Source: Candidatus Falkowbacteria bacterium RIFOXYC2_FULL_36_12 | GTDB taxonomy: Bacteria > Patescibacteriota > Patescibacteriia > UBA11705 | Assembly (NCBI GenBank): GCA_001778235.1 | Contig: MFGJ01000008.1 | Span: forward strand, 129,148-193,147 | DNA length: 64,000 nt | Direction: 5' to 3' | Part shown: piece by piece, positions 1 through 64,000 of the stretch | How the letters are laid out: each line of letters opens with the position of its first letter | Position numbering within the stretch: position 1 is the stretch's first letter | Made by a program: the position numbers and the translations under genes | The notes under the pieces: model-generated | The model's input: the letters and a program-made list of their open reading frames with translations, nothing else | Databases searched by the model: none | What the model was told of the DNA's origin: nothing

Positions 1-72
1 ACCGATGATTGTGTCTTCGGCTTGGTTGTTTTCATCTCTCATATAATTGTTTTCATTATCTTTTCCAAACAT
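1..72 (-). CDS. 5' end of an unknown gene running off the window (24 codons visible)
   Basis: The minus-strand ATG at 72..70 lies downstream of GGAGGG (rc of 86..91). The frame stays open to the window edge (MFGKDNENNYMRDENNQAEDTIIG). Confidence 0.25.
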   Translation of the reverse strand, partial: MFGKDNENNYMRDENNQAEDTIIG

Positions 73-104
73 ATCATTTAATTTCTCCCTCCAATTTATT
101 AAAA

Positions 105-1853
105 TTACATTTCTTTTATAGCTTCTATATTAAGCAATTCTAAACCCTTTAGCAAGACCTGACTAACTTTCTTTAATAACATTAATCTTGCTTGTTTAAC
201 ATCGTTTTCAGCTTTCAATACTTGATGTTTATGATAAAACCCATTAAATTTCTGGGCTAACTCAATTAAATAGGTACACAAATATGAACCTTGATATTTT
301 TCAGCCGATACCACAATACTTTCCTCAAACAAACTTAGATGCTTTATCAAACTTTGTTCTTCAACTTCCTTCAAAACTGTAAAATCAATATTTTCTTTGT
401 TTTTTTCTTTTTTCAAAATTGAATTTATGCGCGCAACTGTATAAAGTAAATAAGGACCAGTCGAACCCTCAATGGACATAGCCTTTTCCATATCAAAAAC
501 AATTACAGTATTATTCTCGTATTTCAGCATCCAGAATTTCAAGGCAGCTAAAGCAATTTTTTCTGCCGTTGAATCAATTTTCTTAACCGACCAATCAGAG
601 TGTCTCTGCGCAGTCTCATTTATCAGCCTCTTCTTCATTTCTCCAAACAATGACATAAAAGTTATTACATTCCCTTTTCTTGAGGCCATAGCTCCATCAG
701 GCAATGTTACAAAATCATATGCAACATGAATTTTTTCTTTATCTTCATATCCCAATAGATCCAACAATTTAAAAATTTGTTTCATGTACAAACTTTGCCT
801 ATTATCAACCAGATAAATCGATTTATCAATTCCAAATTCATCAAATTTCTTTTTCCCGAGTGGTAAATCTTTTGTCCCGTAGAGAACATTCCCATCAGAT
901 TTAATCAAAACCAATACATCCAGACCAAATTTTTTCAACTCTGCGATTATTGCCCCTTCACTCTCTTTTATTTCAGGGATTGTTTTATTTTTTACAATTT
1001 CATTAATCAATTTCTTGCCTTCAATTTCCTCTTCACTCTCAAAAAACCATTGATCAAATTTTACACCAAGTAAATCATATACAACCTGAAACCCATCCAT
1101 ACTCCACTCTTTTGTTTGTTGCCATAGCTTAACCATATCACTATCCTGATTCTCCAATTTTCTCTGAATTTCAGAAACTTCCTGACTCAACTCTGGATTT
1201 TCTTCTAATTTTTGGACCGCTTCAGCATACATTTGACCAAGAAACTCACCTTTACTTTTATTTTCAACAAGGTAATTTCCACTAGGAAACTTTTTTTGTA
1301 AAAACCACAAACATTTTGCCACATGCACTCCAGCATCACCAATATAGTTGGCTGCTATCACCTCATTACCTTGATATCGCAAAATATTAACCAGTGATGA
1401 CCCAAGGCAAGCATTTCGTAAATGTCCCACATGAAATTCCTTATGTGTATTTGGTTGTGAATACTCAACCATAACTTTACTCGCTATTCTCACTTTACTC
1501 GCTGTACTCGCTGTACTCGCTGTACTCACTTTTCCCGCTTTCAACACACTTTCATTCCATTTCCCGAGTTTTAACTGAAAATTCAAGTATGGCCCAGTAG
1601 CCTCAACCCTTTCCCAAAGATTACCTTTAATTTGAGTCAATTTTTTACTTAATTCACTGGCAAACTGTGCAGGATTTTGTTTTTTTTCTTTTGCTAGCTG
1701 AAAAACTGGCAAAGCAAATTGCCCCAATTCAATTTTTGGTGGATTAGCCAAAATATTTTCTTCAAACTCCGTATTCAAAATTTTATTTATCTCTTCAACC
1801 AATTGTTTTTTTATACCTTTCATATATTTATTATTAAAGTCACAATTCATCAC
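105..1853 (-). CDS. argS: arginyl-tRNA synthetase
   Basis: Class I HIGH motif (HVGHLRN) and overall ArgRS layout. The track start is GTG; the true ATG may be 1850 or 1823. Confidence 0.9.
   Translation of the reverse strand: MMNCDFNNKYMKGIKKQLVEEINKILNTEFEENILANPPKIELGQFALPVFQLAKEKKQNPAQFASELSKKLTQIKGNLWERVEATGPYLNFQLKLGKWNESVLKAGKVSTASTASTASKVRIASKVMVEYSQPNTHKEFHVGHLRNACLGSSLVNILRYQGNEVIAANYIGDAGVHVAKCLWFLQKKFPSGNYLVENKSKGEFLGQMYAEAVQKLEENPELSQEVSEIQRKLENQDSDMVKLWQQTKEWSMDGFQVVYDLLGVKFDQWFFESEEEIEGKKLINEIVKNKTIPEIKESEGAIIAELKKFGLDVLVLIKSDGNVLYGTKDLPLGKKKFDEFGIDKSIYLVDNRQSLYMKQIFKLLDLLGYEDKEKIHVAYDFVTLPDGAMASRKGNVITFMSLFGEMKKRLINETAQRHSDWSVKKIDSTAEKIALAALKFWMLKYENNTVIVFDMEKAMSIEGSTGPYLLYTVARINSILKKEKNKENIDFTVLKEVEEQSLIKHLSLFEESIVVSAEKYQGSYLCTYLIELAQKFNGFYHKHQVLKAENDVKQARLMLLKKVSQVLLKGLELLNIEAIKEM
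1477..1539. repeat. 9-bp periodic tandem repeat tract (TTACTCGCT/GTACTCGCT, about 7 units) in frame inside argS
   Basis: Direct reading: ...tttactcgct attctcact ttactcgct gtactcgct gtactcgct gtactcact tttcccgct. It is translated on the minus strand as ...STASTASTAS... Confidence 0.7.
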
Positions 1854-1872
1854 TAATTCTCAATCTTCATCA

Positions 1873-2370
1873 TTACTTCCTATATCTCAACCGATCCAGC
1901 TTCTCAATAATATTTTCTTCTTTTTGTAAAATCTGATGTTGTTGTTGCAGAATTTTATCTTCAATCTTTTGAGTTTCTCTGATTTTATCAAGGAAAACAT
2001 CTCCTTCCTTATCAAAATCTTGTTTTACGCTACGAAAATACGGACGCATAAAAAGCGAACTAATCAAGATTAATACTTGCACCACAAAAATTATAAATAA
2101 TATCACTACCAAACTAAATGTCACGAGAGAAATCATTCTTCCTACCAAAGTAATTGCTGACAAATCATCATTACCAAATTTAAAAATATTTTCCACAATA
2201 CGGAATGAATCATTTAGATCGCTGACTTCTGGGTTAATTTGATTTTCAACAATAAACAACAAAAAATTTGCTGATATTAATATAATAACAAAAAACAATC
2301 CCAAAAAACCCAATATCAACCATGATTTTCTTCTTTTTAATTTAGCCTCCATATTTTTTCCTATTGGCAC
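1873..2370 (-). CDS. hypothetical membrane protein (2 predicted TM helices, C-terminal coiled coil)
   Basis: Long hydrophobic stretches, then a charged heptad-like tail. It is wedged between tyrS and argS. Confidence 0.55.
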   Translation of the reverse strand: MPIGKNMEAKLKRRKSWLILGFLGLFFVIILISANFLLFIVENQINPEVSDLNDSFRIVENIFKFGNDDLSAITLVGRMISLVTFSLVVILFIIFVVQVLILISSLFMRPYFRSVKQDFDKEGDVFLDKIRETQKIEDKILQQQHQILQKEENIIEKLDRLRYRK

Positions 2371-2407
2371 TCTGAACCTACAACAAAGGTTTCAGGGGAT
2401 TTATAAA

Positions 2408-3601
2408 CTATTTTATTTTTACAAAATGCCTCTTACCCTTTTGGACAACATCACCGCTTTTAACTTCAAACTCAACCGAATTTATAATTTCATCATTTAT
2501 TTTAACTGCTTTTTGCTCTACCATTCTCTTTGCTTCAGATTTTGAAATTACAAGGCCTGTCTCAATCAAAACATCTACAATATTAAAATTTGAAACTGTT
2601 TTTTCCTCAATTTCATCTGGCCGTTCCTTCTTCTGAAACATTTGGACAAAATTTTCTTCAGCCTTATCAGCCCTATCTTCATCAAAATAAAACTCAACAA
2701 TTTCCTTGGCTAACTCAACTTTCAAATCTCTTGGATTTTCACCTTGTTTCAATCTTTCTTCAAATAATTTTAATTTAACCGATTCAACCATTGTACAAAG
2801 TTCAAACCCCGGAATAATCATGCCATCTGTCCAGCTCATTACCTTGCCAAACATATCATCAGGACTATCAGCCAAAGTAATCATGTTTCCTTCAGATTTT
2901 CCCATTTTTATTCCTGATGGATCTGTCAATAATTTATTAGTCAAAACAAATTTTTCCTTCATTCCAAGCGATTTCATCAAATCCCGACCAGCAAGCATAT
3001 TAAAAGTCTGATCATTACCACCGACTTCACCATCAACATCCATTGCAACTGAATCATAACCTTGCATCAGCGGATACAAAAATTCATGTAAACTAATCGG
3101 TTTACCCTCTTTCATTCTTTTCTGGTACATATCCCTCTCAAGAAACTGCTGGACCGTAAAATTTGAAGCCAAATCAATCACCTGCCGAAAATCAAGTTTA
3201 TCTAACCATTTATGATTAAACTTTATTTCAACTTTATTCTTACCAGTGAAATCAAGTATTTTTTCAGCTTGTTTTTTATAATTTTTAGCATTTATCAATA
3301 CTTGTTCTCGAGTCAAAGGCTTTCTAGTTGCAGATTTGTCAGTCGGGTCACCAATCATTGCAGTAAAACTACCAATTAAAATTATAACCTGATGCCCAAG
3401 CTGTTGAAACTCGCGAAGCTTCATAAAATTTATCGCGTGTCCCAAATGCAAATCAGTTCCGGTCGGGTCAATACCTAAATATAGAGTTAATCTTTGCCCA
3501 GACTTTAATCTTTTCTCTAAAAATTCTCTGCTCGGATAAATATTCTGCACGCCTCGAGTTAATAACTTTTCTATTTTCTGGGAATCTGTATCAATTTTCA
3601 T
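2408..3601 (-). CDS. tyrS: tyrosyl-tRNA synthetase
   Basis: HLGH (HIGH) and KMGKS (KMSKS) motifs with a C-terminal S4-like domain. The ATG at 3601 was verified. Confidence 0.9.
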   Translation of the reverse strand: MKIDTDSQKIEKLLTRGVQNIYPSREFLEKRLKSGQRLTLYLGIDPTGTDLHLGHAINFMKLREFQQLGHQVIILIGSFTAMIGDPTDKSATRKPLTREQVLINAKNYKKQAEKILDFTGKNKVEIKFNHKWLDKLDFRQVIDLASNFTVQQFLERDMYQKRMKEGKPISLHEFLYPLMQGYDSVAMDVDGEVGGNDQTFNMLAGRDLMKSLGMKEKFVLTNKLLTDPSGIKMGKSEGNMITLADSPDDMFGKVMSWTDGMIIPGFELCTMVESVKLKLFEERLKQGENPRDLKVELAKEIVEFYFDEDRADKAEENFVQMFQKKERPDEIEEKTVSNFNIVDVLIETGLVISKSEAKRMVEQKAVKINDEIINSVEFEVKSGDVVQKGKRHFVKIK

Positions 3602-3612
3602 ATAATTTATTT

Positions 3613-6600
3613 TTATTCTAATTCTTCTAATTGATTTTGTAATTTTTCTATCTTTTCTTTTGCTTCATTAAATTTCCTTTGTTCTTCAGCCACCACCAGT
3701 TCAGGAGCATTTTTCATAAATTCTTCATTTCCCAATTTTTTCTCCAAACCTAATACATATTTTTTACTGTTATCAATCTCACTCTTCAGTCGTTCAATTT
3801 CCTTATCAATATCAAGCAATTCAGCCAAAGGCAAATAAATTTCCACATCTGAAACAATCGCGGTCGCAGATTTCTCTGGTTTTTCAATTACCAGTTCAAT
3901 TTTTTCTAAACGGGCTAAGCTCATGATTATGCCAAATTGACTTTGCAATCTCTCTCCAGCTTTTATTTGAATCTTTATTTTTTTCGCCGGATCAATTTTG
4001 TATTCAGAACGCATATTTCTTATTTTCCCAATCACAACCTGCAGTTGTTCAAACTCTTTCACTCCCTCTTTATCAATCATTTTCTTATCAAATTGTGGAA
4101 ATTTACTTACCATCAACTCTTGTTCTGAACCTAAATTTTGCCAAATTGCTTCAGTCACAAAAGGCATGAACGGATGCCACATTTTGAGCAAATTTTTCAA
4201 TATATGAATCAAAACCACATCTTTGTCATTTTCAACCTTAGCAATTTCCAAATACCAATCAGCCAAATCATTCCAAGTAAATTCTTTTAATAAATCTCCC
4301 GCACCTGAAAAATTATACTCATCAAGCATTTTTGTTACATCCTGAATCAAAGTATTAAATTTTGACAATATCCATCTATCACTCAAACTAACATTTTTAT
4401 TCAATTCAAATTTTGAGTCTCTTTTTTCAGGATTCAATGTCATCAAAATATACCTAGAAATATTCCAAAGTTTATTAACAAAATTTCTATATCCTTCAAT
4501 TTTTTCATCATAAAGTCTAATATCATTACCAGCCGTATTACCAATAAGCAAACTCAATCTTACCGCATCAAATCCATACTTATCTCCAGCCTGAAGCGGA
4601 TCAATTGCTGTTTCAGGTTTTGATTTTGACATTTTATCTCCATTTTTATCTCGAACCAATCCGTGCAAATACACATTTTCAAATGGAACCTCTCCCTTTA
4701 CATAGGTTGTCATCAAAATCATTCTAGCCACCCAGAAAAATAAAATATCATAACCAGTCTCCATCACAGTTGTTGGATGAAATCTTTTCATGTCTTTACC
4801 CTCAAATTTTTTCCCATTCCAATCTTCGGGCAACAAAGTTGAAAAAGTCCAAAGACCTGAACTGAACCAAGTATCTAGAGTATCTGAATCCTGATAAATA
4901 TTTTCCAATCCATTCGGAGACTCTACATTGGTTAATTTTATTTTTATATTTTCACCTGTTTCAGGATAACCAAGTTTAAAAATTTCTTCATCAGTTAAAT
5001 TTTTGTGCATCCCTTGAGCCATTCTAAGCACATCTCCATGGCTAACAACCAACACCTTTTTCCCTGAATATTTTTTCAATATATCTGTTAAACAACTGAA
5101 AACTCGCTTTTTTTGGTGCAGAAAAGATTCAATTCCCTTTGGGCTATCATTTCTCCAAGCTTCAAAATCAGCTTCGCGAAAATGGACAAAATCTCCTACC
5201 GACTTGCCTTCAAACTCACCAACACCCACTTCCCTCAATCTTTCATCAAATATTACTTTTAATTTTAATTCTTTATTTAATATTCCAACTGTTTCTTTTG
5301 TCCGACTAAAATCAGAAGCATAAATAATATCAAACTTTTCATTTTTTAATTTTTCAGCCATTATTTTAATTTGCTTCTTACCTGTTCCAGTCAAACCATT
5401 TTCCAGATTATCAATATCTGAACTCAAAACTCCTTTTTCATTTGTCTTAGCTTCTCCATGTCTCTGCAAAACAATTTCAGTCGGCTTGGCATCAGAAATA
5501 ATCGGCTGTTTTAAATCCTTGTCATACCAAACAGGAATTTGGTGTCCAAACCAAATCTGACGGGAAATACACCAATTATGTAAATTTTCCATCCAATGAA
5601 AATAAACCTTTTCAAATCTTTCTGGAATTATATTAATTTCTTTGTCTTTTACTACCTTGATTGCCACTTGTTTCAAGCTTGCTCCATTACTGAAATATTT
5701 ATTACCTTTTTTTGTGATTTTTTTATTGACATCAATAAACCATTGATCAGAAATTAATGGCTCAATCACTGTTTTACATCTATAACAGACAGATATTTTA
5801 TTATCATAATCATCATCAATCTTCTCAATCAACCCCATAGCCTTCATATCCTTTACTATTGATTCTCTCGCTTCCAAACTTGTCATCCCAACATATTTCC
5901 CACAATTAGCCATCATCCGACCATCTTCATCAATAATTTGCTTGATAGGTAATTCATTTCGCTCGGCAATCTCATAATCAACCAAACTATGCGCTGGAGT
6001 CACTTTTACCGCTCCTGTTCCGAATTCTGGGTCTACAGCCTCATCTGCAACTACAGTTATCTCAAACTCACCCAAAACACCTGGGATCATATACTTTTTA
6101 CCAATCATCGATTTATACCTTTTATCCTTTGGATTTACCGCTACGGCTGTATCACCAAGTTTTGTTTCTGGTCTAGTTGTTGCCAAAACAAACGGACCAT
6201 ATTTAAGCCAATACAACTTACTTTTAGTTTCTTTATATTCTATTTCATCATCTGCCAGAGTCGTATGACACCGCGGACACCAATTTACAATCCTATTGCC
6301 CCTGATTACAAGACCATCATCATACATCATTTTGAAAACTTTTCGCACCGCCATACTACGAACATCATCTAGGGTATATGTTTCTCTACTCCAATCTACA
6401 CTTGAACCCATTTTTCTAGTCTGATTGGTAATTGTTTTCTTGCTCTGACTTACAAAATCCTCAACTTTATTCAAAAAAGCTTCTCTACCTAAATCATGTC
6501 TGGTTTTTCCTTCGTCATTGAATATTTTCTTCTCCACAACATTCTGTGTTGCGATCGCCGCATGATCAAAGCCTGGCAACCAAAGAGTATCAAAACCCTG

Positions 6601-6816
6601 CATTCTTTTGTATCGAATCATCAAATCTTCAATCGCCAACATTGCCGCATGTCCTAAATGCAAAGAACCTGTCACATTTGGTGGTGGCAGTACAATTGAA
6701 AAAGCCTTACCTTTATTATTAATTGTATCAGGATTAAAAAATTTCTTTTCTTCCCAATTATTGTAAATTTTTTCCTCAAAATCTTTTGGGCAATAAGCTT
6801 TTGGCAATTCTTTCAT
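3613..6816 (-). CDS. valS: valyl-tRNA synthetase with an internal histidine-phosphatase (PGAM-like) domain insertion
   Basis: PPPNVTGSLHLGHA, WCISRQIWFGHQIP, DTWFSSGLW and KMSKS motifs are present. The protein is 1067 aa with about 195 extra residues between the PVWY and DTLDTWFSS blocks. Confidence 0.9.
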   Translation of the reverse strand: MKELPKAYCPKDFEEKIYNNWEEKKFFNPDTINNKGKAFSIVLPPPNVTGSLHLGHAAMLAIEDLMIRYKRMQGFDTLWLPGFDHAAIATQNVVEKKIFNDEGKTRHDLGREAFLNKVEDFVSQSKKTITNQTRKMGSSVDWSRETYTLDDVRSMAVRKVFKMMYDDGLVIRGNRIVNWCPRCHTTLADDEIEYKETKSKLYWLKYGPFVLATTRPETKLGDTAVAVNPKDKRYKSMIGKKYMIPGVLGEFEITVVADEAVDPEFGTGAVKVTPAHSLVDYEIAERNELPIKQIIDEDGRMMANCGKYVGMTSLEARESIVKDMKAMGLIEKIDDDYDNKISVCYRCKTVIEPLISDQWFIDVNKKITKKGNKYFSNGASLKQVAIKVVKDKEINIIPERFEKVYFHWMENLHNWCISRQIWFGHQIPVWYDKDLKQPIISDAKPTEIVLQRHGEAKTNEKGVLSSDIDNLENGLTGTGKKQIKIMAEKLKNEKFDIIYASDFSRTKETVGILNKELKLKVIFDERLREVGVGEFEGKSVGDFVHFREADFEAWRNDSPKGIESFLHQKKRVFSCLTDILKKYSGKKVLVVSHGDVLRMAQGMHKNLTDEEIFKLGYPETGENIKIKLTNVESPNGLENIYQDSDTLDTWFSSGLWTFSTLLPEDWNGKKFEGKDMKRFHPTTVMETGYDILFFWVARMILMTTYVKGEVPFENVYLHGLVRDKNGDKMSKSKPETAIDPLQAGDKYGFDAVRLSLLIGNTAGNDIRLYDEKIEGYRNFVNKLWNISRYILMTLNPEKRDSKFELNKNVSLSDRWILSKFNTLIQDVTKMLDEYNFSGAGDLLKEFTWNDLADWYLEIAKVENDKDVVLIHILKNLLKMWHPFMPFVTEAIWQNLGSEQELMVSKFPQFDKKMIDKEGVKEFEQLQVVIGKIRNMRSEYKIDPAKKIKIQIKAGERLQSQFGIIMSLARLEKIELVIEKPEKSATAIVSDVEIYLPLAELLDIDKEIERLKSEIDNSKKYVLGLEKKLGNEEFMKNAPELVVAEEQRKFNEAKEKIEKLQNQLEELE

Positions 6817-6987
6817 AAATATAAATCAATTATTACGAACAAAAATTCGCAAAATTTATTTTCTAGATTTAATTGTATTTACTCTTAAATTCTAACATTA
6901 TTTTATCCTAAATTCAACAAAAACTCTCAATAAATTAGCCAACATTGACTTTTATCCCCAAAAATTGCCAGAACACTAAAATTTCTA

Positions 6988-7016
6988 TTGACACCACCTT
7001 GAAAATCCCTTATGAT
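6988..7016 (+). promoter_or_regulatory. sigma70-like promoter (TTGACA-17 bp-TATGAT)
   Basis: Exact -35 hexamer at 6988..6993 and -10 at 7011..7016, about 70 nt upstream of the 7089 CDS. Confidence 0.5.
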
Positions 7017-7088
7017 TTCTAATTACTAGCACAAAAACAACCAACCAAGTATAGTCTCCAATTTTTAATATCTAATCAATCAACCTTC

Positions 7089-8210
7089 ATGTCACTAACC
7101 GAAACACAACAAATTTACGAAGCTCTAAAAAATAGCCAAAACGCACTAATCACTTTCTCACCCAATGCCAATGGTGATGCCGTCGCTTCTAGTTTGGCCT
7201 TATCTCTTTTATTAAAAAAAATGAACAAAAATCATGAGATAGTCAGTAATAATTTTTCAGCCTATGATTTATACCATTTTTTACCAAATATAACTTCTAT
7301 AAAAAGTACTCTGACGGGTTTACGAAAATTTTTGTTAAAATTAAATTTACAATCAAATGAGTTAAACAAAATGAATCACTTTATTGAAGACTCATTTCTC
7401 CATATTGAACTCGAACCAAAATCTGGCATATTTTCAGAATCAGATCTTCATTTATCTCATTCAAAGTATAAATATGATTTGATTATTACCATCAGTACCC
7501 CTGATCTCGAATCCCTTGAACAAATATTTGAACACCATACTGATTTCTTCTACCAAACACCAATATTAAACATTGACCATTCTACTGACAATGAATATTT
7601 TGGTCACTACAATTATGTCAATGTAACCGCTTCATCAGCTTCAGAAATATTATATGATTTAATTAATAATATTGATAAAAATTTAGTTGATGAACCTATT
7701 GCTACCTGCCTTTTGACAGGAATGATCCTAAAAACTCAAAGTTTCCGAACCACCAAAGTTACTCCAAAAAGCTTAAACATTGCAGGAGATCTAATAGCTA
7801 CCGGAGCAGATAGGGCAAATATCATTCGTAATCTCTACCAAACAAAATCTCTAAATACTCTAAAACTTTGGGGCAAACTGCTTCAAAAACTTGAACTTAA
7901 TCAATCAAAACAAATTGCTATTTCTCATCTTACGCTTGATGATTTCAAACAAACAAAAAGCACTCCCGAACAAATCCCAGGAGTGATTGAAGAATTGATT
8001 ACCAATATTCCTACTATCAAGTTAACAGTTATTTTTTATGAAACACAAAACTCTCTTTCAGTCCTTATAAAATCTGAAAATGATCTAAATCTCTTGGAAA
8101 AACTTTATTTATTCAACCCAAAAGGTAATAAAAACATGGTAAAAATCAAACTTGGACCAGCAGATAAAATCAAACTACTCGAGAAACTATACACTATAAT
8201 AACCAAGTAA
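7089..8210 (+). CDS. DHH/DHHA1-family (NrnA-like) phosphoesterase homologue with substituted catalytic motifs
   Basis: The NANGDAVASS motif resembles DHH motif I (GDAxGS). IDHST sits where DHH is expected, with His replaced by Ser. Confidence 0.45.
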   Translation: MSLTETQQIYEALKNSQNALITFSPNANGDAVASSLALSLLLKKMNKNHEIVSNNFSAYDLYHFLPNITSIKSTLTGLRKFLLKLNLQSNELNKMNHFIEDSFLHIELEPKSGIFSESDLHLSHSKYKYDLIITISTPDLESLEQIFEHHTDFFYQTPILNIDHSTDNEYFGHYNYVNVTASSASEILYDLINNIDKNLVDEPIATCLLTGMILKTQSFRTTKVTPKSLNIAGDLIATGADRANIIRNLYQTKSLNTLKLWGKLLQKLELNQSKQIAISHLTLDDFKQTKSTPEQIPGVIEELITNIPTIKLTVIFYETQNSLSVLIKSENDLNLLEKLYLFNPKGNKNMVKIKLGPADKIKLLEKLYTIITK

Positions 8211-8348
8211 ATACTACTTCACAAACCCATTTTTTTATGCTATTATAGCTTTAGTTTCCTAATTCAAGGTTACTTGAGACATAGAATAACTCAATCACAC
8301 ATTCACACTTTACTTGCATTTCTCGCTTTGTTCTTATCTCGCTTTTTC

Positions 8349-8425
8349 GGGCCTGTAGCTCAGTTGGTTAGAGCACCACTCTTATAAAGTGGGGGTCATG
8401 GGTTCAAGTCCCATCAGGCCTACCA
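8349..8425 (+). tRNA. tRNA-Ile, anticodon UAU
   Basis: Cloverleaf folded by hand: 7-bp acceptor stem, anticodon stem ccact/agtgg, loop cttataa, TTCAAGT T-loop, 3' CCA encoded. Close to E. coli tRNA-Ile except for the anticodon. Confidence 0.8.
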
Positions 8426-8426
8426 T

Positions 8427-8503
8427 GGGCAATTAGCTCAGTTGGTTAGAGCGCATCATTGACGTTGATGAGGTCAGAAGTTCGACTCTTCTATTGCCCA
8501 CCA
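8427..8503 (+). tRNA. tRNA-Val, anticodon GAC
   Basis: Acceptor gggcaat/attgccc, anticodon loop ttGACgt, T-arm agaag-ttcgact-cttct, encoded CCA. Confidence 0.85.
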
Positions 8504-8560
8504 CATACCGTCTTGTATGTGGTCCACATCGAAAAATGCATTTATATGTATTTTTTATTT

Positions 8561-8590
8561 TAAAATAAAAGCACCACCATATAGGTGGTG
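8561..8590 (-). terminator. Rho-independent terminator-like hairpin (caccacc-atata-ggtggtg) with a T-run on the minus strand
   Basis: 7-bp perfect stem at 8572..8590. On the minus strand it is followed by ttttattttaaaa. Confidence 0.4.
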
Positions 8591-8891
8591 GGCAGGGGTA
8601 GTCTTTAGGTACGATCATGGTAAAAAATATTACCAATCAATTGAACCATGTCAATCAGATTTTGCCAATTCGCCCCACTAAAAAAGATTACTCTTTACAT
8701 AGATAATTGGTCGATAAATCAACATTATCATTGTCCAACCATAAAATGGATAAGCTTAGCATATTAATTATATGAATTTTAACTTGAATTGTCAAATTAA
8801 ATCCTTTATTTGTAGATTTGTGGTAAATTTGCAATTTGTGGACAATACTTTTTTCTTTAAAAACAAAAAAGAGTCTGCTTATTAACAAACT

Positions 8892-9155
8892 CTAACAACT
8901 TTTCTTCAAAACCGCCATTGTCACATTTGAATCAAGATAATAATCATGCAGATTGAAATAGTGAATTTGACCGATATTATCAACTGCTTTAATTCCAAAT
9001 TTCTTCAAATCAAATGCTCTAAATGAAATATAATCATCAAATCCAACTCCAATCACTCTCATCAATGAATCTTCAGCAATCACATTCAACCAGAAAATTT
9101 TTCCAATATAGAAAACTTCATTCAAACTCACTTCAGCATCTCTTCGTCCATCCAT
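8892..9155 (-). CDS. hypothetical protein (87 aa from the ATG at 9155)
   Basis: The ORF track start is TTG. An internal ATG is preceded by AGGAAGGAG at good spacing. Confidence 0.45.
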   Translation of the reverse strand: MDGRRDAEVSLNEVFYIGKIFWLNVIAEDSLMRVIGVGFDDYISFRAFDLKKFGIKAVDNIGQIHYFNLHDYYLDSNVTMAVLKKSC

Positions 9156-9186
9156 GATTTGCTCCTTCCTCGAAGGCAAGCTTGAT

Positions 9187-10077
9187 CTACCTCAAATTAA
9201 CTTGCTCCCACCCACTATCCTTTTTTTCATACAACCGAATATAACTATCTGTCTTCTTTGTCCTCATACTCTGACGCAATAGCATCTGGGCTTGGTATAA
9301 TTCAGGGAAAACTTCTTCCTTGATTTCTAGTCGCAGGAAAAGAGCAAAGCTCTGTCCGACACTAAAATGAGTCTTTTCCACAAAAATATCTCTTGTCATA
9401 TCAAACATTTCTCTAGTTAATTCATCCATTTCTAGTCTTTCAGAAAATCCATCAAAGAACCCCACAATCAGTTGCTGAGCACGCTCTGCCAAATCAGGTT
9501 GAACCATAGTAATACTATTTACCATTGCCACGACCTTACGTTTTCCATCACTCGATTCAAATGTGATCTGCCTACGCAGTGTGCCATCATCATTCAGTAA
9601 ATGAGGATAAATATGCCGACTCAAATAATTATTTCTAGCCTCCAGAGCTTTTATCACTGCATCATTGAGTTCAAACACAATCGCGATAATTTCATCTTGA
9701 GCTTCTTGTTGCGCTTTAACCTTAGCCACCAATTCAGCCTGTCTTATTCGGAGCTCCTGTAGTCTTTCTTCTTCTTGCCGAATCTTATTTCTAGCCTCAT
9801 CTCGCTCCTTGGTTAATTCTTTGTTTAAATCAGCAAATCTCTTAAAAATATCAGCAATTCTCTTTGATTTCGATTTGAGTTTCTTTGAACCCTTTTTACG
9901 ATCTTCCAATCTTTGTTCCATTTCTCCCAAAACATCAACCGTATCCAAAGATGTGCTTACGAATTCACGAAACTTTTTAACCCAAGATTTTCTAACTTCC
10001 TCTTCCTTTTTACGCAACTTTTTCAAATTTTGTTCAACAACAGCAATCGCTTTCTTTACTTGCTTCAATGCTTCCAT
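9187..10077 (-). CDS. hypothetical coiled-coil protein (297 aa from the ATG at 10077)
   Basis: N-terminal K/E/R-rich heptad region and a C-terminal globular part. AGGAGG lies 6 nt upstream of the ATG at 10077. The upstream 26 codons of the track ORF are likely 5'UTR. Confidence 0.55.
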   Translation of the reverse strand: MEALKQVKKAIAVVEQNLKKLRKKEEEVRKSWVKKFREFVSTSLDTVDVLGEMEQRLEDRKKGSKKLKSKSKRIADIFKRFADLNKELTKERDEARNKIRQEEERLQELRIRQAELVAKVKAQQEAQDEIIAIVFELNDAVIKALEARNNYLSRHIYPHLLNDDGTLRRQITFESSDGKRKVVAMVNSITMVQPDLAERAQQLIVGFFDGFSERLEMDELTREMFDMTRDIFVEKTHFSVGQSFALFLRLEIKEEVFPELYQAQMLLRQSMRTKKTDSYIRLYEKKDSGWEQVNLR

Positions 10078-10117
10078 TTCCTTCCTCCTGTCTCCTTGGC
10101 AAAGAACATAACAAACA

Positions 10118-10157
10118 ACTTTAACATAATAACAAAAAAATGTCAATTTTGACATTT
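10118..10157 (-). promoter_or_regulatory. Promoter (minus-strand TTGACA-17-TAAAGT) overlapping the perfect palindrome AAATGTCAA-TT-TTGACATTT
   Basis: Palindrome at 10138..10157. The -35 is rc of 10141..10146, the -10 is rc of 10118..10123, about 35 nt upstream of the 10077 start. Confidence 0.4.
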
Positions 10158-10161
10158 AAGA

Positions 10162-10455
10162 TTATTTCTTTTTTATTAACCGACATTTCTTAAGCCCATA
10201 ACCACACATAACACGAGTAATTTTTATATCATATGCATTCCCAGCAATTATCCTTTTAGAATGATCACCATTTACATGCATTACCTCACCGCATTGAAAC
10301 GAAATTTCAGTAACATCACACTCATCTAGATATCTAACAAAATTCACTACATCAATAATCTGTATGGTATTATAATCATCACTACAAGAAAGAACATAAT
10401 TAAAAACCAATACATCTAACAATTCAAAGAAACTTACCACTATCCCCCTAAACAT
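10162..10455 (-). CDS. hypothetical protein (97 aa from the ATG at 10455)
   Basis: GGGAGG sits 5 nt upstream of the ATG at 10455. The longer track ORF has no SD. Confidence 0.4.
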   Translation of the reverse strand: MFRGIVVSFFELLDVLVFNYVLSCSDDYNTIQIIDVVNFVRYLDECDVTEISFQCGEVMHVNGDHSKRIIAGNAYDIKITRVMCGYGLKKCRLIKKK

Positions 10456-10529
10456 CTTTGCCTCCCTTCGCCTCCTTGACTGAATAACCTTAAATTTAAC
10501 ACTACAATCAGAACTTGTCAATACAATCC

Positions 10530-11261
10530 TTATACAATCTGTTTCCAACTATAAATCTCTTTTTCTACCAAATAATTCAGCCAATCTTTCATAAAAACAA
10601 CAATTTTGTTGAGTAAATCTTGCTTTATTACCAATTTTGGAAAAACTTTTTGATCATTAATAAAAATCAATCTCAAAAATTTAATAACATTTTCATCAAT
10701 TTTTAACTTTTCACAGTTACATTTTGAACATATCATAGAATTATCATGCCAAGAAAAATAAGCTTTTTCACCTACTTTATTATTGCACTTTACACAACTG
10801 TACAACTCTGGACTATATCCTAATAATTTCATAAGCTGGCAAGCAAAATAAATAACAATTATTTTTTTACTATTTTTATCGCTTGTTTTTTCAAGCCTTC
10901 GAATAGTATCAATTACCAATTGCCACTCCAATAAATTTTTATCCTCCAATTCTAGAGACTTTTCCAACAATTCAAATATAATATTTATATAAATAAAATC
11001 TTGCTCTAAATTTAAATCAAACTTTTCAATCAATCTTGCAGATGCCAATTTATCAAAACTATTTTTTGATCGAGCAATCATTAAATCAACCAATCCATAA
11101 CTGCTCAAATGTCCCATCAATTTACTCTTTATTTTTTTCGACCCAATTGCTACCGCCTGAATTTTACCAAAATTTTCAGTATAAAAAGAAAAAAGACTGT
11201 CATTTTCCCTCCAGTCTTTTCTATTTAAAACAAATCCAATTGTCTTATAAGTTTTATCCAT
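10530..11261 (-). CDS. recO: DNA repair protein RecO
   Basis: N-terminal OB-fold region and a C-terminal CxxC...CxxC zinc motif (CVKC...CSKC). The track start is TTG; the ATG is at 11261. Confidence 0.75.
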   Translation of the reverse strand: MDKTYKTIGFVLNRKDWRENDSLFSFYTENFGKIQAVAIGSKKIKSKLMGHLSSYGLVDLMIARSKNSFDKLASARLIEKFDLNLEQDFIYINIIFELLEKSLELEDKNLLEWQLVIDTIRRLEKTSDKNSKKIIVIYFACQLMKLLGYSPELYSCVKCNNKVGEKAYFSWHDNSMICSKCNCEKLKIDENVIKFLRLIFINDQKVFPKLVIKQDLLNKIVVFMKDWLNYLVEKEIYSWKQIV

Positions 11262-11276
11262 ATCAATAATCAAACA

Positions 11277-11669
11277 TCAAAGTCTTTCAAAATAACTTTG
11301 TAATATTGCTGCTGCCGCAATATCATCATCACCAACCTTTTTATATCCTTTAAATTCTTTCTTCATGCTTTCAGCATATTTTGTTGACATTCTTTCATCT
11401 TCCAAATGGACTAACTTTCCAAACTGTTTAATCCAATTTAAAAACTCCTCAAAATTTTTATGTAAATTTTCTTCTCCAGCCAGCGTTTTTGGTTGCCCGA
11501 TTATTAATTCGTCAATTTTTTCATCATCTATCAATTTCTGGATACTTTTAGCCAATTCACTTAAATTTTTATAAGATAAAATCAATATCGGACTGGAAAT
11601 TTTCATTTCACTTGTACCCAGAGCAAACCCAATTTTCGATTGACCCCAATCAATACCAAGATAATTCAT
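11277..11669 (-). CDS. ruvX: Holliday-junction resolvase-like nuclease RuvX/YqgF
   Basis: MNYLGIDWGQSKIGFALG N-terminus typical of YqgF. Confidence 0.85.
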   Translation of the reverse strand: MNYLGIDWGQSKIGFALGTSEMKISSPILILSYKNLSELAKSIQKLIDDEKIDELIIGQPKTLAGEENLHKNFEEFLNWIKQFGKLVHLEDERMSTKYAESMKKEFKGYKKVGDDDIAAAAILQSYFERL

Positions 11670-11670
11670 A

Positions 11671-12441
11671 TCATTTCCCTGTTAAAACTTCGCATCCAGT
11701 TTTTGTTATCGCGAAAGTATGCTCAAAATGAGCAGAATATTTTCTATCTTTTGTCGCCACAGTCCAGTGATCTTCCATAGTTTCTATTTCATAATCTCCA
11801 GAGGTAACCATTGGCTCACAAGCCAAAACCATCCCTTCTCTTAAAACAAAATCATAGGTTGGGATGACATAATTCGGCAATTGCGGTTCCTCATGTACTG
11901 CATGACCTACACCATGACCAACTAAATCTCTAACTAAACCATAACCTTGTCCTTCAACATATTTTTGCACCTTTCCAGCCACTTTTGACCATTTTTCCCC
12001 TGCTCTCAAATTATCCTTATATATATCCAAAGCCTGCCTTGTTACATCAACCAGTTTTTGCAATTCTGAACCTATCTTCCCCACTGGGACCGTTATTGCC
12101 ATGTCAGTATACAACCCATTTTCAGCCGGATAACGCATACCAACATCCAGACTTATAATATCACCTTCTTTCAAGATTCTATCCTTTCTTGGCACCCCAT
12201 GAACCACTTCAGCATTTATAGAAGTACAAACACTACCAGGATATGGTGGTTGACCATAATTTTTAAATGCCGGAATACCTCCAGCTTGCCTAATCAATTT
12301 TTCTCCCATTTGATCCAATTCAAAAGTCGATACTCCTGGTCGGACTATTTCTGCTACCTGCATCAATATTTTATTCAACATCTTTCCACCTTGTCGTATC
12401 AATGCAATTTCTTCTTTTGTCTTAATCTTTGCCATTATCAT
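11671..12441 (-). CDS. map: methionine aminopeptidase type I
   Basis: Pita-bread-fold motifs (DIISLDVG, VGHGVGHAVHE, EPM). Confidence 0.9.
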   Translation of the reverse strand: MIMAKIKTKEEIALIRQGGKMLNKILMQVAEIVRPGVSTFELDQMGEKLIRQAGGIPAFKNYGQPPYPGSVCTSINAEVVHGVPRKDRILKEGDIISLDVGMRYPAENGLYTDMAITVPVGKIGSELQKLVDVTRQALDIYKDNLRAGEKWSKVAGKVQKYVEGQGYGLVRDLVGHGVGHAVHEEPQLPNYVIPTYDFVLREGMVLACEPMVTSGDYEIETMEDHWTVATKDRKYSAHFEHTFAITKTGCEVLTGK

Positions 12442-13078
12442 TAAATATTACCAATATATCTTGATGTACTTTTTCAATTGGTTTTGCACCATTTATTTTT
12501 ACAAAATTCACTCTTTTCTTTTTCTTGAAAAATTTTATTACCGGCGCTGTTTCTTTTTTATACAATTCTATTCGTTTTTTTACAATATTTTTCTTTGAAT
12601 CAGAACGAATAAACAATTTTTTATCACATTTATCACAAACCCCCTTCTTTTTCGGCGGATTGTATTTTATATGAAATGTTTCCCCGCAACTACAACTTCG
12701 TCTACCATTAATACGCTCCATAATGAGTGAATCTTGCAAACTTATCATAACAAAATTAATTTTAACTTTCTTTTCAGTCAAAAATTCATACAACTTTTCT
12801 GCTTGGGGAATAGTTCTTGGATATCCATCAAATAAAACATCTTTTTTTACCTTTTTCAATACTTGAAAAACTTTTTTATCTACAATTTGATTTGGCACAA
12901 TTAATCCATGAGCTAAAAATTTCCTTATTAGGACTCCCACATCTGTATCCTTTTCTGCCTCTTTTCGCAAAAAAACACCTGGCTGAATCAATTTTATATC
13001 CAACTCTTCATCCAACAATTCAGCTTGAGTTCCCTTCCCCGCACCAGGAGGACCTACCAAAATATATGCATTTTTCAT
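12422..13078 (-). CDS. adk: adenylate kinase (zinc-lid type)
   Basis: GPPGAGKGTQ P-loop and a lid with CSCG...CDKCD. Confidence 0.9.
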   Translation of the reverse strand: MKNAYILVGPPGAGKGTQAELLDEELDIKLIQPGVFLRKEAEKDTDVGVLIRKFLAHGLIVPNQIVDKKVFQVLKKVKKDVLFDGYPRTIPQAEKLYEFLTEKKVKINFVMISLQDSLIMERINGRRSCSCGETFHIKYNPPKKKGVCDKCDKKLFIRSDSKKNIVKKRIELYKKETAPVIKFFKKKKRVNFVKINGAKPIEKVHQDILVIFNDNGKD

Positions 13079-13154
13079 AATTTATTTTAATCTACTAAAT
13101 TAATATATCAGAATAATATGGTTGAGTCAATCTTGCCTTATTTATTTATAAAAT

Positions 13155-13187
13155 TAAAAAATCAGGTACTACACCTGACTTTTATTT
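13155..13187 (-). terminator. Hairpin tcaggt-actac-acctga flanked by A- and T-runs (bidirectional; terminator/attenuator after secY)
   Basis: 6-bp stem at 13162..13178 with aaaaaa upstream and cttttattt downstream on the plus strand (rc: hairpin then ttttttaatttt). Confidence 0.45.
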
Positions 13188-13190
13188 ATC

Positions 13191-14462
13191 TTATAATTTA
13201 TCGTATTCTCTCATTTCCATTTGTGACTCTATCTGTTTAACTATTTCTATTACCACCGCTACTACGATTAAAATACTTGTGCCCCCGACAACCATAGAGT
13301 CCATGTTGAAAAGGTTTTGCAAAATCAAAGGTAATATTGCAATCAAAGCCAGAAACAAAGCACCTGTCAATGTGATTCTTGATATTGTATTTTGTAAATA
13401 TTCTTCAGTCTGTTTACCAGGTCGTATTCCAGGGATAAAAGCTCCGCTTTTCTGTAGATTTTCAGCAATCTGACTTGGATGAAAAATTACAGCAGTGTAA
13501 AAATATGTAAAAGCAAAAACTAGTAAGAAGTATAATACACCATAAAATAGATTATTTTGGAAAAGGTTGGTTACCCATGTACCAATCGATACAATAAATT
13601 CAGTTTTCGCCTGTACCATGAATTGTGCAATCATCGATGGAAATAAAACAACAGAAATCGCAAAAATGATTGGAATAACACCAGCTTGGTTTACTCTAAG
13701 TGGCAAATGTGTATTTGTCCCACCATACATTCTATTACCTCTGATTCTCTTGGCATAAGAAACTGGAATATTTCTTTGACCTTCAGATATGAACACCACA
13801 CCAACCACTGTAATCACTGCCACAACCGCAAATACAATAAGTGTGATTAGTTGATCCTGGCTAAAATTAATAAAAATCTGTTGCAAAGCCTTTGGTATTC
13901 CCACGATTATACCCGCAAAAATCAAAAGTGAAATCCCATTACCAATTTTTCTCTCCGTAATTAGCTCCCCGATCCACATCAGAAATACTGTACCAGCAGT
14001 TATTGTCAGTAATGTTGTGATATAAGTAAATAAATTCAAATTTTCCAAAATTGGCTTTGGAGCCCGTAAAAGTAACTGAATCATAGCGTATCCTTGTAAC
14101 GCAGCAAGTGGTACAGTCGCCCAACGAGTCCATGAACTTATCTTATGTCTACCAGCTTCATCTTTATTCATTTCTTCAAGTTTTGGAACAATCATAGCTA
14201 ACAGTTGGAAAATAATTGATGCAGTAATATAAGGCGCTACCCCCATCATCACCACAGAAAAATTCTCCATTCCACCACCTGAAAATAAATTCAATAACCC
14301 CAAAAGTTGATTTGAACTAAAAAATTCCCGCAAATTTTCTACATTAATTCCAGGAATTGGGATATGAGCTGCAAAACGAAAAACTACCAACATTGCCAAG
14401 ATATACAAAATGCTATTTCGTAATTCTTTTATCTTCCAAATTTGACTAAGTTTTTGCCACAT
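13191..14462 (-). CDS. secY: preprotein translocase SecY
   Basis: 10-TM profile, conserved SecY blocks, position after rplO. Confidence 0.9.
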   Translation of the reverse strand: MWQKLSQIWKIKELRNSILYILAMLVVFRFAAHIPIPGINVENLREFFSSNQLLGLLNLFSGGGMENFSVVMMGVAPYITASIIFQLLAMIVPKLEEMNKDEAGRHKISSWTRWATVPLAALQGYAMIQLLLRAPKPILENLNLFTYITTLLTITAGTVFLMWIGELITERKIGNGISLLIFAGIIVGIPKALQQIFINFSQDQLITLIVFAVVAVITVVGVVFISEGQRNIPVSYAKRIRGNRMYGGTNTHLPLRVNQAGVIPIIFAISVVLFPSMIAQFMVQAKTEFIVSIGTWVTNLFQNNLFYGVLYFLLVFAFTYFYTAVIFHPSQIAENLQKSGAFIPGIRPGKQTEEYLQNTISRITLTGALFLALIAILPLILQNLFNMDSMVVGGTSILIVVAVVIEIVKQIESQMEMREYDKL

Positions 14463-14505
14463 GTGTTTTTATTTTAATCAATTTACTTTTATCCTATAAT
14501 ATTTT

Positions 14506-14985
14506 TTACTTATTTTCTTCAACTTCCTTCTCAATATTTTTTTCTTTTACCACGACTTTACCACCGATTTTTTCTATTGCTTCCTGCGCTGACTTTGACA
14601 CTTTGCAGTCAACAAATGTTAATTTTACTTTCAATTCTCCATTATTTAAAATTTTTACTGGTTTTCTAACAGAATTAATAACTCCCATTGCCTCTAGAAC
14701 TACTGGAGAAATCTCCATATTATCTTTTCCAATTTTATTTAAAAGCTTAAAATCAACAATCTGATTTTTGGCTTTTGGTTTATCACCTTTAAATTTCGGA
14801 AAAGCCAAAAGAGTGGTTTTGAATCCTTTCAGTTTCAAACCTTTTTTACCACCAGAACGAGAACGCTGTCCTTTTAATCCACGGCTTGAATATGTGCCTT
14901 TACCAGAAGCATTGCCCCTACCAACTCTTTTCTTTGGTTTCATTTTCTCTTTAGGACTTTTTAGATTGTTTAATTCAATAGTCAT
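14506..14985 (-). CDS. rplO: 50S ribosomal protein L15
   Basis: GRGNASGKGTYSSRGLKGQ motif. Directly follows rpsE, so there is no L30 gene. Confidence 0.9.
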   Translation of the reverse strand: MTIELNNLKSPKEKMKPKKRVGRGNASGKGTYSSRGLKGQRSRSGGKKGLKLKGFKTTLLAFPKFKGDKPKAKNQIVDFKLLNKIGKDNMEISPVVLEAMGVINSVRKPVKILNNGELKVKLTFVDCKVSKSAQEAIEKIGGKVVVKEKNIEKEVEENK

Positions 14986-15008
14986 ATCCTATTTATTATA
15001 GCAAATAT

Positions 15009-15611
15009 TTATTTAACTTCCTTCTTTTCTTCTTTTTTTATCGTTTTTCCAGTTTGACTTTTTTCCATCTGCTTTCCATTTTGTTCAGCATTATTTTTCT
15101 TGTCTTGTTTTCTTTTTTCAACTTTTACTCTGTCATTAACAACAAAACTGTTAAGACCAGAAAGTAATGCTTTTACATTATTGACCTTGTTATTACATCC
15201 AAGAATTTTTGCTACGATATTTGGTACGCCAGCAATTTCAAGAACAGCGCGAACAGCACCACCAGCTTTAATACCAGTACCCATTGGAGCTGGCTTCAAT
15301 AAAATCTTTGCGGATTTTTCCTTTATATACATTCTATGAGGAATTGTATTTTTTATAATTGGTATAATAATCAAGTTTTTCTTTGCTTGATTAACAGCTT
15401 TATTTATAGCGATTGTGACATCTGCTCCTTTGGCCAATCCAATTCCGCACTTTCCTTTTTGATCACCAATAGCAACACAAGCCCTAAATCTCATTCTTTT
15501 ACCACCTTTCATCACACGAGTGACTCGAGCAATATCAATAACCCGCTGCTCAAATTCACGATCAGCGCCACCTTTCCTTGAACCACCGGATTTTCTTTGG
15601 TTATTTGACAT
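15009..15611 (-). CDS. rpsE: 30S ribosomal protein S5 with a Lys-rich C-terminal tail
   Basis: S5 dsRBD and C-terminal domains, plus a K/E-rich extension of about 35 aa. Confidence 0.9.
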   Translation of the reverse strand: MSNNQRKSGGSRKGGADREFEQRVIDIARVTRVMKGGKRMRFRACVAIGDQKGKCGIGLAKGADVTIAINKAVNQAKKNLIIIPIIKNTIPHRMYIKEKSAKILLKPAPMGTGIKAGGAVRAVLEIAGVPNIVAKILGCNNKVNNVKALLSGLNSFVVNDRVKVEKRKQDKKNNAEQNGKQMEKSQTGKTIKKEEKKEVK

Positions 15612-15638
15612 AATTTTTATCTATCAAAATTATTTTAA

Positions 15639-16001
15639 TTAAAATTTTAAGCCAGCTTCTCTCATCCCATCAGCTGCAGCTTTTACTCTTCCATGATATT
15701 TAAATCTATTTCTATCAAAAACAACTTCTTTAATCCCTTTTTCTAATGCTCTCTCTGCTACAAGTTTCCCAACAGCCGCTGCTTTTTCAACTGGTTTTAA
15801 TTCTCCAGCTTTTACTTTTAATTCTCCAGATTTAGCTGAAACCAAAGTTGTTCCAGTTGTATCATCTACCAACTGAATATAAAAATGCTTTGAACTACGA
15901 AAAATTGCCGCTCTTGGTTTTTGGACTGTACCATTGATTTTTGCTCGTACTCTATTTTTTCGTCGAAGCGCTGATTGTAATTTATTTTTTGTAATATTCA
16001 T
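15639..16001 (-). CDS. rplR: 50S ribosomal protein L18
   Basis: Sequence similarity and operon position. Confidence 0.9.
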   Translation of the reverse strand: MNITKNKLQSALRRKNRVRAKINGTVQKPRAAIFRSSKHFYIQLVDDTTGTTLVSAKSGELKVKAGELKPVEKAAAVGKLVAERALEKGIKEVVFDRNRFKYHGRVKAAADGMREAGLKF

Positions 16002-16007
16002 ATAAAA

Positions 16008-16553
16008 TTATTCAGTCTTGCCAGCTGTTTTTCCAACTTTTCGGACAATGACTTCATCCATATATTTAATTCCTTTACCCTTATATGGTTCAGGTTTTTT
16101 TATTTTTCTAATAATCGCAGCTGTTTCACCAACCAAATGCTTGTCAATACCACTTATGGCAATAACATTAGCTTTTACTTCAATTTTAATACCTTCTGGG
16201 ATTTCAAAATTAACTGGGTGAGAAAAACCAACATTCAATACAAGGATATTCCCTCTAACTTCAGCTTTAAAACCAATACCATTAATTTCCAATTCCTTTA
16301 TAAACCCTTCAGTCACACCCACAACTAGATTGTTAATCAAACTGCGAAACAAACCCCAAAGCGCCAACTGTTTTCCATCAGTTTCATCAGCGATTTTTAC
16401 TCTAATCTCCTTATCAACCATTTCTACAAAAACATTTTTTATTAATTTCACCATTAATTCACCCTTTGGACCTTTTACTTTTACAATTTCATTTTCAATA
16501 TTAACTTCAACTCCATCAGGTATAATAATTGGTTGTTTTCCTACTCTAGACAT
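16008..16553 (-). CDS. rplF: 50S ribosomal protein L6
   Basis: Sequence similarity and operon position. Confidence 0.9.
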   Translation of the reverse strand: MSRVGKQPIIIPDGVEVNIENEIVKVKGPKGELMVKLIKNVFVEMVDKEIRVKIADETDGKQLALWGLFRSLINNLVVGVTEGFIKELEINGIGFKAEVRGNILVLNVGFSHPVNFEIPEGIKIEVKANVIAISGIDKHLVGETAAIIRKIKKPEPYKGKGIKYMDEVIVRKVGKTAGKTE

Positions 16554-16559
16554 ATTTTT

Positions 16560-16949
16560 TTAATAAATTTCACAAATTACTTCTCCGCCAACGCCAGCTT
16601 TTCTAGCAGAATCATTAGTTAAAAGACCTTTTGAGGTTGAAAGAATTGAAATACCAAATCCATTCAAAATTTTCTTAATTTCATCTCTACCAACATAAAC
16701 CCTACAACCAACCTTGCTTACTCGTTTCAATTCCTTTATCTTCGGATCACCCTTTGCTTCGTATTTTAATGAAATCAAAATTTCGCTGAATTGATTTTCA
16801 ACTTTTTCAGCCTTTTCAATATAGCCCTCTTTCTCCAAAATCTGCGCTATCCCAAATTTTATTTTTGAATATGGAACAACTACCTCAGATTTTTTTGCCA
16901 TCTGGGCATTTCGTATTCTTGTTAGCATGTCAGCGATTGGATCTGTCAT
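16560..16949 (-). CDS. rpsH: 30S ribosomal protein S8
   Basis: MTDPIADMLTRIRNA N-terminus. Confidence 0.9.
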   Translation of the reverse strand: MTDPIADMLTRIRNAQMAKKSEVVVPYSKIKFGIAQILEKEGYIEKAEKVENQFSEILISLKYEAKGDPKIKELKRVSKVGCRVYVGRDEIKKILNGFGISILSTSKGLLTNDSARKAGVGGEVICEIY

Positions 16950-16996
16950 ATAAATTTATCTTTGGATAATATTTTATAAATATAAATTAATCAAAT

Positions 16997-17182
16997 TTAC
17001 CAACTACTTCTAGTTATTCCTGGAATCTGGCCTCTTTCAGCTAATTCACGGAAACAAATTCGGCATAAATCAAATTTTCGCATATATGATCTATTTCTAC
17101 CACACTTCCAACATCTATTCACTTTTCTTGTTGAATATTTTTGCTTTCTCTTTGATTTAGCTATTTGTGATTTAATTGCCAT
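16997..17182 (-). CDS. rpsZ: 30S ribosomal protein S14 type Z (zinc-binding)
   Basis: 61 aa with CWKCGR...CRICFRE. Confidence 0.9.
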
Positions 17183-17209
17183 AGTATCGTCGTATTAACA
17201 TTATATTAT

Positions 17210-17752
17210 TTATTGCTTTTTAAAAGGAAATCCTAGTAAATTCAGAAATTCAAATGCTTCTTCATTATTTTTTGCCGAGGTAGTAATATTTATTTCCAAA
17301 CCATGTGTTCGATCAACTTCATCAGGTAAAATTTCAGGAAAAGCTAATTGTTCTTTAAAACCAAGTGAATAGCCACCCATTCCGTCAAAACTTTTAGGGT
17401 TAATACCTTGGAAATCTCTAACTCTTGGCAAGGTAACCTTTACAAGCTTTTCAACAAAATCCCACATTCTATCTCCGCGCAAAGTAACCTTTAATCCAAC
17501 AACCATCCCTTCACGAATTTTGAAGTTTGAAATGGATTTTTTAGCTAATGTTTTAACCGGCATTTGTCCAGTTATTCTTTGCAAATTTTTTTCAACTGCA
17601 TCAATATAATCCTTATCTTTCAATCCAGCTCCAATTCCAACATTCAGCACCACTTTTTTCATAGTTGGAACCTGCATATTATTTTTATAACCAAACTTTT
17701 CTTTCAAAGCTGGAATAATTTTTTCTTGATAATGTTTTTTGAACCCTTGCAT
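17210..17752 (-). CDS. rplE: 50S ribosomal protein L5
   Basis: Sequence similarity and operon position. Confidence 0.9.
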   Translation of the reverse strand: MQGFKKHYQEKIIPALKEKFGYKNNMQVPTMKKVVLNVGIGAGLKDKDYIDAVEKNLQRITGQMPVKTLAKKSISNFKIREGMVVGLKVTLRGDRMWDFVEKLVKVTLPRVRDFQGINPKSFDGMGGYSLGFKEQLAFPEILPDEVDRTHGLEINITTSAKNNEEAFEFLNLLGFPFKKQ

Positions 17753-17814
17753 AATATTGAATAATCTATTTGCTTAATATCTTTGAATCATTTTACATTT
17801 ATTCGCGCTATAAA

Positions 17815-18183
17815 CTATGAATCAATTGACTCATTGCATTTTTTACAAATCCTTATCTTTTTCTTACCTTTCTGATCAGTTTCCAAAACCTTGAAACCAA
17901 CACGAGTAGATTTATTACATTTAGGACAAATCAGCATAACATTTGAGATATCTAATGGTGATGGATATGTGATTTTTTGTCCAGTCTCCCCGCTTTTTCG
18001 AGGTTTCATATGCTTAATCCTTTCATTCAACCCTTCAACCACAACTTTATTTAATTCTGGTAATACCTGAATCACCTTACCTTTATTTTCTTTGGTAGTT
18101 TTTTCATTTTTTGCAGTTTTCTTGTGTCTATCTTTACCTGCAATTATCTTTACTTTATCTCCAGTTTTAATTTTTTGCTTCAT
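17815..18183 (-). CDS. rplX: 50S ribosomal protein L24 (KOW) with a Cys4 motif in the C-terminal hairpin
   Basis: KOW motif (KTGDKVKIIAGKDR). CPKC...CKKC aligns to normally Cys-free positions. Confidence 0.85.
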   Translation of the reverse strand: MKQKIKTGDKVKIIAGKDRHKKTAKNEKTTKENKGKVIQVLPELNKVVVEGLNERIKHMKPRKSGETGQKITYPSPLDISNVMLICPKCNKSTRVGFKVLETDQKGKKKIRICKKCNESIDS

Positions 18184-18210
18184 ATATCTACTTTATAAAA
18201 ACTATGTTAA

Positions 18211-18582
18211 TTACAACACTTCTGGTGCCAAAGAAATTATTTTATTAAAACCACCTCGTCTTAATTCTCTCGCAATTGGTCCGAAAACACGAGTTCCCTT
18301 AGGCTCTTTAGATTCTTTATCTACAATCACCACCGCATTTTCATCAAATCTAATATATGTACCATTCGCTCTTCGTACCTCTTTTCTGGTTCGTACAAGA
18401 ACAGCATGGACAACATCACCTTTTTTCACCATAGAATGTGGCTTTGCTTCCTTTATTGAACAAGTGACAATCTCACCAAGCCGTCCATATCGTTTTTTAT
18501 AACCTCCGAGTACTCGAATACACTGAAGCTTTTTAGCTCCAGTATTATCAGCAGATTTTAACATTGTTCGTTCTTGTATCAT
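18211..18582 (-). CDS. rplN: 50S ribosomal protein L14
   Basis: [18 protein letters not shown]-terminus. Confidence 0.9.
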
Positions 18583-18605
18583 ATATTAAATCTAATTCAA
18601 ATAAC

Positions 18606-18860
18606 TTATTTTACTTTATTTACCAATCTCCATCGTTTATCCTTGCTCATCGGACGGCACTCCTCAAATACAACAACATCACCTTCTTTCAATTCATTTT
18701 TTTCATCATGAATTTTATATTTTTGATTGGATTTTATCTTTTTCCCATAGACTTTATGAGTTTTCACTGAATCAACCCGAACAACCGCTGTTTTGTCCAT
18801 CGCAACACTGACAACTTCACCTGTTAATCTACGAAAAATTTTATCTTTTATCTCATTCAT
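18606..18860 (-). CDS. rpsQ: 30S ribosomal protein S17
   Basis: Sequence similarity and operon position. Confidence 0.9.
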   Translation of the reverse strand: MNEIKDKIFRRLTGEVVSVAMDKTAVVRVDSVKTHKVYGKKIKSNQKYKIHDEKNELKEGDVVVFEECRPMSKDKRWRLVNKVK

Positions 18861-18878
18861 ATATATTTTATCAAAATA

Positions 18879-19073
18879 TTACTTATTTAATTCTTTTTGA
18901 CAAATAATAGTTTCTATCCTAGCCACCATTTTCTTCACATCTCTGATTTCTCTAATATTCTTTACCTGACTATTTGCAACCTTAAAATTCAAATCATGCA
19001 AACTCACTGCCAATTCTTGCAATCGCACTTTCAACTCTTCAATTTTCTTTTCTCGTAATTCTTGAATTTTCAT
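18879..19073 (-). CDS. rpmC: 50S ribosomal protein L29
   Basis: Short helical protein in the expected position. Confidence 0.85.
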   Translation of the reverse strand: MKIQELREKKIEELKVRLQELAVSLHDLNFKVANSQVKNIREIRDVKKMVARIETIICQKELNK

Positions 19074-19086
19074 ATTTATATCAAAA

Positions 19087-19506
19087 TTATTCTTCTTGTG
19101 AAATCATTTTTGTTTTAAGTGGCAACTTGTGTGACGCCCGTCTTAATGCTTCATTTGCCAATTCCTTTGTTACTCCACTCATTTCAAATAAAACCATACC
19201 TGGATGAACCACCGCAACATAATATTCTGGTGACCCCTTACCTGATCCCATTGTAAAGTGAGTTCCTTTTGATGTCACCGGTCTGTTTGGGAAAATTCGT
19301 ACCCAAATTTTTCCTCCACGCTTAATATATCTTACCATTGCTCTTCGAGCAGCCTCAAGCTGTCTAGAACTTACCCAACCACCTGACATCGCTTTAATAC
19401 CATAATCTCCAAAATCCAAATTAACAAGAGAAGTAGCTAAGTGTGTCTTACCACGTCCTCGCGCTTTATGACATTTTCTATGTTTTACTTTTTTTGGTAT
19501 TAACAT
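19087..19506 (-). CDS. rplP: 50S ribosomal protein L16
   Basis: MLIPKKVKHRKCHKARGRGK N-terminus. Confidence 0.9.
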   Translation of the reverse strand: MLIPKKVKHRKCHKARGRGKTHLATSLVNLDFGDYGIKAMSGGWVSSRQLEAARRAMVRYIKRGGKIWVRIFPNRPVTSKGTHFTMGSGKGSPEYYVAVVHPGMVLFEMSGVTKELANEALRRASHKLPLKTKMISQEE

Positions 19507-19521
19507 AATATTTTAATTCAT

Positions 19522-20256
19522 TTATGCCTTTTCAACGGAATTAACTTTTCCCCTTTTTTCAGATTTATTCACTTCATCTTTATTTTTCATTGTTTCTTCC
19601 ATCTCTTCTTTCGCTGTTTTTTTAAATACATCACCTTTGTAAATCCATACTTTAATACCGATAGTACCATAGGTTGTATTTGCCTTTTCTTCAGCATAAT
19701 CAATGTTTGCTCGGATTGTATGTAATGGGATTGTCCCTGATACCAACATTTCTCGTCTAGCGATTTCTGCTCCATTCAACCTGCCCGCGACAATAACCTT
19801 CACACCCTTTGCTCCAGCTCTTTCTACTCGCTGAATAACCTGCTTCATTGCTCGTCTGTATGGCATTCTCTTCTCAATATCAAATTTTAATCCTTGTGCG
19901 ATCAAAGCCGCTTCAATATTTGGTTTTCCAATTTCTTTAATATTTACTGAAACTTTCACATTCTTATCTTTTACAAATTGACGGCTTATTGTTTTTTTCA
20001 AAATTTCTACCCCAGCACCACTCTTCCCAATTACAACACCAGGACGAGCAGAATGAATAATTACATTCAATTCTTTGCTAGATCTTTCAATCTCAATTCT
20101 TGATACAAAAGCTTCAAGCAAATGTTTCTTCAAAAAAGCTCTAATTTTAACATCTTGCTGTAAAAACTTACTATAATCTTTATCCGCGAACCAAGAAGAC
20201 TCCCATTTCAAGATGCTTTTTATTCTAAATATTTTTGGATTTATTTTCTTTCCCAT
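19522..20256 (-). CDS. rpsC: 30S ribosomal protein S3
   Basis: KH domain (GKSGAGVE) plus a C-terminal tail. Confidence 0.9.
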   Translation of the reverse strand: MGKKINPKIFRIKSILKWESSWFADKDYSKFLQQDVKIRAFLKKHLLEAFVSRIEIERSSKELNVIIHSARPGVVIGKSGAGVEILKKTISRQFVKDKNVKVSVNIKEIGKPNIEAALIAQGLKFDIEKRMPYRRAMKQVIQRVERAGAKGVKVIVAGRLNGAEIARREMLVSGTIPLHTIRANIDYAEEKANTTYGTIGIKVWIYKGDVFKKTAKEEMEETMKNKDEVNKSEKRGKVNSVEKA

Positions 20257-20258
20257 AT

Positions 20259-20846
20259 TTATTCACCAGATTTTCTTCGAAATACTTTTTTCAGAAAACC
20301 CTTATCTTTTTTATTCTTAGTATCTAAATTTTGTGCGTGTCTATGTTTGCCCTGCTCTCTTATATCTACAATCTTCTGCGGTTCTTCACTTGCAGTTGCC
20401 GGTGATACTTTCTGCTCCACTGCTGGCACCATTTCTTCTTTCTTCACAGCTTTATTAATCTTATCTTTAGACAATGAACCTTCTTCTCTTACTTTATCTG
20501 TTTTAACAGTAGGATTCTTTTCTGCGAGCACAACATTGATATTTGAAGTTTTCTTTCTAATCATTGTTGCCCGTCCAAAAGCTCGTGGCATCCATCTTTT
20601 ATATACAGGACCTTCATCTACCGTTATGGTCTCAATAAACAAATTATTTCTATCCAAGCTGAAATTATTTTCAGCATTAGCTAAAGCAGACTGCAAAAGT
20701 TTCATAATAGGCTTTGAGGCTTTTTTATCAACAAATTTAACTGTTTCTATCGCCTTTTCAATATCAAGACCACGCACGACAGCTATAACTAATCTTGCTT
20801 TTCTAGGCGCAATACGAACATAATTTGCTTTTGCTTTTACTTGCAT
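20259..20846 (-). CDS. rplV: 50S ribosomal protein L22 with a C-terminal extension of about 80 aa
   Basis: L22 core in the first ~115 aa, then a K/E-rich tail. Confidence 0.85.
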   Translation of the reverse strand: MQVKAKANYVRIAPRKARLVIAVVRGLDIEKAIETVKFVDKKASKPIMKLLQSALANAENNFSLDRNNLFIETITVDEGPVYKRWMPRAFGRATMIRKKTSNINVVLAEKNPTVKTDKVREEGSLSKDKINKAVKKEEMVPAVEQKVSPATASEEPQKIVDIREQGKHRHAQNLDTKNKKDKGFLKKVFRRKSGE

Positions 20847-20868
20847 ATTATAATCAATTCTTTATATA

Positions 20869-21150
20869 TTAACTTTTTTCTATAGTCTTTTGCATCTTTC
20901 CTCCATGTCGCATAAACTTTCTTGTTGGAGCAAATTCACCAAATTTATGACCAACCATATTTTCAACAACTCTCACAGGAATAAAATCCTTACCATTGTG
21001 AACACCAAAATGAAAACCTACCATTTCTGGACTAATAGTGCTTGATCTTGCCCAAGTTTTAATCACAGTAACATCACCAGTTTTCAACTTTGAAATCTTC
21101 TGCAACAATCTTGGTTCAATATATGGTCCTTTTTTTAGACTTCTTGCCAT
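20869..21150 (-). CDS. rpsS: 30S ribosomal protein S19
   Basis: [17 protein letters not shown]-terminus. Confidence 0.9.
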
Positions 21151-21179
21151 AAATTATTATTAAATCTTATTATATTCTC

Positions 21180-22019
21180 TTATTTTTTCTTTGATTTTCT
21201 TCTTTTTACAATCATTCTATCAGATGCCTTTTTTCTTCTAGTTTTTACTCCAAGAGCGTGTTTGCCCCAAGGAGTTTTCGGATATTTCATACCAATAGGA
21301 TTACTTCCTTCTCCACCTCCATGAGGATGATCAACCGGATTCATTGCTTTACCTCTAACCGTTGGCTTGATACCCATATGTCTTTTTCTACCTGCTTTTC
21401 CGATTTTTACATGCATTATATCAGGATTACTAACTCTACCAACAGTTGCCATACATTCTTTTGGCACAAGTCGAATTTCAGAAGATGGTAATCTAAGTTG
21501 TGCATACTTACCCTCAACTGCCATCAATTTAGCTTGTGATCCAGCTGAACGCACAATCTGTCCACCCTTACCAGGGACTAATTCAACATTGTAAACCATT
21601 GAACCAATTGGAATATTTTCAAGTAATGTCGCGTTGCCAGGTACAATATCAATTGTTTTCTTTGAAGAAATAATCTTATCACCTACATGTAAATTAACCG
21701 GTGCTACAATATATCGTTTTTCGCCATCTTTATATACCAGCAGTGCAATTCTTGAATTTCTATTTGGGTCATATTCAATTGCATCCACTCTTGCTTCAAT
21801 ATCAAACTTATCTCTTTTGAAATCCACCAAACGAATATATCTCTTGCTACCGCCACCTCTATGTCTTACAGTAATTCTACCATTATTGTTTCTTCCACCA
21901 AATTTCTTTTTTATTACGATTAAAGATTTTTCAGGTGTTGTTTTTGTAATATCAGAAAAATCATCAACGCTCATCTGACGCCGTGCATTACTAATTGGTT
22001 TGTAAACTTTAATTCCCAT
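21180..22019 (-). CDS. rplB: 50S ribosomal protein L2
   Basis: Conserved L2 blocks ([10 protein letters not shown]). Confidence 0.9.
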
Positions 22020-22046
22020 ATTATATCTATATAATCAAAATTCTAT

Positions 22047-22511
22047 TTAAACACCTTCGTAAATTTCAATTTTATCTTCTCCACCTAAAGTCACAATTGC
22101 TTTCCTAAAATCCTTTCTTTTACCATATTTTTTTCCTGAACGAACCATTTTTCCTTTTACATTAACAATGTTAACTTTAACCGGTGATACTCCATATATA
22201 CTTTTTACTGCTTTTTCAACTTCATTTTTTGTTGCATTTGTTGGAACAGCAAAAACATATTTTTTGAAAGCTCCTAAATCTGTAACCTTTTCTGTTACAA
22301 GTGGCCTTTCTAAAATTTTATACTGCTCTGCTTTTGCATTTGTTTCAATTTTTCGGGGTTGAGTCTCTTTTTTTGTTACTTCTTTCTCATCTTTTTTTAC
22401 CGGTTCTTCCTTATTTTCTAATTTACCTTTTTCAATCTGAACTTCTTCTACATTTTTTGCAGTTTTTTCTTCTTTCTTACCAGTCTTTAATATTTTATTT
22501 ATAATTCCCAT
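22047..22511 (-). CDS. rplW: 50S ribosomal protein L23 with a K/E-rich N-terminal extension
   Basis: L23 core (ILERPLVTEK...VFAV) in the C-terminal part. Confidence 0.85.
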   Translation of the reverse strand: MGIINKILKTGKKEEKTAKNVEEVQIEKGKLENKEEPVKKDEKEVTKKETQPRKIETNAKAEQYKILERPLVTEKVTDLGAFKKYVFAVPTNATKNEVEKAVKSIYGVSPVKVNIVNVKGKMVRSGKKYGKRKDFRKAIVTLGGEDKIEIYEGV

Positions 22512-22525
22512 ATTAATTTAAAACT

Positions 22526-23233
22526 TTATTTTTCAACTGCAACATTTTTTTTATTTACCTTTTCAACACTTTCATTATCTGTTTCATCTTTTTTATCATC
22601 TTTAAACACAATCATATCATCAAGCGCTTTGATCGCTTGCTCTGTCATAACAATATCCTTATATTTCACAACTTCCAGTAAATTAAGATTTCTTGCTTCA
22701 ATCACATCAACTTTTGGCAAATTTTTTACAGACTTTACCAATTCCTTTGTGAACTTTTCAGCTACAAACAAAATACTCTTTTCAAGCTTAATCATTGTTA
22801 GCAATTCTCTTATATTTTTTGTTTTAAATGTATTTATTTCCAAACTATCCAAAACATTCAAATTATTTGATTCAACTTTATCACTTAAAGCCATGAGTAA
22901 TGCCTTTCGCTTCATCTTTCTATTAATCTTTTGTTCAAAATTTTGTTCATTTGTTGGACCAAAGGTTACACCACCACCAATCCAAATTGGAGACCTTGAT
23001 GAACCATGTCTTGCTCGGCCAGTACCCTTTTGACGCCAAGGTTTTCTACCTCCACCACGAACTTCACCTCTATCTTTAACATGTGCCAAATTTTGGCGTT
23101 TATTTGCTTGCATTGCAACCACCACCTGATGAATAACCATCGGATTTACTTTCACAGCAAAAACAGCAGGATTTAATACTAATTCCTTTACTGTTTCACC
23201 TTTCGCATTGTAAACATTAACTTTATTATTCAT
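22526..23233 (-). CDS. rplD: 50S ribosomal protein L4
   Basis: Sequence similarity and operon position. Confidence 0.9.
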   Translation of the reverse strand: MNNKVNVYNAKGETVKELVLNPAVFAVKVNPMVIHQVVVAMQANKRQNLAHVKDRGEVRGGGRKPWRQKGTGRARHGSSRSPIWIGGGVTFGPTNEQNFEQKINRKMKRKALLMALSDKVESNNLNVLDSLEINTFKTKNIRELLTMIKLEKSILFVAEKFTKELVKSVKNLPKVDVIEARNLNLLEVVKYKDIVMTEQAIKALDDMIVFKDDKKDETDNESVEKVNKKNVAVEK

Positions 23234-23238
23234 ATTGA

Positions 23239-24129
23239 TTATTCATTCTTATCTGTTTTATTTTTTTCAACTATCTCTTCTGTAGCTATAGCAATTGGTT
23301 CCTTATTTTCTACTTCAGCTTTTCCGTTTGATTCAACCTTTTCACTATCATCCTTTTTTTCATCTTTAACTACATTAATTTCTTCAGCCTTTATCTCATT
23401 TATCTTATTTTTTTCAACTTGATTTTCTTCCTTTACTACTTCTACAACTTCTTGTTTTTCAACAATTTTTTCTACTTTCACAACTTTTTTTATGATTTCA
23501 AAATCACCTTCAGCTGAAATTTTCAAAAAACCATTTCTGGCTCCTGGAACAGCACCTTTAAGATACAAAATACCATTCTGCGCATCAACATTAATTACTT
23601 CAAGACCATTGACAGTAACCTGTTGACCACCCATTCGACCACCCATTCTCATCCCTTTAAATACCCGAGCAGCTCCTGCTGATCCAATTGATCCAGGCAT
23701 TCTTAATTGATCCTTATGACCATGAGACTTTTTTCCACCAGAAAAACCATGTCTTTTTACAACACCCTGAAAACCTTTTCCTTTTGCCTGACCAACAACA
23801 TCAACCATATCCCCTGCTTGAAAAATCCCAGCAGTAATTTCATCTCCTTCATTTAATTTTTCAACCATCACATCACCTTCAGCCAATGAAAATTCTTTTA
23901 TATATTGAAAATTATTCTTTGAAAATCTCTTAAAAATACCAAGCATTGGTTTATTAAATTTTTTCTTTTCTTGATAAGCGCATCTGATAGCAACATAACC
24001 ATCTTTTTCCATGTTTTTTTTCTGGATAACCAAACAAGGACCGACTTGAATCTTTGTCACCGGAACTACTTTGCCTTCAGGATCGAAAACCTGAGTCATC
24101 TCTAATTTTTTCCCTAAAATAAATTTCAT
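23239..24129 (-). CDS. rplC: 50S ribosomal protein L3 with a long E/K-rich C-terminal extension
   Basis: The track ORF begins at TTG (24171). The canonical MKFILGKKLEMTQVF start corresponds to the ATG at 24129. Confidence 0.85.
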   Translation of the reverse strand: MKFILGKKLEMTQVFDPEGKVVPVTKIQVGPCLVIQKKNMEKDGYVAIRCAYQEKKKFNKPMLGIFKRFSKNNFQYIKEFSLAEGDVMVEKLNEGDEITAGIFQAGDMVDVVGQAKGKGFQGVVKRHGFSGGKKSHGHKDQLRMPGSIGSAGAARVFKGMRMGGRMGGQQVTVNGLEVINVDAQNGILYLKGAVPGARNGFLKISAEGDFEIIKKVVKVEKIVEKQEVVEVVKEENQVEKNKINEIKAEEINVVKDEKKDDSEKVESNGKAEVENKEPIAIATEEIVEKNKTDKNE

Positions 24130-24175
24130 ATAATGTTTCAGCCCATTTAGATTATCATTCAAAACATGCAAAATA

Positions 24176-24205
24176 AAGAAGCCTGACCTAAACAGCCAGC
24201 TTCTT
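24176..24205 (-). terminator. Terminator/attenuator-like hairpin (aagaagc...gcttctt + T-rich) in the 190-nt rpsJ-rplC spacer
   Basis: 7-bp stem. On the minus strand it is followed by tattttgcatgtttt. Confidence 0.3.
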
Positions 24206-24362
24206 CATACAAGGCTATATAATAAGTCTATATTTAATAATTTATTCTTTGTAAACCAATACCTCACAACCTCTGTTACCTTTAGAACACTTCACTACTC
24301 TATAGTGGTTATTGCTAAATGCGACAAAAGTTTTATTTTTATTACCTCCACCAAATGAATTA

Positions 24363-24707
24363 TTACATTTTAATCTCAACATCAACTCCAGCCGGAAGAT
24401 TTAAATTCGTCAAAGCATCAATTGTCTGTGGTGTTGGATTAATAATATCAATCAACCGCTTATGAATACGCATTTCATATTGATCTCGTGCATCTTTGTG
24501 AACAAAAGTTGAACGATTAACTGTATATTTCTTCTTTTCAACCGGTAATGGTACGGGTCCAGCAATAGTCGCTCCTGTTCTTTCGCTAGCATCTAAAATA
24601 GTTCTAGCAGATTGATCAATAATTTTGCTATCGTAAGCCTTGATCTTTATTCTAATTCTTTGATTAGGTACATCTACTGTTTTTTTGTCCTTTTTCCCTG
24701 CAGCCAT
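24363..24707 (-). CDS. rpsJ: 30S ribosomal protein S10
   Basis: [10 protein letters not shown]...HKDARDQYE blocks. Confidence 0.9.
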
Positions 24708-24719
24708 GTGTTTAACCAG

Positions 24720-25910
24720 TTATTTAATAATCTTTGTTACAACACCAGAAGCAATAGTTCTACCACCTTCACGAACAGCAAATCTCTGTTGTTCTTCAAG
24801 AGCAATTGAATTAATCAACTTTACTTGAAAAGTAATAGTATCTCCAGGCATTACCATCTCTGTACCCTCTGGTAAAGTTACTTCACCAGTCACATCGGTT
24901 GTACCAATGTAAAACTGTGGTTTATATCCTTTGAAAAACGGTTTATGTCTGCCACCTTCTTCTTTTGTTAACACATAAACTTCTGCTTCAAATTCAATAT
25001 GTGGAGTGACTGATCCAGGAGCCGCAAGAACTTGACCTCTTTCAACATCTTCTTTCTTTAGACCTCTAAGCAAAACACCAGCATTATCACCAGCTCGTCC
25101 TTCATTCAAAGTCTTATTAAACATTTCTATACCAGTTACTACTGTTTTTTGAGTATCTCGAATACCAATTACTTCAACTTCATTATTAACTTTTACAATA
25201 CCTCTCTCTATTCTTCCTGTAACAACTGTTCCACGACCTTCAATTGAAAATACATCTTCAATTGGCATAAGGAATGGCTTATCAACATCACGAACCGGTT
25301 CTGGAACTTTCTCATCCAAGGCATCAAGTAATTCTTGAATTGGCTTACCAGCAGCTTCATCTGTAGGATTTTCTAATGCTTTTAAGGCAGAACCACGAAT
25401 TATAGGCACTTCATCGCCAGGATATTCATATTTTTTCAATAAATCACGAACTTCTTCTTCAACCAAATCAATTAATTCTGCATCATCTACCATATCAACT
25501 TTATTCAAGAAAACCACAATATATGGCACACCAACTTGTCGTGCAAGCAAAATATGTTCTCTTGTTTGTGGCATTGGTCCATCAGTTGCAGCTACAACCA
25601 AAATTGCTCCATCCATTTGAGCCGCACCAGTAATCATGTTTTTTACATAATCAGCGTGTCCAGGACAGTCAACATGAGCATAATGCCTTTTTTCAGTTTC
25701 ATATTCTACATGAGCAGTATTAATTGTGATTCCTCTAGCCTTTTCTTCTGGGGCAGAATCAATTTCTGCTACAGATTTGTGAGATGAAACACCACCTTTG
25801 GCGTTTAAATATGCCAAAATAGCAGCTGTTAAAGTTGTCTTTCCGTGGTCAACGTGACCAATTGTACCCACATTTACATGTGGCTTACTTCGTTCAAATA
25901 CCTCAGTCAT
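24720..25910 (-). CDS. tuf: elongation factor Tu
   Basis: [14 protein letters not shown] and NKVD GTPase motifs. Confidence 0.95.
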
Positions 25911-26080
25911 TTTTTTATTCTCCTAAATGTGATCCTTAAACAATTATTTTTAAGGTTTTAGCCAATCACAATTTTACTTAATTTTAAGTTATTTTATTCT
26001 TCGATATTATAACAAAAATTTAAAATAATGCAAGCCCCAGAATAACTAATTGAGCATAACTACATTTTTGGCTTATTTTA

Positions 26081-26416
26081 CTAGTCAATTGGTTCAAGAT
26101 AATACGGTTCTTCAGACTGGTCATTTTCAGCCTTATTAGCATTTTGTTCTAATTTCTCAAGAAAAAGCTCCTCCAAATCAGAAGTTTGATCTTCACCTTG
26201 AAGACTCCAGCTTGCAATTTCTTGATTAATTTCAGACAAATCTGGCTGATTTTCAACTTCACCCCAAGTCCCACTATCTGTCGACTCTTTATGTTTCAAT
26301 AACTCGATATATTGCTCCAATTGCATTACAACAAAATTATCCCCTTTTTCGCCAACTATATATTTATCACCTGTTCTTTTTATTAGGTCTAATATTTTTT
26401 TTAAATCTGTTGGCAT
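26081..26416 (-). CDS. hypothetical acidic protein inserted between fusA and tuf
   Basis: 111-aa ORF with no recognised motif, co-oriented with the operon. Confidence 0.45.
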   Translation of the reverse strand: MPTDLKKILDLIKRTGDKYIVGEKGDNFVVMQLEQYIELLKHKESTDSGTWGEVENQPDLSEINQEIASWSLQGEDQTSDLEELFLEKLEQNANKAENDQSEEPYYLEPID

Positions 26417-26481
26417 ATTTTTTTCTCCTTAAATCGCAAATCAATATTTGCTAAAACCAGAATTATTAAACTCTTGCTTAT

Positions 26482-28560
26482 TTATTTTGTTTTATCACCT
26501 TTTATTTTTTCCACAACATTATTTGGCACTTCTGCATAATGAGAAAATTCCATTGAATAACTTGCTCGTCCTTGTGACATTGATCGCAATTGTGTTGCAT
26601 AACCAAACATTTCTGCCAGTGGAACATTTGCTTCAATAACTTTTAAATTTGAACGATCCTTCATTTCATTAATCTGTCCTCTACGAGAATTCAAATCACC
26701 AACAACATCTCCCATAAATTGTTCAGGAGTCACAATTTCTACTTTTGAAACCGGTTCAAGCAATATTGGATCAGCCTTTTTTGTTGCAGCTTGCAAAGCC
26801 ATTGAGGCAGCAACCTTAAACGCTGCTTCAGATGAATCCACATCATGATATGATCCATCATAAACAATTACTTTAATATCAATCAATGGATATCCGGCTA
26901 CAACACCTCTATCTAATGATTCTTTTACACCTTTTTCAATCGCTGGTACGAATTCTCTAGGAATAGCACCACCTTTTAATTCATCTGCAAACTCAAATCC
27001 TTCACCCTTTTCTCTTGGTTCAACTCGAAGCCAACAATGACCATATTGTCCACGACCACCAGACTGTTTTACATATTTACCTTCACCTTCTGCTAATTTT
27101 TTAACCGTCTCCCTATATGCAACCTGTGGTTTACCTGTATTTGCCTCAACACCAAATTCTCTCTTCATTCTATCAATCAAAATTTCCAAGTGTAATTCTC
27201 CCATACCTGAAATAACTGTTTGAGATGTTTCTTCGTCTGTTTTAACTTTAAATGTTGGATCTTCTTCAGCCAATTTCTGTAAAGCAACACCCATTTTTTC
27301 TTGATCTGATTTAGTTTTTGGTTCAACCGCAATTGAAATAACCGGTTCTGGAAAAGTAATATTTTCCAAGACAACAGGAAAACTCTCATCACACAATGTA
27401 TGCCCAGTAAATGTACTTTTCAAACCAATGGCAGCGGCAATTTCTCCAGAATAAACTTCGTTCACTTCTTCTCTATGATTAGCATGCATTCGCACTATTC
27501 TACCAAGTCTTTCTTTTTCTCCAGTTGTTGTATTTAAAATATATGAACCAGATTTAACCACTCCTTGATAAACACGGAAAAAACAAAGTTTACCAACATA
27601 TGGATCTGTAGCAATCTTAAAAGCTAATCCTACAAACGGAGCATCGTCAGTTGGTTTGATTTCAATTTGTTTTTCACTATCTTTCCAATCTTCAGCCATT
27701 ACCGCCGGCACATCCAAAGGAGACGGTAGATATTCAGTCACAGCATTTAATAATTGCTGAACCCCTTTATTTTTCAAAGCTGAACCACACAAAACTGGAA
27801 TCAATTTATTATCAATAACAGCTTGTCGTAAAACTTTTTTCAAATCTTCAACTGCAATTTCCTCCCCTGCCAAATATTTATCCATCAAGGCCTCATCATT
27901 TTCCACAATTGCCTCAATCAATTTATTTCTATATTCTTGAGCTTTTTCTTTTAAATCTTCAGGTATTTCTATTTCATCAAATTTTGTCCCCATTTCATCT
28001 TCATAAATATAAGCTTTCATCTTAAACAAATCTACAATCCCCTTGAATGTTTCAGCTGCTCCAATCGGTAATTGTACTGGATGAGCATCCTTGGTCAATC
28101 GGTCATGTATAGTTTTTAAATCAAAATAAAAATCAGCGCCCATTCTGTCCATTTTATTAATAAAAGCAATTCTTGGAACGCTATATTTATCTGCTTGATG
28201 CCAAACAGTTTCAGATTGAGATTCAACCCCAGCAACACCATCAAAAACCACCACACCACCATCAAGAACACGAAGTGATCTCTCAACTTCAGCTGTAAAA
28301 TCAACATGACCAGGAGTATCAATAATATTTATTCGACAATCATTCCAAAAACAGGTAGTAGCCGCAGAAGTGATTGTAATTCCTCTTTCTCTTTCTTGCT
28401 CCATCCAATCCATTTCAGCCAAACCTTCATGCACTTCACCAATTTTATGTTTTTTCCCAGTATAAAACAAAATACGCTCCGATACCGTGGTTTTTCCAGC
28501 GTCAATATGGGCAATAATACCAATATTTCTTGTTTTTTCTAAACTATATTCTCGGGGCAT
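26482..28560 (-). CDS. fusA: elongation factor G
   Basis: [17 protein letters not shown] and NKMD motifs with domain IV/V blocks. Confidence 0.95.
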
Positions 28561-28609
28561 AAATTTAACTAAAAAATTATCTATTATGATTTATTTTCAT
28601 TTTTATTAA

Positions 28610-29101
28610 TTATCGAGCAAAGTGGGCAAAAGCGCGGTTAGCGTCAGCCATTCTATGAACATCATTTTTCTTTTTTACAGAATCACCTTCACCAATCAAA
28701 GCCAACATCAACTCATCAGCCAATTTAGCTGCCATTGATCTGCCTTTTTTCTTGTCAGCTGCATCAATAATCCATCTAAAAGCTAGTGCGTACTTCCTGT
28801 CTCCACGAACTGGAAATGGAACCTGATAATTTGCACCACCAACTCTTTTTCCACGAACTTCTATTTGTGGAGAAATGTTTTTTATAGCTTGATCAAAAAC
28901 CTGCAAGGCATTTTCAAACTCGGCATCAACTTTTTTGTCTTTTATTGCTTTATCAATAATATCAAATGCACCGTAAACTACTTTTTGGGCAACTGATTTT
29001 TTACCAGCACGCATCACATAATTGATAAATTTTGTAACATAAACATTACCATAACGGATGTCTGGTTTTAACTTGTGTTTTGGAGCTTTTTTTCCTCTCA
29101 T
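28610..29101 (-). CDS. rpsG: 30S ribosomal protein S7
   Basis: Sequence similarity and operon position. Confidence 0.9.
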   Translation of the reverse strand: MRGKKAPKHKLKPDIRYGNVYVTKFINYVMRAGKKSVAQKVVYGAFDIIDKAIKDKKVDAEFENALQVFDQAIKNISPQIEVRGKRVGGANYQVPFPVRGDRKYALAFRWIIDAADKKKGRSMAAKLADELMLALIGEGDSVKKKNDVHRMADANRAFAHFAR

Positions 29102-29142
29102 AAGTATCTACTTGACCCGAAATTTATCGGGTTTTATCAAAA

Positions 29143-29568
29143 TTATTTAGATGATTTTTCTAATTTTGTTCCATATTTTGATCGGCCTTTCTTTCTTCCA
29201 TCCACACCTTGAGAATCATAAACACCACGAACAATTTGATAACGCACACCAGGTAAATCGCTTCGTCTACCACCACGAATAAGGACAATTGAATGCTCTT
29301 GTAAATTGTGACCTTCTCCTGGGATATAAGCAGTTACTTCCTGCCCATTGCTCAATCGTACACGAGCAATTTTTCGCAAAGCTGAATTCGGCTTCTTTGG
29401 AGTTGTTGTAGTAACCTTCAAACATACACCTCTTTTAAATGAGGCGCCTTTAGGCAATTTATTTGTTCGTCGTTTAAGTGAATTCAAAACAGTCTGCATC
29501 GCAGGAGATTTTGATTTTCCTTTTTTTGACGATCTTCCTTTTCTAATCAATTGATTAATTGTAGGCAT
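29143..29568 (-). CDS. rpsL: 30S ribosomal protein S12
   Basis: [12 protein letters not shown] start at the ATG at 29568. The track ORF extends 8 codons further upstream. Confidence 0.85.
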
Positions 29569-29654
29569 AATATCATTAAAAAATTTGACCATTGATCATT
29601 TCAATCAACAATCAAAATACGAAAATTTAGCTAACTTATAATAAATGTGTTAGC

Positions 29655-29683
29655 ATTTTATCATTAAGAAAAAAATAAGTCAA
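29655..29683 (-). promoter_or_regulatory. Candidate str-operon promoter (minus-strand TTGACT-17-TAAAAT)
   Basis: rc of 29678..29683 is TTGACT and rc of 29655..29660 is TAAAAT. It lies between the M50 gene stop and rpsL. Confidence 0.4.
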
Positions 29684-29689
29684 GCAATA

Positions 29690-30331
29690 TCAGAAGATTA
29701 AACTGTAGACAAATTCAATTATCGCATTAAAAAAATATCCAAAAATATTTAATCCGACAACATTATCTAAAATTAGCAAAATTAAGAGTAAAATAGGCCC
29801 TCGAGTCTCCAAAAAGCTCCTAAAATTTCTAAATCTCTCACCATCTAGTATTGAGAATAGAACCTTTGAGCCATCAAGCGGAGGAATTGGTATTAAATTA
29901 AAAAGCATTAAAATAACATTCAAAATGACAAAAATATTCAAAAATTGAAATAATAAATTTTCTGGAGGTAAAATATTCATCCCAGCAATTATTTTCAAAA
30001 CAATACCCGAGAATATCGCCAATAATAAATTTGACGCTGGACCTGCAAGCGCAACCAAAGCCGGCCCCCATTTCTGGTATTTCAAATTATATGGATTGTA
30101 TGGCACTGGCTTTCCCCAGCCAAAACCAACAAGTAGCAACATCAAAAAACCCACTCCACTTACATGAGATATTGGGTTTAAAGTTAATCGTCCCAATGAT
30201 TTTGCTGTATCATCACCCATCAAAGCGCTGGCTAAAGCATGAGAAAACTCATGTACAGACAAAACAATTAAAATTGCCACCACCCAAGCAATGAAAATCA
30301 TCGGGTCTGAAAGCAATGTTCCTAATATCAT
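29690..30331 (-). CDS. M50-family (site-2 protease-like) membrane zinc metalloprotease
   Basis: HEFSHA (HExxH) in a TM helix, multiple TM segments, about 213 aa. Confidence 0.7.
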   Translation of the reverse strand: MILGTLLSDPMIFIAWVVAILIVLSVHEFSHALASALMGDDTAKSLGRLTLNPISHVSGVGFLMLLLVGFGWGKPVPYNPYNLKYQKWGPALVALAGPASNLLLAIFSGIVLKIIAGMNILPPENLLFQFLNIFVILNVILMLFNLIPIPPLDGSKVLFSILDGERFRNFRSFLETRGPILLLILLILDNVVGLNIFGYFFNAIIEFVYSLIF

Positions 30332-30370
30332 AAGTACTTTTTATTATTTATATTTCTGGGTTTATCTCTC

Positions 30371-30461
30371 TTACCTTGCTTTACTTGCTGTACTCGCTGT
30401 ACTCGCTGTACTCGCTGTACTCGCTGTACTCGCTGTACTCGCTGTTCCCACTTTTCCCACC
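30371..30461. repeat. Intergenic 9-bp tandem repeat tract (6 perfect GTACTCGCT units flanked by degenerate units)
   Basis: Direct reading of 30390..30443 with degenerate flanks ttaccttgct, ttacttgct and gttcccact, tttcccacc. Same family as the argS tract. Confidence 0.8.
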
Positions 30462-30534
30462 AATCATACACTACTTGATTTATTTATTCAAATATGCTAT
30501 TCTATTGTTACTTGATGAATAACTTGAAAAAACT

Positions 30535-30711
30535 ATGTCAAAGTATTGTGATTTGTGTGGACGAGGACCTGTTTCTTCACAAAGTTCTTCACACGCTAAC
30601 AACAAAACAAAGCGCACTCTTAATATCAATCTTCAAACAAAAAAAATTGATGGTACCAAGGTAAAAGCTTGCACCAAATGCATGAAAACCTTGAAAAAAG
30701 CAGTTGCGTAA
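30535..30711 (+). CDS. rpmB: 50S ribosomal protein L28 (zinc-ribbon form), absent from the ORF track
   Basis: Translation MSKYCDLCGRGPVSSQSSSHANNKTKRTLNINLQTKKIDGTKVKACTKCMKTLKKAVA matches the L28 signature (CxxCG+xP...SHAxNxTKR...NL) and has a second CxxC. Confidence 0.8.
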   Translation: MSKYCDLCGRGPVSSQSSSHANNKTKRTLNINLQTKKIDGTKVKACTKCMKTLKKAVA

Positions 30712-30765
30712 ATCTCCCCCACAAAAAAGATAAAAAAATGAACATCGTTGATGTTCCTTTTTTTT

Positions 30766-31158
30766 TCAAATTTGTTCTATAGGTATTCCTTCAAAAATCC
30801 TCTGCAGAATAACCCCAAGTGGCAAGTTATCATCATAATGATGAACAACCCGAATCAAAGCTTCATCTTGTTCAAAATCACTTTGACTCAATTCACCTTT
30901 TGCAACTCTGAAAACCCAACCAGGAAAAGGAATTACTGCTACCCAAATACTTTTTCCAGAACACTTATTCCTCCCAAAATGCAATTCAGCTATAGCTGGA
31001 GAAAATTCAAACGGTTTACCACCAATAAACATATGAAACAAATTAGCGGACCTGAATGCTTCAACCGGAACATCTGAACGAAAAATAAAATATTTTGCAA
31101 ATTTTGGAAATTCTTTATGACCATTAATAATTACATAACTTACAATTTGATCACTCAT
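30766..31158 (-). CDS. hypothetical protein (start probably the ATG at 31158)
   Basis: Its start overlaps the stop of the upstream gene by 1 nt (ATGAGTGA). No recognised motif. Confidence 0.4.
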   Translation of the reverse strand: MSDQIVSYVIINGHKEFPKFAKYFIFRSDVPVEAFRSANLFHMFIGGKPFEFSPAIAELHFGRNKCSGKSIWVAVIPFPGWVFRVAKGELSQSDFEQDEALIRVVHHYDDNLPLGVILQRIFEGIPIEQI

Positions 31159-31567
31159 CACGCATATCTCCTTTTTCCTTCCCACAGCCATTTCTTAACC
31201 ATCGCAGATACAAATCATCAATAAAAGCAACCATTCTCTTTTCCGTATCCCTTGCGTCCTCGTTATCATCATACTTAAACTCTTCACACCACCTAAGATT
31301 CTGTAAAGTTACCCAGATATCAAAATCAAGAGAACTAAATTCACTATGTTTATCCACGACAAGAACAATCTCAAACTTATCTCCCAACCAATATTCAGTT
31401 TGCGTTTTTTGCCAATCACTTACCTGATATCGATATGAACCTTGCCTAAGGACCAAAGACTTCATTTTAAAAGCAAACACAGGAATTTTTCTAATAATAA
31501 CAAAACCTCTTGGCTTTTTTTCATTATCCAAACATCTTACAAAAATAACAACTGGTACCGTTTGCAT
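31151..31567 (-). CDS. hypothetical protein
   Basis: 138-aa ORF translationally coupled to the following gene. Confidence 0.45.
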   Translation of the reverse strand: MQTVPVVIFVRCLDNEKKPRGFVIIRKIPVFAFKMKSLVLRQGSYRYQVSDWQKTQTEYWLGDKFEIVLVVDKHSEFSSLDFDIWVTLQNLRWCEEFKYDDNEDARDTEKRMVAFIDDLYLRWLRNGCGKEKGDMRDE

Positions 31568-31634
31568 TATTGTGTCTCCCTTCTTTGATCAAAGAACACA
31601 TCAATAACTTATCACAAATATTAATTTTTGCAAC

Positions 31635-31665
31635 ACAAAAAAGAACATCCAAAATGTTCTTTTTC
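31635..31665 (-). terminator. Bidirectional rho-independent terminator (agaacat-ccaaa-atgttct flanked by A6/T5)
   Basis: 7-bp stem at 31641..31659 with aaaaa before and ttttt after. Confidence 0.55.
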
Positions 31666-31685
31666 ATTATAATAAACTTAAAAAT

Positions 31686-33323
31686 CTATTGAGGACCTTG
31701 AATCAATTTTCCTGTATATGCATTTACATAGAATATCCCACCTATTTTTGATGACCGCACTTTCAATACAGCAGAATTCATATATCTCTCAACGCTCAAC
31801 TTCCCATATTTTTTTGGAAAAGTAAAATACTTATAAACCGAATGATCACTATACCTTACTTTTATATTTCCATTAGTCAGTCCAACCGCCGAGAGGAGAT
31901 ATCTATTTGCAAAATTTACATTGTATGGATCAATTGTTGAAAGAAAAGGATGTAACCCATTATTCTGAATAGTATTTATCTCATCAATTTCTCCATCTCC
32001 ATCATTATCTCTTCTATCGCCTTTGAATTCCACACCAACTGAATACACCCCATCATCAAAATCATAATTATTTACTACATAACCTACTGGTACATTCCCA
32101 CAAACACTAATTGAAACAACTTTGCTTCCAAGTCCATCTCCATCATTATCTTGATAATAACTGCTACCACCAGCCCCGACCAAAGTTGTTGTATCATCAC
32201 AATCTAATTCAATTTCAACTCCATCGTTATCAAAATCATTGTCATTCAAATCATTGTTATTAGCCACATAACCACTTAGCATTGAACAACTTTGAATCAC
32301 ATCACCATATCCCAAGCCATCACCGTCTTGGTCAATGTAATAATTATTTGAAGCAAACAATTCTGGATTTTGTGGGGCACAATCATTTAAATCTAAAACT
32401 CCATCTCCATCAAAATCACGCCGAACAACTGGGAAATTAAAATGCCGTGTAATTGTCGAGGTACTATCATGAGCAATCAATATTTCAGCCATATTTGTCA
32501 TTGGAACTGATTTAATTACAACACCCTCTCTGGCATCACCAGGTACATCTGTATAAGTATTAATTACTGTCCGTCCATCTGGAGTTAACTCAAACAAATA
32601 ATTATATCCATCATCATAAAGCACAAACAATGTTCCGGTATCTTTACTAAAAAACAAGTCAGAAACATTTCTATTCGGCAATGCAGAATTCAAATTCAAA
32701 TACCCAAGAGAAGTCACTTCCCCGTTCACAGCCAAATTAACATCAAAAGCATAAATCAAACCATCGTCTACAGTTGTATCATTGTTAATATCAACTGGTC
32801 TCTGAACACCAGCATAAAAAACTCCACCAGAGGCTCTATCTCCATATGGATGAAAACCATTTGGGACAAAAGCTAATCCCTCTAATCCAGAATTAGCAGG
32901 ACCAGTAAGCCAAGTTGTCAAATCCCATTTTTTTGGTATTTGAGGACTATTAACCGGTGAAGTAATATCAAATTCATAAATTGCATCTGGATTTTCAACA
33001 CCAACATATATTTTATTACTATTGGGGTCAACAATTGTAAGAGCTTCAAAATCTCCGCCCATCTTCCAAGTCAGCTGATTACTTCCATCTGCATTCATCA
33101 TTGTAATTCTGTTTCCATCACTGGTCAGATCACTTACTGAAAATAATTTTTTAGTTACTTCATTCCAAGCTAAACCACTTGGTTCATAAGGACTTGGCAA
33201 ATTAATTGTATCCGCCGTTGTTATACCAGTCGCTGGCCATGTAGCACCGAAAACAACTGTCGGCATTACCAACATAAAAAAAACAAAAGTCGCTAAACTA
33301 AATTTAATTTTCATAATATACAA
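31686..33323 (-). CDS. secreted protein: N-terminal beta-propeller-like region and C-terminal Asp-rich DxDxDG calcium-binding repeats
   Basis: Signal-peptide-like N-terminus (hydrophobic...VVFGA). Five DxDGDG/DNDGDG loops (DFDGDGVLDLND, DQDGDGLG, DNDGDGEIDE...). Confidence 0.6.
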   Translation of the reverse strand: MYIMKIKFSLATFVFFMLVMPTVVFGATWPATGITTADTINLPSPYEPSGLAWNEVTKKLFSVSDLTSDGNRITMMNADGSNQLTWKMGGDFEALTIVDPNSNKIYVGVENPDAIYEFDITSPVNSPQIPKKWDLTTWLTGPANSGLEGLAFVPNGFHPYGDRASGGVFYAGVQRPVDINNDTTVDDGLIYAFDVNLAVNGEVTSLGYLNLNSALPNRNVSDLFFSKDTGTLFVLYDDGYNYLFELTPDGRTVINTYTDVPGDAREGVVIKSVPMTNMAEILIAHDSTSTITRHFNFPVVRRDFDGDGVLDLNDCAPQNPELFASNNYYIDQDGDGLGYGDVIQSCSMLSGYVANNNDLNDNDFDNDGVEIELDCDDTTTLVGAGGSSYYQDNDGDGLGSKVVSISVCGNVPVGYVVNNYDFDDGVYSVGVEFKGDRRDNDGDGEIDEINTIQNNGLHPFLSTIDPYNVNFANRYLLSAVGLTNGNIKVRYSDHSVYKYFTFPKKYGKLSVERYMNSAVLKVRSSKIGGIFYVNAYTGKLIQGPQ

Positions 33324-33388
33324 ATTATTAATAATTCCTCAAGCATATTGTACCATAACATAAAATATTCATTTCCAATACTAGTTTA

Positions 33389-34282
33389 TTACTCAAACTC
33401 AATCAAATCATAATTCCTATCCCTCAAATACTTATCTGTCACATCATAAAGAACTGGTGCAAAATTTGTAATTACTTTTTGAGTTTTTATAATTTTACCT
33501 TGTTTTTTTTCTTCTTGCCAAATTTCATTATATCTATAATATTTATTTTTATATTTCACAAAAAAATGTTCCTTTTCAAATACATGAAACTTCGAACTCA
33601 TCGAATCTTCAGCTAAAATCTGTCCCTTCAAATGTTGATCAGTCAACCAAATTTTTAATTGTAATGGAGTATCGGAAATATTCCGAACTTTTAAGTCAAC
33701 AAAATTATATAAAATTGTCGCACCACTACCAAAGGGGAGCACTCGACCAGAGTCTGGGAAAACATCTTTTGAATGATGATATCGCTGAATTATTTCCACT
33801 GGAGCATGTAAAAACATCCAATACAACAAATTTGACATCTGGCACAAACCACCACCCATACCTTCAACCACTTCACCATTAGATAGCAACATACCAGTTG
33901 TAAATCCTCGACCAAATGTTGGTTTGCCGACTATGTGCCAGAATGAAAACACTCTACCTGGTGGAATAATTATTCCATTTAATCTTTCTCCGGCAACCGA
34001 TAAATTCAAAATTTTCTGTCTTTGCAATCTTTCAGTTGAATCTCCGAGCTTCCTCATCAACAATGACTGATGCCTGACAACAACATTATCAAAAAAATCT
34101 TTGTTATTTCTAATATTCACGACATGAAGTAACCAATTTCTCCAAAAAGTTAGGTGAACTCGTAATGAAATAATCGGTTTTTTTAAAAATGGAAAGCGAG
34201 AAGAAAGCGCTCGCCTTTTTGGTTCTTCGAGCAATCGAATTTTGTATTTAAGTTGTTTTTTCAATTTTTCAATCCCCTCCAT
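33389..34282 (-). CDS. VanW-family protein
   Basis: GGGLCQMSNLLY matches the VanW G(G)G-x-CQ-x-S-x-LY motif. Confidence 0.6.
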   Translation of the reverse strand: MEGIEKLKKQLKYKIRLLEEPKRRALSSRFPFLKKPIISLRVHLTFWRNWLLHVVNIRNNKDFFDNVVVRHQSLLMRKLGDSTERLQRQKILNLSVAGERLNGIIIPPGRVFSFWHIVGKPTFGRGFTTGMLLSNGEVVEGMGGGLCQMSNLLYWMFLHAPVEIIQRYHHSKDVFPDSGRVLPFGSGATILYNFVDLKVRNISDTPLQLKIWLTDQHLKGQILAEDSMSSKFHVFEKEHFFVKYKNKYYRYNEIWQEEKKQGKIIKTQKVITNFAPVLYDVTDKYLRDRNYDLIEFE

Positions 34283-34375
34283 AACTTTTTACTTGTCAGG
34301 CTGAATTTTTTCAGCCTCTAACTAAATCCTAAAATCTAAACTTACGACACTCCTATAGCAACTGGAGACCAATAA

Positions 34376-34705
34376 CTATCTATCATCTCCATCACCATGA
34401 ATCTGATTTCTCTCAAAGCGTGAATAAAGTTTCTCAATATTCAATTCAGCTACTTCATCAAGAGAAATTTGCAATTCAGTACAAATCTGGGCTACATACC
34501 ACAAAACATCGCCCAATTCTTTTTTTATTTCTTGCCTTTTTTCATTTGTCACTTCGCCATTATTATCACGAATAACTTTTTTTATTTTTTCTGCCACTTC
34601 GCCCGATTCACCAGCCAAACCCAATACAGGATAAACATAATTATTTCCCTTATCCGGATAAAGCGCAGTTTTCCTTGATGCAATTTGATATTGTGTAAAA
34701 TTCAT
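34376..34705 (-). CDS. MazG-like nucleotide pyrophosphohydrolase
   Basis: LAGESGEVAE and ELGDVLWYV helices of the MazG/EEXXE(12-28)EXXD type. Confidence 0.6.
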   Translation of the reverse strand: MNFTQYQIASRKTALYPDKGNNYVYPVLGLAGESGEVAEKIKKVIRDNNGEVTNEKRQEIKKELGDVLWYVAQICTELQISLDEVAELNIEKLYSRFERNQIHGDGDDR

Positions 34706-34709
34706 AATT

Positions 34710-35222
34710 TTATTCAGTAATAATTCTTAAAGCCTCCTTTAACAAAACTAGATCGCGCAAGACAACATATTTTCCTTCATAACTATCAGGTTTATCCAAC
34801 TCCATTAACTTTATTGCTTCTTCAATCGGAACGAACATCAAACTAAACTTTCTATCTTTTTCTCTTTTTGTAAAGTTTGGCTCTTTTCTTTCAATTACTC
34901 GTGCAAAATAACATTTTGATAACTGATGCAATTTAAATTCATTTCTATATTCTTCAACCACACCTAATTCAGCCTCAATCTCAATTTTACAACCAGTTTC
35001 TTCTTTGCATTCTCTTTTCAAAGCTTCATCTATTTCCTCTCCAGCCTCAACACCACCACCAGGCAACTTATGATATTTTTCTTTCTGAACATTGAGCAAA
35101 GCAATTTCGCCCATCTCATTAAACAAAACAGCGCGCCCAGCAGTTCTCTCCTTATATTCATCCAGTTTTCTGAACTTTACGCCTGAAATATCATCATCGG
35201 TAATGGTTTTAAGTAATTTCAT
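34710..35222 (-). CDS. NUDIX hydrolase
   Basis: Nudix box GGGVEAGEEIDEALKRECKEETG. Confidence 0.8.
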   Translation of the reverse strand: MKLLKTITDDDISGVKFRKLDEYKERTAGRAVLFNEMGEIALLNVQKEKYHKLPGGGVEAGEEIDEALKRECKEETGCKIEIEAELGVVEEYRNEFKLHQLSKCYFARVIERKEPNFTKREKDRKFSLMFVPIEEAIKLMELDKPDSYEGKYVVLRDLVLLKEALRIITE

Positions 35223-35362
35223 ATTTTTTATTTACCAATAAACCTCTTCTTGCTTATACTGTGACAATCTCAAAGGGATCTAAAAAGTTTAATAACATCT
35301 TATCGTTTACGCAAATGTTTTTTTACAATCTCCAGATAGAATCCCAATTTTTTCAATCGTTC

Positions 35363-37915
35363 TTAAATAATTTTTGCGTTTGGATAATTTTTACTTAAAT
35401 CTTCTCTTTGTTTTATTGACAAATTCTTACAATAAATTTTCCCCTGGAAAGCAACCGGCAGTTTCAAACCTTCAGCCGTCTTTAATCCTGACAAATCAAT
35501 ATCACCGCCAATGTTCTCGGGCAGTTTCAAACCATCAGCTGTCGTTAATCCTGACAACACAAGATCCCCACCAATGCTCTCGGGCAATTTCAATCCTTCA
35601 GCTGTCGTTAATCCTGACAACACAAAATCCCCACCAATGCTCTCGGGCAGTTTCAAGCCTTCGACTGTCATTAATCCGTTCAAAAAAAGATCACTGCCAA
35701 TGCTCTCGGGCAATTTCAATCCTTCAGCTGTCGTTAATCCTGACAAATAAAGCTTACCGCCAATACTCTCGGGCAGTTTCAAGCCTTCAGCTGTCGTTAA
35801 TCCTGACAACTCAAGATCCCTGCCAATGTTCTCGGGCAGTTTCAAGCCTTTAGCCGTCGTTAATCCTGACAAATCAAGATCCCTGCCAATGTTCTCGGGC
35901 AGATTCAAGCCTTTAGCCGTCGTTAATTTCATCAAAGACAAAGAGCCACCAATAATCTCGGGCAATTTCAATCCTTCAGCTGTTGTTAAATCCTGCAACT
36001 CAAGATTACCACCAATACACTCTGGCATTATCAATCCTTTAGCCGTCGTTAATCCTGATAAATTAAGAAGTCCGCCAATGCTCTCGGGTAGTTTCAAACC
36101 ATCAGCCGTCTTTAATCCACGCAATGCAAGAGAGCCACCAATACTCTTGGGCAGTTCCAAGCCTTTAGCGGTTGTTAATCCTGACAAATAAAGATTACCG
36201 CCAATACTCTCGGGTAGTTTCAAGCCTTCAGCTGTCTCTAATCCTGACAAATAAAGCTTACCGCCAATACTCTCGGGCAGATTCAAGCCTTCAGCCGTCG
36301 TTAATCCTGACAAATCAAGATTACCACCAATAATCTTGGGCAATTTCAATCCTTCAGCCGTCGTTAATCCTGACAAATCAATATCCCTGCCAATGTTCTC
36401 GGGCAATTTCAATCCTTCAGCTGTCGTTAATCCTGACAAAGAAAGATTACCATAATGAAATTTAATTTCACCACTCACAGCTTCCTCATTTGTCAAGCTT
36501 ATCTTATCCTTGGGAAAACCTGTCACCACCACCAAATCAGCCCTTATATCCTTTCGGTTACTCTTGATTTCTTCCAAACGCGGATCAGCCTCATAACCAA
36601 ATCCTTTAATTTTACCGTCAAACTCATACAAAAATCTCAAATCACTCTTTGCCAGTTCTTGCCCTTGTCTATTTCTCTCCCAAACATCTGTCAATTGCTC
36701 CATATCTGCAGTCTTCTGCTTGTACTCATCTCCTTCCTTGCCAAATTCATCCATTTTCTTTTCCACCACTGGACCAATATATGGATCCAGATTCTGATCA
36801 GTCGCTATACCTCGGACTTCAGCGATTTTTTCTTTCCCCTCCATGCGTATCGCAATCCTAGGAATCACAGCTTCACCATCTTCATTATAGGAATAATAGA
36901 CATAAAAATCTCCTCCTGCCAACTGTTTTCTGGCCGTCTCAATATCAGCTGTGCACCATTCTAGTGGATAACCCTCAAGGCTTTTTACCAACTCATCCGG
37001 TTTTGATTTCTGCGGGAAAATTTTCCACTCTCCTTTAATTTCCTCCAGTCCTTCAGTCGCGTATTCAGGAATTTCCAGTAAAAATTGTGCGTAAAGTTTG
37101 GCAAAGTTTTCCTTCGATAATAATTTAATAAATTCATTTTCCTTTAATTTCTTACTGTCATTTTTTATTTGCAATTTCAACAATTCTTCCTCTCTTTGTT
37201 CTTTGGGCTTTTGCTTTTCTCTCGCCACCCTTTCTTTTTCTTCCAAATAACCAATCATCACTCCGATTGTTTTTGCCAAGGCCCGAGAGTTCAAGAGTGG
37301 AAAGGTGTTTGTAGTTGAACCAGTTCTTCGCTGAAACTGCGCCTTGACGCTTCCATTTATGTCTTCTTTTTTCACCAACTTGCCCATTTTCAGCATTGAA
37401 GTAAACGCCCAATACTTGGCCCACATCGGATACTGGGCATCGTCTGAAGTCAGGTAATTGAACCAAGTTTCTAAACTTTTCGCTTGGTTGTTTCTCACCA
37501 CCACCAACGACTGCTCCCTCATTTCTACCGGAAAAATATAGTTGACAATCTGCTCATCTGACTCATCTCTGATTACTCTTTTTTCCACCCCATTTTGTTC
37601 CAAATCTCCACCATATCCCTGACGAATCATTATTTCCGCCTGGTTATTCCAATATCCTTGAGGTATGTCATCAAGTGTTAGTGTCACATATCTCCGGTAA
37701 TAATATTGTTTTAGTCGTTCCATCACTTTCGGATCATCTCTGTGCCCCAAGTGGGTTCGCTCCAGCACCTTCATCCAATCCGACAACTTTTCCGCTGGCT
37801 TTTGCGTAGTCTGCTCACCACGCCGTTTTTTCCTATCCTGTTCATGCATCGCCGGATCAGACAAATGAAGCTCTGTATCTTTTTGATGTAAAAATTTTTC
37901 TCCAAAATTTGTCAT
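35363..37915 (-). CDS. large repeat protein: about 480-aa unknown N-terminal domain plus about 22 tandem 20-aa Leu-rich (LRR-like) repeats
   Basis: C-terminal 20-aa repeats, consensus LDLSGLTTAEGLKLPESIGG; no signal peptide seen. The start overlaps the trmH stop (ATGA). Confidence 0.6.
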   Translation of the reverse strand: MTNFGEKFLHQKDTELHLSDPAMHEQDRKKRRGEQTTQKPAEKLSDWMKVLERTHLGHRDDPKVMERLKQYYYRRYVTLTLDDIPQGYWNNQAEIMIRQGYGGDLEQNGVEKRVIRDESDEQIVNYIFPVEMREQSLVVVRNNQAKSLETWFNYLTSDDAQYPMWAKYWAFTSMLKMGKLVKKEDINGSVKAQFQRRTGSTTNTFPLLNSRALAKTIGVMIGYLEEKERVAREKQKPKEQREEELLKLQIKNDSKKLKENEFIKLLSKENFAKLYAQFLLEIPEYATEGLEEIKGEWKIFPQKSKPDELVKSLEGYPLEWCTADIETARKQLAGGDFYVYYSYNEDGEAVIPRIAIRMEGKEKIAEVRGIATDQNLDPYIGPVVEKKMDEFGKEGDEYKQKTADMEQLTDVWERNRQGQELAKSDLRFLYEFDGKIKGFGYEADPRLEEIKSNRKDIRADLVVVTGFPKDKISLTNEEAVSGEIKFHYGNLSLSGLTTAEGLKLPENIGRDIDLSGLTTAEGLKLPKIIGGNLDLSGLTTAEGLNLPESIGGKLYLSGLETAEGLKLPESIGGNLYLSGLTTAKGLELPKSIGGSLALRGLKTADGLKLPESIGGLLNLSGLTTAKGLIMPECIGGNLELQDLTTAEGLKLPEIIGGSLSLMKLTTAKGLNLPENIGRDLDLSGLTTAKGLKLPENIGRDLELSGLTTAEGLKLPESIGGKLYLSGLTTAEGLKLPESIGSDLFLNGLMTVEGLKLPESIGGDFVLSGLTTAEGLKLPESIGGDLVLSGLTTADGLKLPENIGGDIDLSGLKTAEGLKLPVAFQGKIYCKNLSIKQREDLSKNYPNAKII
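35400..36450. repeat. Near-identical 60-bp tandem repeats (coding, within the LRR-like gene)
   Basis: Repeating ...ctctcgggcagtttcaagccttcagctgtcgttaatcctgacaa... units, GC-richer than the surroundings. Confidence 0.8.
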
Positions 37916-38514
37916 ATTTTTAAAACTTTTAATAATGCCTCTTGTTCTTTTTTGTCTTTTAAAAATTTCTTGCCTTCCAGTAGTCTCTGTCTTGATATTT
38001 CATAAATAAATATCGCCGTTGTCACCGATACATTCAAACTCTGCACCATACCTCTCATTGGAATTATCAATTTCTTATCCAACATTGAAATTGCTTTTTC
38101 CGACAAACCCGCATGTTCATTGCCAATCAGCAATGCAATCTTATCATATTTTGTAAAAGCTTGATCATAAATTGACTCACAATCATCAGCCAGCACAGTC
38201 CCCATAATTACATATTTTTCTTTTTTCAATTCATTCAAACATTTTTCAGTTGAATCAAATTTCTGAAAATTCAACCACTTATTAGCTGATGCTGAACTAA
38301 CTTTACCGATTTTACGAGGATTATATGATTCTTGTTTTTCAAAAATAAGATAAACATCCTGAATGCCAAAAGCTTCAGCTGTCCGAAAAATTGCCCCCGC
38401 ATTGTGCGGATCATGAATATCTTCGAGCACCAGCACAATATTTTTCTGTCTTTTTCTTACAACATTTATTAATTTTTTCAATCTTTCTTTGGTCAACATA
38501 ACTATTTCTTCCAT
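37912..38514 (-). CDS. trmH: SpoU/TrmH-family RNA 2'-O-methyltransferase
   Basis: SPOUT motifs HDPHNAGAIFRTAEAFG, GNEHAGL and SLNVSV. Confidence 0.75.
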   Translation of the reverse strand: MEEIVMLTKERLKKLINVVRKRQKNIVLVLEDIHDPHNAGAIFRTAEAFGIQDVYLIFEKQESYNPRKIGKVSSASANKWLNFQKFDSTEKCLNELKKEKYVIMGTVLADDCESIYDQAFTKYDKIALLIGNEHAGLSEKAISMLDKKLIIPMRGMVQSLNVSVTTAIFIYEISRQRLLEGKKFLKDKKEQEALLKVLKI

Positions 38515-38849
38515 TTACTTTGAGTAATAAATAAAACTCCAATTAACAACGGCAAAATTCCCACAAAAATAAAGACCAATCCTTCCCTATATGCCTGAAA
38601 AAACAAAGTAGAAACAATCGCTATTAATAAAAAAGCTATACCACCCAACCTTGATTTAAACCAAGAAAGAATCAATATCGCGATTAAAACAAATGCCGGT
38701 ATCATGTGAATCAAAAACCCTGCGATTAACCTCCAAACAGAAACGTCCGCAAAGTCGTCACTTTCAAAAACGTCAAAAGACATAACTATAAAAAACAAAA
38801 TACCAATTATCGCTAAAATTCTCGGCGTCCATTTTACAAAATTTTTCAT
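38502..38849 (-). CDS. hypothetical small membrane protein (4 TM)
   Basis: Hydrophobic profile only. Confidence 0.45.
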   Translation of the reverse strand: MKNFVKWTPRILAIIGILFFIVMSFDVFESDDFADVSVWRLIAGFLIHMIPAFVLIAILILSWFKSRLGGIAFLLIAIVSTLFFQAYREGLVFIFVGILPLLIGVLFITQSKWKK

Positions 38850-38905
38850 ACTTAGTTTTATATTTATTATCTTTGTAATTTCCGTAATTTTTTGTAATTT
38901 TGTAT

Positions 38906-39304
38906 CTACAAATATTTCTCCTCAAAATCCTTCTCATCATTATACTTAGCAAATTTCTCATGATGAGGCGGGACTTTGAATCCTTGTTTCTTGGCATGCT
39001 GAATTCCGCACCAATAATATTCTGTCTCCGCCGCAATCTCTGACCAATATCTCACCACCCCATTACCATAACCGCAATAAACACAATATATCTTTTCAAA
39101 AATATTCAAATATTTCAATTTATGACGATCAATCAAAATATAATTGCTTCTCTTAACATATTTTATGCCACATAAAGGAAAACAAATTCTATGGTAAATC
39201 TCCATCCAAATATCCATGATTACCATCGGAATTAAAACAGAAGTAATTATCGGCATTACAAAAAAATGCTTTAGCATCCCCCATTTGGTTTTTATATATT
39301 TCAC
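38906..39304 (-). CDS. hypothetical membrane-anchored Cys-rich protein
   Basis: N-terminal TM helix and a CxxC...CxYC pattern. No family recognised. Confidence 0.4.
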   Translation of the reverse strand: MKYIKTKWGMLKHFFVMPIITSVLIPMVIMDIWMEIYHRICFPLCGIKYVKRSNYILIDRHKLKYLNIFEKIYCVYCGYGNGVVRYWSEIAAETEYYWCGIQHAKKQGFKVPPHHEKFAKYNDEKDFEEKYL

Positions 39305-39398
39305 ATCAAATTTTTTATTTTTTCAAATATAATTCATGCCTGCATTATAGCAAAAATTTTATCATAAATTAAATTTTTTATTCACTTGATTAACAATA

Positions 39399-39425
39399 TT
39401 GACAAAAACAATTATTTGTTATAAT
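39399..39425 (+). promoter_or_regulatory. sigma70-like promoter with extended -10 (TTGACA-15-TGTTATAAT)
   Basis: -35 at 39399..39404, TGn at 39417..39419, TATAAT at 39420..39425. AGAGGGG SD and the ATG at 39470 lie downstream. Confidence 0.5.
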
Positions 39426-39469
39426 ATTAAACATTGAATCTTGACAACCTAGACAAAAAGAGAGGGGTA

Positions 39470-40015
39470 ATGAGTCAATACATTTTCATCCCAAGCTGTG
39501 AAGTTGCTCCACTCAATTCTTTGGAAAACACCCAAACATTGAAAAGATTAAAGAAGGGATTAGCTATCTGGCAAAATCATAACCGTACTATCATTGTTTC
39601 TGGTGGAATTTATTTACCACCCAATGTTCAAACAGTCCCATCAGGTCAGCTTATGAAAATTTGGTTGATTGCTAATGGTGTACCAGCTGAACAAATTATC
39701 GCTGAAACAAATTCACGAGATACTTATGAAAATATTTCAGGAGCTATGCAACTCATTTCTTCAGATACAAACCCTCAAATCACCGTTGTTTCCCAATGGC
39801 AACATTGTTTCCGAATCTTCATAACCTTTTTCCGAGCATATCATATCAGAGTTAAAACCAAACCAATGTTTTATTCAATTGGTCTCAAATCAACCCTCCT
39901 TGAATTTATAATTATATTAATTCATCTTTTTGATAAAAATGGTACGGGAAAAATCAGTAGCCGAAACCGATCTAACCGGACTTACGGGAGACAAGGAAAC
40001 AAACATGCGACCTGA
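39470..40015 (+). CDS. DUF218 (YdcF/ElyC/SanA-like) domain protein
   Basis: IIVSGG...ETNSRDTYEN pattern typical of DUF218. The track start is TTG (39434); the ATG with an SD is at 39470. Confidence 0.55.
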   Translation: MSQYIFIPSCEVAPLNSLENTQTLKRLKKGLAIWQNHNRTIIVSGGIYLPPNVQTVPSGQLMKIWLIANGVPAEQIIAETNSRDTYENISGAMQLISSDTNPQITVVSQWQHCFRIFITFFRAYHIRVKTKPMFYSIGLKSTLLEFIIILIHLFDKNGTGKISSRNRSNRTYGRQGNKHAT

Positions 40016-40262
40016 CCAACATCCTGATTTGGTATCAATGGGTGTGGGAAAAATCACATGCGACAAATGCATGTTGAATTTATTTCAAGGTGAACCCGAT
40101 GAAACCTGTGAAGATTGTAAATTGAATATTCTAATCCATGGAACTCCATCTGAAAAACAAGCTCATATTCGAGCATTAGTTGATGAAATTAATTCTGCAG
40201 ATACTCAAGCAGTTATTAAAAGCTACATAGATCTCATACCAACGAAACAGCAAAGGAGCTAA
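40005..40262 (+). CDS. small hypothetical protein with CxxC...CxxC (zinc-ribbon-like)
   Basis: CDKC...CEDC pair. Overlaps the end of the DUF218 gene. Start uncertain: 39930 (track) or 40005. Confidence 0.35.
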   Translation: MRPDQHPDLVSMGVGKITCDKCMLNLFQGEPDETCEDCKLNILIHGTPSEKQAHIRALVDEINSADTQAVIKSYIDLIPTKQQRS

Positions 40263-40264
40263 AC

Positions 40265-40642
40265 ATGAACTACCCGATCAAACCACATCACATTTTTATT
40301 GGTTTTGAAGATTCAGAACTACATTTCCGAAATGCAGAAGAATTAGAAACTATTGGTAGTCGTGAACCAGCAATCTTTGTTGCACTATTAAAAATGGCTC
40401 AATCTCGTGATAACTGGTCTCCTTTCACCTGCGAAGATTTTCAACCATTTATTGATAATAACCGTTATGACACCCTCGCTAAAATCCGCATAGAACTTGA
40501 CTGGTTTACTTCTGATGATCTCGCCTGGCTTGGTAGAACCGAAGATGGGAAATACAGATTCACCCACGAATTCGTTTCAACCTGTTTCAAAATCAGCCCT
40601 GCACCAGATTGTATTGTCCAAAGCGAACAACAGGAGCAATAA
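40265..40642 (+). CDS. hypothetical protein, paralogue A (MNYPI...YRFTHEFVSTCF)
   Basis: Shares MxYPI, FTHxFVxTCF and the overall layout with the next ORF. Confidence 0.5.
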   Translation: MNYPIKPHHIFIGFEDSELHFRNAEELETIGSREPAIFVALLKMAQSRDNWSPFTCEDFQPFIDNNRYDTLAKIRIELDWFTSDDLAWLGRTEDGKYRFTHEFVSTCFKISPAPDCIVQSEQQEQ

Positions 40643-40644
40643 TA

Positions 40645-41232
40645 ATGGACTACCCGATCACGCTTGATGATATCAATTGGGATATAGATTTCCGAGTATG
40701 CGTCCCGATGTTAGAAATACGAACAGCTCATCTTTTCAACAAACTACTAGCATTTGCCAAATCACGATATTCATTTGACAGCTTCCAAATCAAAGAATTC
40801 GCTGATTTTATCCGTGGATACCCCTTTATTCTAAGAGATTTCATAGAAGCTTCCCTTGTTGAACAAAATGAAGACGAAAGCTATTCATTCACCCACTGTT
40901 TTGTCGCGACCTGTTTCCTCGTGGCACCTGCTTGCAACCAAACCAATCACCAACCACATAGAAAAACAAACTTGCCAGACTCACTTGAACAAACCTTTGA
41001 TCTATGTCATCAACTGTTGACAGATCTTCCAGCAAATTCAGACACCAGATTAGTCCAAAGACATCTTCGCTCAATTCGAGCAATCATCCAAGATATTACC
41101 CATTGGTACTCGCAAGGAAAAGAACAACACCTGCGTGATCTCAATGCTTGGGACAGATTTATTTGTCTTGAGACAATTATCGGACAACTCGGCTCATTTT
41201 GCTCGACTCACCTTCGTAATCCAAAACAATAA
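40645..41232 (+). CDS. hypothetical protein, paralogue B (MDYPI...YSFTHCFVATCF) with a C-terminal extension
   Basis: ATG at 40645 with AGGAG 8 nt upstream. Paralogous to 40265..40642. Confidence 0.5.
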   Translation: MDYPITLDDINWDIDFRVCVPMLEIRTAHLFNKLLAFAKSRYSFDSFQIKEFADFIRGYPFILRDFIEASLVEQNEDESYSFTHCFVATCFLVAPACNQTNHQPHRKTNLPDSLEQTFDLCHQLLTDLPANSDTRLVQRHLRSIRAIIQDITHWYSQGKEQHLRDLNAWDRFICLETIIGQLGSFCSTHLRNPKQ

Positions 41233-41403
41233 TCAAAACGACTTCTAATCAAGCCGTTTATTTATTTGCAAAATATTTATTTCATGATAAATTATCCATT
41301 CATGATACAATATAATTAACATCAATAGACTCTTAGGAGCGTAGCGCTGTGAGAATCTACATTTCCCCCTATACTCTCATCTAATCCCTCTTACACTTCT
41401 ATT

Positions 41404-43440
41404 ATGAACTTCAAATTACACTCAAACTACAAACCAGCCGGAGACCAACCTCAAGCCATTGATGGTCTTGTTTCAGGTATTGAAAAAAACTTTAGCAAGC
41501 AAACCCTACTTGGAGTTACTGGCTCTGGTAAAACCTTTACCATTGCTAATGTTATTGAAAAAATCCAACTTCCAACTCTTGTGATTGCTCACAACAAAAC
41601 TCTGGCAGCCCAACTGTGCAATGAATTTCGTGAATTTTTCCCAGACAATGCAGTTGAATATTTTGTCAGCTACTATGATTATTACCAACCTGAAGCCTAT
41701 CTCCCCAATTCAGATACCTACATTGAAAAAGAAGCTCAAATCAACCAAGAAATTGATCGACTTCGTCATGCCTGCACCCAAGCATTAATTACCCGCAAAG
41801 ATGTAATCATTGTTGCCTCTGTTTCAGCTATTTATGGTCTTGGTTCACCTGATGAATATGAAAAAGTTGTTATTGAATTCAAACAAGGTCAAAAATTAAA
41901 TCGCCGACAGCTGATGGAACAACTGGTAAACATGCAATACACCCGAACTGGGGTTGAACTCCGTCGCGGTTTATTTCGCATGACCGGTCAAGTATTTGAA
42001 GTCATGCCAATCAATGAAGAAACTATTTATCGTTTTGAAATATCTGACAAAATTGACAAAATCGAAAAAATTGAACCCATCACCAGAAAATTTATTGAAG
42101 AAATAAAAAATGCTTGGCTTTTTCCAGCTAAACATTATGTTTTGAATGAAGACCTCAAACAAGACGGGATTACAAAAATTAAAACCGAACTTAAACAACA
42201 ATTAGCTAAATTTAAAAAACAAGACAAACTTCTTGAACACGAAAGATTAAAACAAAAAACTCGCTATGATATTGAAATGATTGAAAATATTGGTTACTGC
42301 AATGGTATAGAAAATTATTCCCGACATTTTGATGGCCGATCTGCTGGGCAACCACCATATACGCTTCTTGATTATTTTAAATATGGAACAAGAAAATTTC
42401 TGACCGTAATCGACGAATCTCATGTTACAATCCCGCAAATTCGCGCTATGTATAATGGAGATAAAGCCAGAAAAGACTCCTTAATAAATTTTGGGTTTAG
42501 AATGCCTAGCGCTCGGGACAATCGACCACTAACCTATGATGAATTTAATGCTAAAACCGATTTTACAATTTATACTACAGCTACTCCAAATGATTATGAA
42601 TTAAATAATTCAAAACAAATTGTTGAACAAATAGTTCGACCGACCGGACTTGTTGATCCTGCAGTCATTATTCGTCCAATCACTGAATCAAAAAATCACC
42701 CCTCACAAATTCAGGATTTAATTTCAGAAATTGACAAACAAATTAAGAAAAAAGAACGAACATTAGTTACCACCTTAACCAAGAAAATGGCCGAGGATCT
42801 TTCCGACTATCTAAAAGCCAAAAATATCAAAGTCTCTTATCTTCATAGTGACATTGATACCTTGGAAAGAATTGAAATTTTAACTGAACTGCGTAAAGGT
42901 AGCATTGATGTTCTAATTGGTGTAAATCTTCTCCGTGAAGGACTAGATATCCCTGAAGTTTCCCTGGTCGCCATTCTGGATGCTGACAAAGAAGGTTTTC
43001 TCCGAAGTGAAACCAGCTTGATACAAACAATTGGACGAGCAGCCCGAAATGCTAATGGCCGAGTAATTCTCTATGCTGATCAAATAACTGGTTCAATCAA
43101 AAATGCTCTTAGTGAAACTGATCGTCGCCGAAAAAAACAACTAGCCTACAATAAAAAAAATAACATTACTCCAAAAACCATTGAAAAAAATATTCGTAAT
43201 ATTCTTGAAGAATTTGGTTTGACCGTAAATAAAAATAAAAAAAATAAAAATGGTAAAAAACAAATTGATAAAATTCTTCAGCTTGAACTAAAAAATGATA
43301 CAAGACCGATTGAAAAAATTATTGCAGAAAAAGAAACAGCTATGCGTCAAGCAGCCAAAGATTTGGAATTTGAGTTAGCATCAATTTTACGAGATGAGAT
43401 TAAACAACTAAATAAAAAAAGATCAAAAAGAAAAAAATAA
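41404..43440 (+). CDS. uvrB: excinuclease ABC subunit B
   Basis: GVTGSGKT Walker A, DESH box, helicase motifs, C-terminal UVR domain. Confidence 0.95.
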   Translation: MNFKLHSNYKPAGDQPQAIDGLVSGIEKNFSKQTLLGVTGSGKTFTIANVIEKIQLPTLVIAHNKTLAAQLCNEFREFFPDNAVEYFVSYYDYYQPEAYLPNSDTYIEKEAQINQEIDRLRHACTQALITRKDVIIVASVSAIYGLGSPDEYEKVVIEFKQGQKLNRRQLMEQLVNMQYTRTGVELRRGLFRMTGQVFEVMPINEETIYRFEISDKIDKIEKIEPITRKFIEEIKNAWLFPAKHYVLNEDLKQDGITKIKTELKQQLAKFKKQDKLLEHERLKQKTRYDIEMIENIGYCNGIENYSRHFDGRSAGQPPYTLLDYFKYGTRKFLTVIDESHVTIPQIRAMYNGDKARKDSLINFGFRMPSARDNRPLTYDEFNAKTDFTIYTTATPNDYELNNSKQIVEQIVRPTGLVDPAVIIRPITESKNHPSQIQDLISEIDKQIKKKERTLVTTLTKKMAEDLSDYLKAKNIKVSYLHSDIDTLERIEILTELRKGSIDVLIGVNLLREGLDIPEVSLVAILDADKEGFLRSETSLIQTIGRAARNANGRVILYADQITGSIKNALSETDRRRKKQLAYNKKNNITPKTIEKNIRNILEEFGLTVNKNKKNKNGKKQIDKILQLELKNDTRPIEKIIAEKETAMRQAAKDLEFELASILRDEIKQLNKKRSKRKK

Positions 43441-43450
43441 CACAGAACAA

Positions 43451-43475
43451 AAATCGACTTACCAGTCGATTTTTA
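43451..43475 (+). terminator. Rho-independent terminator after uvrB (atcgact-tacc-agtcgat + TTTTT). A second hairpin at 43487..43502 serves the convergent minus gene.
   Basis: 7-9 bp stem followed by a T-run. Confidence 0.6.
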
Positions 43476-43530
43476 AATAAAAAAATGACACTTTTATGTC
43501 AAATTTTGAATAATATTTCTTTATTATCTA

Positions 43531-44049
43531 TCAGTTTTCTTCAATCTGTCTCAAAGATTCTCGACGATCTTCTTCAAACTGTTTTAGTGAAAATTCACTT
43601 TGCTTATACGCACCATTGAAAACCGGTCGAATTTTCAGAGTTGGCACAGACAAACACACCAGAAAATGCCAATAAAAAGTTAAAATCTTCTGCCTTAACT
43701 CACTGACACAACTGTGTTTCCAGTTATCTTCGCCAACATCATCACCAAAAACATACCAAATCAAATCCGATTCATCCAAAGAATTTTCACCAACATATTG
43801 ATCGAGCAACTGTTCACATTGAAACCTCCAACTTTCTACTCTATCAAAGAATTCATTCACCCATGTGATAAAATCAACTGAAACTAGCTTTACTCCAGAC
43901 AGAAACGGCACCTCATCTCGAATTGCCTGCAACAGAGGACCGACCTTCCAAACTCTATAAAGAATAACTTCAAATTCCAATACTACTAACTGATCTTTTG
44001 GCAATCTTTTTAAAGACTTCACACTTTGAAGTATTGTCCAGTATTGCAT
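43531..44049 (-). CDS. hypothetical protein (172 aa from the ATG at 44049)
   Basis: AAGGAGA SD 5 nt upstream of the ATG at 44049. No motif recognised. Confidence 0.45.
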   Translation of the reverse strand: MQYWTILQSVKSLKRLPKDQLVVLEFEVILYRVWKVGPLLQAIRDEVPFLSGVKLVSVDFITWVNEFFDRVESWRFQCEQLLDQYVGENSLDESDLIWYVFGDDVGEDNWKHSCVSELRQKILTFYWHFLVCLSVPTLKIRPVFNGAYKQSEFSLKQFEEDRRESLRQIEEN

Positions 44050-44213
44050 CGTTTCTCCTTTGCGGGTGCCAAAGAACAATTAGCTAAACCAATAAAAGTA
44101 TACACTATTACCAAAGATTTGTCAAGCTTAAGCTAAATATACACAATTATTGACAATTCAGACAAAAATTCATATAGTTAATATTAGACAACCCAAATAT
44201 GCTTGAATACCCT

Positions 44214-44230
44214 CTAGAAACTTTTTCTAG
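44214..44230 (+). promoter_or_regulatory. Perfect palindrome CTAGAAA-CTT-TTTCTAG, about 85 nt upstream of uvrA (candidate operator)
   Basis: 7-bp inverted repeat with a 3-nt spacer, read directly. Confidence 0.35.
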
Positions 44231-44316
44231 CGGGGATATTGTAATCTACAAACACACAAAAACTATAATCTAACAACTTACAACTAAAACCTAATTACTA
44301 TCAACTCAAACCAAAT

Positions 44317-46899
44317 ATGCAAGACAAAATAATCATCACTGGCGCCAAAGAGCACAATCTAAAAAATATAAACCTAGAAATCCCCAGAAATAAAATGATA
44401 GTTTTCACAGGTTTGTCTGGTTCTGGCAAATCCAGTCTAGCTTTTGATACTATTTTTGCCGAAGGCCAAAGACGCTATATTGAAAGTCTGTCAGCTTATG
44501 CTAGACAATTTCTTGGTGGACTGCAAAAACCCAATGTTGATGAAATTACCGGACTTTCACCCGCCATTTCCATTGACCAAAAAGCTCACAGCGCCAATCC
44601 CCGATCAACCGTTGCTACCATTACTGAAATTTATGACTATCTCCGAATTTTATTTGCCAAAATCGGTACACCCTATTGCCCAATTTGCCAAACAAAATTG
44701 GATAAAACCACTACTCAAGAAATGACCGAAACAATTTTAACGAAAATAACCAAATTTAAAAATAATCAAGACAATGAATTAAAAATTTTCGCTCCAATTG
44801 TTCGCGGACGCAAAGGAGAATATCATCAATTACTCTATGATATTTATAATTCTGGATTTCTCGAAGCCCGAATTGATAACAAAATCTACAAACTAAAAAA
44901 TCGCATTGATCTTTCCCGCTACCAAAAACACACCATTGAAATTGTTATTGATAAAGCCTGGGTTGATGAATTTTTACTTCAAGAATTCAAAAAAGGCACA
45001 GAGCAACGACTGGCTGAAGCCATAGAAAAAGCCGTTGATCTGTCCAATGGACTTTGCACTGTTATTTATCCTGATTTATCTGAAGAAACTTTTTCTACTG
45101 AATTTACTTGCCCCAAAGACGGTTATAGCTTTCCTGAAATCGAACCTCGTCTTTTTAGTTTCAACAGTCCCTATGGCTACTGTGAATTTTGCACTGGACT
45201 TGGAACTAAAGAATTGTTCAGTACTGAACCATGCCCTGTCTGTGAGGGCAAAAGATTAAACAACAATGCTCTTCATGTCAAAATTGACAATAAAAATATT
45301 TGGCAGATTACCAATCTATCAGTCAAAGATGCCAATCAATTTTTCAACCAACTAAAACAAAAACTAACCAACCAACAGAACGAAATTGCTGAATTAGTTA
45401 TCAATGAAATAAACAATCGCCTGCAATTTATGTTCGATGTTGGTCTACATTATTTAACTCTAAATAGAAAATCAGGTACTCTCTCCGGTGGCGAAGCCCA
45501 GAGAATTAGATTAGCATCACAAGTTGGACAACGATTAGTCGGAGCACTTTATGTTCTTGATGAACCAACAATTGGTCTGCATCAAAAAGACAACGAACAG
45601 CTAGTCAATACCCTGCGCAATCTTTGTGATATTGGCAATACTATTATTGTTGTTGAACATGATGAAGACACAATTCTTTCTAGTGATTGGGTGGTTGATA
45701 TTGGCCCTGGTGCTGGTAAACATGGCGGTGAAATAGTTTTTTCAGGACCTTTAGACAATTTATTGAATAGTAAAAAAATTCTTGAACAAGTATCCTTAAA
45801 CTGCCAGACTGCGGGTCAAGCAAAAAATTCTTTAACCGGTAAATATCTCCGATCTGAAGAAACCATTCCCACACCAAAACAATACCGAAAAGTCGACAAA
45901 AAAACTCCGACAATAAAAATTATCGGAGCATCACAGCACAATCTTAAAAACATTGATGTTGAAATTCCTCTACGCCGGCTTGTTTGTCTTACTGGTGTTT
46001 CTGGCTCTGGAAAATCAACACTAATGAATGATATTCTCTATCGCGCAGTTCAAAATAAATTATTTCGCACCAGAAAAAAAGTCGGCGAGCATAAATCAAT
46101 CAGCGGAACAGAAACTTTAGACAAAATAATTCGCATTGATCAAGGTCCGATTGGCCGTTCACCTCGTTCAAACCCAGCAACCTATACCTGTTCATGGACA
46201 TTTATTCGTGAATTATATTCAGCCACACCTGAAGCCAAAATCAGAGGCTACAAACCAGGTAGATTTAGTTTCAATCGTCCAGGTGGCCGTTGTGAAGCCT
46301 GTGAAGGTCGTGGTGTAAAAGAAATTGAAATGCATTTTCTACCTAGTGTAGAAGTTATTTGTGAAATTTGCCACGGCAAAAGATTTAACAAAGAAACCCT
46401 ACAAGTTCACTACAAAGGCAAGGATATTTCTGAAGTTTTAGACATGACAATTGAAGACGCTGAAATTTTTTTCCGCGATATCCCAATTATTTATTCAAAA
46501 TTAAAAATATTAAATGAAGTTGGCTTGGATTATTTAACACTTGGCCAATCAGCTAAAACTCTTTCCGGAGGAGAAGCTCAAAGAACAAAACTAAGCAAAG
46601 AACTTGCCCGAAAAAGTACAACCCAAACACTTTATCTCTTGGATGAACCAACAACTGGCCTGCATTATGCTGATGTAAAAAAACTACTTGAAGTACTTCA
46701 GAGACTGACCAGCCAAGGCAACACCGTCATGATTATCGAACACAATCTTGATGTTATTAAAAATGCTGACTGGGTAATTGATCTCGGACCAGGCGGAGGC
46801 GAAGAAGGCGGTCATCTTGTTGCCATGGGAACACCAGAAGACATCGCCAGAAAGTCAGCTAGTTTTACCGGAAAATATCTCAAACCATATCTAAAATAA
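44317..46899 (+). CDS. uvrA: excinuclease ABC subunit A (compact, 860 aa)
   Basis: Two ABC modules ([10 protein letters not shown] / [18 protein letters not shown] x2) and zinc-finger cysteines. Confidence 0.95.
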
Positions 46900-46905
46900 T
46901 CTTCC

Positions 46906-46955
46906 AAGCAGGTGGTATTTGAGAATATCACCTGCTTTAATTATACTTTTTTAAT
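46906..46955 (+). terminator. Terminator-like hairpin after uvrA (aagcaggtg...cacctgctt, 9 bp) followed by a T-rich tract
   Basis: The stem is perfect, the loop 14 nt, and the T-run is displaced by 9 nt. Confidence 0.4.
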
Positions 46956-46995
46956 GTAATTTTTCATCTTATTTCACCTAATTTTAGCCCAATCA

Positions 46996-47024
46996 TTGAC
47001 ATTTTTATCAAAATATGCTATAAT
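46996..47024 (+). promoter_or_regulatory. Consensus sigma70 promoter TTGACA-17-TATAAT driving the GC-rich ORF
   Basis: Exact hexamers at 46996..47001 and 47019..47024. GAGGAG SD 6 nt before the ATG at 47085. Confidence 0.55.
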
Positions 47025-47084
47025 TCATTGTTAGGCCTGTACCTTCAATGGTCCAATCTGGACCCGAAACGAGAGGAGACTCCC

Positions 47085-47780
47085 ATGGGAATCACCCTGC
47101 TCCAGCGCATCATCAACCCCAGAGCCAAGGGGACAGTGGATGATCCGGAAGAAATTTGGCCAGAGAAGTTCAACAACAACCCCAGAGCACTGATCGCCAT
47201 CTGGAACTTCATTCCGAAAGTCAACCATGACTGCCCGCTGTGGCAGGCGGTCATCGCCATCTTCAAGGAACTCGAAAAGTTCGACATTGAAGACAACTAC
47301 TGCCCCACCATCGAGGTCTACAACGGTCAGGACCAGAAACCCCAAGTCCTGATCATGGTGGACCGCCCTATCACCACCGGCTACATCGCCAAAACCCAGG
47401 TCTACGGTCCGGCGGATGAACTGATCGCGATCTACAACTCTCTCATCATCTTCACCATCGACATACACAGGAGTCGCTGCTGGCGTAGCCGGTCATGGAT
47501 CACTGCCTGGCTCTGCGCCCTCGGCTTCACAGAGGACGAGGCACACATGCTGGCTTCGGACAGAGATTTCCACCTGAACACCACCGCCTGCTACTTCCTC
47601 ACCCGCCTCGGCCTCCAACTCGGCCACGATGTCGAGGAATGCCTCGAACTTGCGAAGCAAATCAAACGCGAAGCCGATGTGGACGCGATCATCGAACTAC
47701 TGCTCGAAGACCGCTCACTCGGCCTCGACGACGCCGTCGCCCTGGCCTGTCCGATCCCCCGCCCGATCACCCACACCTGA
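47085..47780 (+). CDS. GC-rich hypothetical protein of evident foreign origin (231 aa)
   Basis: Strong G/C third-position bias in this frame only (atc acc ctg ctc cag cgc ...). The flanking DNA is AT-rich. No recognisable motif. Confidence 0.6.
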   Translation: MGITLLQRIINPRAKGTVDDPEEIWPEKFNNNPRALIAIWNFIPKVNHDCPLWQAVIAIFKELEKFDIEDNYCPTIEVYNGQDQKPQVLIMVDRPITTGYIAKTQVYGPADELIAIYNSLIIFTIDIHRSRCWRSRSWITAWLCALGFTEDEAHMLASDRDFHLNTTACYFLTRLGLQLGHDVEECLELAKQIKREADVDAIIELLLEDRSLGLDDAVALACPIPRPITHT

Positions 47781-47931
47781 AATCCACCAACAACAAGTAA
47801 ACAACAACAACAAACCGACTCATAAAAGTGAGCGGTTTTCAGTTTAAATTTTATTCAGTTATAATATAATTATCAATTAAATTTTATCCTTATGCTAAAA
47901 ATTGACTGGACAAATAAAAATTTATTCAACA

Positions 47932-48330
47932 CCACAAACACGATAAGCCTCGGGGCTTGTCTGCCGTAATCTTGATGAAGGCAGGTCTGGGGGGATTCTT
48001 AACATCAAAAAGCACGCCATAGACTTGATCAAGGGTACCACGCAGAGCGTAATCAATCACTTAATCTCAAAAAAACTTGCTTTAACAAAACTTATCACCT
48101 ACTTTATATATTAAATTCCACAAACACGGCAAGCATCGGGTCTTGCCTGCCGTAATCTTGATGAAGGCAGGTCTGGGTGAACAAGCGCGTCATCAAAACC
48201 ACGAACTTGATCAAAACAATTCGCATTTGTTCACCCAGTGGTTTTTGCATACTTTTTGCCATCAAAAAGTATGACGCGAAGCGTAATCAATCACTTATTC
48301 TCAAAATAACTTACTTTAGCAAAACAACAA
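47932..48330 (+). repeat. Two tandem copies (about 186-nt period) of a structured element with conserved 5' and 3' modules and a variable middle
   Basis: Copies start at 47932 and 48118 (ccacaaacacg...). Both carry ctgccgtaatcttgatgaaggcaggtctggg and gcgtaatcaatcactta-tctcaaaa-aactt-cttta-caaaac. Confidence 0.6.
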
Positions 48331-48465
48331 CTTACATTTAGATTACACTAGTGATCACTACATTCATTTGTTTCGCCTTTAAACCTATATATCAGCTGTC
48401 GCTGTTGGTTTATGTTTAAAACAAAAAAATCTTCACTTAGTTTAGCAAAGATAAATTAGTTTTGA

Positions 48466-48672
48466 TTATTCACCATTCTGCTTCGGAGCACGCCGATTGC
48501 AGGGCATCAGACGACGAGTCAAATTACTCGGCCTCTCACACTGATTTCTGAATGTCAAATCAGGGTTAAAATTTCTTGGTGTTCCATCATTCTGATCCAA
48601 AATCCTCTTATGTTCCTGAAAAACTTCATCCGAATTGAAGGTCGTAGGAAAAGGATTGAACAAGTTCGGCAT
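48466..48672 (-). CDS. possible small protein (68 aa)
   Basis: ATG at 48672 preceded by GGAGGG at 5 nt. Intermediate GC. No homology recognised. Confidence 0.25.
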   Translation of the reverse strand: MPNLFNPFPTTFNSDEVFQEHKRILDQNDGTPRNFNPDLTFRNQCERPSNLTRRLMPCNRRAPKQNGE

Positions 48673-48705
48673 GATTTCCCTCCGTCTGGGTTGGTCTCGA
48701 ACAAC

Positions 48706-48734
48706 TTGACAATAACAAGATTATATCATATTAA
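48706..48734 (+). promoter_or_regulatory. Promoter TTGACA-17-TATTAA placed 7 nt before the uvrC ATG (leaderless-type arrangement)
   Basis: -35 at 48706..48711, -10 at 48729..48734, ATG at 48742. Confidence 0.4.
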
Positions 48735-48741
48735 TCATACT

Positions 48742-49998
48742 ATGTCAACAGTAAACTCAAAAATAAAACAATTACTGAAAAAACTCCCTTCTACACCCGG
48801 AATATACTTTTTTTATAATAGCCAAAAACAAATAATCTATATTGGCAAAGCCACCAACCTTCATACTCGAGTAAAAAGCTATTTTCAAGCTAAAAAAACT
48901 GATCGTCCAATTGAAACCATGATTTCTAAAATTAATAATATAAAATTCCTCCAAACCGACTCTGTGCTTGAAGCAATTATATTAGAAGCCCAACAGATAA
49001 AAAAACTGCAACCGATTTATAATGTCTTAGGCAAAGACAATAAAAGCTGGATCTATATTGTAATCACCAATCACCAATATCCACGAGTTGAAACAATCAG
49101 AGAACATGAGCTAAATCAATTATCTGAAATAACCAAGAAAAAAGTCTACAACAAAATCTTTGGTCCATTTCCAAATTTACGAACAAAAGACACCATAAGA
49201 ATTCTGCAAAAACTTTTCTCTATTTCCTTTTGTCATCCTGATCAGAAAAAAGCCTGTTTTTATCGTCAACTAAATCAATGCTTGGGAGTTTGCACCAATG
49301 AAATTTCCGACAAGGACTATAAAAGTAAAGTTATTAATCCTTTAATTCAATTTTTATCTGGAAAAAAATCTTCAGTCATTCAAAAATTGAAAAAACAAAT
49401 GTTTCAAACTTCAAAAGCTGAAAATTTCGAAGAAGCTGGTCGAATACGCAACCAAATCAATAACTTAAAACATATCCAGGATGTGACGCTAATAGATGAA
49501 AAATTTTTCCAATCATATCGTGCAGACTCCAATCAACATTTATTTAAAATTGAAGGTTATGATATTTCCAATCTAGGATCAACTGGAAAAGTTGGCAGTC
49601 TTGTTGTCTTCGATCAATCAGGTCCGATCAAATCTGAATATAAAAAATTCAAAATCAAAACTGTCAGCGGTCAAAGCGATGTTGATTGTCTAGCTGAAAT
49701 ATTTGAACGCCGATTAAAACATCAAAATTGGACTTTGCCAGATTATTTTTTGGTTGATGGTGGCAAACCACAATTAAACAAAATTAAAAAAATCCTTATT
49801 TCTAAGAACATTGATATTCCTATTATTGGAATTGCCAAGGGTCAAGAACGAAAAAAAAATGAATTCCATCTCACCACTAGAAATCAATCCATTCTCGATT
49901 TCATAAAGCAAAACAGCAAACTTTTGATCCAAGTCAGAGATGAAGCCCACAGATTTGCTATCAGCTACCAACGCAAATTAAGAAAAATAAAGAAATAA
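48742..49998 (+). CDS. uvrC: excinuclease ABC subunit C (short form; GIY-YIG and RNaseH-like endonuclease domains)
   Basis: GIYFFYNSQKQIIYIGKATNLHTRVKSYF GIY-YIG motif. The ATG at 48742 is preferred over the upstream track start. Confidence 0.8.
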   Translation: MSTVNSKIKQLLKKLPSTPGIYFFYNSQKQIIYIGKATNLHTRVKSYFQAKKTDRPIETMISKINNIKFLQTDSVLEAIILEAQQIKKLQPIYNVLGKDNKSWIYIVITNHQYPRVETIREHELNQLSEITKKKVYNKIFGPFPNLRTKDTIRILQKLFSISFCHPDQKKACFYRQLNQCLGVCTNEISDKDYKSKVINPLIQFLSGKKSSVIQKLKKQMFQTSKAENFEEAGRIRNQINNLKHIQDVTLIDEKFFQSYRADSNQHLFKIEGYDISNLGSTGKVGSLVVFDQSGPIKSEYKKFKIKTVSGQSDVDCLAEIFERRLKHQNWTLPDYFLVDGGKPQLNKIKKILISKNIDIPIIGIAKGQERKKNEFHLTTRNQSILDFIKQNSKLLIQVRDEAHRFAISYQRKLRKIKK

Positions 49999-50012
49999 CC
50001 ACATATGGTTAT
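49995..50012. terminator. Bidirectional hairpin (ataacca-cata-tggttat) between convergent uvrC and the transposase gene
   Basis: 7-bp stem overlapping both stop codons, followed by ttcttttg. Confidence 0.4.
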
Positions 50013-50572
50013 TTCTTTTGATTTATTGGATTATGTTTTATATAAATTCTAATTTGGTCTAATGATTCATCGTTGCGAATTATGTGATCATAATATTGTT
50101 TCTGCCAAAATTGGACACCAATGGAATTATTCAATTTATTAATTTTTCGTGCGGAAAATGTTTTGAACCCGCGGATTATCTCACACAATTTGTATTTTTT
50201 ATCATAAACATTATTTGTAGGTGACGGTTTGAAACCGTCACCTACCGTTTCATCATCAATTAATTGCGGGTTCAAACCGTCACCTATCGATTCATCATCA
50301 ATCAATTGAATAATGCCATGCACATGGTCGGGCATAATAATAAATTCGTCCAAAACACAATTTTTATAATGATTTGGTAGATCATACCAACAATCTCTAA
50401 CAATTTTTCCTAATTCATTTAATAACATTTCATTATTTTCCACCGTACCTAGACAACAAAACCTGTTCTTTACACAAATTGTTATAAAATAAAAACCAGG
50501 ACTCGAATAATCCCAATTTTTTAATCTAAAAATCCCCTTATATTTCCCCCTATATAATTCCTTCTCATTCAT
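50009..50572 (-). CDS. IS200/IS605-family Y1 HUH transposase homologue (RAYT-like)
   Basis: HUH motif HVHGII and catalytic Tyr region QKQYYDHIIRN. Size and layout match TnpA(IS200)/RAYT. Confidence 0.7.
   Translation of the reverse strand: MNEKELYRGKYKGIFRLKNWDYSSPGFYFITICVKNRFCCLGTVENNEMLLNELGKIVRDCWYDLPNHYKNCVLDEFIIMPDHVHGIIQLIDDESIGDGLNPQLIDDETVGDGFKPSPTNNVYDKKYKLCEIIRGFKTFSARKINKLNNSIGVQFWQKQYYDHIIRNDESLDQIRIYIKHNPINQKK
50217..50245. repeat. REP-like palindrome GTAGGTGACGG-TTTGAAA-CCGTCACCTAC inside the transposase ORF, plus a 42-nt tandem duplication (50228..50311)
   Basis: 11-bp perfect stem starting with GTAG. The adjacent 42-nt units encode IDDESIGDGLNPQL / IDDETVGDGFKPSP in frame. 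Confidence 0.6.
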
Positions 50573-51366
50573 TATCCTGAAATAAATTTCATTACTTTGC
50601 CCAAATACTGCTTCACATCACTCGGTGCTTCAAAATCATGATCAGCTTTTCTCAAAATTATTTGTTTAATTTCTTTTGGGACTTTATTATTACTTACGAT
50701 TGGCACTTTGCTGTCAACCAAACTCTGAACTACCAAAATATGATTAAGCGGGATTGTTACAGTTGACAACAAATCCTGATAATCCATTTCAATATTTTCA
50801 ATAAAATAATCATTTTTTAACCAATGAGCCTTGCGCTCATATTTTTTTTGTTTAATGAAAAGTTTATATTTTAATGGACTGAAAAACCTTTTATAATTAT
50901 CCCAAGTGATTGTCTTTTTATCTTTATACATTCCTCGAACAAAATAATATTTCAAAATTTCTTCCTGATTCCAAGCAGGAGCAAACAAGACTACTTTTGA
51001 AATAAATTTATTTTTTTCCTGAAGGGAATTTACAACCATACAGCCAGCAATACTATGACCAACAACAACTATTTCTTTTAATTGCGGACAGACTCTTTTA
51101 AATGCTTCAAGAGCTGAATCAAATTCTAAAGTTGATTTTTCAACCGTAAAATCTTCAAATTTACCTTCAGACAAACCACAGCCAGAAAAATCAAACCTAA
51201 AAGTGGAATATTTATCTTTTATTCCCTGAAAAATATTTCGAAACTTGTATTCATAACAATTCCTCTCAAATCCATGAACGAAAATTATCCCTTTTGAGCC
51301 AGAGTGTTTAGTCACAACTCCTCGGAGTAAATCTCCACGAAAATTTTTGAACTCAATTATCTGCAT
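50572..51366 (-). CDS. alpha/beta-fold hydrolase
   Basis: GHSIAG nucleophile elbow (GxSxG) and HGF oxyanion region. Confidence 0.6.
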   Translation of the reverse strand: MQIIEFKNFRGDLLRGVVTKHSGSKGIIFVHGFERNCYEYKFRNIFQGIKDKYSTFRFDFSGCGLSEGKFEDFTVEKSTLEFDSALEAFKRVCPQLKEIVVVGHSIAGCMVVNSLQEKNKFISKVVLFAPAWNQEEILKYYFVRGMYKDKKTITWDNYKRFFSPLKYKLFIKQKKYERKAHWLKNDYFIENIEMDYQDLLSTVTIPLNHILVVQSLVDSKVPIVSNNKVPKEIKQIILRKADHDFEAPSDVKQYLGKVMKFISG

Positions 51367-51367
51367 A

Positions 51368-52018
51368 TTATAAATATTTAAGAATACTTTTCATATCTCT
51401 ACTGTTTATTATTACATCTGCCTCTTTTTCCAATTCTCCATTTTTTGGATTAAAAGCAATAAATAAGCCTGCAATCTCCCCCATTGGAATATCTGTGATA
51501 GAATCACCAACGACCACAACATCCTTACCTGACACCTTATATTTCTTCATATAATTTTTTAATACTTCTGGTTTAACATACCGATCAACTTTCCTTTTTA
51601 ATTTTCCTGTTGCAATATTATGCTTGTATTGCAAAATATTTCCTGCCACAAAATCCAAATTCAACTTCTTGGCTAAAACCTCTAAAATAAATTGCGGATT
51701 TGAACTTATTGCTCCAACAATAATTTTTCTTTGTTTTAGCTTTGATATTACTTGCTTCACATTCTTTGCCAACCGAACATCAATATAACCAGAAGCGATT
51801 TGTAAAAGATATGTCTTTTTATAATTTTTAAATAATTCAGCCAATTGTTCGAGCCCCCATGGCCCTTTATTTTTTCTTTTTTCATATTCTGCATGCAATT
51901 TCGCGACTTCCTTTTCTTTTCCCAAAAATTCAGCCACTTCTTTAAATCCACCTTTTTCAACCTCAAGTAAAACCCCATCAACATCAAAAACAACCATCTG
52001 TTTTGCTCTTTTAGTCAT
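51368..52018 (-). CDS. HAD-superfamily phosphatase (phosphoserine-phosphatase-like)
   Basis: DVDGVLL motif I and GDSITD motif IV. Confidence 0.65.
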   Translation of the reverse strand: MTKRAKQMVVFDVDGVLLEVEKGGFKEVAEFLGKEKEVAKLHAEYEKRKNKGPWGLEQLAELFKNYKKTYLLQIASGYIDVRLAKNVKQVISKLKQRKIIVGAISSNPQFILEVLAKKLNLDFVAGNILQYKHNIATGKLKRKVDRYVKPEVLKNYMKKYKVSGKDVVVVGDSITDIPMGEIAGLFIAFNPKNGELEKEADVIINSRDMKSILKYL

Positions 52019-52128
52019 AAATTGAATTTCGTGAATTAATAGCCATCTTATTATAAATTATACCTCATTTGAAAAAAATATACCTTTTTGATTACAAATT
52101 CAACAATTTTTATCCACATTTAATTAAT

Positions 52129-52176
52129 TTGACAATATTTTCATAGATGATATATTATTAGTAATGATTATCATTA
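52129..52176 (+). promoter_or_regulatory. Promoter TTGACA-16-TATATT followed by the Fur-box-like palindrome TAATGATTATCATTA abutting the start codon
   Basis: -35 at 52129..52134, -10 at 52151..52156. The 15-bp palindrome at 52162..52176 matches the Fur consensus core AATGATAATCATT at 12/13. Confidence 0.55.
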
Positions 52177-52182
52177 ATATTT

Positions 52183-52596
52183 ATGCTCAATTATACTGAT
52201 TTAAAAACTAATATCAATAAATCAGGACAAAGACTCACACCACAAAGATTAACCATCCTGAAATATTTGCAAAGTGTTACCTGTCATCCAACCGCTGAAA
52301 AAATTTATCATCATGTCCGTCAAACAATTCCAAATGTCAGTCTAGGTACAGTCTATCGCAATTTAAATTATTTAGCACAAAAAGGTTTAATCATCCAATT
52401 TCAAAAAGACGCTAACCTTACATGCTTTGATGGTAATCCTTCAGATCACCTGCATTTCATCTGCCAAAAATGCCACAAAGTTTATGACATTTTCGAAAAC
52501 TCACCAATTGATGAAAAAAAACTGAAACAAATTGGTCAGCCACAAAAAATTGAATGTAAAATTTATGGGACTTGTAACAAATGTTTAAATAAATAA
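52183..52596 (+). CDS. Fur-family transcriptional regulator (PerR/Fur-like)
   Basis: Winged-helix N-terminal domain and HxH...CxxC...CxxC metal sites (HLHFICQKCHKV...CNKC). Confidence 0.8.
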   Translation: MLNYTDLKTNINKSGQRLTPQRLTILKYLQSVTCHPTAEKIYHHVRQTIPNVSLGTVYRNLNYLAQKGLIIQFQKDANLTCFDGNPSDHLHFICQKCHKVYDIFENSPIDEKKLKQIGQPQKIECKIYGTCNKCLNK

Positions 52597-52658
52597 TTAA
52601 CAATTTGTAATACTATAATCTCTGTCCCTGCATTTCGTAAAAATAACCCACCCAAATT

Positions 52659-53237
52659 ATGGAAACACAAAATTATTCACTCATAAATCAACCACTTCCT
52701 GACTTTGAGGTTGATATCTACCACCAAGGAAAAGAAAAAAAAATCAAACTTTCAGATTACCGAGGTAAATGGTTGATTTTATTCTTCTACCCAGCAGACT
52801 TCACCTTTGTCTGCCCAACAGAATTAAGAGAACTTGCCCAAAATTATGAGGCAATTAAAAATGAAAATGCCGAAGTTATCAGCTTCAGTACTGACACCGT
52901 CTTTGTTCACAAAGCTTGGCATGACAATTCTGACGCTATTTCTGGAGTTCAATTTCCTATGGCCGCTGACCCAACCGGCAAAGTTTGCAAAGCCCTAGGA
53001 ACCTATATCCCGGACGAAGGACTCTCACTAAGAGCAACCTTTATTATTGATCCAGAGGGAATTATTAAAGCCATTGAGATTCAAGACAACAATATTGGTC
53101 GAAGTGCCTCTGAAATGCTTCGTAAAATCCAAGCAGCAAAATTCGTAGCTGAACACGGAGGAGAAGTTTGTCCTGCTAGCTGGAAACCAGGAGACAAAAC
53201 CTTAAAACCAGATCTTGATCTCGTCGGCAAAATCTAA
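52659..53237 (+). CDS. typical 2-Cys peroxiredoxin (AhpC/Prx1 type)
   Basis: Peroxidatic Cys in FTFVCPTEL and resolving Cys in EVCPASW. Confidence 0.85.
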   Translation: METQNYSLINQPLPDFEVDIYHQGKEKKIKLSDYRGKWLILFFYPADFTFVCPTELRELAQNYEAIKNENAEVISFSTDTVFVHKAWHDNSDAISGVQFPMAADPTGKVCKALGTYIPDEGLSLRATFIIDPEGIIKAIEIQDNNIGRSASEMLRKIQAAKFVAEHGGEVCPASWKPGDKTLKPDLDLVGKI

Positions 53238-53354
53238 CCTAACTAAACTAATTCAGCATTATCAAGAAATAAAGCAATCACCCCTATCACATCATTCACA
53301 CCAATAACAACTTTACTTGCTTTATTCTTATCTCGCTGACCTCGCTAAAAAAAT

Positions 53355-53933
53355 ATGTTTGAATTACCAAAATTGGATTATCCCTATGATGCGCTTGAGC
53401 CACACATTGACGCGCATACAATGGAAATTCATCACTTAAAACATCATCAAGGCTACACTGACAAATTCAACGCTGTACTAGAAAAATACCCCATAATTGG
53501 CTCAATGCCTCTGGAAAATATTTTCCAAAAATTAAATGACCTAGAAATAGCTGAACCAGACCGCCAAGCAATCCGCAACAATGGAGGCGGTTACATCAAT
53601 CACAAAATTTTCTGGCAATCAATGGCGCCCGAAAAACAAATTGATCATGAGCTTATCAAAGAAATTGAAACTTCTTTTGGTTCAGTCGAAAATTTCAAAC
53701 AACAATTTTCCGATATTGCCAAAAATCAATTCGGCAGTGGCTGGGCTTGGCTTGTCAGAGATCAAAATAATGCCTTAAAAATTTATTCCCTACTCAATCA
53801 AGATTCACCTTATACATTAGGACATACCCCTATTTTCAACCTGGATGTTTGGGAACATGCCTACTACCTTAAGTACCAAAACAAACGCCCAGACTATGTT
53901 GAAGCTTGGTGGAATGTATTGAAGTTTTTATAA
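53355..53933 (+). CDS. Fe/Mn superoxide dismutase
   Basis: LPxLxYxYDALEPHID, HHxKHH and DVWEHAYY metal-ligand motifs. Confidence 0.9.
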   Translation: MFELPKLDYPYDALEPHIDAHTMEIHHLKHHQGYTDKFNAVLEKYPIIGSMPLENIFQKLNDLEIAEPDRQAIRNNGGGYINHKIFWQSMAPEKQIDHELIKEIETSFGSVENFKQQFSDIAKNQFGSGWAWLVRDQNNALKIYSLLNQDSPYTLGHTPIFNLDVWEHAYYLKYQNKRPDYVEAWWNVLKFL

Positions 53934-54021
53934 ACAAACTTCATTTTAAAAGATCCTAAGAAATTTAATATAAAAATAACTTGCGTGATTGGCCTCATGC
54001 GAGTTATTTTTACCAGCTACT

Positions 54022-56853
54022 ATGCAAATAAACACAAAAATTAAAAAAAGAAATGGTAATATTGTCGAGTTTGATAATCAAAAAATAAAAACTGCCATCA
54101 GTAAAGCAGCTGAAGCATCAGGAGATAAAATTGAAAATGGATTATTACAAACAATCTCCCAGGAAGTAATCACTGACCTAGAACTTAAATTTTTCAACCA
54201 AGACATCATACCCAATGTCGAAGATGTCCAGAATTTTGTTGAAAAAAAATTAATGGAAAAAGGCTTTTTCCGAACAGCTAAACACTATATTATTTATCGC
54301 TATGAACATTTCAAGACACGAGAAGAACATAGACAACAAATCCAACAAAAATTAGACAACAATCAACTCTATGTCATCAAAAAAAATGGCAATAAACAAC
54401 TTTTTTCAATTGAGAAAATAAAAAAATTCATCTTAAACTTTACTCAAAACAATCAAAGCCAAATTGATATTGATTCTATCGCCAGACAAACACAAAAAGA
54501 AGTTTTTGAAGGCATCGACACCAAAAAAATCCAAGAAACCATCATTCTGGCAACCAGAGCTAAGATCGAACAAGAGCCGAGTTACTCCACTCTGGCAACA
54601 AAGATTCTCTCCGACTCTATCTACAAAGAAGTGATACAAATAAATCGTAAAACTGAAAACCTTGAACAAAAACATCAACAAGCTTTTATAAATTACATCA
54701 AGAAAGCCGTCAAACTAAAAATTCTTGATGTCAGAATGTTACTATTTGATTTAGAAAAACTTGCAAAAATCATTAATATTGAGAGAGATGAACTATTTGA
54801 ATACATGGGACTTCAAACTCTCTACGATCGATATCTGATTCGTAATCCCCAAAATAATATTCTACTAGAAACCCCACAATTTTTCTGGATGCGTGTAGCC
54901 ATGGGTTTAGCAATCGAAGAAAATAATCAAGATCAAAAAGCCGAAGAATTTTATAATATTATTTCTACTTTGCATTATGTCCCCTCAACACCAACACTCT
55001 TTCATGCTGGGACAATTCACCCACAATTGAGTTCCTGTTATCTCACAACTGTTGAAGATTCACTTGAACACATTTTCAAATCCATTGGTGACAATGCTCA
55101 ACTTTCAAAATGGTCAGGCGGAATAGGCAATGATTGGACCAACATTCGTGGTATGGGTGCTCTGATCAAAGGCACCCGGGTTGAAAGTCAAGGTGTAATT
55201 CCTTTTCTTAAAATCGCCAACGATACAACCGTAGCCATAAATCGCAGTGGTCGAAGACGCGGAGCCACTTGCGCTTACCTTGAAGCTTGGCATTATGATT
55301 TTGAAGACTTTTTGGAACTCCGTCGTAATACCGGTGATGAAAGAAGAAGAACTCATGATATGAATACAGCTGCTTGGATTCCAGACTTGTTTATGAAAAG
55401 AATTGCCGAAGACAAAGATTGGACTTTTTTTTCACCAGATGAGGTCCCAGACCTTCATCACATCTATGGCCAACAATTTGAACAACAATATGAGCACTAT
55501 GAAAAACTGGCTGAACAAGGAAAAATGAAATTATTTAAAAAAATAAAAGCCAAAGAACTCTGGAGAAAAATGCTCACCATGCTATTCGAAACCGGACATC
55601 CCTGGATCACTTTCAAAGATCCTTGCAACCTCCGTTCACCCCAAGATCATGTTGGAGTAATTCACAATTCTAATTTATGCACTGAAATAACTCTAAATAC
55701 TTCAGTTGAAGAAACAGCCGTTTGCAATCTTGGATCAATAAACCTCGCCAGACACATTTCAAATGGACAACTTGATAAAGAAAAACTCCAATCAACAATT
55801 GATACTGCCATCAGAATGCTCGACAATGTTATTGATATCAATTTCTATCCAACAAAAGAAGCAAAATTTGCCAATTTGAAACATCGCCCGATTGGACTCG
55901 GCATCATGGGTTATCAAGATGCTCTATATCAAATGAACATAAATTTTGATAGTGATAAAGCCATCGAATTTGCAGACCAATCAATGGAATTTATTTCATA
56001 TCACGCTATTTTAGGTTCATCAAAATTAGCAGAAGAAAAAGGAGCTTATAAAACATTCCCAAATTCCAAATGGGCCCGTGGTATCTTGCCCCATGACACA
56101 ATTACACTGCTTGAAAAAGAACGAGGCCAAGAAATCCCAATCAACAAATCTCAAACACTTAATTGGGAATATGTTCGACAAGAAATTATGGCAAAAGGCA
56201 TGAGAAATTCAAACTGCATGGCAATTGCCCCAACCGCCACCATTTCAAACATTGCCGGTTGCCTGCCAAGCATAGAACCAATCTATAAAAACATCTATGT
56301 CAAATCAAACATGAGTGGTGAATTTACTATTGTAAATCAATATCTTATAGAAGATTTGAAAAAAATAAATCTTTGGAACGAAGAAATGCTTAATCAAATC
56401 AAAAAAAATGATGGCGATATTAGTAATATTGAATTCATTCCAAAAGATCTAAGAACAAAATACAAAGAAACCTTTAGCATTGATGCGGAATGGCTGATTA
56501 AATCTGCTGCCCACAGAGGTAAATGGATCGACCAGAGCCAATCACTCAATATTTACCTAAAAACTACTTCTGGAAAAAGAATTTCTGAAGTCTACCAATA
56601 CGCCTGGAAGCTTGGACTGAAAACCACTTACTATTTACGCACATTAGCTGCTTCGGGCATAGAAAAAAGTACTTTAGAGATAAAACAACAAAACATTACT
56701 TCCAAAGATAATATTCAAGTCGCCAATGTCTCTGACAAAATAAAAGCACAGGCATCTTCTCAAGATACCTTAACCAAGCAACAACAATTTGCTGAATCCA
56801 GTTCAGTAAAATTATGCAAAATCAATGATCCAGAGTGTGAAGCTTGCCAATAA
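54022..56853 (+). CDS. nrdA: class Ia ribonucleoside-diphosphate reductase alpha subunit (with ATP-cone)
   Basis: N-terminal ATP-cone (KRNGNIVEFDNQKI), catalytic NLCTEI and C-terminal CxxC. The track start is TTG 53989; the ATG is at 54022. Confidence 0.9.
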   Translation: MQINTKIKKRNGNIVEFDNQKIKTAISKAAEASGDKIENGLLQTISQEVITDLELKFFNQDIIPNVEDVQNFVEKKLMEKGFFRTAKHYIIYRYEHFKTREEHRQQIQQKLDNNQLYVIKKNGNKQLFSIEKIKKFILNFTQNNQSQIDIDSIARQTQKEVFEGIDTKKIQETIILATRAKIEQEPSYSTLATKILSDSIYKEVIQINRKTENLEQKHQQAFINYIKKAVKLKILDVRMLLFDLEKLAKIINIERDELFEYMGLQTLYDRYLIRNPQNNILLETPQFFWMRVAMGLAIEENNQDQKAEEFYNIISTLHYVPSTPTLFHAGTIHPQLSSCYLTTVEDSLEHIFKSIGDNAQLSKWSGGIGNDWTNIRGMGALIKGTRVESQGVIPFLKIANDTTVAINRSGRRRGATCAYLEAWHYDFEDFLELRRNTGDERRRTHDMNTAAWIPDLFMKRIAEDKDWTFFSPDEVPDLHHIYGQQFEQQYEHYEKLAEQGKMKLFKKIKAKELWRKMLTMLFETGHPWITFKDPCNLRSPQDHVGVIHNSNLCTEITLNTSVEETAVCNLGSINLARHISNGQLDKEKLQSTIDTAIRMLDNVIDINFYPTKEAKFANLKHRPIGLGIMGYQDALYQMNINFDSDKAIEFADQSMEFISYHAILGSSKLAEEKGAYKTFPNSKWARGILPHDTITLLEKERGQEIPINKSQTLNWEYVRQEIMAKGMRNSNCMAIAPTATISNIAGCLPSIEPIYKNIYVKSNMSGEFTIVNQYLIEDLKKINLWNEEMLNQIKKNDGDISNIEFIPKDLRTKYKETFSIDAEWLIKSAAHRGKWIDQSQSLNIYLKTTSGKRISEVYQYAWKLGLKTTYYLRTLAASGIEKSTLEIKQQNITSKDNIQVANVSDKIKAQASSQDTLTKQQQFAESSSVKLCKINDPECEACQ

Positions 56854-56871
56854 ACTATAAATTACAAAAAT

Positions 56872-57885
56872 ATGAATCAAAGAAAAAAAATTATCAATTG
56901 CAATCTGACAGATCCCAATAAAATTCTGCCCTTTCAATATCCTTGGGCTAGAGTTCATTACAAAACAGGTGTTGCCAACAACTGGACACCAGAAGAAGTT
57001 CCAATGCAACAAGACATTGAACTCTGGAATAAGCAAGGAACAGGCTCTCTAACCGATAACGAGAAAAAAATGATTCTATGGAACCTTGGATTTTTTTCAA
57101 CTGCCGAAAGTCTAACCGCCAACAACATAGTTCTAGCAATTTATCGCCATGTTACCAACCCAGAATGTCGACAATACCTACTTCGACAAGGCTATGAAGA
57201 AGCTATTCACACTGACACTTTTATTTATATCTGTGATTCCTTGGGGTTAGACCCAGATGAGGTATATAATATGTATCAAAATACCTCCAGTATAAAAGCC
57301 AAAGATGATTTTGTTGTAGCAATCACCGAGTCAATACTAGATCCAAACTTCAAAACTGATACAGTTGAAAATATTCAAAAATTTGTTTCTGATTTAATCG
57401 GCTATTATATCATTATGGAAGGAATATTTTTTTATGCTGGCTTTGCAATGATGTTGTCACTACTTCGACAAAACCGAATGATAGGTATTGGTGAACAATT
57501 TCAGTATATTCTGCGTGATGAAACAACCCATTTAGCTTTTGGTGCGGATTTGATCAATACTATTGTCGAAGAAAATCCTGAAATTTGGACCGATGAATTC
57601 AGACAAACAATTGTCGAAAATATCCAAAAAGCAGTTAAACTTGAAGTCGCCTATGCCGAAGATGCACTGCCAATAGGGATTATGGGATTAAACTCTGAAA
57701 TAATTAAAGAGTACATGGAACATATTGCTGACCGCCGACTAGAAAGAATAAATCTTCAAAAAATTTACAATGCTGGAAATCCATTTCCTTGGATGAGTGA
57801 AATAGTTGATTTGAAAAAAGAAAAAAATTTCTTTGAAACCAGAGTGACAGAATATCAAACTGGCGGTAATCTTGACTGGGATTAA
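56872..57885 (+). CDS. nrdB: ribonucleotide reductase beta subunit
   Basis: Ferritin-like di-iron ligand helices (EEAIHTDTF, EGIFFYAGF...DETTH). Confidence 0.9.
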   Translation: MNQRKKIINCNLTDPNKILPFQYPWARVHYKTGVANNWTPEEVPMQQDIELWNKQGTGSLTDNEKKMILWNLGFFSTAESLTANNIVLAIYRHVTNPECRQYLLRQGYEEAIHTDTFIYICDSLGLDPDEVYNMYQNTSSIKAKDDFVVAITESILDPNFKTDTVENIQKFVSDLIGYYIIMEGIFFYAGFAMMLSLLRQNRMIGIGEQFQYILRDETTHLAFGADLINTIVEENPEIWTDEFRQTIVENIQKAVKLEVAYAEDALPIGIMGLNSEIIKEYMEHIADRRLERINLQKIYNAGNPFPWMSEIVDLKKEKNFFETRVTEYQTGGNLDWD

Positions 57886-58006
57886 TTTCATTCAGCTTTC
57901 CACCCAAATTTTACAAAAAAACTGCTTATTCACTTAAGCAGTTTTGACATTATTTCATTTTTATATTAAGATACTTTATTGTTCCTTCAATCACCAGGAG
58001 GGAACC

Positions 58007-58423
58007 ATGAGTCTAAACTTCTTTGACCCAAACAGTATTACATCCTTGCATGCAGATTGCCAAAAAGCAGTTGAAGCCTTCTACCAGAAAATTTTCACAC
58101 ATATTGTTGGTCTTGACCGAAGACATTACCAGGACAATATTTATGCTTTTACCAACATTTTGTTCAAAATCTGCCTGCGAAGAAACTGTAATCTAATTTC
58201 GCTTCATAGAGGTTATAACTATAAACAAAGAAAATCTCTTGAAATATATTGCATGAAGCAAGTCAGACGAAAACTTGAATCAAAGCTTGTGACTGATGGA
58301 TATAATCTCGATGATGCTCTTCGAATTATTGCTGGAACATTCAAACTACAGATGGCTTTATATGTTCATTTTGGTCTTCAAGTAGAAGATTTTAGTCTGA
58401 TCGAAACAGGTCCAATTAATTAA
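58007..58423 (+). CDS. hypothetical protein (139 aa)
   Basis: AGGAGGG SD 5 nt before the ATG at 58007. No family recognised. Confidence 0.4.
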   Translation: MSLNFFDPNSITSLHADCQKAVEAFYQKIFTHIVGLDRRHYQDNIYAFTNILFKICLRRNCNLISLHRGYNYKQRKSLEIYCMKQVRRKLESKLVTDGYNLDDALRIIAGTFKLQMALYVHFGLQVEDFSLIETGPIN

Positions 58424-58432
58424 GCGTGGAAA

Positions 58433-58915
58433 CTACCGCGTTTTTTTTATTTCTGCTTGCAAGTCTTTCAACACCTGTTTAGCATGTTCAGCTGGTTTAA
58501 CCGACCTATATATTTTGAAAATTCTTCCTTTTGGGTCAATTAGGTATGACATTCTTTTTATTCCAAGAAAACTTTTACCAAACATTATTTTCTTTTGCCA
58601 AACACCATATTTTTCTAATATTTTTTTCTTTTCATCTGACAAAATAGTAAATGGTAATTTATGTTTCTCTGAAAAATTATTATGACTCTCTATACTATCA
58701 GCGCTAATCCCCAAAATCACAGCTTTTATTTTTCCAAACTCTGAATAATTATCACGAATAGAACAAGCTTCTTGAATACAACCTGGAGTATTATCTTTTG
58801 GATAAAAATAAATTAAAACCCATTGATTTTTATAATCACCCAAACGATGTTTTGCCCCCATTTGATCAGGCAGGGTAAAATCAGGTGCCACATCGCCAAT
58901 TTTTAATTCAGACAT
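58433..58915 (-). CDS. bcp: peroxiredoxin Bcp (thiol peroxidase, 1-Cys/atypical 2-Cys type)
   Basis: PKDNTPGCIQEAC motif. Confidence 0.85.
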   Translation of the reverse strand: MSELKIGDVAPDFTLPDQMGAKHRLGDYKNQWVLIYFYPKDNTPGCIQEACSIRDNYSEFGKIKAVILGISADSIESHNNFSEKHKLPFTILSDEKKKILEKYGVWQKKIMFGKSFLGIKRMSYLIDPKGRIFKIYRSVKPAEHAKQVLKDLQAEIKKTR

Positions 58916-58978
58916 ATATATAATTTATGATTTATATACTTTATCATAACCTATTTTAACAATATTTAAAACAAAAAA

Positions 58979-59007
58979 CCGCTTGATTATGCCACTATCT
59001 CAAGCGG
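58979..59007 (-). terminator. Rho-independent terminator (ccgcttga...tcaagcgg + T6 on the minus strand)
   Basis: 8-bp stem. On the minus strand it is followed by ttttttgtttt. Confidence 0.55.
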
Positions 59008-59037
59008 TTCAAATTTAGAATCTTTATATCTTCTAGC

Positions 59038-60387
59038 CTATTCCATTGAAACTTCATCCAATAAAGTTTTTAGCGCCTCTTCACTGATAACCGGCGGAAC
59101 TCCAGCTTCGGTTGGAGGTAAAGCTAAACACTTGGTCTTATAATCAAAAAATTCTCCGTCAGGAACAGCCACTGAAACAGTTAAATAATCAGCCTTGTAA
59201 GTTTGTGTTAGCTTAAGATATGAGTTGATGCCACCTTTAGAGTTCTCCAATTTCTTCGCACTCAATTGAAATGTTATAATCCCACCAGCTTGTTTTTTCC
59301 TCCTTTGGATATCTGCAATCACTTCAAAATCAGAAAACCCATATTTTGCAAACAACTTATTGATTGAGTCCAACTTCTCAACATTTTTTTCTTTTATCTC
59401 TGATTGTTCCCGTTCCCACTCCTGATAACTCCCATAAATCTCATTCGCTTCAGTTTCAGGTTGCTTATCTGCATCAAGAGCTAACTTCTCCAACAAGTCT
59501 CTACCTTGTTCACTATCAAGATCCAACAACTCTCCAATCCCTCTATTTTCCGCAAAATCAATAGTCTGCGGTTCAGCCATTTTAAAATCTTTAGTTCCAT
59601 CTTTTTTAAATAATGTTATAGTCCCACGACCATGACGAACAGCTTCGGTTCCATATGAGAAAAAATAACTTTTATTATTTATTTCAATTTCTCCTCTCAC
59701 ATGAAAATTCACGCGATCGCTAATACCAGCAGGGGTCATTTCTATCTTCAAATTTGATAAACCAATTTTTTTTAACACTGTCTTTACATCCTCTATCACT
59801 TGTTCCTCTTCTGTTTCAAATTTGAGCATTGTTTCAGCACCACCACACTCATACTCAATCCTCTGAACTATTTGTGTTTTATCTATTGATGAAACTGATT
59901 CTGAATAAATAAAGTTAACAATCATATCATCAACACTTCTAGGCCCAGAATCTTTTTTTGGGACACCAGCTATAAGTGACTCTACATAATCAGAATCAAA
60001 ATCATTTATCATTTGATCAACACTTCTATACCCAGAATCTTTTTTTGGGCCAGCAACTGTACTGACTTCTAAATGATCAGAATCATCCATCATTTGATCA
60101 GCACCTGTATCCCCAGAATCTTTTTCTTGGTCAACTCTAGCAGGAACATCTTTATCCGCCATTAATGCCGTAGCCACATTTTCTTGTGATGTTGCCTCTG
60201 CGAGTTCCTCTGCTCTACTTGCTTTTTGTTTGTCATAATACTCTTGTCGTTCATCTTCGGTTAATTGTTCTTCAATTTTTTTCTTACCAAACATGTCAGC
60301 CATTCTGCCGGCAAGACCAATTGGTTTTTTGTCTGTCATAAATTTATTATTAATTATTTTATTCTCTACTACCTGATTTTGATCCAA
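59038..60387 (-). CDS. hypothetical acidic protein with an internal duplicated segment (KKDSGYRSVDQMINDF / KKDSGPRSVDDMIVNF)
   Basis: ORF with its own terminator. No family recognised. Confidence 0.45.
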   Translation of the reverse strand: MDQNQVVENKIINNKFMTDKKPIGLAGRMADMFGKKKIEEQLTEDERQEYYDKQKASRAEELAEATSQENVATALMADKDVPARVDQEKDSGDTGADQMMDDSDHLEVSTVAGPKKDSGYRSVDQMINDFDSDYVESLIAGVPKKDSGPRSVDDMIVNFIYSESVSSIDKTQIVQRIEYECGGAETMLKFETEEEQVIEDVKTVLKKIGLSNLKIEMTPAGISDRVNFHVRGEIEINNKSYFFSYGTEAVRHGRGTITLFKKDGTKDFKMAEPQTIDFAENRGIGELLDLDSEQGRDLLEKLALDADKQPETEANEIYGSYQEWEREQSEIKEKNVEKLDSINKLFAKYGFSDFEVIADIQRRKKQAGGIITFQLSAKKLENSKGGINSYLKLTQTYKADYLTVSVAVPDGEFFDYKTKCLALPPTEAGVPPVISEEALKTLLDEVSME

Positions 60388-60418
60388 CTATTGAGAGTAC
60401 TCCAAATAAATCATCTTC

Positions 60419-61276
60419 TTATAATTTAATATCTCTAAATTTAGGTTTATTACCATAAGGTGTCAAAAAAGTGCTGGTTAGTTCAAAAATTTGTCTTTTC
60501 TCAAACTCCGACATCAAAACAAGCAGTAATGACTTAAAATTGGACATAAATTTTTCAATCTTGAACTTATCAAAATTGAAAACACACTTATCATCAATGC
60601 ATCTCTTTTCAATCAAATTAATTTTGCTTTTAGCCTTATAATACTCCTCCAAAAGATTCTCTCTGCTTTCATCATTTAGAATCAATAAAACAAATTTCTG
60701 CAAAACTTCATCCTTGTTAAAATCATGCCACAATCCTGATAATTTTGCGAGTTGAATATCCACAAGTTCTTTCGTCAACAGCTCAATTTTTTGTCTCTCA
60801 TTATCAAAATCAACCAATAATCTATACATCGTCAAATAATATTCAAGCACATACATCATTCCTTCTGTCTTAAACAAACGATGATCATATTCATTTTGAT
60901 CCGACTCGGTTTTCTGTTGCTTCAAATATTCTCGCTTTGATTTCATTGAATCAAAAACCAACGCTCGATCATAAAATCCGTTCACTGCCTGATGGAAATC
61001 TTTTACTTTTGGTTCACTCGCTTTATGCTTCAAAACAAATCTGCTGATAAATTGTAACAACTTTGCTATTTTCAATTCATCAAAATCCTTACCTTGCAAC
61101 AACTCAATCAATTCCAGCAAATTTGATTTTGTTTCACCTTCTTGAGGTAAACCATCTGTAATAATTCTAACCGCATCTATCGCTTCATCAATAATTACTT
61201 TATTTGTTTCATCAAATAATATTAATGGCTTTTCCTCTCCAATTTTCGCTAAAGCAATTAGCTTGTCTATTTTCAT
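60419..61276 (-). CDS. hypothetical protein
   Basis: 285-aa ORF. No motif recognised. Confidence 0.4.
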   Translation of the reverse strand: MKIDKLIALAKIGEEKPLILFDETNKVIIDEAIDAVRIITDGLPQEGETKSNLLELIELLQGKDFDELKIAKLLQFISRFVLKHKASEPKVKDFHQAVNGFYDRALVFDSMKSKREYLKQQKTESDQNEYDHRLFKTEGMMYVLEYYLTMYRLLVDFDNERQKIELLTKELVDIQLAKLSGLWHDFNKDEVLQKFVLLILNDESRENLLEEYYKAKSKINLIEKRCIDDKCVFNFDKFKIEKFMSNFKSLLLVLMSEFEKRQIFELTSTFLTPYGNKPKFRDIKL

Positions 61277-61333
61277 AAAAATCTAATATTAATTATTATA
61301 TCAAATTTTAGACTAATTTACCAAAACAAAAAA

Positions 61334-61355
61334 CCGAAGCAAATTTATACTTCGG
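61334..61355 (-). terminator. Rho-independent terminator (ccgaag...cttcgg + T6 on the minus strand)
   Basis: 6-bp stem with a 10-nt loop. On the minus strand it is followed by ttttttgtttt. Confidence 0.5.
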
Positions 61356-61374
61356 AATTCTTTTAATAATTTTT

Positions 61375-63201
61375 TTAATTCCTATTACGATACTTATTCA
61401 TTTCTCCACTTCGACTCAAATGCTCTTGTGCCAAGGCAAAAACCTCTTCAGGCGTAATCCCAAAATCACCATTGATATAAATCACAAAATCATTCTGATG
61501 GATAAAGACCTCTTCTTCAAGTGGCTCTCTACCAATCACTTTTGCTACCATTTCACGAAGCACTTCAACCAACCTTCTCATCCCTGACACATGACCACAT
61601 TCATTGGTAATAGTGATACCAATTGTTGGCCGTTCAGGATTTGAGGAGATAAACACATCCCAATGCTTTTTCCACTGGTTAACATAACCACGAAGTCTTT
61701 GAGATTCATTGCTATCAGACCCAATCAGAGCAAACATCAAACCATCTTTTTCAACTTCTTCAGCATCATCAGTCAGATACTGAAAACCTTTATTAATGGA
61801 CAATGCCGAGAAAAACCCTTCAATCAAAACATAACCAATCTTCACAATCTGAACCGCTCTCATAAATTTCGGCATGTTTTCAATTGCCATAATAAAATGA
61901 TACGGTGCCAGATGATTCCACTCAAATCTGATGACCTCTCCAATCTGATCACAAACATCCTGATAATGAGCTTCCAAAGCCTCACACACACTCTCAACCA
62001 CCGCAAATCTTCTCACTCCACCATAAATATGATTCACCATCATCAGCATATTCTGCATCTTGGCTCGAGTCATTTCCGGCAAATAAAAATATTGATAAAT
62101 ACATTCAGTCAATGTCCAAAACGGGAAATCATTTGCATTCTGATCAAAAACCAAATGTTCAGCGCTGAAATATCCACCAGTACCCAGATGAATAACCAAA
62201 TCATCTTGCTCTGGCAAAAATTCCTTGTCATAATCCCAAATTGTTTTTCCACCAGATACTTCTATTACCGTTACACTTTCACGATCAAGAGGATTCAAAT
62301 GCATAATTCTGCAGATAAAAGCAAACGCCGAGGCAACATCTCCATCAATCTTATCAGGAACAATGATATAGGTATGTAGCACTTGCATCATTTGTCCAAT
62401 TGGCAATCTCTGATTAATGCTCATTCTTGAAGGATATGCTTCATCAACCCGATCATTGATAGCCATCAATGGTTCGAGCTTCAGGAATTGAATCATATTC
62501 TCGTTTTCATATTCCTGACAAACCGGATCTTCCACTACCACTTCTCTCAAGTCAGCCAGCCGATCTCTTGTGTTAATTTTTTCATAATTATCAATATACC
62601 CTTGCAAAACCGACAAACCCACAATCATCTTAAAATAATCACTAGTGCCTTCAGGCAACTGGCGGATAACTTTTTCCAAATATTCAATCCCGAATTGCGC
62701 TGGGACAAAACGACCAGTACCATTTGTCAAACGCTTTGCCACACGACCAAGCTGTTTGACCAATTCATAATTTTCACCAGTCATTCTACCAATCTTACTA
62801 TCCACCAAATTAACATAATCTCTGATTTCAATGATATGCGGTGGGATATAACTCCGATGAGAATAAAAAACTTCAACCATTGCATGAGTTGCAGAATGTA
62901 CAGGACAACCAACAAAATGATGATCAAAAAATCCATTTTCTGGATCAAGTCTTCGACCAGTATCACAATGAATCACAATTCTGCCATTACTTTCACCATC
63001 ATAGGTCATTCCATGTGAAACAAACATATAAGTCACTCTATCACTTCTGATATCAACCTCATTGGCTTCACAAAAAACCTGTACCGGTGCAACACAATCA
63101 CGATCAATATCAACATGTACTACAAAAAGAAAGTTAGCATCAAATGGGTATGAAATCCTAATCCTACGAAGTTCTTCGAGTGTCATAATATTGCCGGACA
63201 T
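61375..63201 (-). CDS. hypothetical 608-aa protein with DHH-like motifs in its N-terminal region
   Basis: VVHVDIDRD and FFDHHF resemble DHH phosphoesterase motifs I and III. The rest is unassigned. Confidence 0.4.
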   Translation of the reverse strand: MSGNIMTLEELRRIRISYPFDANFLFVVHVDIDRDCVAPVQVFCEANEVDIRSDRVTYMFVSHGMTYDGESNGRIVIHCDTGRRLDPENGFFDHHFVGCPVHSATHAMVEVFYSHRSYIPPHIIEIRDYVNLVDSKIGRMTGENYELVKQLGRVAKRLTNGTGRFVPAQFGIEYLEKVIRQLPEGTSDYFKMIVGLSVLQGYIDNYEKINTRDRLADLREVVVEDPVCQEYENENMIQFLKLEPLMAINDRVDEAYPSRMSINQRLPIGQMMQVLHTYIIVPDKIDGDVASAFAFICRIMHLNPLDRESVTVIEVSGGKTIWDYDKEFLPEQDDLVIHLGTGGYFSAEHLVFDQNANDFPFWTLTECIYQYFYLPEMTRAKMQNMLMMVNHIYGGVRRFAVVESVCEALEAHYQDVCDQIGEVIRFEWNHLAPYHFIMAIENMPKFMRAVQIVKIGYVLIEGFFSALSINKGFQYLTDDAEEVEKDGLMFALIGSDSNESQRLRGYVNQWKKHWDVFISSNPERPTIGITITNECGHVSGMRRLVEVLREMVAKVIGREPLEEEVFIHQNDFVIYINGDFGITPEEVFALAQEHLSRSGEMNKYRNRN

Positions 63202-63397
63202 CTTTCACCCTCTTTCCTCCATCTGCTGTTTGCAGTTTTCCCAACCTAGATTTTCAAGGTTCTTTCTAACAACCAATTTTAACACAAGAAACAAAAAATG
63301 TCAAGTATTTAACTAGATTTACACAAAATTTAACTAAATCTAGCCTATTTTATTTTATATTGCACAAAACCAGTTTTTGTAGTAAAATTAGTTCATT

Positions 63398-64000
63398 ATG
63401 AAACAAATTAAACCTGAATTATTAGCTCCAGCTGGCAATCTGAAAAAACTTCAATACGCTATTGCTTATGGTGCTGACGCAATTTACTGCGGTCTGCCAG
63501 AATTTTCCTTGAGATATAGGATAAATATGTTTGATTACAAAACCCTAAAACAAGGAATTGATTTTGCCCACAAACACAATAAAAAAGTTTATATTACCGT
63601 CAATATTTATCCCCATAAACAACATCTGACTAAACTGGCTAAACACATTACAAAATTAAAAACCATCAAACCCGATGCTCTAATTGTCTCCGACCCAGGA
63701 ATTTTATCCTATATAAAAGAAGTCTGGCCAAATATCCATATTCATCTTTCAACCCAAGCCAACTGCACCAATTGGCGATCTGCAAAATTCTGGTTTGAAC
63801 AGGGTGTTAAACGAATCATTCTCGCCCGTGAAACTACCTTGGATGATATAAAAGAAATTCATAAAAATGTTCCCGAATTAGAACTGGAAACTTTTGTTCA
63901 TGGTGCAATGTGCATGTCATATTCTGGTCGTTGTATCTTATCAAAATGGTTTACTGATCGTTCAGCTAACCTTGGTGACTGTTCACAGCCATGTCGTTGG
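63398..64000 (+). CDS. peptidase U32 family protein (5' part; runs off the window)
   Basis: ELLAPAGNLKKLQYAIAYGADAIYCG N-terminus and CxxxxxC...C pattern typical of the U32/YhbU family. Confidence 0.7.
   Translation, partial: MKQIKPELLAPAGNLKKLQYAIAYGADAIYCGLPEFSLRYRINMFDYKTLKQGIDFAHKHNKKVYITVNIYPHKQHLTKLAKHITKLKTIKPDALIVSDPGILSYIKEVWPNIHIHLSTQANCTNWRSAKFWFEQGVKRIILARETTLDDIKEIHKNVPELELETFVHGAMCMSYSGRCILSKWFTDRSANLGDCSQPCRW

Follow-up and report, generated by a model that had tools for sequence, protein, structure and literature searches.

ORF231, an open reading frame of 231 aa on the + strand (47085–47780; stop codon TGA at 47778–47780), is probably a genuine protein-coding gene that originated outside this lineage, carried in a lineage-specific insertion of 1.84 kb that splits the uvrA-uvrC pair. 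The frame stands out by its foreign codon usage from its surroundings in the window, by which we mean the whole stretch of 64,000 nt that was analyzed: the mean GC content of this 64-kb window is 34.4%, and that of the region 47033–47800 is 57%.

Both edges of the GC-rich block are sharp. On the left, GC rises from 0.17–0.30 in 40-nt windows (46940–47010) to 0.50–0.62 from about 47030; on the right, values of 0.52–0.61 in 200-nt windows persist until about 47780 and then fall to 0.12–0.38. The abrupt switch from AT-rich to GC-rich sequence and back, described in the first-pass annotation, was thus borne out at both window sizes. The strong G/C bias at third positions, reported there for a 231-codon ORF with its ATG at 47085, was confirmed as well: GC1, GC2 and GC3 of ORF231 are 0.57, 0.38 and 0.78, and the order GC3 > GC1 > GC2 is the classical mark of coding sequence evolved in a GC-richer background. 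A foreign composition had also been proposed, and it is upheld by the comparison with all 60 other non-nested ORFs of ≥100 aa in the 64-kb window, in which GC3 ranges from 0.13 to 0.40 (0.24–0.28 in uvrA, uvrB and uvrC).

Codon choice gave the same picture. GCG, CCG, CTG, CTC, AAG and GAG are frequent in ORF231 and nearly unused by native genes, TTA, TTT, AAT and TAT do not occur in it at all, and its RSCU values correlate at −0.08 with those of uvrA and at −0.48 with those of the EF-Tu gene. The shift of the amino-acid composition toward GC is only mild (Ile 11%, GC2 0.38). C is far more frequent than G at third positions (C3 = 0.56, G3 = 0.22), a direction shared by the recipient's own genes on the + strand; this excess could mean a longer residence on the + strand or an unusual donor. 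From base composition about 7 stop codons would be expected across 231 codons, and the ORF231 frame is open throughout, with the terminal stop only, the five remaining frames containing 3–20 each. The six longest ORFs in the other frames or on the opposite strand of the block had no Pfam match, on which ground a real gene in another frame was rejected; the NCBI MAG and one JGI annotation call an antisense ORF of 145 aa in place of ORF231. Translation under the alternative code 25 (UGA = Gly) was also considered and dismissed, as code 11 leaves UvrA, UvrB and other long genes without interruption.

The block lies in the spacer between two DNA-repair genes, uvrA on its left (860 aa; 44317–46899, + strand; from the ORF list, with the Pfam domains UvrA_inter and ABC on identical contigs) and uvrC on its right (418 aa; 48742–49998, + strand; Pfam GIY-YIG, UvrC_M and UvrC_RNaseH), for which 48742 is the most likely start. 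The uvrA gene is followed by an intrinsic terminator (46906–46950, + strand) made of a 14-bp hairpin (inverted repeat I1) and a T-run, the ViennaRNA fold of 46895–46960 having −19.1 kcal/mol. Here the spacer measures 1842 nt (46900–48741). In relatives, uvrA homologues of 64–67% identity sit immediately 5′ of uvrC, and the two genes abut or overlap (spacer <100 nt) in 33 of the 53 related Patescibacteria loci with both genes. Because they abut in relatives, the entire 1842-nt spacer, and not ORF231 alone, is lineage-specific; the earlier remark that ORF231 interrupts a common uvrA-uvrC neighborhood is therefore sound. ORF231-like sequence was absent, by tblastn and nhmmer, from the 86 other related loci examined. 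The UvrC protein has 100% identity to A2223_02820 from the Rifle aquifer MAG Candidatus Falkowbacteria bacterium RIFOXYA2_FULL_35_8, and the runner-up among 5.8 billion proteins has only 60–62% identity, which leaves the lineage without a sampled close relative.

In the two or three lineages closest to this one, the uvrA-uvrC junction holds different, mutually unrelated insertions, some of them GC-rich. Locus L086 (62% UvrC identity) has a spacer of 2.6 kb with a block of GC 0.51–0.55 that encodes a metallophosphatase and an ADP-ribosylglycohydrolase; the spacer of L087 holds an orphan of 137 aa; in L007 (59% UvrC identity) a block of GC 0.45–0.65 directly 5′ of uvrC comprises a ThiF/E1-like gene and another of 416 aa, which lacks a Pfam match and has a GC3 of 0.83; and in L037 an HhH-GPD protein that matches the PADLOC nicking-endonuclease model is located at or near the junction. 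Comparison of the spacers of L086, L087 and L007 with the present one revealed no similarity. A donor shared with the 416-aa ORF of L007 (RSCU r = 0.73) was discounted, since any two high-GC3 genes correlate. In this clade, foreign DNA appears to have landed repeatedly at the uvrA-uvrC junction. The spacer contains no integrase, transposase, att site or target-site duplication flanking the GC-rich block, and is flanked by weak AT-rich repeats only (I5, D10). An IS200-like Y1 gene is found at 50009–50572, beyond uvrC and not adjacent to the block.

ORF231 is preceded by promoter P1 (46996–47024, + strand), an exact TTGACA-17-TATAAT sequence as the first-pass annotation had read it, with a 12/12 match and an extended −10 TG at −15/−14. 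Exact sites of this kind number three in 64 kb and none in 100 shuffles, and two of the three, P1 and P2, bracket the uvrA-uvrC spacer and face each other. The 5′-UTR (47033–47084, + strand) is GC-rich (40-nt GC of 0.5–0.62 from 47030) and begins at the expected transcription start. The Shine-Dalgarno site GAGGAG (47073–47078, + strand), 6 nt upstream of the ATG, had been assigned to an AT-rich, native-like part of the sequence; this needs correction, as it is located inside the GC-rich block. An SD-like motif was seen at only 5 of the 46 gene starts examined in the window, those of ORF231 and EF-Tu among them, and the genome is thus largely SD-independent. Owing to its position inside the block and to the rarity of such sites in the genome, the GAGGAG of ORF231 was most likely imported with the gene and is probably not native. 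The AT-rich P1 was either brought in by the insertion or arose later. The statement that the gene was placed under native signals does not stand in that form, because relatives have no intergenic space at uvrA-uvrC: the whole spacer, including the uvrA terminator, the RNA-like elements and both consensus promoters, is lineage-specific, and the SD is atypical for the genome. Downstream of the stop codon, a probable intrinsic terminator of ORF231 (47812–47848, + strand) is formed by the hairpin AACCGaCTCA...TGAGCGGTT and then UUUUCAGUUU, the ViennaRNA fold of 47795–47850 having −12.7 kcal/mol. The 3′ arm of this hairpin is also able to pair with 47706–47719 (inverted repeat I4).

The opposite strand of the spacer carries a second set of elements. 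Promoter P2 (48720–48748, − strand) is again TTGACA-17-TATAAT with the TG, and its −35 element overlaps the uvrC start codon (ATGTCAA). On the + strand at almost the same place, a possible uvrC promoter (48706–48734, TTGACA-17-TATTAA) was found by reading the sequence and missed by the scan, the sixth position of its −10 being A; if used, it would possibly start transcription at about the uvrC ATG, giving a leaderless mRNA. Downstream of P2 lies ORF68 (NCBI A2223_02815; 48466–48672, − strand), of 68 codons and with the SD GGAGGG. It matched only itself among 5.8 billion proteins, and its coding status is doubtful, because its GC1, GC2 and GC3 are flat (0.43, 0.41 and 0.43). Further on are two RNA-like tandem paralogues, element A (48106–48340, − strand), with an extra hairpin of 52 nt, and element B (47920–48100, − strand; repeat families D1 and D2), which are 79% identical (alignment A1) and share an identical core of 29 nt that occurs nowhere else in the window. 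Each ends in hairpins and GTGTTTGTGG, and element B has a terminator-like site at 47958–47945. In their consensus fold, conserved 5′ and 3′ segments pair as a closing helix around a variable middle, with one compensatory pair and with G-U pairs that fit the − strand only. Rfam 15 gave no relevant match with E ≤ 1 in 43000–50000, and at gathering threshold tRNAs only in the whole window; copies of A or B were not present in related loci or viral contigs. Pairing of A, B and the P2 leader with the first 100 nt of the ORF231 transcript, as computed by duplexfold, was no better than that of shuffled elements. The two exact promoters of the window other than P1 appear to drive non-coding units.

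The protein encoded by ORF231 is soluble, of 26 kDa and pI 4.9, and a hydropathy analysis showed no transmembrane or hydrophobic segment; a signal peptide is absent as well. In a word-indexed search of 5.8 billion clusters it matched only itself, and an exhaustive phmmer search of 1.84 billion representative proteins returned itself and P0006, an MBG-type repeat protein that was rejected as a homologue since its score, summed over three repeats, is a repeat artefact. For ORF231, ORF68 and ORF182, Pfam, NCBIfam, PHROGs and PADLOC gave no credible match, and PADLOC-DB 2.0 gave 0 families at E ≤ 1; the only hits, phrog_36541 (E = 0.019) and a PGI/PMI model (E = 0.04), are both far below any cut-off. 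Phage and plasmid collections searched with tblastn and blastn contained only chance matches of 56 nt in Streptomyces plasmids, ORF231 was not found in the viral contigs scanned, and the metagenome contig scan returned the same locus only. Against the PDB, phmmer retrieved designed dTor proteins only, through summed stretches that are not significant. The single-sequence AlphaFold2 model has a pLDDT of 42 overall and of 51–66 in the C-terminal half, which is predicted to be helical, and Foldseek of this model against the PDB found nothing with E < 2. By these searches, which covered about 15 billion proteins, ORF231 is a strict ORFan with no credible homologue. The first-pass annotation had recognized no motif in the 231-aa protein, in agreement with the Pfam, NCBIfam, PHROGs, PADLOC and PDB results; homologues of similar GC in related low-GC genomes, which would have spoken against its proposal of a foreign gene, were not found.

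We propose that the donor of the block was an organism or mobile element of higher GC, so far unsampled, and that insertion of the block would have split the ancestrally contiguous uvrA-uvrC of a Falkowbacteria population of the Rifle aquifer. Transcription would start at about 47031 from P1, a consensus extended −10 promoter of the sigma70 type, and produce a transcript with a high GC content right from the 5′ end and with an imported SD of its own; translation would run from the ATG at 47085 to the TGA at 47778–47780, and transcription would end at the hairpin and U-tract of 47812–47848. ORF231 would in this way form a monocistronic transcription unit under a very strong promoter, from which we infer that its expression may be strong. 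The horizontal acquisition of the GC-rich block is supported by the evidence given above. For groundwater Patescibacteria, horizontal transfer and genomic islands are on record, at up to 13% of the length of the genome (PMC12455944). Two further suggestions of the first-pass annotation fared less well. A high-GC host or partner as donor found no backing, as no homologue turned up anywhere searched, a donor homologue being absent among the approximately 15 billion proteins; this lack is odd for a transfer that is unameliorated and supposedly recent. The recency itself rests solely on the lack of amelioration, and the insertion event cannot be dated because the nearest relative has only 60–62% UvrC identity.

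It is highly improbable that the locus is an assembly chimera, in which a fragment from a GC-rich organism was joined into a Falkowbacteria contig. The abrupt GC edges on both sides and the N-gaps of some scaffolds within ORF231 would fit such an origin, but ORF231 and its flanks are present on many contigs from different samples (ENA MEGAHIT (k141), SPAdes (NODE), JGI, Logan and two NCBI MAGs), which are 100% identical to the window over 4–20 kb. Both junctions are crossed at 100% identity by L001–L003, L088, L090 and L092–L094 and are base-identical in MEGAHIT, SPAdes, JGI and NCBI MAG scaffolds, and the short JGI contigs L084 and L085 independently cover the left and the right one, respectively. 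Misassembly, named in the first-pass annotation as what would overturn its reading, is thereby excluded, several assemblers having reproduced the junctions base for base. The scaffold gaps (L091 from 47421; L095, 47418–47520) are inside ORF231 and not at the junctions. An engineered cassette, to which the consensus promoter, the strong RBS and the CCATGG at the start might point, was rejected, since the locus occurs in Rifle MAGs of the 2016 era and in many independent assemblies. The intact 231-codon ORF is found on at least 10 contigs. In L084, otherwise identical over 2.9 kb, blastn revealed a deletion of 23 nt (47408–47430, + strand) that frameshifts ORF231 and leaves the truncated product P0005. 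The failure of three independent assemblies at the same nucleotides suggests co-existing alleles, and, because these three assemblies break or carry a frameshift at 47408–47520, ORF231 may be dispensable and not under strong purifying selection.

These allelic differences bear directly on the view that a real acquisition took place and that ORF231 is passenger DNA, a functionless and decaying frame whose promoter is incidental or serves something else. We regard this as rather unlikely; that ORF231 is neutral cargo on its way to loss, taken as a statement by itself, is possible, though we do not favor it. The frameshifting deletion of L084 in an otherwise identical sequence, the gaps of two further assemblies that begin at the same nucleotides, and the lack of any homologue, and hence of any sign of conservation, all fit a passenger, and in a clonal population an intact ORF would be expected merely from a recent event. 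Against it stand the intact ORF on those 10 or more contigs, the great rarity of an exact 12/12 extended −10 promoter (three in 64 kb with none expected) and the correct placement of P1, SD and terminator, which make up a complete unit. Selection in the recipient, either on translation or on mRNA stability or structure, might instead have given GC-rich codons to a native gene, and features in line with this are the very strong promoter and SD, the tolerance of C-ending codons in native + strand genes with the same C3 > G3 direction, the strong depletion of TA dinucleotides in ORF231 (0.33) and the RNA fold z-score of the GC-rich stretch (−3.85 with 20 shuffles). Yet the EF-Tu, EF-G and ribosomal protein genes have the lowest GC3 among the natives (0.13–0.25), and, as highly expressed native genes thus lie at the opposite end, a GC3 of 0.78 cannot be put down to translational selection in this host; GCG, CCG, CTG, AAG and GAG, common in ORF231, are almost unused by natives, and no relative has an orthologue, all of which makes a native gene very improbable. 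The same z-score would suit a GC-rich stretch that is primarily a structured non-coding RNA with ORF231 as an incidental frame. GC-rich islands of AT-rich genomes are often RNA genes, the succession of promoter, GC-rich transcript and terminator has the architecture of an sRNA, and the other two exact promoters appear to serve non-coding units. This explanation would nevertheless come as a great surprise, given the strong three-base periodicity (GC3 0.78 vs. GC2 0.38), the absence of internal stops from 231 codons, for which about 7 are expected, the SD at the correct spacing, the absence of any Rfam match at E ≤ 1 and a G/C skew of the block of about −0.2, which is unfavorable to extensive self-pairing.

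With ORF231 taken as a foreign protein-coding gene, the locus offers a clean and well-controlled case of gene acquisition across lineages by an ultra-small CPR bacterium. Uptake of DNA from partner organisms is assumed for such bacteria, and the donor, if ever found, could point to a physical partner of this uncultured lineage; likewise, if ORF231 was captured from a host or partner, the latter might be recognized with the aid of the codon signature. The SD, probably imported into a genome mostly devoid of such sites, would attest to a foreign origin independently of GC, as a second marker. The kind of event, horizontal transfer into groundwater Patescibacteria, is already known, and what is new is the ORF231 orphan itself. 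As a further orphan protein family from a single aquifer population, possibly already being lost, it is of limited general significance.

As to function, the acidic charge, the lack of recognizable catalytic families and the location at a variable junction lead us to the tentative and rather doubtful guess that ORF231 is not an enzyme but acts by binding or as an accessory factor, in immunity, anti-defence or interaction with a partner. The closest parallel is with the islets of horizontally transferred genes in Patescibacteria (PMC12455944), which ORF231 resembles in its foreign GC and codon usage, in its absence from the syntenic site of relatives, in a variable junction that holds other cargo in relatives, and in a recipient that is a streamlined groundwater CPR bacterium. 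It differs from them in being a single gene-sized block of 0.77 kb with no mobility gene, no detectable donor or homologue, and an exact consensus promoter ahead of it. ORFan accessory genes of variable or defence islands are similar in being orphans at a recurrently variable locus, and the relatives L007, L037 and L086 carry at this place genes of E1/ThiF-like, HhH-GPD, and ADP-ribosylglycohydrolase and metallophosphatase type, respectively; the difference is that no known defence gene is adjacent here, and the link is by location only.

Integron cassettes, which often encode ORFans, share with the block the foreign composition, a start just 5′ of its own ribosome-binding site, an end near the stop codon, and an upstream promoter. 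An attC-like site (R″/L″-L′/R′, GTTRRRY core) was not seen by eye in 47780–47920, and the ORF lists covering 42–53 kb contain no IntI-like gene. Residues 144–231 of ORF231 recall designed and natural helical-repeat proteins (dTor/DHR, TALE/BurrH) through three LG-x-(S/T/D)-x-E/D-x-A-x-x-LA-like motifs about 33 aa apart. The summed match to dTor_12x31L is weak (E = 4.8e-6 in total, each stretch having an i-Evalue > 100), and the Foldseek matches to DHR, TALE and BurrH have probabilities ≤ 0.21 with a model of pLDDT 42. Internal tandem repeats were rejected, as 217 of 500 shuffles score at least as high and the mean of the shuffles is no different from the score of ORF231; ORF231 resembles these proteins without being a member.

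Type III toxin-antitoxin loci of the ToxIN-like kind differ from the present locus in having repeats of about 36 nt, compared with about 180–235 nt here, and in placing them upstream and co-transcribed, whereas here they are on the opposite strand and convergent to ORF231, with no ToxN/AbiE-type match. What the two have in common is a tandem array of structured-RNA-like units beside a strongly expressed protein gene in one small island. We also mention an improbable further reading, in which the spacer would be one functional module of a new kind: ORF231, as an imported orphan, and the convergent two-unit RNA (plus ORF68), each with an exact consensus promoter of its own, would together make up a conflict or partner-interaction system of two parts, at an insertion site used recurrently upstream of uvrC in this Falkowbacteria clade. 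Alternatively, ORF231 would have been captured from a host or partner organism.

Sharply GC-rich DNA is found beside uvrC also in the nearest lineages, represented by the contigs L007 and L086, and not only in the window, where the spacer between uvrA and uvrC carries the GC-rich orphan ORF231. In L007 the block contains a 416-aa ORF (2114-3364, plus strand) with a GC3 of 0.83 and no match in Pfam, and in L086 (2300-4140, GC3 about 0.58) it comprises genes for a metallophosphatase and an ADP-ribosylglycohydrolase. This suggests that foreign DNA has inserted repeatedly at this site within the clade. In two of the contigs identical to the window across both ORF231 junctions (L092, from JGI 3300009031, and L093, from NCBI GCA_001778075.1), the recorded gene calls place an antisense ORF of 145 aa (47031-47468, minus strand) where ORF231 lies, and the plus-strand product is therefore absent from the NCBI-sourced entries of the protein collection searched.

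Two further features of the uvrBAC neighbourhood were identified. The 876-nt spacer between uvrB and uvrA holds an orphan ORF of 172-182 aa (43531-44079, minus strand) of native-like composition, for which no match was found in Pfam, PHROGs, PADLOC or NCBIfam, nor by tblastn of the related loci, and which may represent a second interruption of the cluster. Directly downstream of uvrC, a gene on the minus strand (50009-50572) encodes a 187-aa protein with an IS200-like Y1 transposase domain (Pfam Y1_Tnp, E = 8.6e-9). This gene shares a single base with the one that follows, and repeats were not seen on either side of it.

The minus-strand promoter P2, an exact consensus (48748-48720), lies upstream of a tandem pair of paralogous, RNA-like elements, about 180 and 235 nt long (47920-48340, minus strand), which are 79% identical and share an invariant 29-nt core, CAGACCTGCCTTCATCAAGATTACGGCAG. 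Each is closed by a conserved 5′/3′ helix, contains one compensatory pair and has ends that resemble terminators. They matched no family in Rfam, and no further copies were detected in 83 related loci or in viral contigs. The 68-codon ORF recorded at NCBI as A2223_02815 (48466-48672, minus strand) is preceded by the Shine-Dalgarno (SD) sequence GGAGGG; its GC content is flat across codon positions (GC1/2/3 = 0.43/0.41/0.43), and 5.8 billion proteins include no homologue of it. It is possibly a piece of a non-coding transcript.

At the uvrC start, two promoters overlap face-to-face (48706-48748): the start-codon region (ATGTCAA) supplies the -35 element of P2, and a candidate plus-strand promoter, TTGACA-17-TATTAA, precedes uvrC. 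From the latter, transcription would start approximately at the ATG, so that the uvrC mRNA would be leaderless; uvrC has no SD. Across the whole window, an SD-like motif precedes only 5 of 46 start codons, those of EF-Tu and ORF231 included, which indicates that translation initiation in this genome is largely SD-independent. Third codon positions show a very strong strand asymmetry throughout the window: in plus-strand genes C3 lies at about 0.16-0.27 and G3 at about 0.05-0.13, and in minus-strand genes the corresponding values are about 0.02-0.12 and 0.11-0.29. The minus strand also carries the ribosomal protein cluster.

Of the exact TTGACA-17-TATAAT sites in the window, the third appears to drive a unit of about 190 nt beside the tRNA genes (8566-8795, minus strand). 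The unit ends at a strong terminator hairpin (CCACCACC...GGTGGTG) followed by a T-run, has a fold z-score of only -1.35 and matches nothing in Rfam. In this region ARAGORN called a tRNA-Ile with the anticodon UAU (8349-8425, plus strand), a species uncommon among bacteria, most of which read AUA by means of a lysidine-modified CAU tRNA.

Follow-up and report, generated by a model that had tools for sequence, protein, structure and literature searches.

Tandem structured units between uvrA and uvrC of a Candidatus Falkowbacteria genome as probable members of a dispersed, mosaic REP/BIME-like repeat family

Introduction

REPs are defined by a hairpin with an unpaired terminal tetranucleotide and frequent G.T pairs; they form sub-families with complementary changes, lie in clusters and occasionally occur within genes (PMC3733652). 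In REPs of the E. coli type, an outer stem, unpaired nucleotides and an inner stem follow one another (PMC3733652). Cleavage by TnpA_REP, the Y1 HUH enzyme known as RayT, is guided by the 5' foot tetranucleotide, while other Y1 classes use feet such as CnGA (PMC6006769). Another kind of array, the TIGR array, consists of alternating 8-12-nt repeats with 9-nt dual spacers, adjacent to which a Nop-domain Tas protein is encoded (PMC12045711).

The locus described here lies in a 64,000-nt stretch of DNA (the window) from a small groundwater bacterium of Candidatus Falkowbacteria, in which two structured units are arranged in tandem between uvrA and uvrC. Like REPs and BIMEs, these units contain a short hairpin of imperfect pairing, at whose 5' foot stands a conserved tetranucleotide that is left unpaired, and they tolerate G.T/G.U pairs on one strand. 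The order of outer stem, unpaired nucleotides, inner stem and 3-4-nt loop is the same as in the GTAG-3 REPs of E. coli. Further likenesses to REP/BIME sequences are the dispersed extragenic copies, the sub-families with complementary stems, the mosaic clusters, the occasional copies in genes and the presence of a RayT-class gene in the same genome. Here we report the architecture, distribution and genomic context of these units and weigh the explanations that may account for them.

Results and Discussion

Architecture of the Tandem Units

The original prediction, made from the letters of the window, had described two direct tandem copies, and the direct-repeat search and a MAFFT alignment found them where it had placed them (Table 1). 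Over 72 nt, the 5' modules (47920-47991 and 48106-48177) are 88% identical, and the 3' modules (48035-48091 and 48269-48325) share 86% identity over 57 nt. The alignment of the whole units gave a column identity of 79% and showed that the middle of copy 2 is longer by an insertion of 52 nt. Module cores of 16 and 18 nt each occur exactly twice within the window; for the 3' module core, only 0.05 chance matches were expected. The description of the copies as a novel structured repeat was equally sound, as they are real structured elements.

Table 1. Positions of the repeat units, their parts and the flanking genes and signals in the window.
Feature	Position	Strand	Basis or remark
uvrA	44317-46899	+
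Perfect sigma-70 promoter	46996-47024		Upstream of GC-rich ORF
GC-rich ORF	ATG at 47085, ends 47780		Directly upstream of repeat units
Bulged terminator hairpin	47814-47840		Between GC-rich ORF and repeat units
Repeat unit 1 (5' module, short middle, 3' module)	47920-48117	+	Direct-repeat families D5 and D9; alignment A1
Hairpin 1 of unit 1, GAUAAGCC-UCGG-GGCUUGUC	47942-47961	+	Sequence, MFE fold
Core hairpin 2 of unit 1, CUGCC / GUA-AU-CUUG-AU-GAA / GGCAG	47961-47984	+	Exact 18-mer CCGTAATCTTGATGAAGG
3' module of unit 1, GCGUAAUCAAUCACUUAAUCUCAAAAAAACUUGCUUUAACAAAAC	48040-48091	+	Direct-repeat and core searches
Repeat unit 2 (5' and 3' modules as in unit 1; 52-nt middle insertion)	48106-48345	+	Direct-repeat search, alignment
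Hairpin 1 of unit 2, GGCAAG..CUUGCC	48128-48147	+	CUUG foot 48142-48145; sequence, fold
Core hairpin 2 of unit 2, CCUGCC-14 nt-GGCAGG	48146-48171	+
Long-range stem of unit 2, CUGGGUGAACAA...UUGUUCACCCAG, 12 bp	48173-48238	+	Fold; encloses variable insert
U-run/A-run hairpin, CAUACUUUUU-GCCAUC-AAAAAGUAUG	48248-48273	+	Sequence, paralogue comparison
3' module of unit 2	48274-48325	+	Direct-repeat and core searches
Tail common to window and paralogous L042 array	48326-48428	+	blastn collinearity, sequence
Convergent 68-aa ORF	48672-48466	-	Between array and uvrC
Perfect sigma-70 promoter of 68-aa ORF	48748-48720	-
uvrC	48742-49998	+
RayT-class Y1 HUH tyrosine transposase homologue	50009-50572	-	Pfam Y1_Tnp, E=8.6e-9

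The units are 186-240 nt long and start with the box CC(CC)ACnAACAYG, followed by hairpin 1 and hairpin 2. Thereafter, GUCUGGGG opens a long-range stem, and a U-run/A-run hairpin, optional sibling hairpins and the 3' module complete the unit. The middle and tail of unit 2 are collinear with a paralogous array on the rplT side of locus L042, as 48046-48428 of the window aligns by blastn with L042 3069-2640, tail and weak hairpin included. This weak hairpin, CAGC-UGUC-GCUG (48393-48404), stands at the tail end and is followed by a U-rich run.

All hairpins named in the original prediction can be read from the sequence. The 3' arm of hairpin 1 in unit 1 provides the CUUG foot (47956-47959) for hairpin 2. 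Of the covariation claimed for hairpin 1, one true double change was confirmed (A-U in copy 1, G-C in copy 2), while the neighbouring pair had changed on one side only (U.G to C-G). The long-range stem of copy 2 is also present, although it measures 12 bp instead of the proposed 10 bp, with 48173-48184 pairing with 48227-48238. Its arms are wholly different between paralogues and always self-complementary: at the same place, unit 2 carries GGGUGAACAA/UUGUUCACCC, L016b GGGGUUUGC/GCAAACCCC and L075 GGGGGCUUU/AAAGCCCCC. The U-run/A-run hairpin is a shrunken form of a module that, in some paralogues, holds the GC palindrome GCCUGCCUACC..GGUAGGCAGGC. When compared with shuffled sequences, unit 2 folds far better on both strands (z of -4.15 on plus and -3.87 on minus); this does not hold for unit 1 (z of -1.25 and -0.59).

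Covariation and Strand Preference of the Core Hairpin

The core hairpin, hairpin 2 of the units, belongs to a family of ~31-36-nt hairpins in which an unpaired 5' foot, CTTG/CCTG, precedes a variable 6-bp outer stem ending in CC/GG. Inside this stem lie a symmetric 3x3 internal loop (5'-G(U/A)A opposite 5'-GAA), an inner stem of 2-3 bp and a loop of 3-4 nt. Inner stem and loop are exchanged as complete alternatives, namely AU-CUUG-AU, GC-UUUA-GC, GU-UUCA-AC, GC-CUUG-GC and GCU-UCA-AGC. At positions -8 to -5, the foot reads yTTG/CCTG with frequencies of 0.91 for C/T, 0.66 for T, 0.87 for T/G and 0.60 for G. The strings GTAG or GTAA lie within the outer stem, where they form the 5' strand of the internal loop and not the foot. 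Scanning for sibling hairpins on the same contigs gave 120 with matching stems, compared with 4-12 in shuffles. Since the family was found by an exact 18-mer search, the invariance of these 18 nt is partly an artefact, and the sibling loops do vary in their inner part.

The structure-preserving substitutions on which the original prediction had relied are real and become convincing in a larger alignment. Among 40 distinct copies of hairpin 2, 93.1% of the stem cells are paired (86.2 +/- 0.8 in shuffles; 23-50% in slid controls), and 26 cells represent double changes compared with 7.0 +/- 3.0 in shuffles, with none of 500 shuffles reaching the observed score. All four variable pairs of the outer stem change on both sides. 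Furthermore, G.U pairs outnumber A.C pairs by 22 to 6 in 49 distinct stems, which indicates that only the strand shown is selected to fold. Judged by these substitutions, the core hairpin is predicted to fold on one strand only.

Such a selection for folding on one strand, with G.U pairs tolerated and strong covariation, would suit multi-copy structured sRNA genes. These would be read from the plus strand, start at their own promoter and end at the weak CAGC-UGUC-GCUG hairpin with its U-rich run, and the core hairpin would serve as a binding module for an RNA-binding protein of wide conservation. The 3x3 tandem-purine loop and the CUUG/UUUA-type tetraloops indeed resemble a protein-binding motif of RNA, and the z of unit 2 on the plus strand points in the same direction. 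However, G.T pairs fit a folded single-stranded DNA equally well. The evidence from genomic context, given below, makes us regard such sRNA genes as rather unlikely.

Distribution of the Core Hairpin and of Complete Units

An exact search of 185,579 species genomes with a 22-mer of hairpin 2 gave a single match, in a Cyclobacteriaceae MAG. There, uvrA is followed after 143 nt, in the same orientation, by a 26-nt hairpin identical to hairpin 2 of unit 2. The uvrA-adjacent position common to the window and this MAG may be a coincidence; among the matches listed, no other hairpin-bearing locus has uvrA. The 18-mer CCGTAATCTTGATGAAGG is present on at least 93 metagenome contigs with a GC content of 33-59%, about a quarter of the matches listed being coding or chance occurrences (e.g. 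'LHQDYG' in pgi). A yTTG/CCTG foot together with complementary flanks was found in 47 of 74 distinct flank combinations among these matches. Besides the Cyclobacteriaceae MAG, the core hairpin could be anchored in Ca. Nealsonbacteria and Ca. Binatia through exact protein look-ups. Hairpin 2 is the sole part of the unit that is common beyond the genome of the window among the matches listed.

The whole 5' module of the window recurs at L016, L042 and L075, of which L016 has three copies at two loci. The proteins encoded there are exact matches to Ca. Falkowbacteria RIFOXYD2_FULL_35_9, which was taken as the organism of the window, and these exact look-ups ruled out that L042, L016 and L075 are orthologues in other species. 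As these loci belong to the same genome, the conservation of the 3' module, the tail and the weak terminator reflects paralogy and not selection across species.

Further copies elsewhere in the genome, one of the checks proposed with the original prediction, were thus recovered by the 18-mer metagenome scan and the protein look-ups. The genome contains at least seven core hairpins, whether in tandem, single or solo, and their loci, five or more in number, are unrelated. They comprise the tandem pair in the window, a tandem pair between a DUF378 gene and nif3, a pair of solo hairpins after ileS, the array beside rplT (L042) and a single unit elsewhere (L075); a solo hairpin fragment is represented by L016c. 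The flanking genes differ at each locus (uvrA/uvrC, DUF378/Nif3, ileS, rplT and a K+ transporter).

The comparison with Rfam, likewise proposed at the outset, identified no known family. Rfam 15 gave no match over the region even at E values up to 10, the best score being 15.8 bits for snR49, and neither gathering nor permissive thresholds yielded a match in the window or in 25 loci; the hairpins in 20 related loci gave none either. When the whole array and a 36-nt hairpin were compared by blastn with phage and plasmid collections, chance-level matches only were obtained, and a scan of viral contigs gave one match, within a coding region. A literature search for the repeat sequence itself found nothing.

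Flanking Genes and Signals

The GC-rich ORF upstream of the array shows foreign codon usage (GC3 of 0.78 compared with 0.27 for the host). It has no homologue among 5.8 billion proteins and no match to a recombinase, Nop domain or RuvC domain in Pfam, NCBIfam or PHROG. The ORFs neighbouring the array matched no family, and no co-oriented ORF lies downstream of the units.

The position of the units directly downstream of this foreign-codon ORF, with its perfect promoter and lack of homologues, might suggest that they mark the ends or attachment sites of a mobile element with which the ORF arrived, or else are its guide RNAs, comparable to bridge RNA, omega RNA or TIGR-like RNA; the unit size of ~190 nt is similar to that of bridge RNAs. 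Termini of an inserted element had been among the options of the original prediction. However, both copies are located on one side of the ORF, and tblastn showed the repeat at four other loci of the genome without the GC-rich ORF, which contradicts this option. The ORF itself lacks the domains expected of a recombinase or a guide-RNA partner (Nop, RuvC), and TIGR arrays have far shorter repeats of 8-12 nt with 9-nt spacers (PMC12045711). We consider ends of a mobile element or guide RNAs extremely unlikely. A TIGR-Tas array as such was rejected in view of the unit length of 186-240 nt and the lack of a Nop-domain protein. Type III toxin-antitoxin arrays, in turn, are tandem 34-45-nt repeats immediately upstream of a gene for a toxin endoribonuclease. 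An RNA array of this type was also rejected, as the unit is ~190 nt long and no co-oriented ORF follows.

Equally improbable, in our judgement, is a role in the control of the DNA-repair genes uvrA and uvrC, for instance as a cis-acting leader of uvrC, despite the location of the array between these genes and the identical 26-nt hairpin downstream of uvrA in the Cyclobacteriaceae MAG. About 400 nt, the convergent 68-aa ORF with its promoter and the perfect promoter region of uvrC itself intervene. The paralogues in the same genome have unrelated neighbours, and none of them precedes a co-oriented gene; uvrA is found at none of the other hairpin-bearing loci among the matches listed. The convergent ORF and the contexts of the paralogues contradict the uvrC leader put forward in the original prediction. 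Nine nucleotides in the 3' module of unit 1 are identical to the core of rrn BoxA, which would fit a leader; this string is confined to copy 1 and is not retained in copy 2.

In BIMEs, REPs are combined with other conserved motifs in changing arrangements, and some of these clusters contain an IHF site. An IHF-consensus match in the 3' module of unit 1 (48051-48063) is weak evidence in AT-rich DNA. The IHF-type match WATCAANNNNTTR occurs in both 3' modules, and its pattern was counted 21 times in the window compared with 12 expected. Because the consensus is common in this AT-rich window, the resemblance to an IHF site was downgraded.

Mosaicism, Gain and Loss, and Orientation of the Units

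The units are mosaic, with different middles, sibling hairpins and GC palindromes between copies. At L086, one intergenic element is found in two forms, of which only one contains a 31-32-nt unit of tag and hairpin; L067 has an extra unit of this kind, which is missing at the matching L015 site. Arrays of 31-nt units with different loops were observed at L037, L018 and L032, and at L106 a sibling hairpin lies in frame and antisense inside cysS.

The hairpin has no fixed orientation relative to its neighbours. Among the matches listed, upstream genes split 21 to 20 between the same and the opposite strand, and downstream genes are opposite in 31 cases and co-oriented in 19; where co-directional genes are tightly packed, the hairpin often runs antisense to them. 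On contigs with several copies, all copies of the 18-mer share one orientation. Of 38 loci, 29 carry the hairpin on the C-rich strand, and in 26 the majority coding strand is the other one; a residual skew of about -0.06 persists once the coding strand is taken into account. The 224 ORFs neighbouring the hairpins showed no enrichment of a partner protein family. At all four paralogous Falkowbacteria loci, the gene beyond the 3' end of the unit is convergent rather than co-oriented, and these convergent genes are mutually unrelated.

This convergent arrangement could mean that transcripts of the minus-strand 68-aa ORF have their 3' UTR and terminator region in the array, with a hairpin followed by GUGUUUGUGG at the end of each copy. 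The perfect sigma-70 promoter of this small ORF drives it toward the array, two minus-strand terminator-like sites map to hairpin 1 in the two copies, and at all four paralogous loci a convergent gene reads into the repeat in reverse complement. In shuffled sequences, however, 1.9 such terminator-like sites were expected compared with the two found, and the convergent gene is an unrelated one at each locus. In addition, on the minus strand the U.G pairs in the two window copies and in the family at large would be A.C mismatches, and the purine internal loop would turn into a pyrimidine loop. A minus-strand 3' UTR is very unlikely on these grounds.

For the sRNA genes considered above, a 3' end facing a convergent gene at four of four Falkowbacteria loci is what would be expected of an independent transcription unit, and promoter-like sites on the plus strand (47836-47870) are situated just past the terminator of the upstream ORF. 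In contrast, the mixed orientation to flanking genes, with hairpins often antisense to packed co-directional genes, the copy antisense within a coding region, the mosaic units with the solo fragment L016c and the lack of a matching Rfam family argue against such genes. The matches to promoters and terminators are weak, and shuffled sequences contain them no less often. As the 3' module and tail are conserved only between paralogues of one genome, they give no evidence of selection. Two adjacent, similar, structured units of ~200 nt in an intergenic region recall the tandem sibling sRNAs Qrr, PrrF1/2 and OmrA/B. The repeat differs from these in its mosaic units at several unrelated loci, in the lack of a conserved promoter or terminator and in that only the hairpin module is common to other phyla. 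With regard to the claim that the copies are functional RNA and not junk duplication, the units may have a role as RNA; the mixed orientation, the modular gain and loss and the REP/BIME-like behaviour do not favour it as their primary description.

A RayT-Class Gene as Candidate Partner

The best NCBIfam match of the RayT-class gene is REP_Tyr_transpos, with 61 bits under a cutoff of 80, and HVH and YxxxN (YIKHN) motifs were read in its translation. The gene is situated 1.7-1.9 kb from the array within a hydrolase operon, and no hairpin lies directly beside it. RayT-like proteins of this family are 45-57% identical across Patescibacteria, Planctomycetes, Chloroflexota and Margulisbacteria, and their genes are embedded in housekeeping operons (dprA-topA, cysS-comEC and xerC-obg).

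The link between RayT and the hairpins was evaluated by a hairpin scan of 176 kb around nine independent homologues. Four of the nine loci have sibling hairpins, at distances of 97 nt (L110), 466 nt (L106), 3.7 kb and 4.5 kb (two others). The L110 hairpin has an inverted partner, and this pair, the only inverted one seen, lies directly downstream of the homologue. The remaining five loci, including all those outside the CPR, have no hairpin within 10 kb. Conversely, 535 kb of hairpin-bearing loci contained no RayT gene, save at loci with a coding or chance 18-mer. The co-occurrence at L017/L044 and L054/L060 was dropped, as the 18-mer lies inside coding sequence there (pgi 'LHQDYG' and a 554-aa ORF). 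A single-copy gene acting in trans would also predict that RayT genes are missing near the hairpins. Taken together, the proximity of RayT genes and hairpins is suggestive, and the RayT-class gene of the window is a candidate trans-acting partner of the repeat.

Comparison with REP/BIME and Other Repeat Systems

Measured against the published definition of REPs, whose palindromes span 20-40 nt, the family has the palindrome, the dispersed copies and the G.T pairs on one strand, and it lacks the GT[AG]G/CGTC tag. The hairpin with its foot, the G.T pairs, the stem architecture, the sub-families, the clusters and the intragenic copies all agree with this definition and form the basis of the REP/BIME-like reading. 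As a class, the repeat is a dispersed mosaic hairpin repeat. The two copies in the window are probably adjacent units of a dispersed, mosaic, REP/BIME-like family of extragenic repeats in the Ca. Falkowbacteria genome.

Several features do not fit classical REPs. The foot is CTTG/CCTG rather than GTAG or CGTC, and the internal loop is symmetric (G(U/A)A/GAA). With at least seven copies, the copy number in the genome is far below that of classical REPs, and the copies are head-to-tail direct tandems instead of inverted doublets. The repeat occurs in CPR and other uncultured phyla, and over 18 nt one loop allele does not differ between phyla, which is unusual for REPs.

The REPIN-RAYT systems of Pseudomonas and Enterobacteria combine, as seen here, a single-copy Y1 HUH gene containing the YxxxN motif with a population of hairpin repeats. 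In those systems the REPs form inverted doublets and flank their cognate RayT gene within about 1 kb. The L110 homologue has an inverted hairpin pair directly downstream. The window differs in having no REPIN doublets, and the RayT-like genes, that of the window in its hydrolase operon included, are mostly unflanked by repeats, five of the nine homologue loci being free of hairpins.

The subterminal hairpins of IS200/IS605 elements and of PATEs, their miniature derivatives, share with the repeat the strand-specific, ssDNA-type folding and the adjacent guide tetranucleotide, and the CTTGAT/TTGAT strings may recall nick or target sites of HUH enzymes. The repeat differs in having no pair of left and right ends, no tnpA or tnpB inside and no element boundaries. 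An IS200/IS605 element or PATE was rejected for want of a bounded element and of tnpB, the Y1 gene being 1.7 kb away in an operon. For IS608, a preference for the lagging-strand template is documented. The location of our hairpin on the C-rich strand is the opposite of this preference and also speaks against the REP-like reading.

Apparent resemblances, noticed by eye, to rrn BoxA, the sacB/bgl RAT antiterminator, the fdhF SECIS loop, group II intron domain 5, CsrA sites, the core sites of integron attC and k-turn or sarcin-ricin motifs were set aside, as each is restricted to a single copy or departs from the geometry by which the motif is defined.

Should the units indeed be REP/BIME-like, the following mechanism can be proposed. 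The core hairpin would act as a folded single-stranded DNA that a RayT-type Y1 HUH enzyme recognises, nicks and rejoins, and the 5' foot would be the guide tetranucleotide, as in canonical REPs. The units would multiply or be maintained in this way during replication. Where the repeat is transcribed, for instance between the convergent transcription units of the window, the hairpin may fold as a stable 3'-end hairpin.

Conclusions

A broader proposal, which we put forward only tentatively and regard as rather doubtful, is that the CYTG-footed hairpin represents a third 'tag' superfamily of REP-like elements and the cognate single-stranded nucleic-acid ligand of the widespread RayT-like Y1 HUH proteins in CPR and other uncultured phyla, or else an RNA module to which a universal RNA-binding protein attaches in several phyla. 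A role as RayT ligand would explain the 18-nt identity of one loop allele from Patescibacteria to Binatia and Bacteroidota.

In the tiny, gene-dense genomes of the CPR, one would not expect several hundred bases of structured, repetitive non-coding DNA spread over multiple loci. The core hairpin is missing from Rfam and from the published REP catalogues with their GTAG, CGTC and CnGA feet, yet its 18-nt centre is identical on contigs of 33-59% GC. For annotation, the case calls for caution, as local covariation alone is insufficient to call tandem structured units sRNAs or leaders. If the hairpin is a substrate of RayT-like enzymes, these 'domesticated transposases' would gain a testable ligand and thereby a biochemical handle on domesticated HUH transposases, and REP biology would be extended beyond Proteobacteria.

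Hairpins beside and within genes

In a second phylum, represented by the Cyclobacteriaceae MAG contig JAGTVG010000044.1 (L001), an identical 26-nt hairpin is situated just 3' of uvrA, as it is in the window, so that the uvrA-adjacent position is common to two phyla. The flanks of the L001 hairpin contain heptamer repeats of the GGAGACG type, together with strings similar to other modules of the window (AAUCAAUCAUU, AAUCUUGAUACGCGG and UAUUCAAAAACU).

At two further database loci, L065 and L093, the hairpin adjoins a tRNA-Met gene, and the 5' end of the tRNA is directly duplicated (12-13 nt, AGCTACGGGCCC) on both sides of the hairpin. This arrangement resembles the scar of an insertion or a tRNA that was duplicated in part. 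A sibling hairpin, i.e., a related stem-loop with another loop (CCGAAGCTTTAGCGAAGG, stem CCCG/CGGG), lies antisense and in frame within the cysS coding sequence of L106, where it adds approximately 12 residues to the linker ahead of the anticodon-binding domain. At locus L086, one intergenic element of ~100 nt recurs 5' of each consecutive small gene (NUDIX, HAD) and consists of a terminator-like hairpin, a T-run and GGTAAGATA, the last of these directly ahead of the start codon. Only some copies of this element possess the 31-nt hairpin as an insert, and its relatives are found in Ca. Nealsonbacteria.

RayT-like genes in operons

The RayT-like Y1 HUH genes of CPR bacteria sit within housekeeping operons beside DNA-processing genes (window; L104, L106 and L108). 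The operon orders are dprA-RayT-topA, cysS-RayT-comEC and xerC-like-RayT-obg, and that of the window is hydrolase-hydrolase-RayT. The window gene contains a 42-nt internal tandem duplication that encodes a 14-aa insert in repeated form, C-terminal to the HUH motif. At L116, another locus around a RayT homologue, a diversity-generating retroelement (bAvd and reverse transcriptase) is located 3-4 kb from that homologue, and the ORF beside it contains a sibling hairpin.

Genes flanking the repeat array and composition of the window

The GC-rich gene upstream of the repeat array possesses a perfect TTGACA-17-TATAAT promoter and a strong ribosome-binding site. The codon usage of its 231-aa ORF is strikingly foreign, with a GC3 of 0.78 vs 0.27 for the host and C at 56% of third codon positions. 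A search among 5.8 billion proteins revealed no homologue, and no match was found in Pfam, NCBIfam or PHROG. In L007, an assembly of the same organism, part of this ORF is replaced by Ns. The hydrophilic 68-aa ORF, which is convergent on the array, has a promoter that matches the extended -10 consensus perfectly, and its ribosome-binding site is GGAGGG; the ORF showed no family match and was seen only in the window's organism.

Coordinates of the features
Locus	Feature	Position	Strand
Window	Self-contained GC-rich gene (promoter, ribosome-binding site, ORF, terminator)	46996-47840	
Window	231-aa ORF	47085-47780	
L007	Ns, in window coordinates	47418-47520	
Window	68-aa ORF	48466-48672	-
Window	Promoter of 68-aa ORF	48748-48720	
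Window	RayT-like gene	50009-50572	-
Window	42-nt duplication	50225-50308	
Window	63-nt repeat array	35331-36512	
Window	9-nt repeat runs	1457-1559; 30352-30481	
L001	Region of the hairpin 3' of uvrA, with its flanks	1100-1460	
L065	Hairpin at tRNA-Met	~6700-6800	
L093	Hairpin at tRNA-Met	~2420-2520	
L106	Sibling hairpin in cysS	9520-9560	
L086	Recurring intergenic element	3300-5400	
L116	Diversity-generating retroelement	5390-7221	

Elsewhere in the window, a long tandem array of 63-nt repeats (at least 15 copies, 62-84% identity) is presumably a repetitive protein-coding region, and the 9-nt repeat CTGTACTCG forms two separate runs spaced 29 kb apart.

All repeat copies examined from the window's genome are carried by the C-rich strand. 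The GC skew of the + strand is very strong over the whole window (-0.27) and still amounts to -0.13 over the + strand genes. The implication is that this CPR genome has a large skew associated with replication.

Follow-up and report, generated by a model that had tools for sequence, protein, structure and literature searches.

A host-embedded RAYT-like gene of a Candidatus Falkowbacteria genome carries a GTAG-footed REP-type palindrome in its own reading frame

The gene described here is encoded on the minus strand of a 64,000-nucleotide stretch of DNA (64 kb, hereafter the window) from Candidatus Falkowbacteria bacterium RIFOXYC2_FULL_36_12, a Patescibacteria (CPR) genome with about 33% G+C. 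It spans positions 50009-50572, starts with ATG and encodes a protein of 187 amino acids. Pfam detects a Y1_Tnp domain in this protein (36 bits, cut-off 23), and on the basis of reading frame, domain and predicted fold the gene was classified as a RAYT (TnpA_REP) gene similar to subclass 2.4. This is in agreement with an initial annotation made from the sequence and its open reading frames, which had proposed a 187-aa HUH/Y1 protein at this position. The top NCBIfam match is REP_Tyr_transpos (NF047646) with 61.4 bits and an E-value of 8.6e-17, which is below the cut-off of 80; the alignment is broken into two stretches by a loop insertion of the 187-aa protein. A protein with 100% identity is annotated as hypothetical protein A2533_01100 in Candidatus Falkowbacteria bacterium RIFOXYD2_FULL_35_9.

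Two host genes precede the RAYT gene on the same strand (50572-52018), both identified by their reading frames and Pfam domains: one codes for an alpha/beta hydrolase (50572-51366), the other for a HAD hydrolase (51368-52018). The stop codon of the alpha/beta hydrolase gene and the RAYT start codon share one nucleotide (TAATG), and a promoter-like site with 11 of 12 matches is located at 52217-52190 on the minus strand. The RAYT gene is part of an operon and is co-transcribed with both hydrolase genes. At the other end, 10 nt separate it from the convergent uvrC, recognized by its domains. The two genes have a terminator-like hairpin in common (49989-50018, both strands), which consists of a 13-bp stem with a T-run on each strand and was the only hairpin listed near the RAYT gene in the promoter/terminator scan. 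The hydrolase overlap, the HAD gene and the terminator shared with uvrC had all been described correctly from the start.

Identical RAYT sequence and gene order were found in at least ten other contigs, which derive from three MAGs and several samples. Assemblies GCA_001778075.1, GCA_001778155.1 and GCA_001780315.1 contain the locus, and the longest contig with the gene measures about 423 kb. Across 10 further contigs, the RAYT gene and 1.4 kb upstream of it are 100% identical, so that the repeat described below shows no polymorphism and the comparison carries no information on its dynamics. The RAYT gene is fixed in the population. Within the 64 kb it is present in one copy, and there is no tnpB.

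To describe the protein we combined motif alignment with an AlphaFold model, which has a mean pLDDT of 83.8. The top Foldseek match of the model is 4er8_A, the E. coli TnpAREP in complex with a REP (E-value 5.6e-7, TM-scores 0.57/0.64, rmsd 2.6), followed closely by the TnpA proteins of IS608 and ISDra2. 4ER8 is the best solved structure for the RAYT protein both by sequence and by fold, and the identity between the two proteins is only about 15%. The HUH motif reads HVH (H83-V84-H85, codons at 50318-50326 on the minus strand), is placed on strand E83-90 of the model and aligns with H59-M60-H61 of 4ER8, as expected from the initial annotation. H83 is shared by all 49 aligned homologues and H85 by nearly all of them.

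The second motif, WQKQYYDHIIR (residues 156-166, 50075-50107, minus strand), is the predicted GTAG-recognition region and aligns with W94-Q95...E100-H101...R104 of 4ER8. Residues W156, Q157, D162, H163 and R166 match E. coli W94, Q95, E100, H101 and R104, with D instead of E. In E. coli, these are the GTAG-binding residues, and D is found at the E position in some subclasses (Quentin et al., 2018, PMC6006769). The segment YYDHIIRN had at first been taken for the catalytic-tyrosine motif, which was wrong: it belongs to the GTAG-recognition motif, and the catalytic tyrosine is Y177 in the Y motif YIKHNP (residues 177-182, 50027-50044, minus strand). Here, Tyr177 aligns with the catalytic Y115 of 4ER8, and Asn181 with its N119, which coordinates the metal. 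Between the HUH strand and helix 129-148, residues ~91-125 have a pLDDT of 45-65 and are modelled without secondary structure. It is this loop that holds both the decapeptide encoded by the palindrome (110-119) and a duplicated 14-mer.

The palindrome is located at 50217-50245 and consists of 14+1+14 nt, GTAGGTGACGGTTT-S-AAACCGTCACCTAC, with G as the central base (GTAGGTGACGGTTT-G-AAACCGTCACCTAC). It is perfect, as had been noted for a GTAG palindrome at this site, and both ends carry a foot (GTAG...CTAC), which makes it a 29-nt 'double foot' REP palindrome. In the reading frame of the gene it is translated as V110-GDGFKPSP-T119; these codons fall between H85 and Y177, in the low-confidence loop of the model. 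No other palindrome in the 64 kb has a stem of at least 14 bp, is G+C-rich or shows the GTAG...CTAC feet, and it is also the longest perfect one. The chance expectation for such a palindrome is ~5e-4 (~1.3e5 centres x 4^-14), and the pattern had 0 matches in shuffled sequence. There is no T-run after the palindrome on either strand, and thus no intrinsic terminator or attenuator inside the RAYT gene. A search of positions 46800-50700 against Rfam (E <= 0.1) gave no match, so the hairpin does not belong to a described RNA family.

A tandem duplication overlaps the palindrome at 50225-50308. It comprises 2.0 copies of a 42-nt unit with 88% identity and no indels, and is in frame, giving QLIDDESIGDGLNP / QLIDDETVGDGFKP followed by SPT; the initial annotation had already reported a 42-nt in-frame repeat between HUH and Tyr. 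Unit 2, the 3' unit on the sense strand (50225-50266, minus strand; repeat search and TRF), covers the intact REP from its left arm to its loop and encodes QLIDDETVGDGFKP. Unit 1, the 5' unit (50267-50308, minus strand), encodes QLIDDESIGDGLNP and represents a decayed REP with a left arm only: its foot is changed from GTAG to ATAG and the right arm is absent. According to the DNA fold, the left arm of unit 1 is able to pair with the single right arm, resulting in an alternative hairpin. The 42-nt repeat is made up of the left arm of the REP and 21 nt upstream of it; it represents a partial duplication of the REP region, limited to the left arm, and is in the process of decay. Partial REP duplications recur again and again in subclass 2.4. 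As a side observation, left-arm-only duplicates are present in many homologues (L083, L001, L004, P0005, P0013, P0015, P0019 and P0027), where they lie 5' of the intact palindrome with a consistent polarity.

For comparison, 80 loci with homologues were fetched from Chloroflexota, Cyanobacteria, Bacteroidota, Patescibacteria, Planctomycetota, Nitrospirota and other phyla; hairpins and motifs were counted over 83 homologous genes and external copies over 57 loci, and 49 homologues were used for the protein alignment. In 58 of the 83 genes, the strongest hairpin of the reading frame lies 20-180 nt after the HUH codons, while the remaining 25 have no clear palindrome there. Anchoring on the GTAG foot yielded 44 palindromes of 28-29 nt and one of 27 nt, and at least 31 homologues have the double-foot architecture. 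The outer stem is kept as GTAG(G/A)G(G/A)C, and the cores are diverse yet self-complementary (GGTTTSAAACC, GGCATGCC, GGTTCGCGAACC, ATTCATGAAT, GCATTGCAATGC and others). Offsets from the HUH codons range from 33 to 165 nt, two frames are used, loop lengths differ among the homologues, and degenerate partial copies of the palindrome occur as well. An in-gene palindrome of this kind is not peculiar to the gene in the window; it is an already published hallmark of subclass 2.4 / Group 4 (PMC6006769).

The stems show clear covariation. Over the 44 palindromes, stem positions 5-12 are paired according to Watson-Crick in 98-100% of cases (99% overall) with 2-4 pair types per position, and only one G-T and one C-T pair occur in 352 cells. 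When the partners were slid by 1-2 nt as a control, the proportion dropped to 30-42%. Within the same core class, the nearest relatives, P0006 and P0037, carry GTAGGGGACGG...CCGTCCCCTAC; relative to them, a base pair of the window palindrome has changed from G:C to T:A by compensatory substitutions at two synonymous sites. Eight gene pairs have 100% identical palindromes at a core-protein identity of 46-65%, with third codon positions near saturation; pairs with L010 were left out of this comparison due to faulty codon mapping (~0.3 nucleotide identity at 0.5-0.6 protein identity). Divergence of the palindrome core also parallels that of the protein (Mantel r 0.42, 0 of 2000 permutations).

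At the palindrome site, 32 of the 49 aligned homologues encode a decapeptide of the form V-[GEV]-x-G-[FL]-K-P-x-[PST]-T, and its residue pairs follow base pairing (G-P, E-S, V-T, T-V, A-A, D-S and N-F). In L023 and L030, a 28-nt palindrome encodes VGARHAVPLQ; in L043, an identical one is shifted by one frame and yields RRGTACRAPT. This use of identical DNA in two frames rules out selection on the peptide, and conservation lies in the DNA instead. The initial annotation had held that alignment of the palindrome region with conserved residues in all homologues, together with a lack of REP copies, would speak against an absorbed hairpin. A conserved peptide is indeed found at this site, but the argument does not apply here, because the peptide is conserved as a consequence of the DNA palindrome itself being conserved, covarying and read in two frames. 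Judged from these sequence comparisons, the palindrome is a family trait that appears to be kept by a constraint on the DNA and not on the peptide.

Copies outside the gene were analyzed both in the window and at the homologous loci. In the 64-kb window, a search that tolerated as many as 3 mismatches over 23 nt, complemented by scans for the arms and for GTAG-footed palindromes, revealed no second REP. The hairpin search suggested in the initial annotation thus recovered the in-gene copy, but none of the other REP copies that might have accompanied it in the 64 kb. As there is no second REP in this stretch, the REP-associated part of the name is unproven for the Falkowbacteria genome. The exact 23-nt core is present in two unrelated metagenome contigs (L081 and L082), the source locus being absent from that collection. 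Further copies of a gene's own palindrome were observed at 26 of the 57 homologue loci, and the other 31 have the internal copy only within the stretch of DNA covered around each gene. In 21 of those 26 loci a copy is less than 1 kb away, mostly 257-360 nt from the internal one and therefore just outside the ends of the reading frame. Palindromes identical to the in-gene one occur both upstream and downstream of homologue ORFs. Among the 31 loci without an external copy, 23 have a perfect internal palindrome; among the 26 loci with one, 20 do.

These data are best explained by a single-copy, host-embedded HUH/Y1 ssDNA endonuclease of subclass 2.4 that carries its cognate double-foot GTAG REP in its own frame, a reading to which we assign a probability of about 85%. 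The REP lies in the segment modelled as a disordered loop, after the HUH beta-strand and before the helix that follows, where its translation as VGDGFKPSPT should leave the fold undisturbed. If the region became single-stranded, for example as lagging-strand template, the palindrome could extrude as a hairpin, the GTAG foot could be bound through the W-Q...D-H..R motif, and nearby DNA might then be nicked by Tyr177 together with the HUH-bound metal, each of these steps by analogy with E. coli TnpAREP. Binding and cleavage by the 187-aa protein are predictions from its homology to this enzyme, and we infer likewise any reason for the retention of the in-gene copy.

The strongest competing explanation is that the palindrome is a passenger without a role, inserted in frame into a permissive loop when a RAYT mobilized a REP near its own gene. 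This is essentially the published reading, according to which in-gene REPs have inserted into a loop at the periphery and probably affect the protein little (Quentin et al., 2018, PMC6006769), and we consider it a possible but clearly less probable account. The palindromes just outside the ORF at 26 of the 57 loci would provide a local source pool, the variable offset of 33-165 nt in two frames and the 25 of 83 homologues without a clear palindrome at the site fit such an insert, and the degenerate partial copies point to turnover. On the other hand, no other copy was seen at 31 of the 57 loci or in the window, and yet the internal palindrome is perfect about equally often in the two groups (23 of 31 and 20 of 26). 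Moreover, palindromes have stayed identical between genes whose proteins share 46-65% identity and whose third codon positions are saturated, the core tracks the protein tree, and the compensatory change involves two synonymous sites. These points indicate either a constraint on the in-gene copy or its continual replacement from distant copies. We lean towards a constraint on the in-gene copy over a neutral passenger; replacement from distant genomic copies is possible. An insertion sequence of the IS200/IS605 type that is still active and whose ends were overlooked is highly improbable. The Pfam domain is named 'Transposase IS200 like' and the folds of the IS608 and ISDra2 TnpA proteins come close behind 4ER8, but the protein has Y-x3-N-P and not Y-x3-Q, which is the signature that separates class 2 from IS200 (PMC6006769), and it scores only 24.6 with the NCBIfam model transpos_IS200 (NF033573; cut-off 55). 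With a start codon that overlaps the end of a host gene and 10 nt between its stop codon and uvrC, the gene has no space around it for subterminal hairpins, which confirms the earlier remark that flanking IS ends are missing. In addition, the 64 kb contain one copy and no tnpB, and at least 10 contigs from several samples carry an identical locus. The 4ER8 match, the motifs, the operon and the identical contigs support what had been suspected, namely a host-integrated RAYT that is not an IS and has a GTAG REP-type hairpin in its own coding sequence.

Two further explanations place the function in the gene product instead of the DNA. An mRNA hairpin could act by translational pausing or attenuation, by affecting stability, or by autoregulation through binding of the protein. 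The 29-mer of the sense RNA does fold into a strong hairpin, the surrounding 136-nt region has a z-score of -4.4, and it is established that IS200 tnpA is under the control of an mRNA hairpin (mentioned in PMC3733652). However, the symmetry extends to the very centre with a loop of 0-1 nt, which is needless for an RNA hairpin and needed for a DNA palindrome or cruciform that is alike on both strands. Identical elements are found outside the ORF, upstream as well as downstream, G-T pairs are nearly absent in stem positions 5-12, and RAYTs are ssDNA enzymes, so that an RNA-level role appears unlikely. Far less plausible still is a conserved functional peptide VGDGFKPSPT with the palindrome as a by-product of codon choice. 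The decapeptide pattern in 32 of the 49 homologues is what such a peptide would leave, but its residue pairs co-vary as base pairing dictates and the segment is disordered in the model. The idea is refuted by palindrome DNA that is read in the other frame as the unrelated peptides RRGGSRTAPT and RRGTACRAPT, and other core classes yield VGARHAVPLQ, VETHCNASLQ and others.

Going one step further than a single-copy endonuclease with its cognate REP, the in-gene REP might be a selected and obligatory cis-element of subclass 2.4 genes, the master copy of the enzyme's own substrate; we put this forward only tentatively. If true, it could serve as a co-inherited substrate, as a source of new REPs, or as a site of self-recognition or autoregulation, and reduced genomes like that of Falkowbacteria would keep a minimal system of a RAYT plus one REP without dispersed REPs. 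The in-gene REP arrangement has been known since 2018 and was described only once before, without a function being assigned to it; a search of the later literature found no functional study of it. New is the CPR member of subclass 2.4. The locus is a compact example, in which a small CPR genome combines a 187-aa enzyme with a single substrate-like hairpin, perfect over 29 nt and without a second copy in 64 kb, and it could be a minimal system for asking whether the enzyme binds or cuts its own gene. The comparison also illustrates that a DNA palindrome can dictate protein sequence: VGAGLKPAPT, RRGGSRTAPT, VGARHAVPLQ and VETHCNASLQ are one palindrome family in translation. This matters for annotation and for the interpretation of "conserved" motifs; a full-text literature search for the encoded peptides (GLKPAPT and others) returned no papers.

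The closest known system is subclass 2.4 in the classification of TnpA_Y1 proteins by Quentin, Siguier, Chandler and Fichant (2018; BMC Genomics 19:475; PMC6006769), which equals RAYT Group 4 of Bertels et al. (2017). Its members have a median length of 194 aa without a tail domain, the motifs NH[IFV]H, WQ and YIxNNP, and a variable insertion between beta3 and alphaC with short repeats. Their 'double foot' REPs have the form 5' GT[AG]G ... C[TC]AC 3', start with GTAGGGGC, GTAGGGAC or GTAGAGAC (Table S1), and are located at a distance of up to +/-1 kb from the great majority of 2.4 genes; a REP in frame within the gene between HuH and Y is unique to this subclass (all PMC6006769). Our homologue sample has the same modal motifs (NH[VIF]H in 70, WQ in 74 and YIxNNP in 36 of the 83 genes), and the feet of its palindromes agree with those in Table S1. 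The window protein has DHVH, WQ and YIKHNP, and DHVH and YIKHNP are each found in 3 of the 83 genes.

The window gene resembles subclass 2.4 in its length of ~190 aa (187 aa) without C-terminal tail and in its motifs, if these are written more broadly as N/D-H-[VIF]-H, WQ and Y-I-x-x-N-P, and shares with it the beta3-alphaC insertion with short repeats, the double-foot REP in frame between HuH and Y, the low copy number and a distribution scattered over phyla. It differs from the subclass as published in its CPR host with ~33% G+C, the lack of a nearby REP in 64 kb, a stem of GTAGGTGAC instead of GTAGGGGC or GTAGAGAC, and the minority motifs DHVH and YIKHNP. Based on sequence motifs, taxonomy and the in-gene REP, the 187-aa protein is very probably a RAYT of subclass 2.4 / Group 4.

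With E. coli TnpA_REP and its REPtron (RayT/YafM; 4ER8; Messing et al., 2012; Ton-Hoang et al., 2012), the protein has in common the HUH/Y1 fold, Y-x3-N-P, W-Q...(E/D)-H..R, a GTAG-footed hairpin as the type of substrate and a single-copy domesticated gene. In contrast, the E. coli enzyme belongs to subclass 2.2 and possesses a C-terminal inhibitory extension (E161) that is absent in the window protein, and its REPs are imperfect, bulged and single-footed, and form extragenic BIMEs that flank the gene, with none inside it. The TnpA proteins of the IS200/IS605 family (IS608, ISDra2) have the same HUH/Y1 fold and also recognize a DNA hairpin in single-stranded DNA, but are characterized by Y-x3-Q, imperfect subterminal hairpins at either end of the element, multiple copies and frequently a tnpB partner, none of which is found in the window. 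Finally, in-frame palindromes that are translated as a tolerated insert are known from the Rickettsia palindromic elements (RPE) and the intragenic GTAG/CGTC REPs (Di Nocera et al., 2013, PMC3733652). Whereas those insertions are sporadic and affect unrelated genes, the palindrome in the window lies within the gene of the very enzyme predicted to recognize it, in an arrangement that is kept throughout the subclass.

Partial duplicates of the in-gene REP, in which only the left arm of the hairpin is repeated, were found in the RAYT gene of the window (50267-50308; intact palindrome at 50217-50245) and in eight homologous loci, namely L083 (9397-9440), L001, L004, P0005, P0013, P0015, P0019 and P0027. 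In all these loci, the partial duplicates are located 5' of the single intact palindrome on the sense strand, as illustrated by L083, where the duplication is translated into VGDGL-VGDGFKPSPT. This uniform polarity hints at a directional process, with the duplicates arising either by slippage at the hairpin or by the action of an enzyme.

A Parcubacteria contig (L017) contains two RAYT paralogues (9907-10501 and 11145-11730), which are 1.2 kb apart. Each gene carries its own internal palindrome and the two palindromes differ: one is 37 nt long with the core GGGAACGGTTTAAAACCGTTCCC, the other is a perfect 44-nt palindrome (CCCGGACGGTAGAGACGCGGTTAACCGCGTCTCTACCGTCCGGG).

The RAYT operon of the window is surrounded by DNA-repair and oxidative-stress genes (44317-56853), including uvrA, uvrC, Fur, peroxiredoxin, Fe/Mn superoxide dismutase and ribonucleotide reductase, and uvrB is located close by in locus L085. 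Repair genes are a frequent location of intragenic REPs (Di Nocera et al., 2013; PMC3733652). Between uvrA and uvrC, we also observed a compositional island (47030-47790) with a G+C content of 0.51-0.59, compared to 0.28-0.42 in all remaining parts of the 64-kb window. A promoter-like site with a perfect TTGACA-17-TATAAT arrangement (about 46998-47026) is found upstream, and the island contains an ORF that starts with an ATG at 47086, is equipped with an AGGAG ribosome-binding site and encodes a product of about 231-250 aa. No match to this ORF was detected in Pfam, PHROG or Rfam, and the gene calls across this stretch vary between otherwise identical contigs. The island may represent a horizontally acquired gene.

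Several loci contain extra REP copies around the RAYT gene (L001, L006, L012, L018, L029, L043 and others). Here, a copy is positioned just 5' of the start and/or just 3' of the stop. The result is a layout that begins and ends with a REP and in which REPs alternate with the two halves of the gene (HUH, then Tyr) at intervals of about 260-360 nt. In the Deferrisomatales locus L065, of which 20 kb were covered, the palindrome of its own RAYT (core GGGGCGACGCATGCGTCGCCCC) is present between 9588 and 16406, with many copies in arrays that flank the gene on both sides at a spacing of about 68-110 nt. These 29 copies contrast with the one REP copy of the window.
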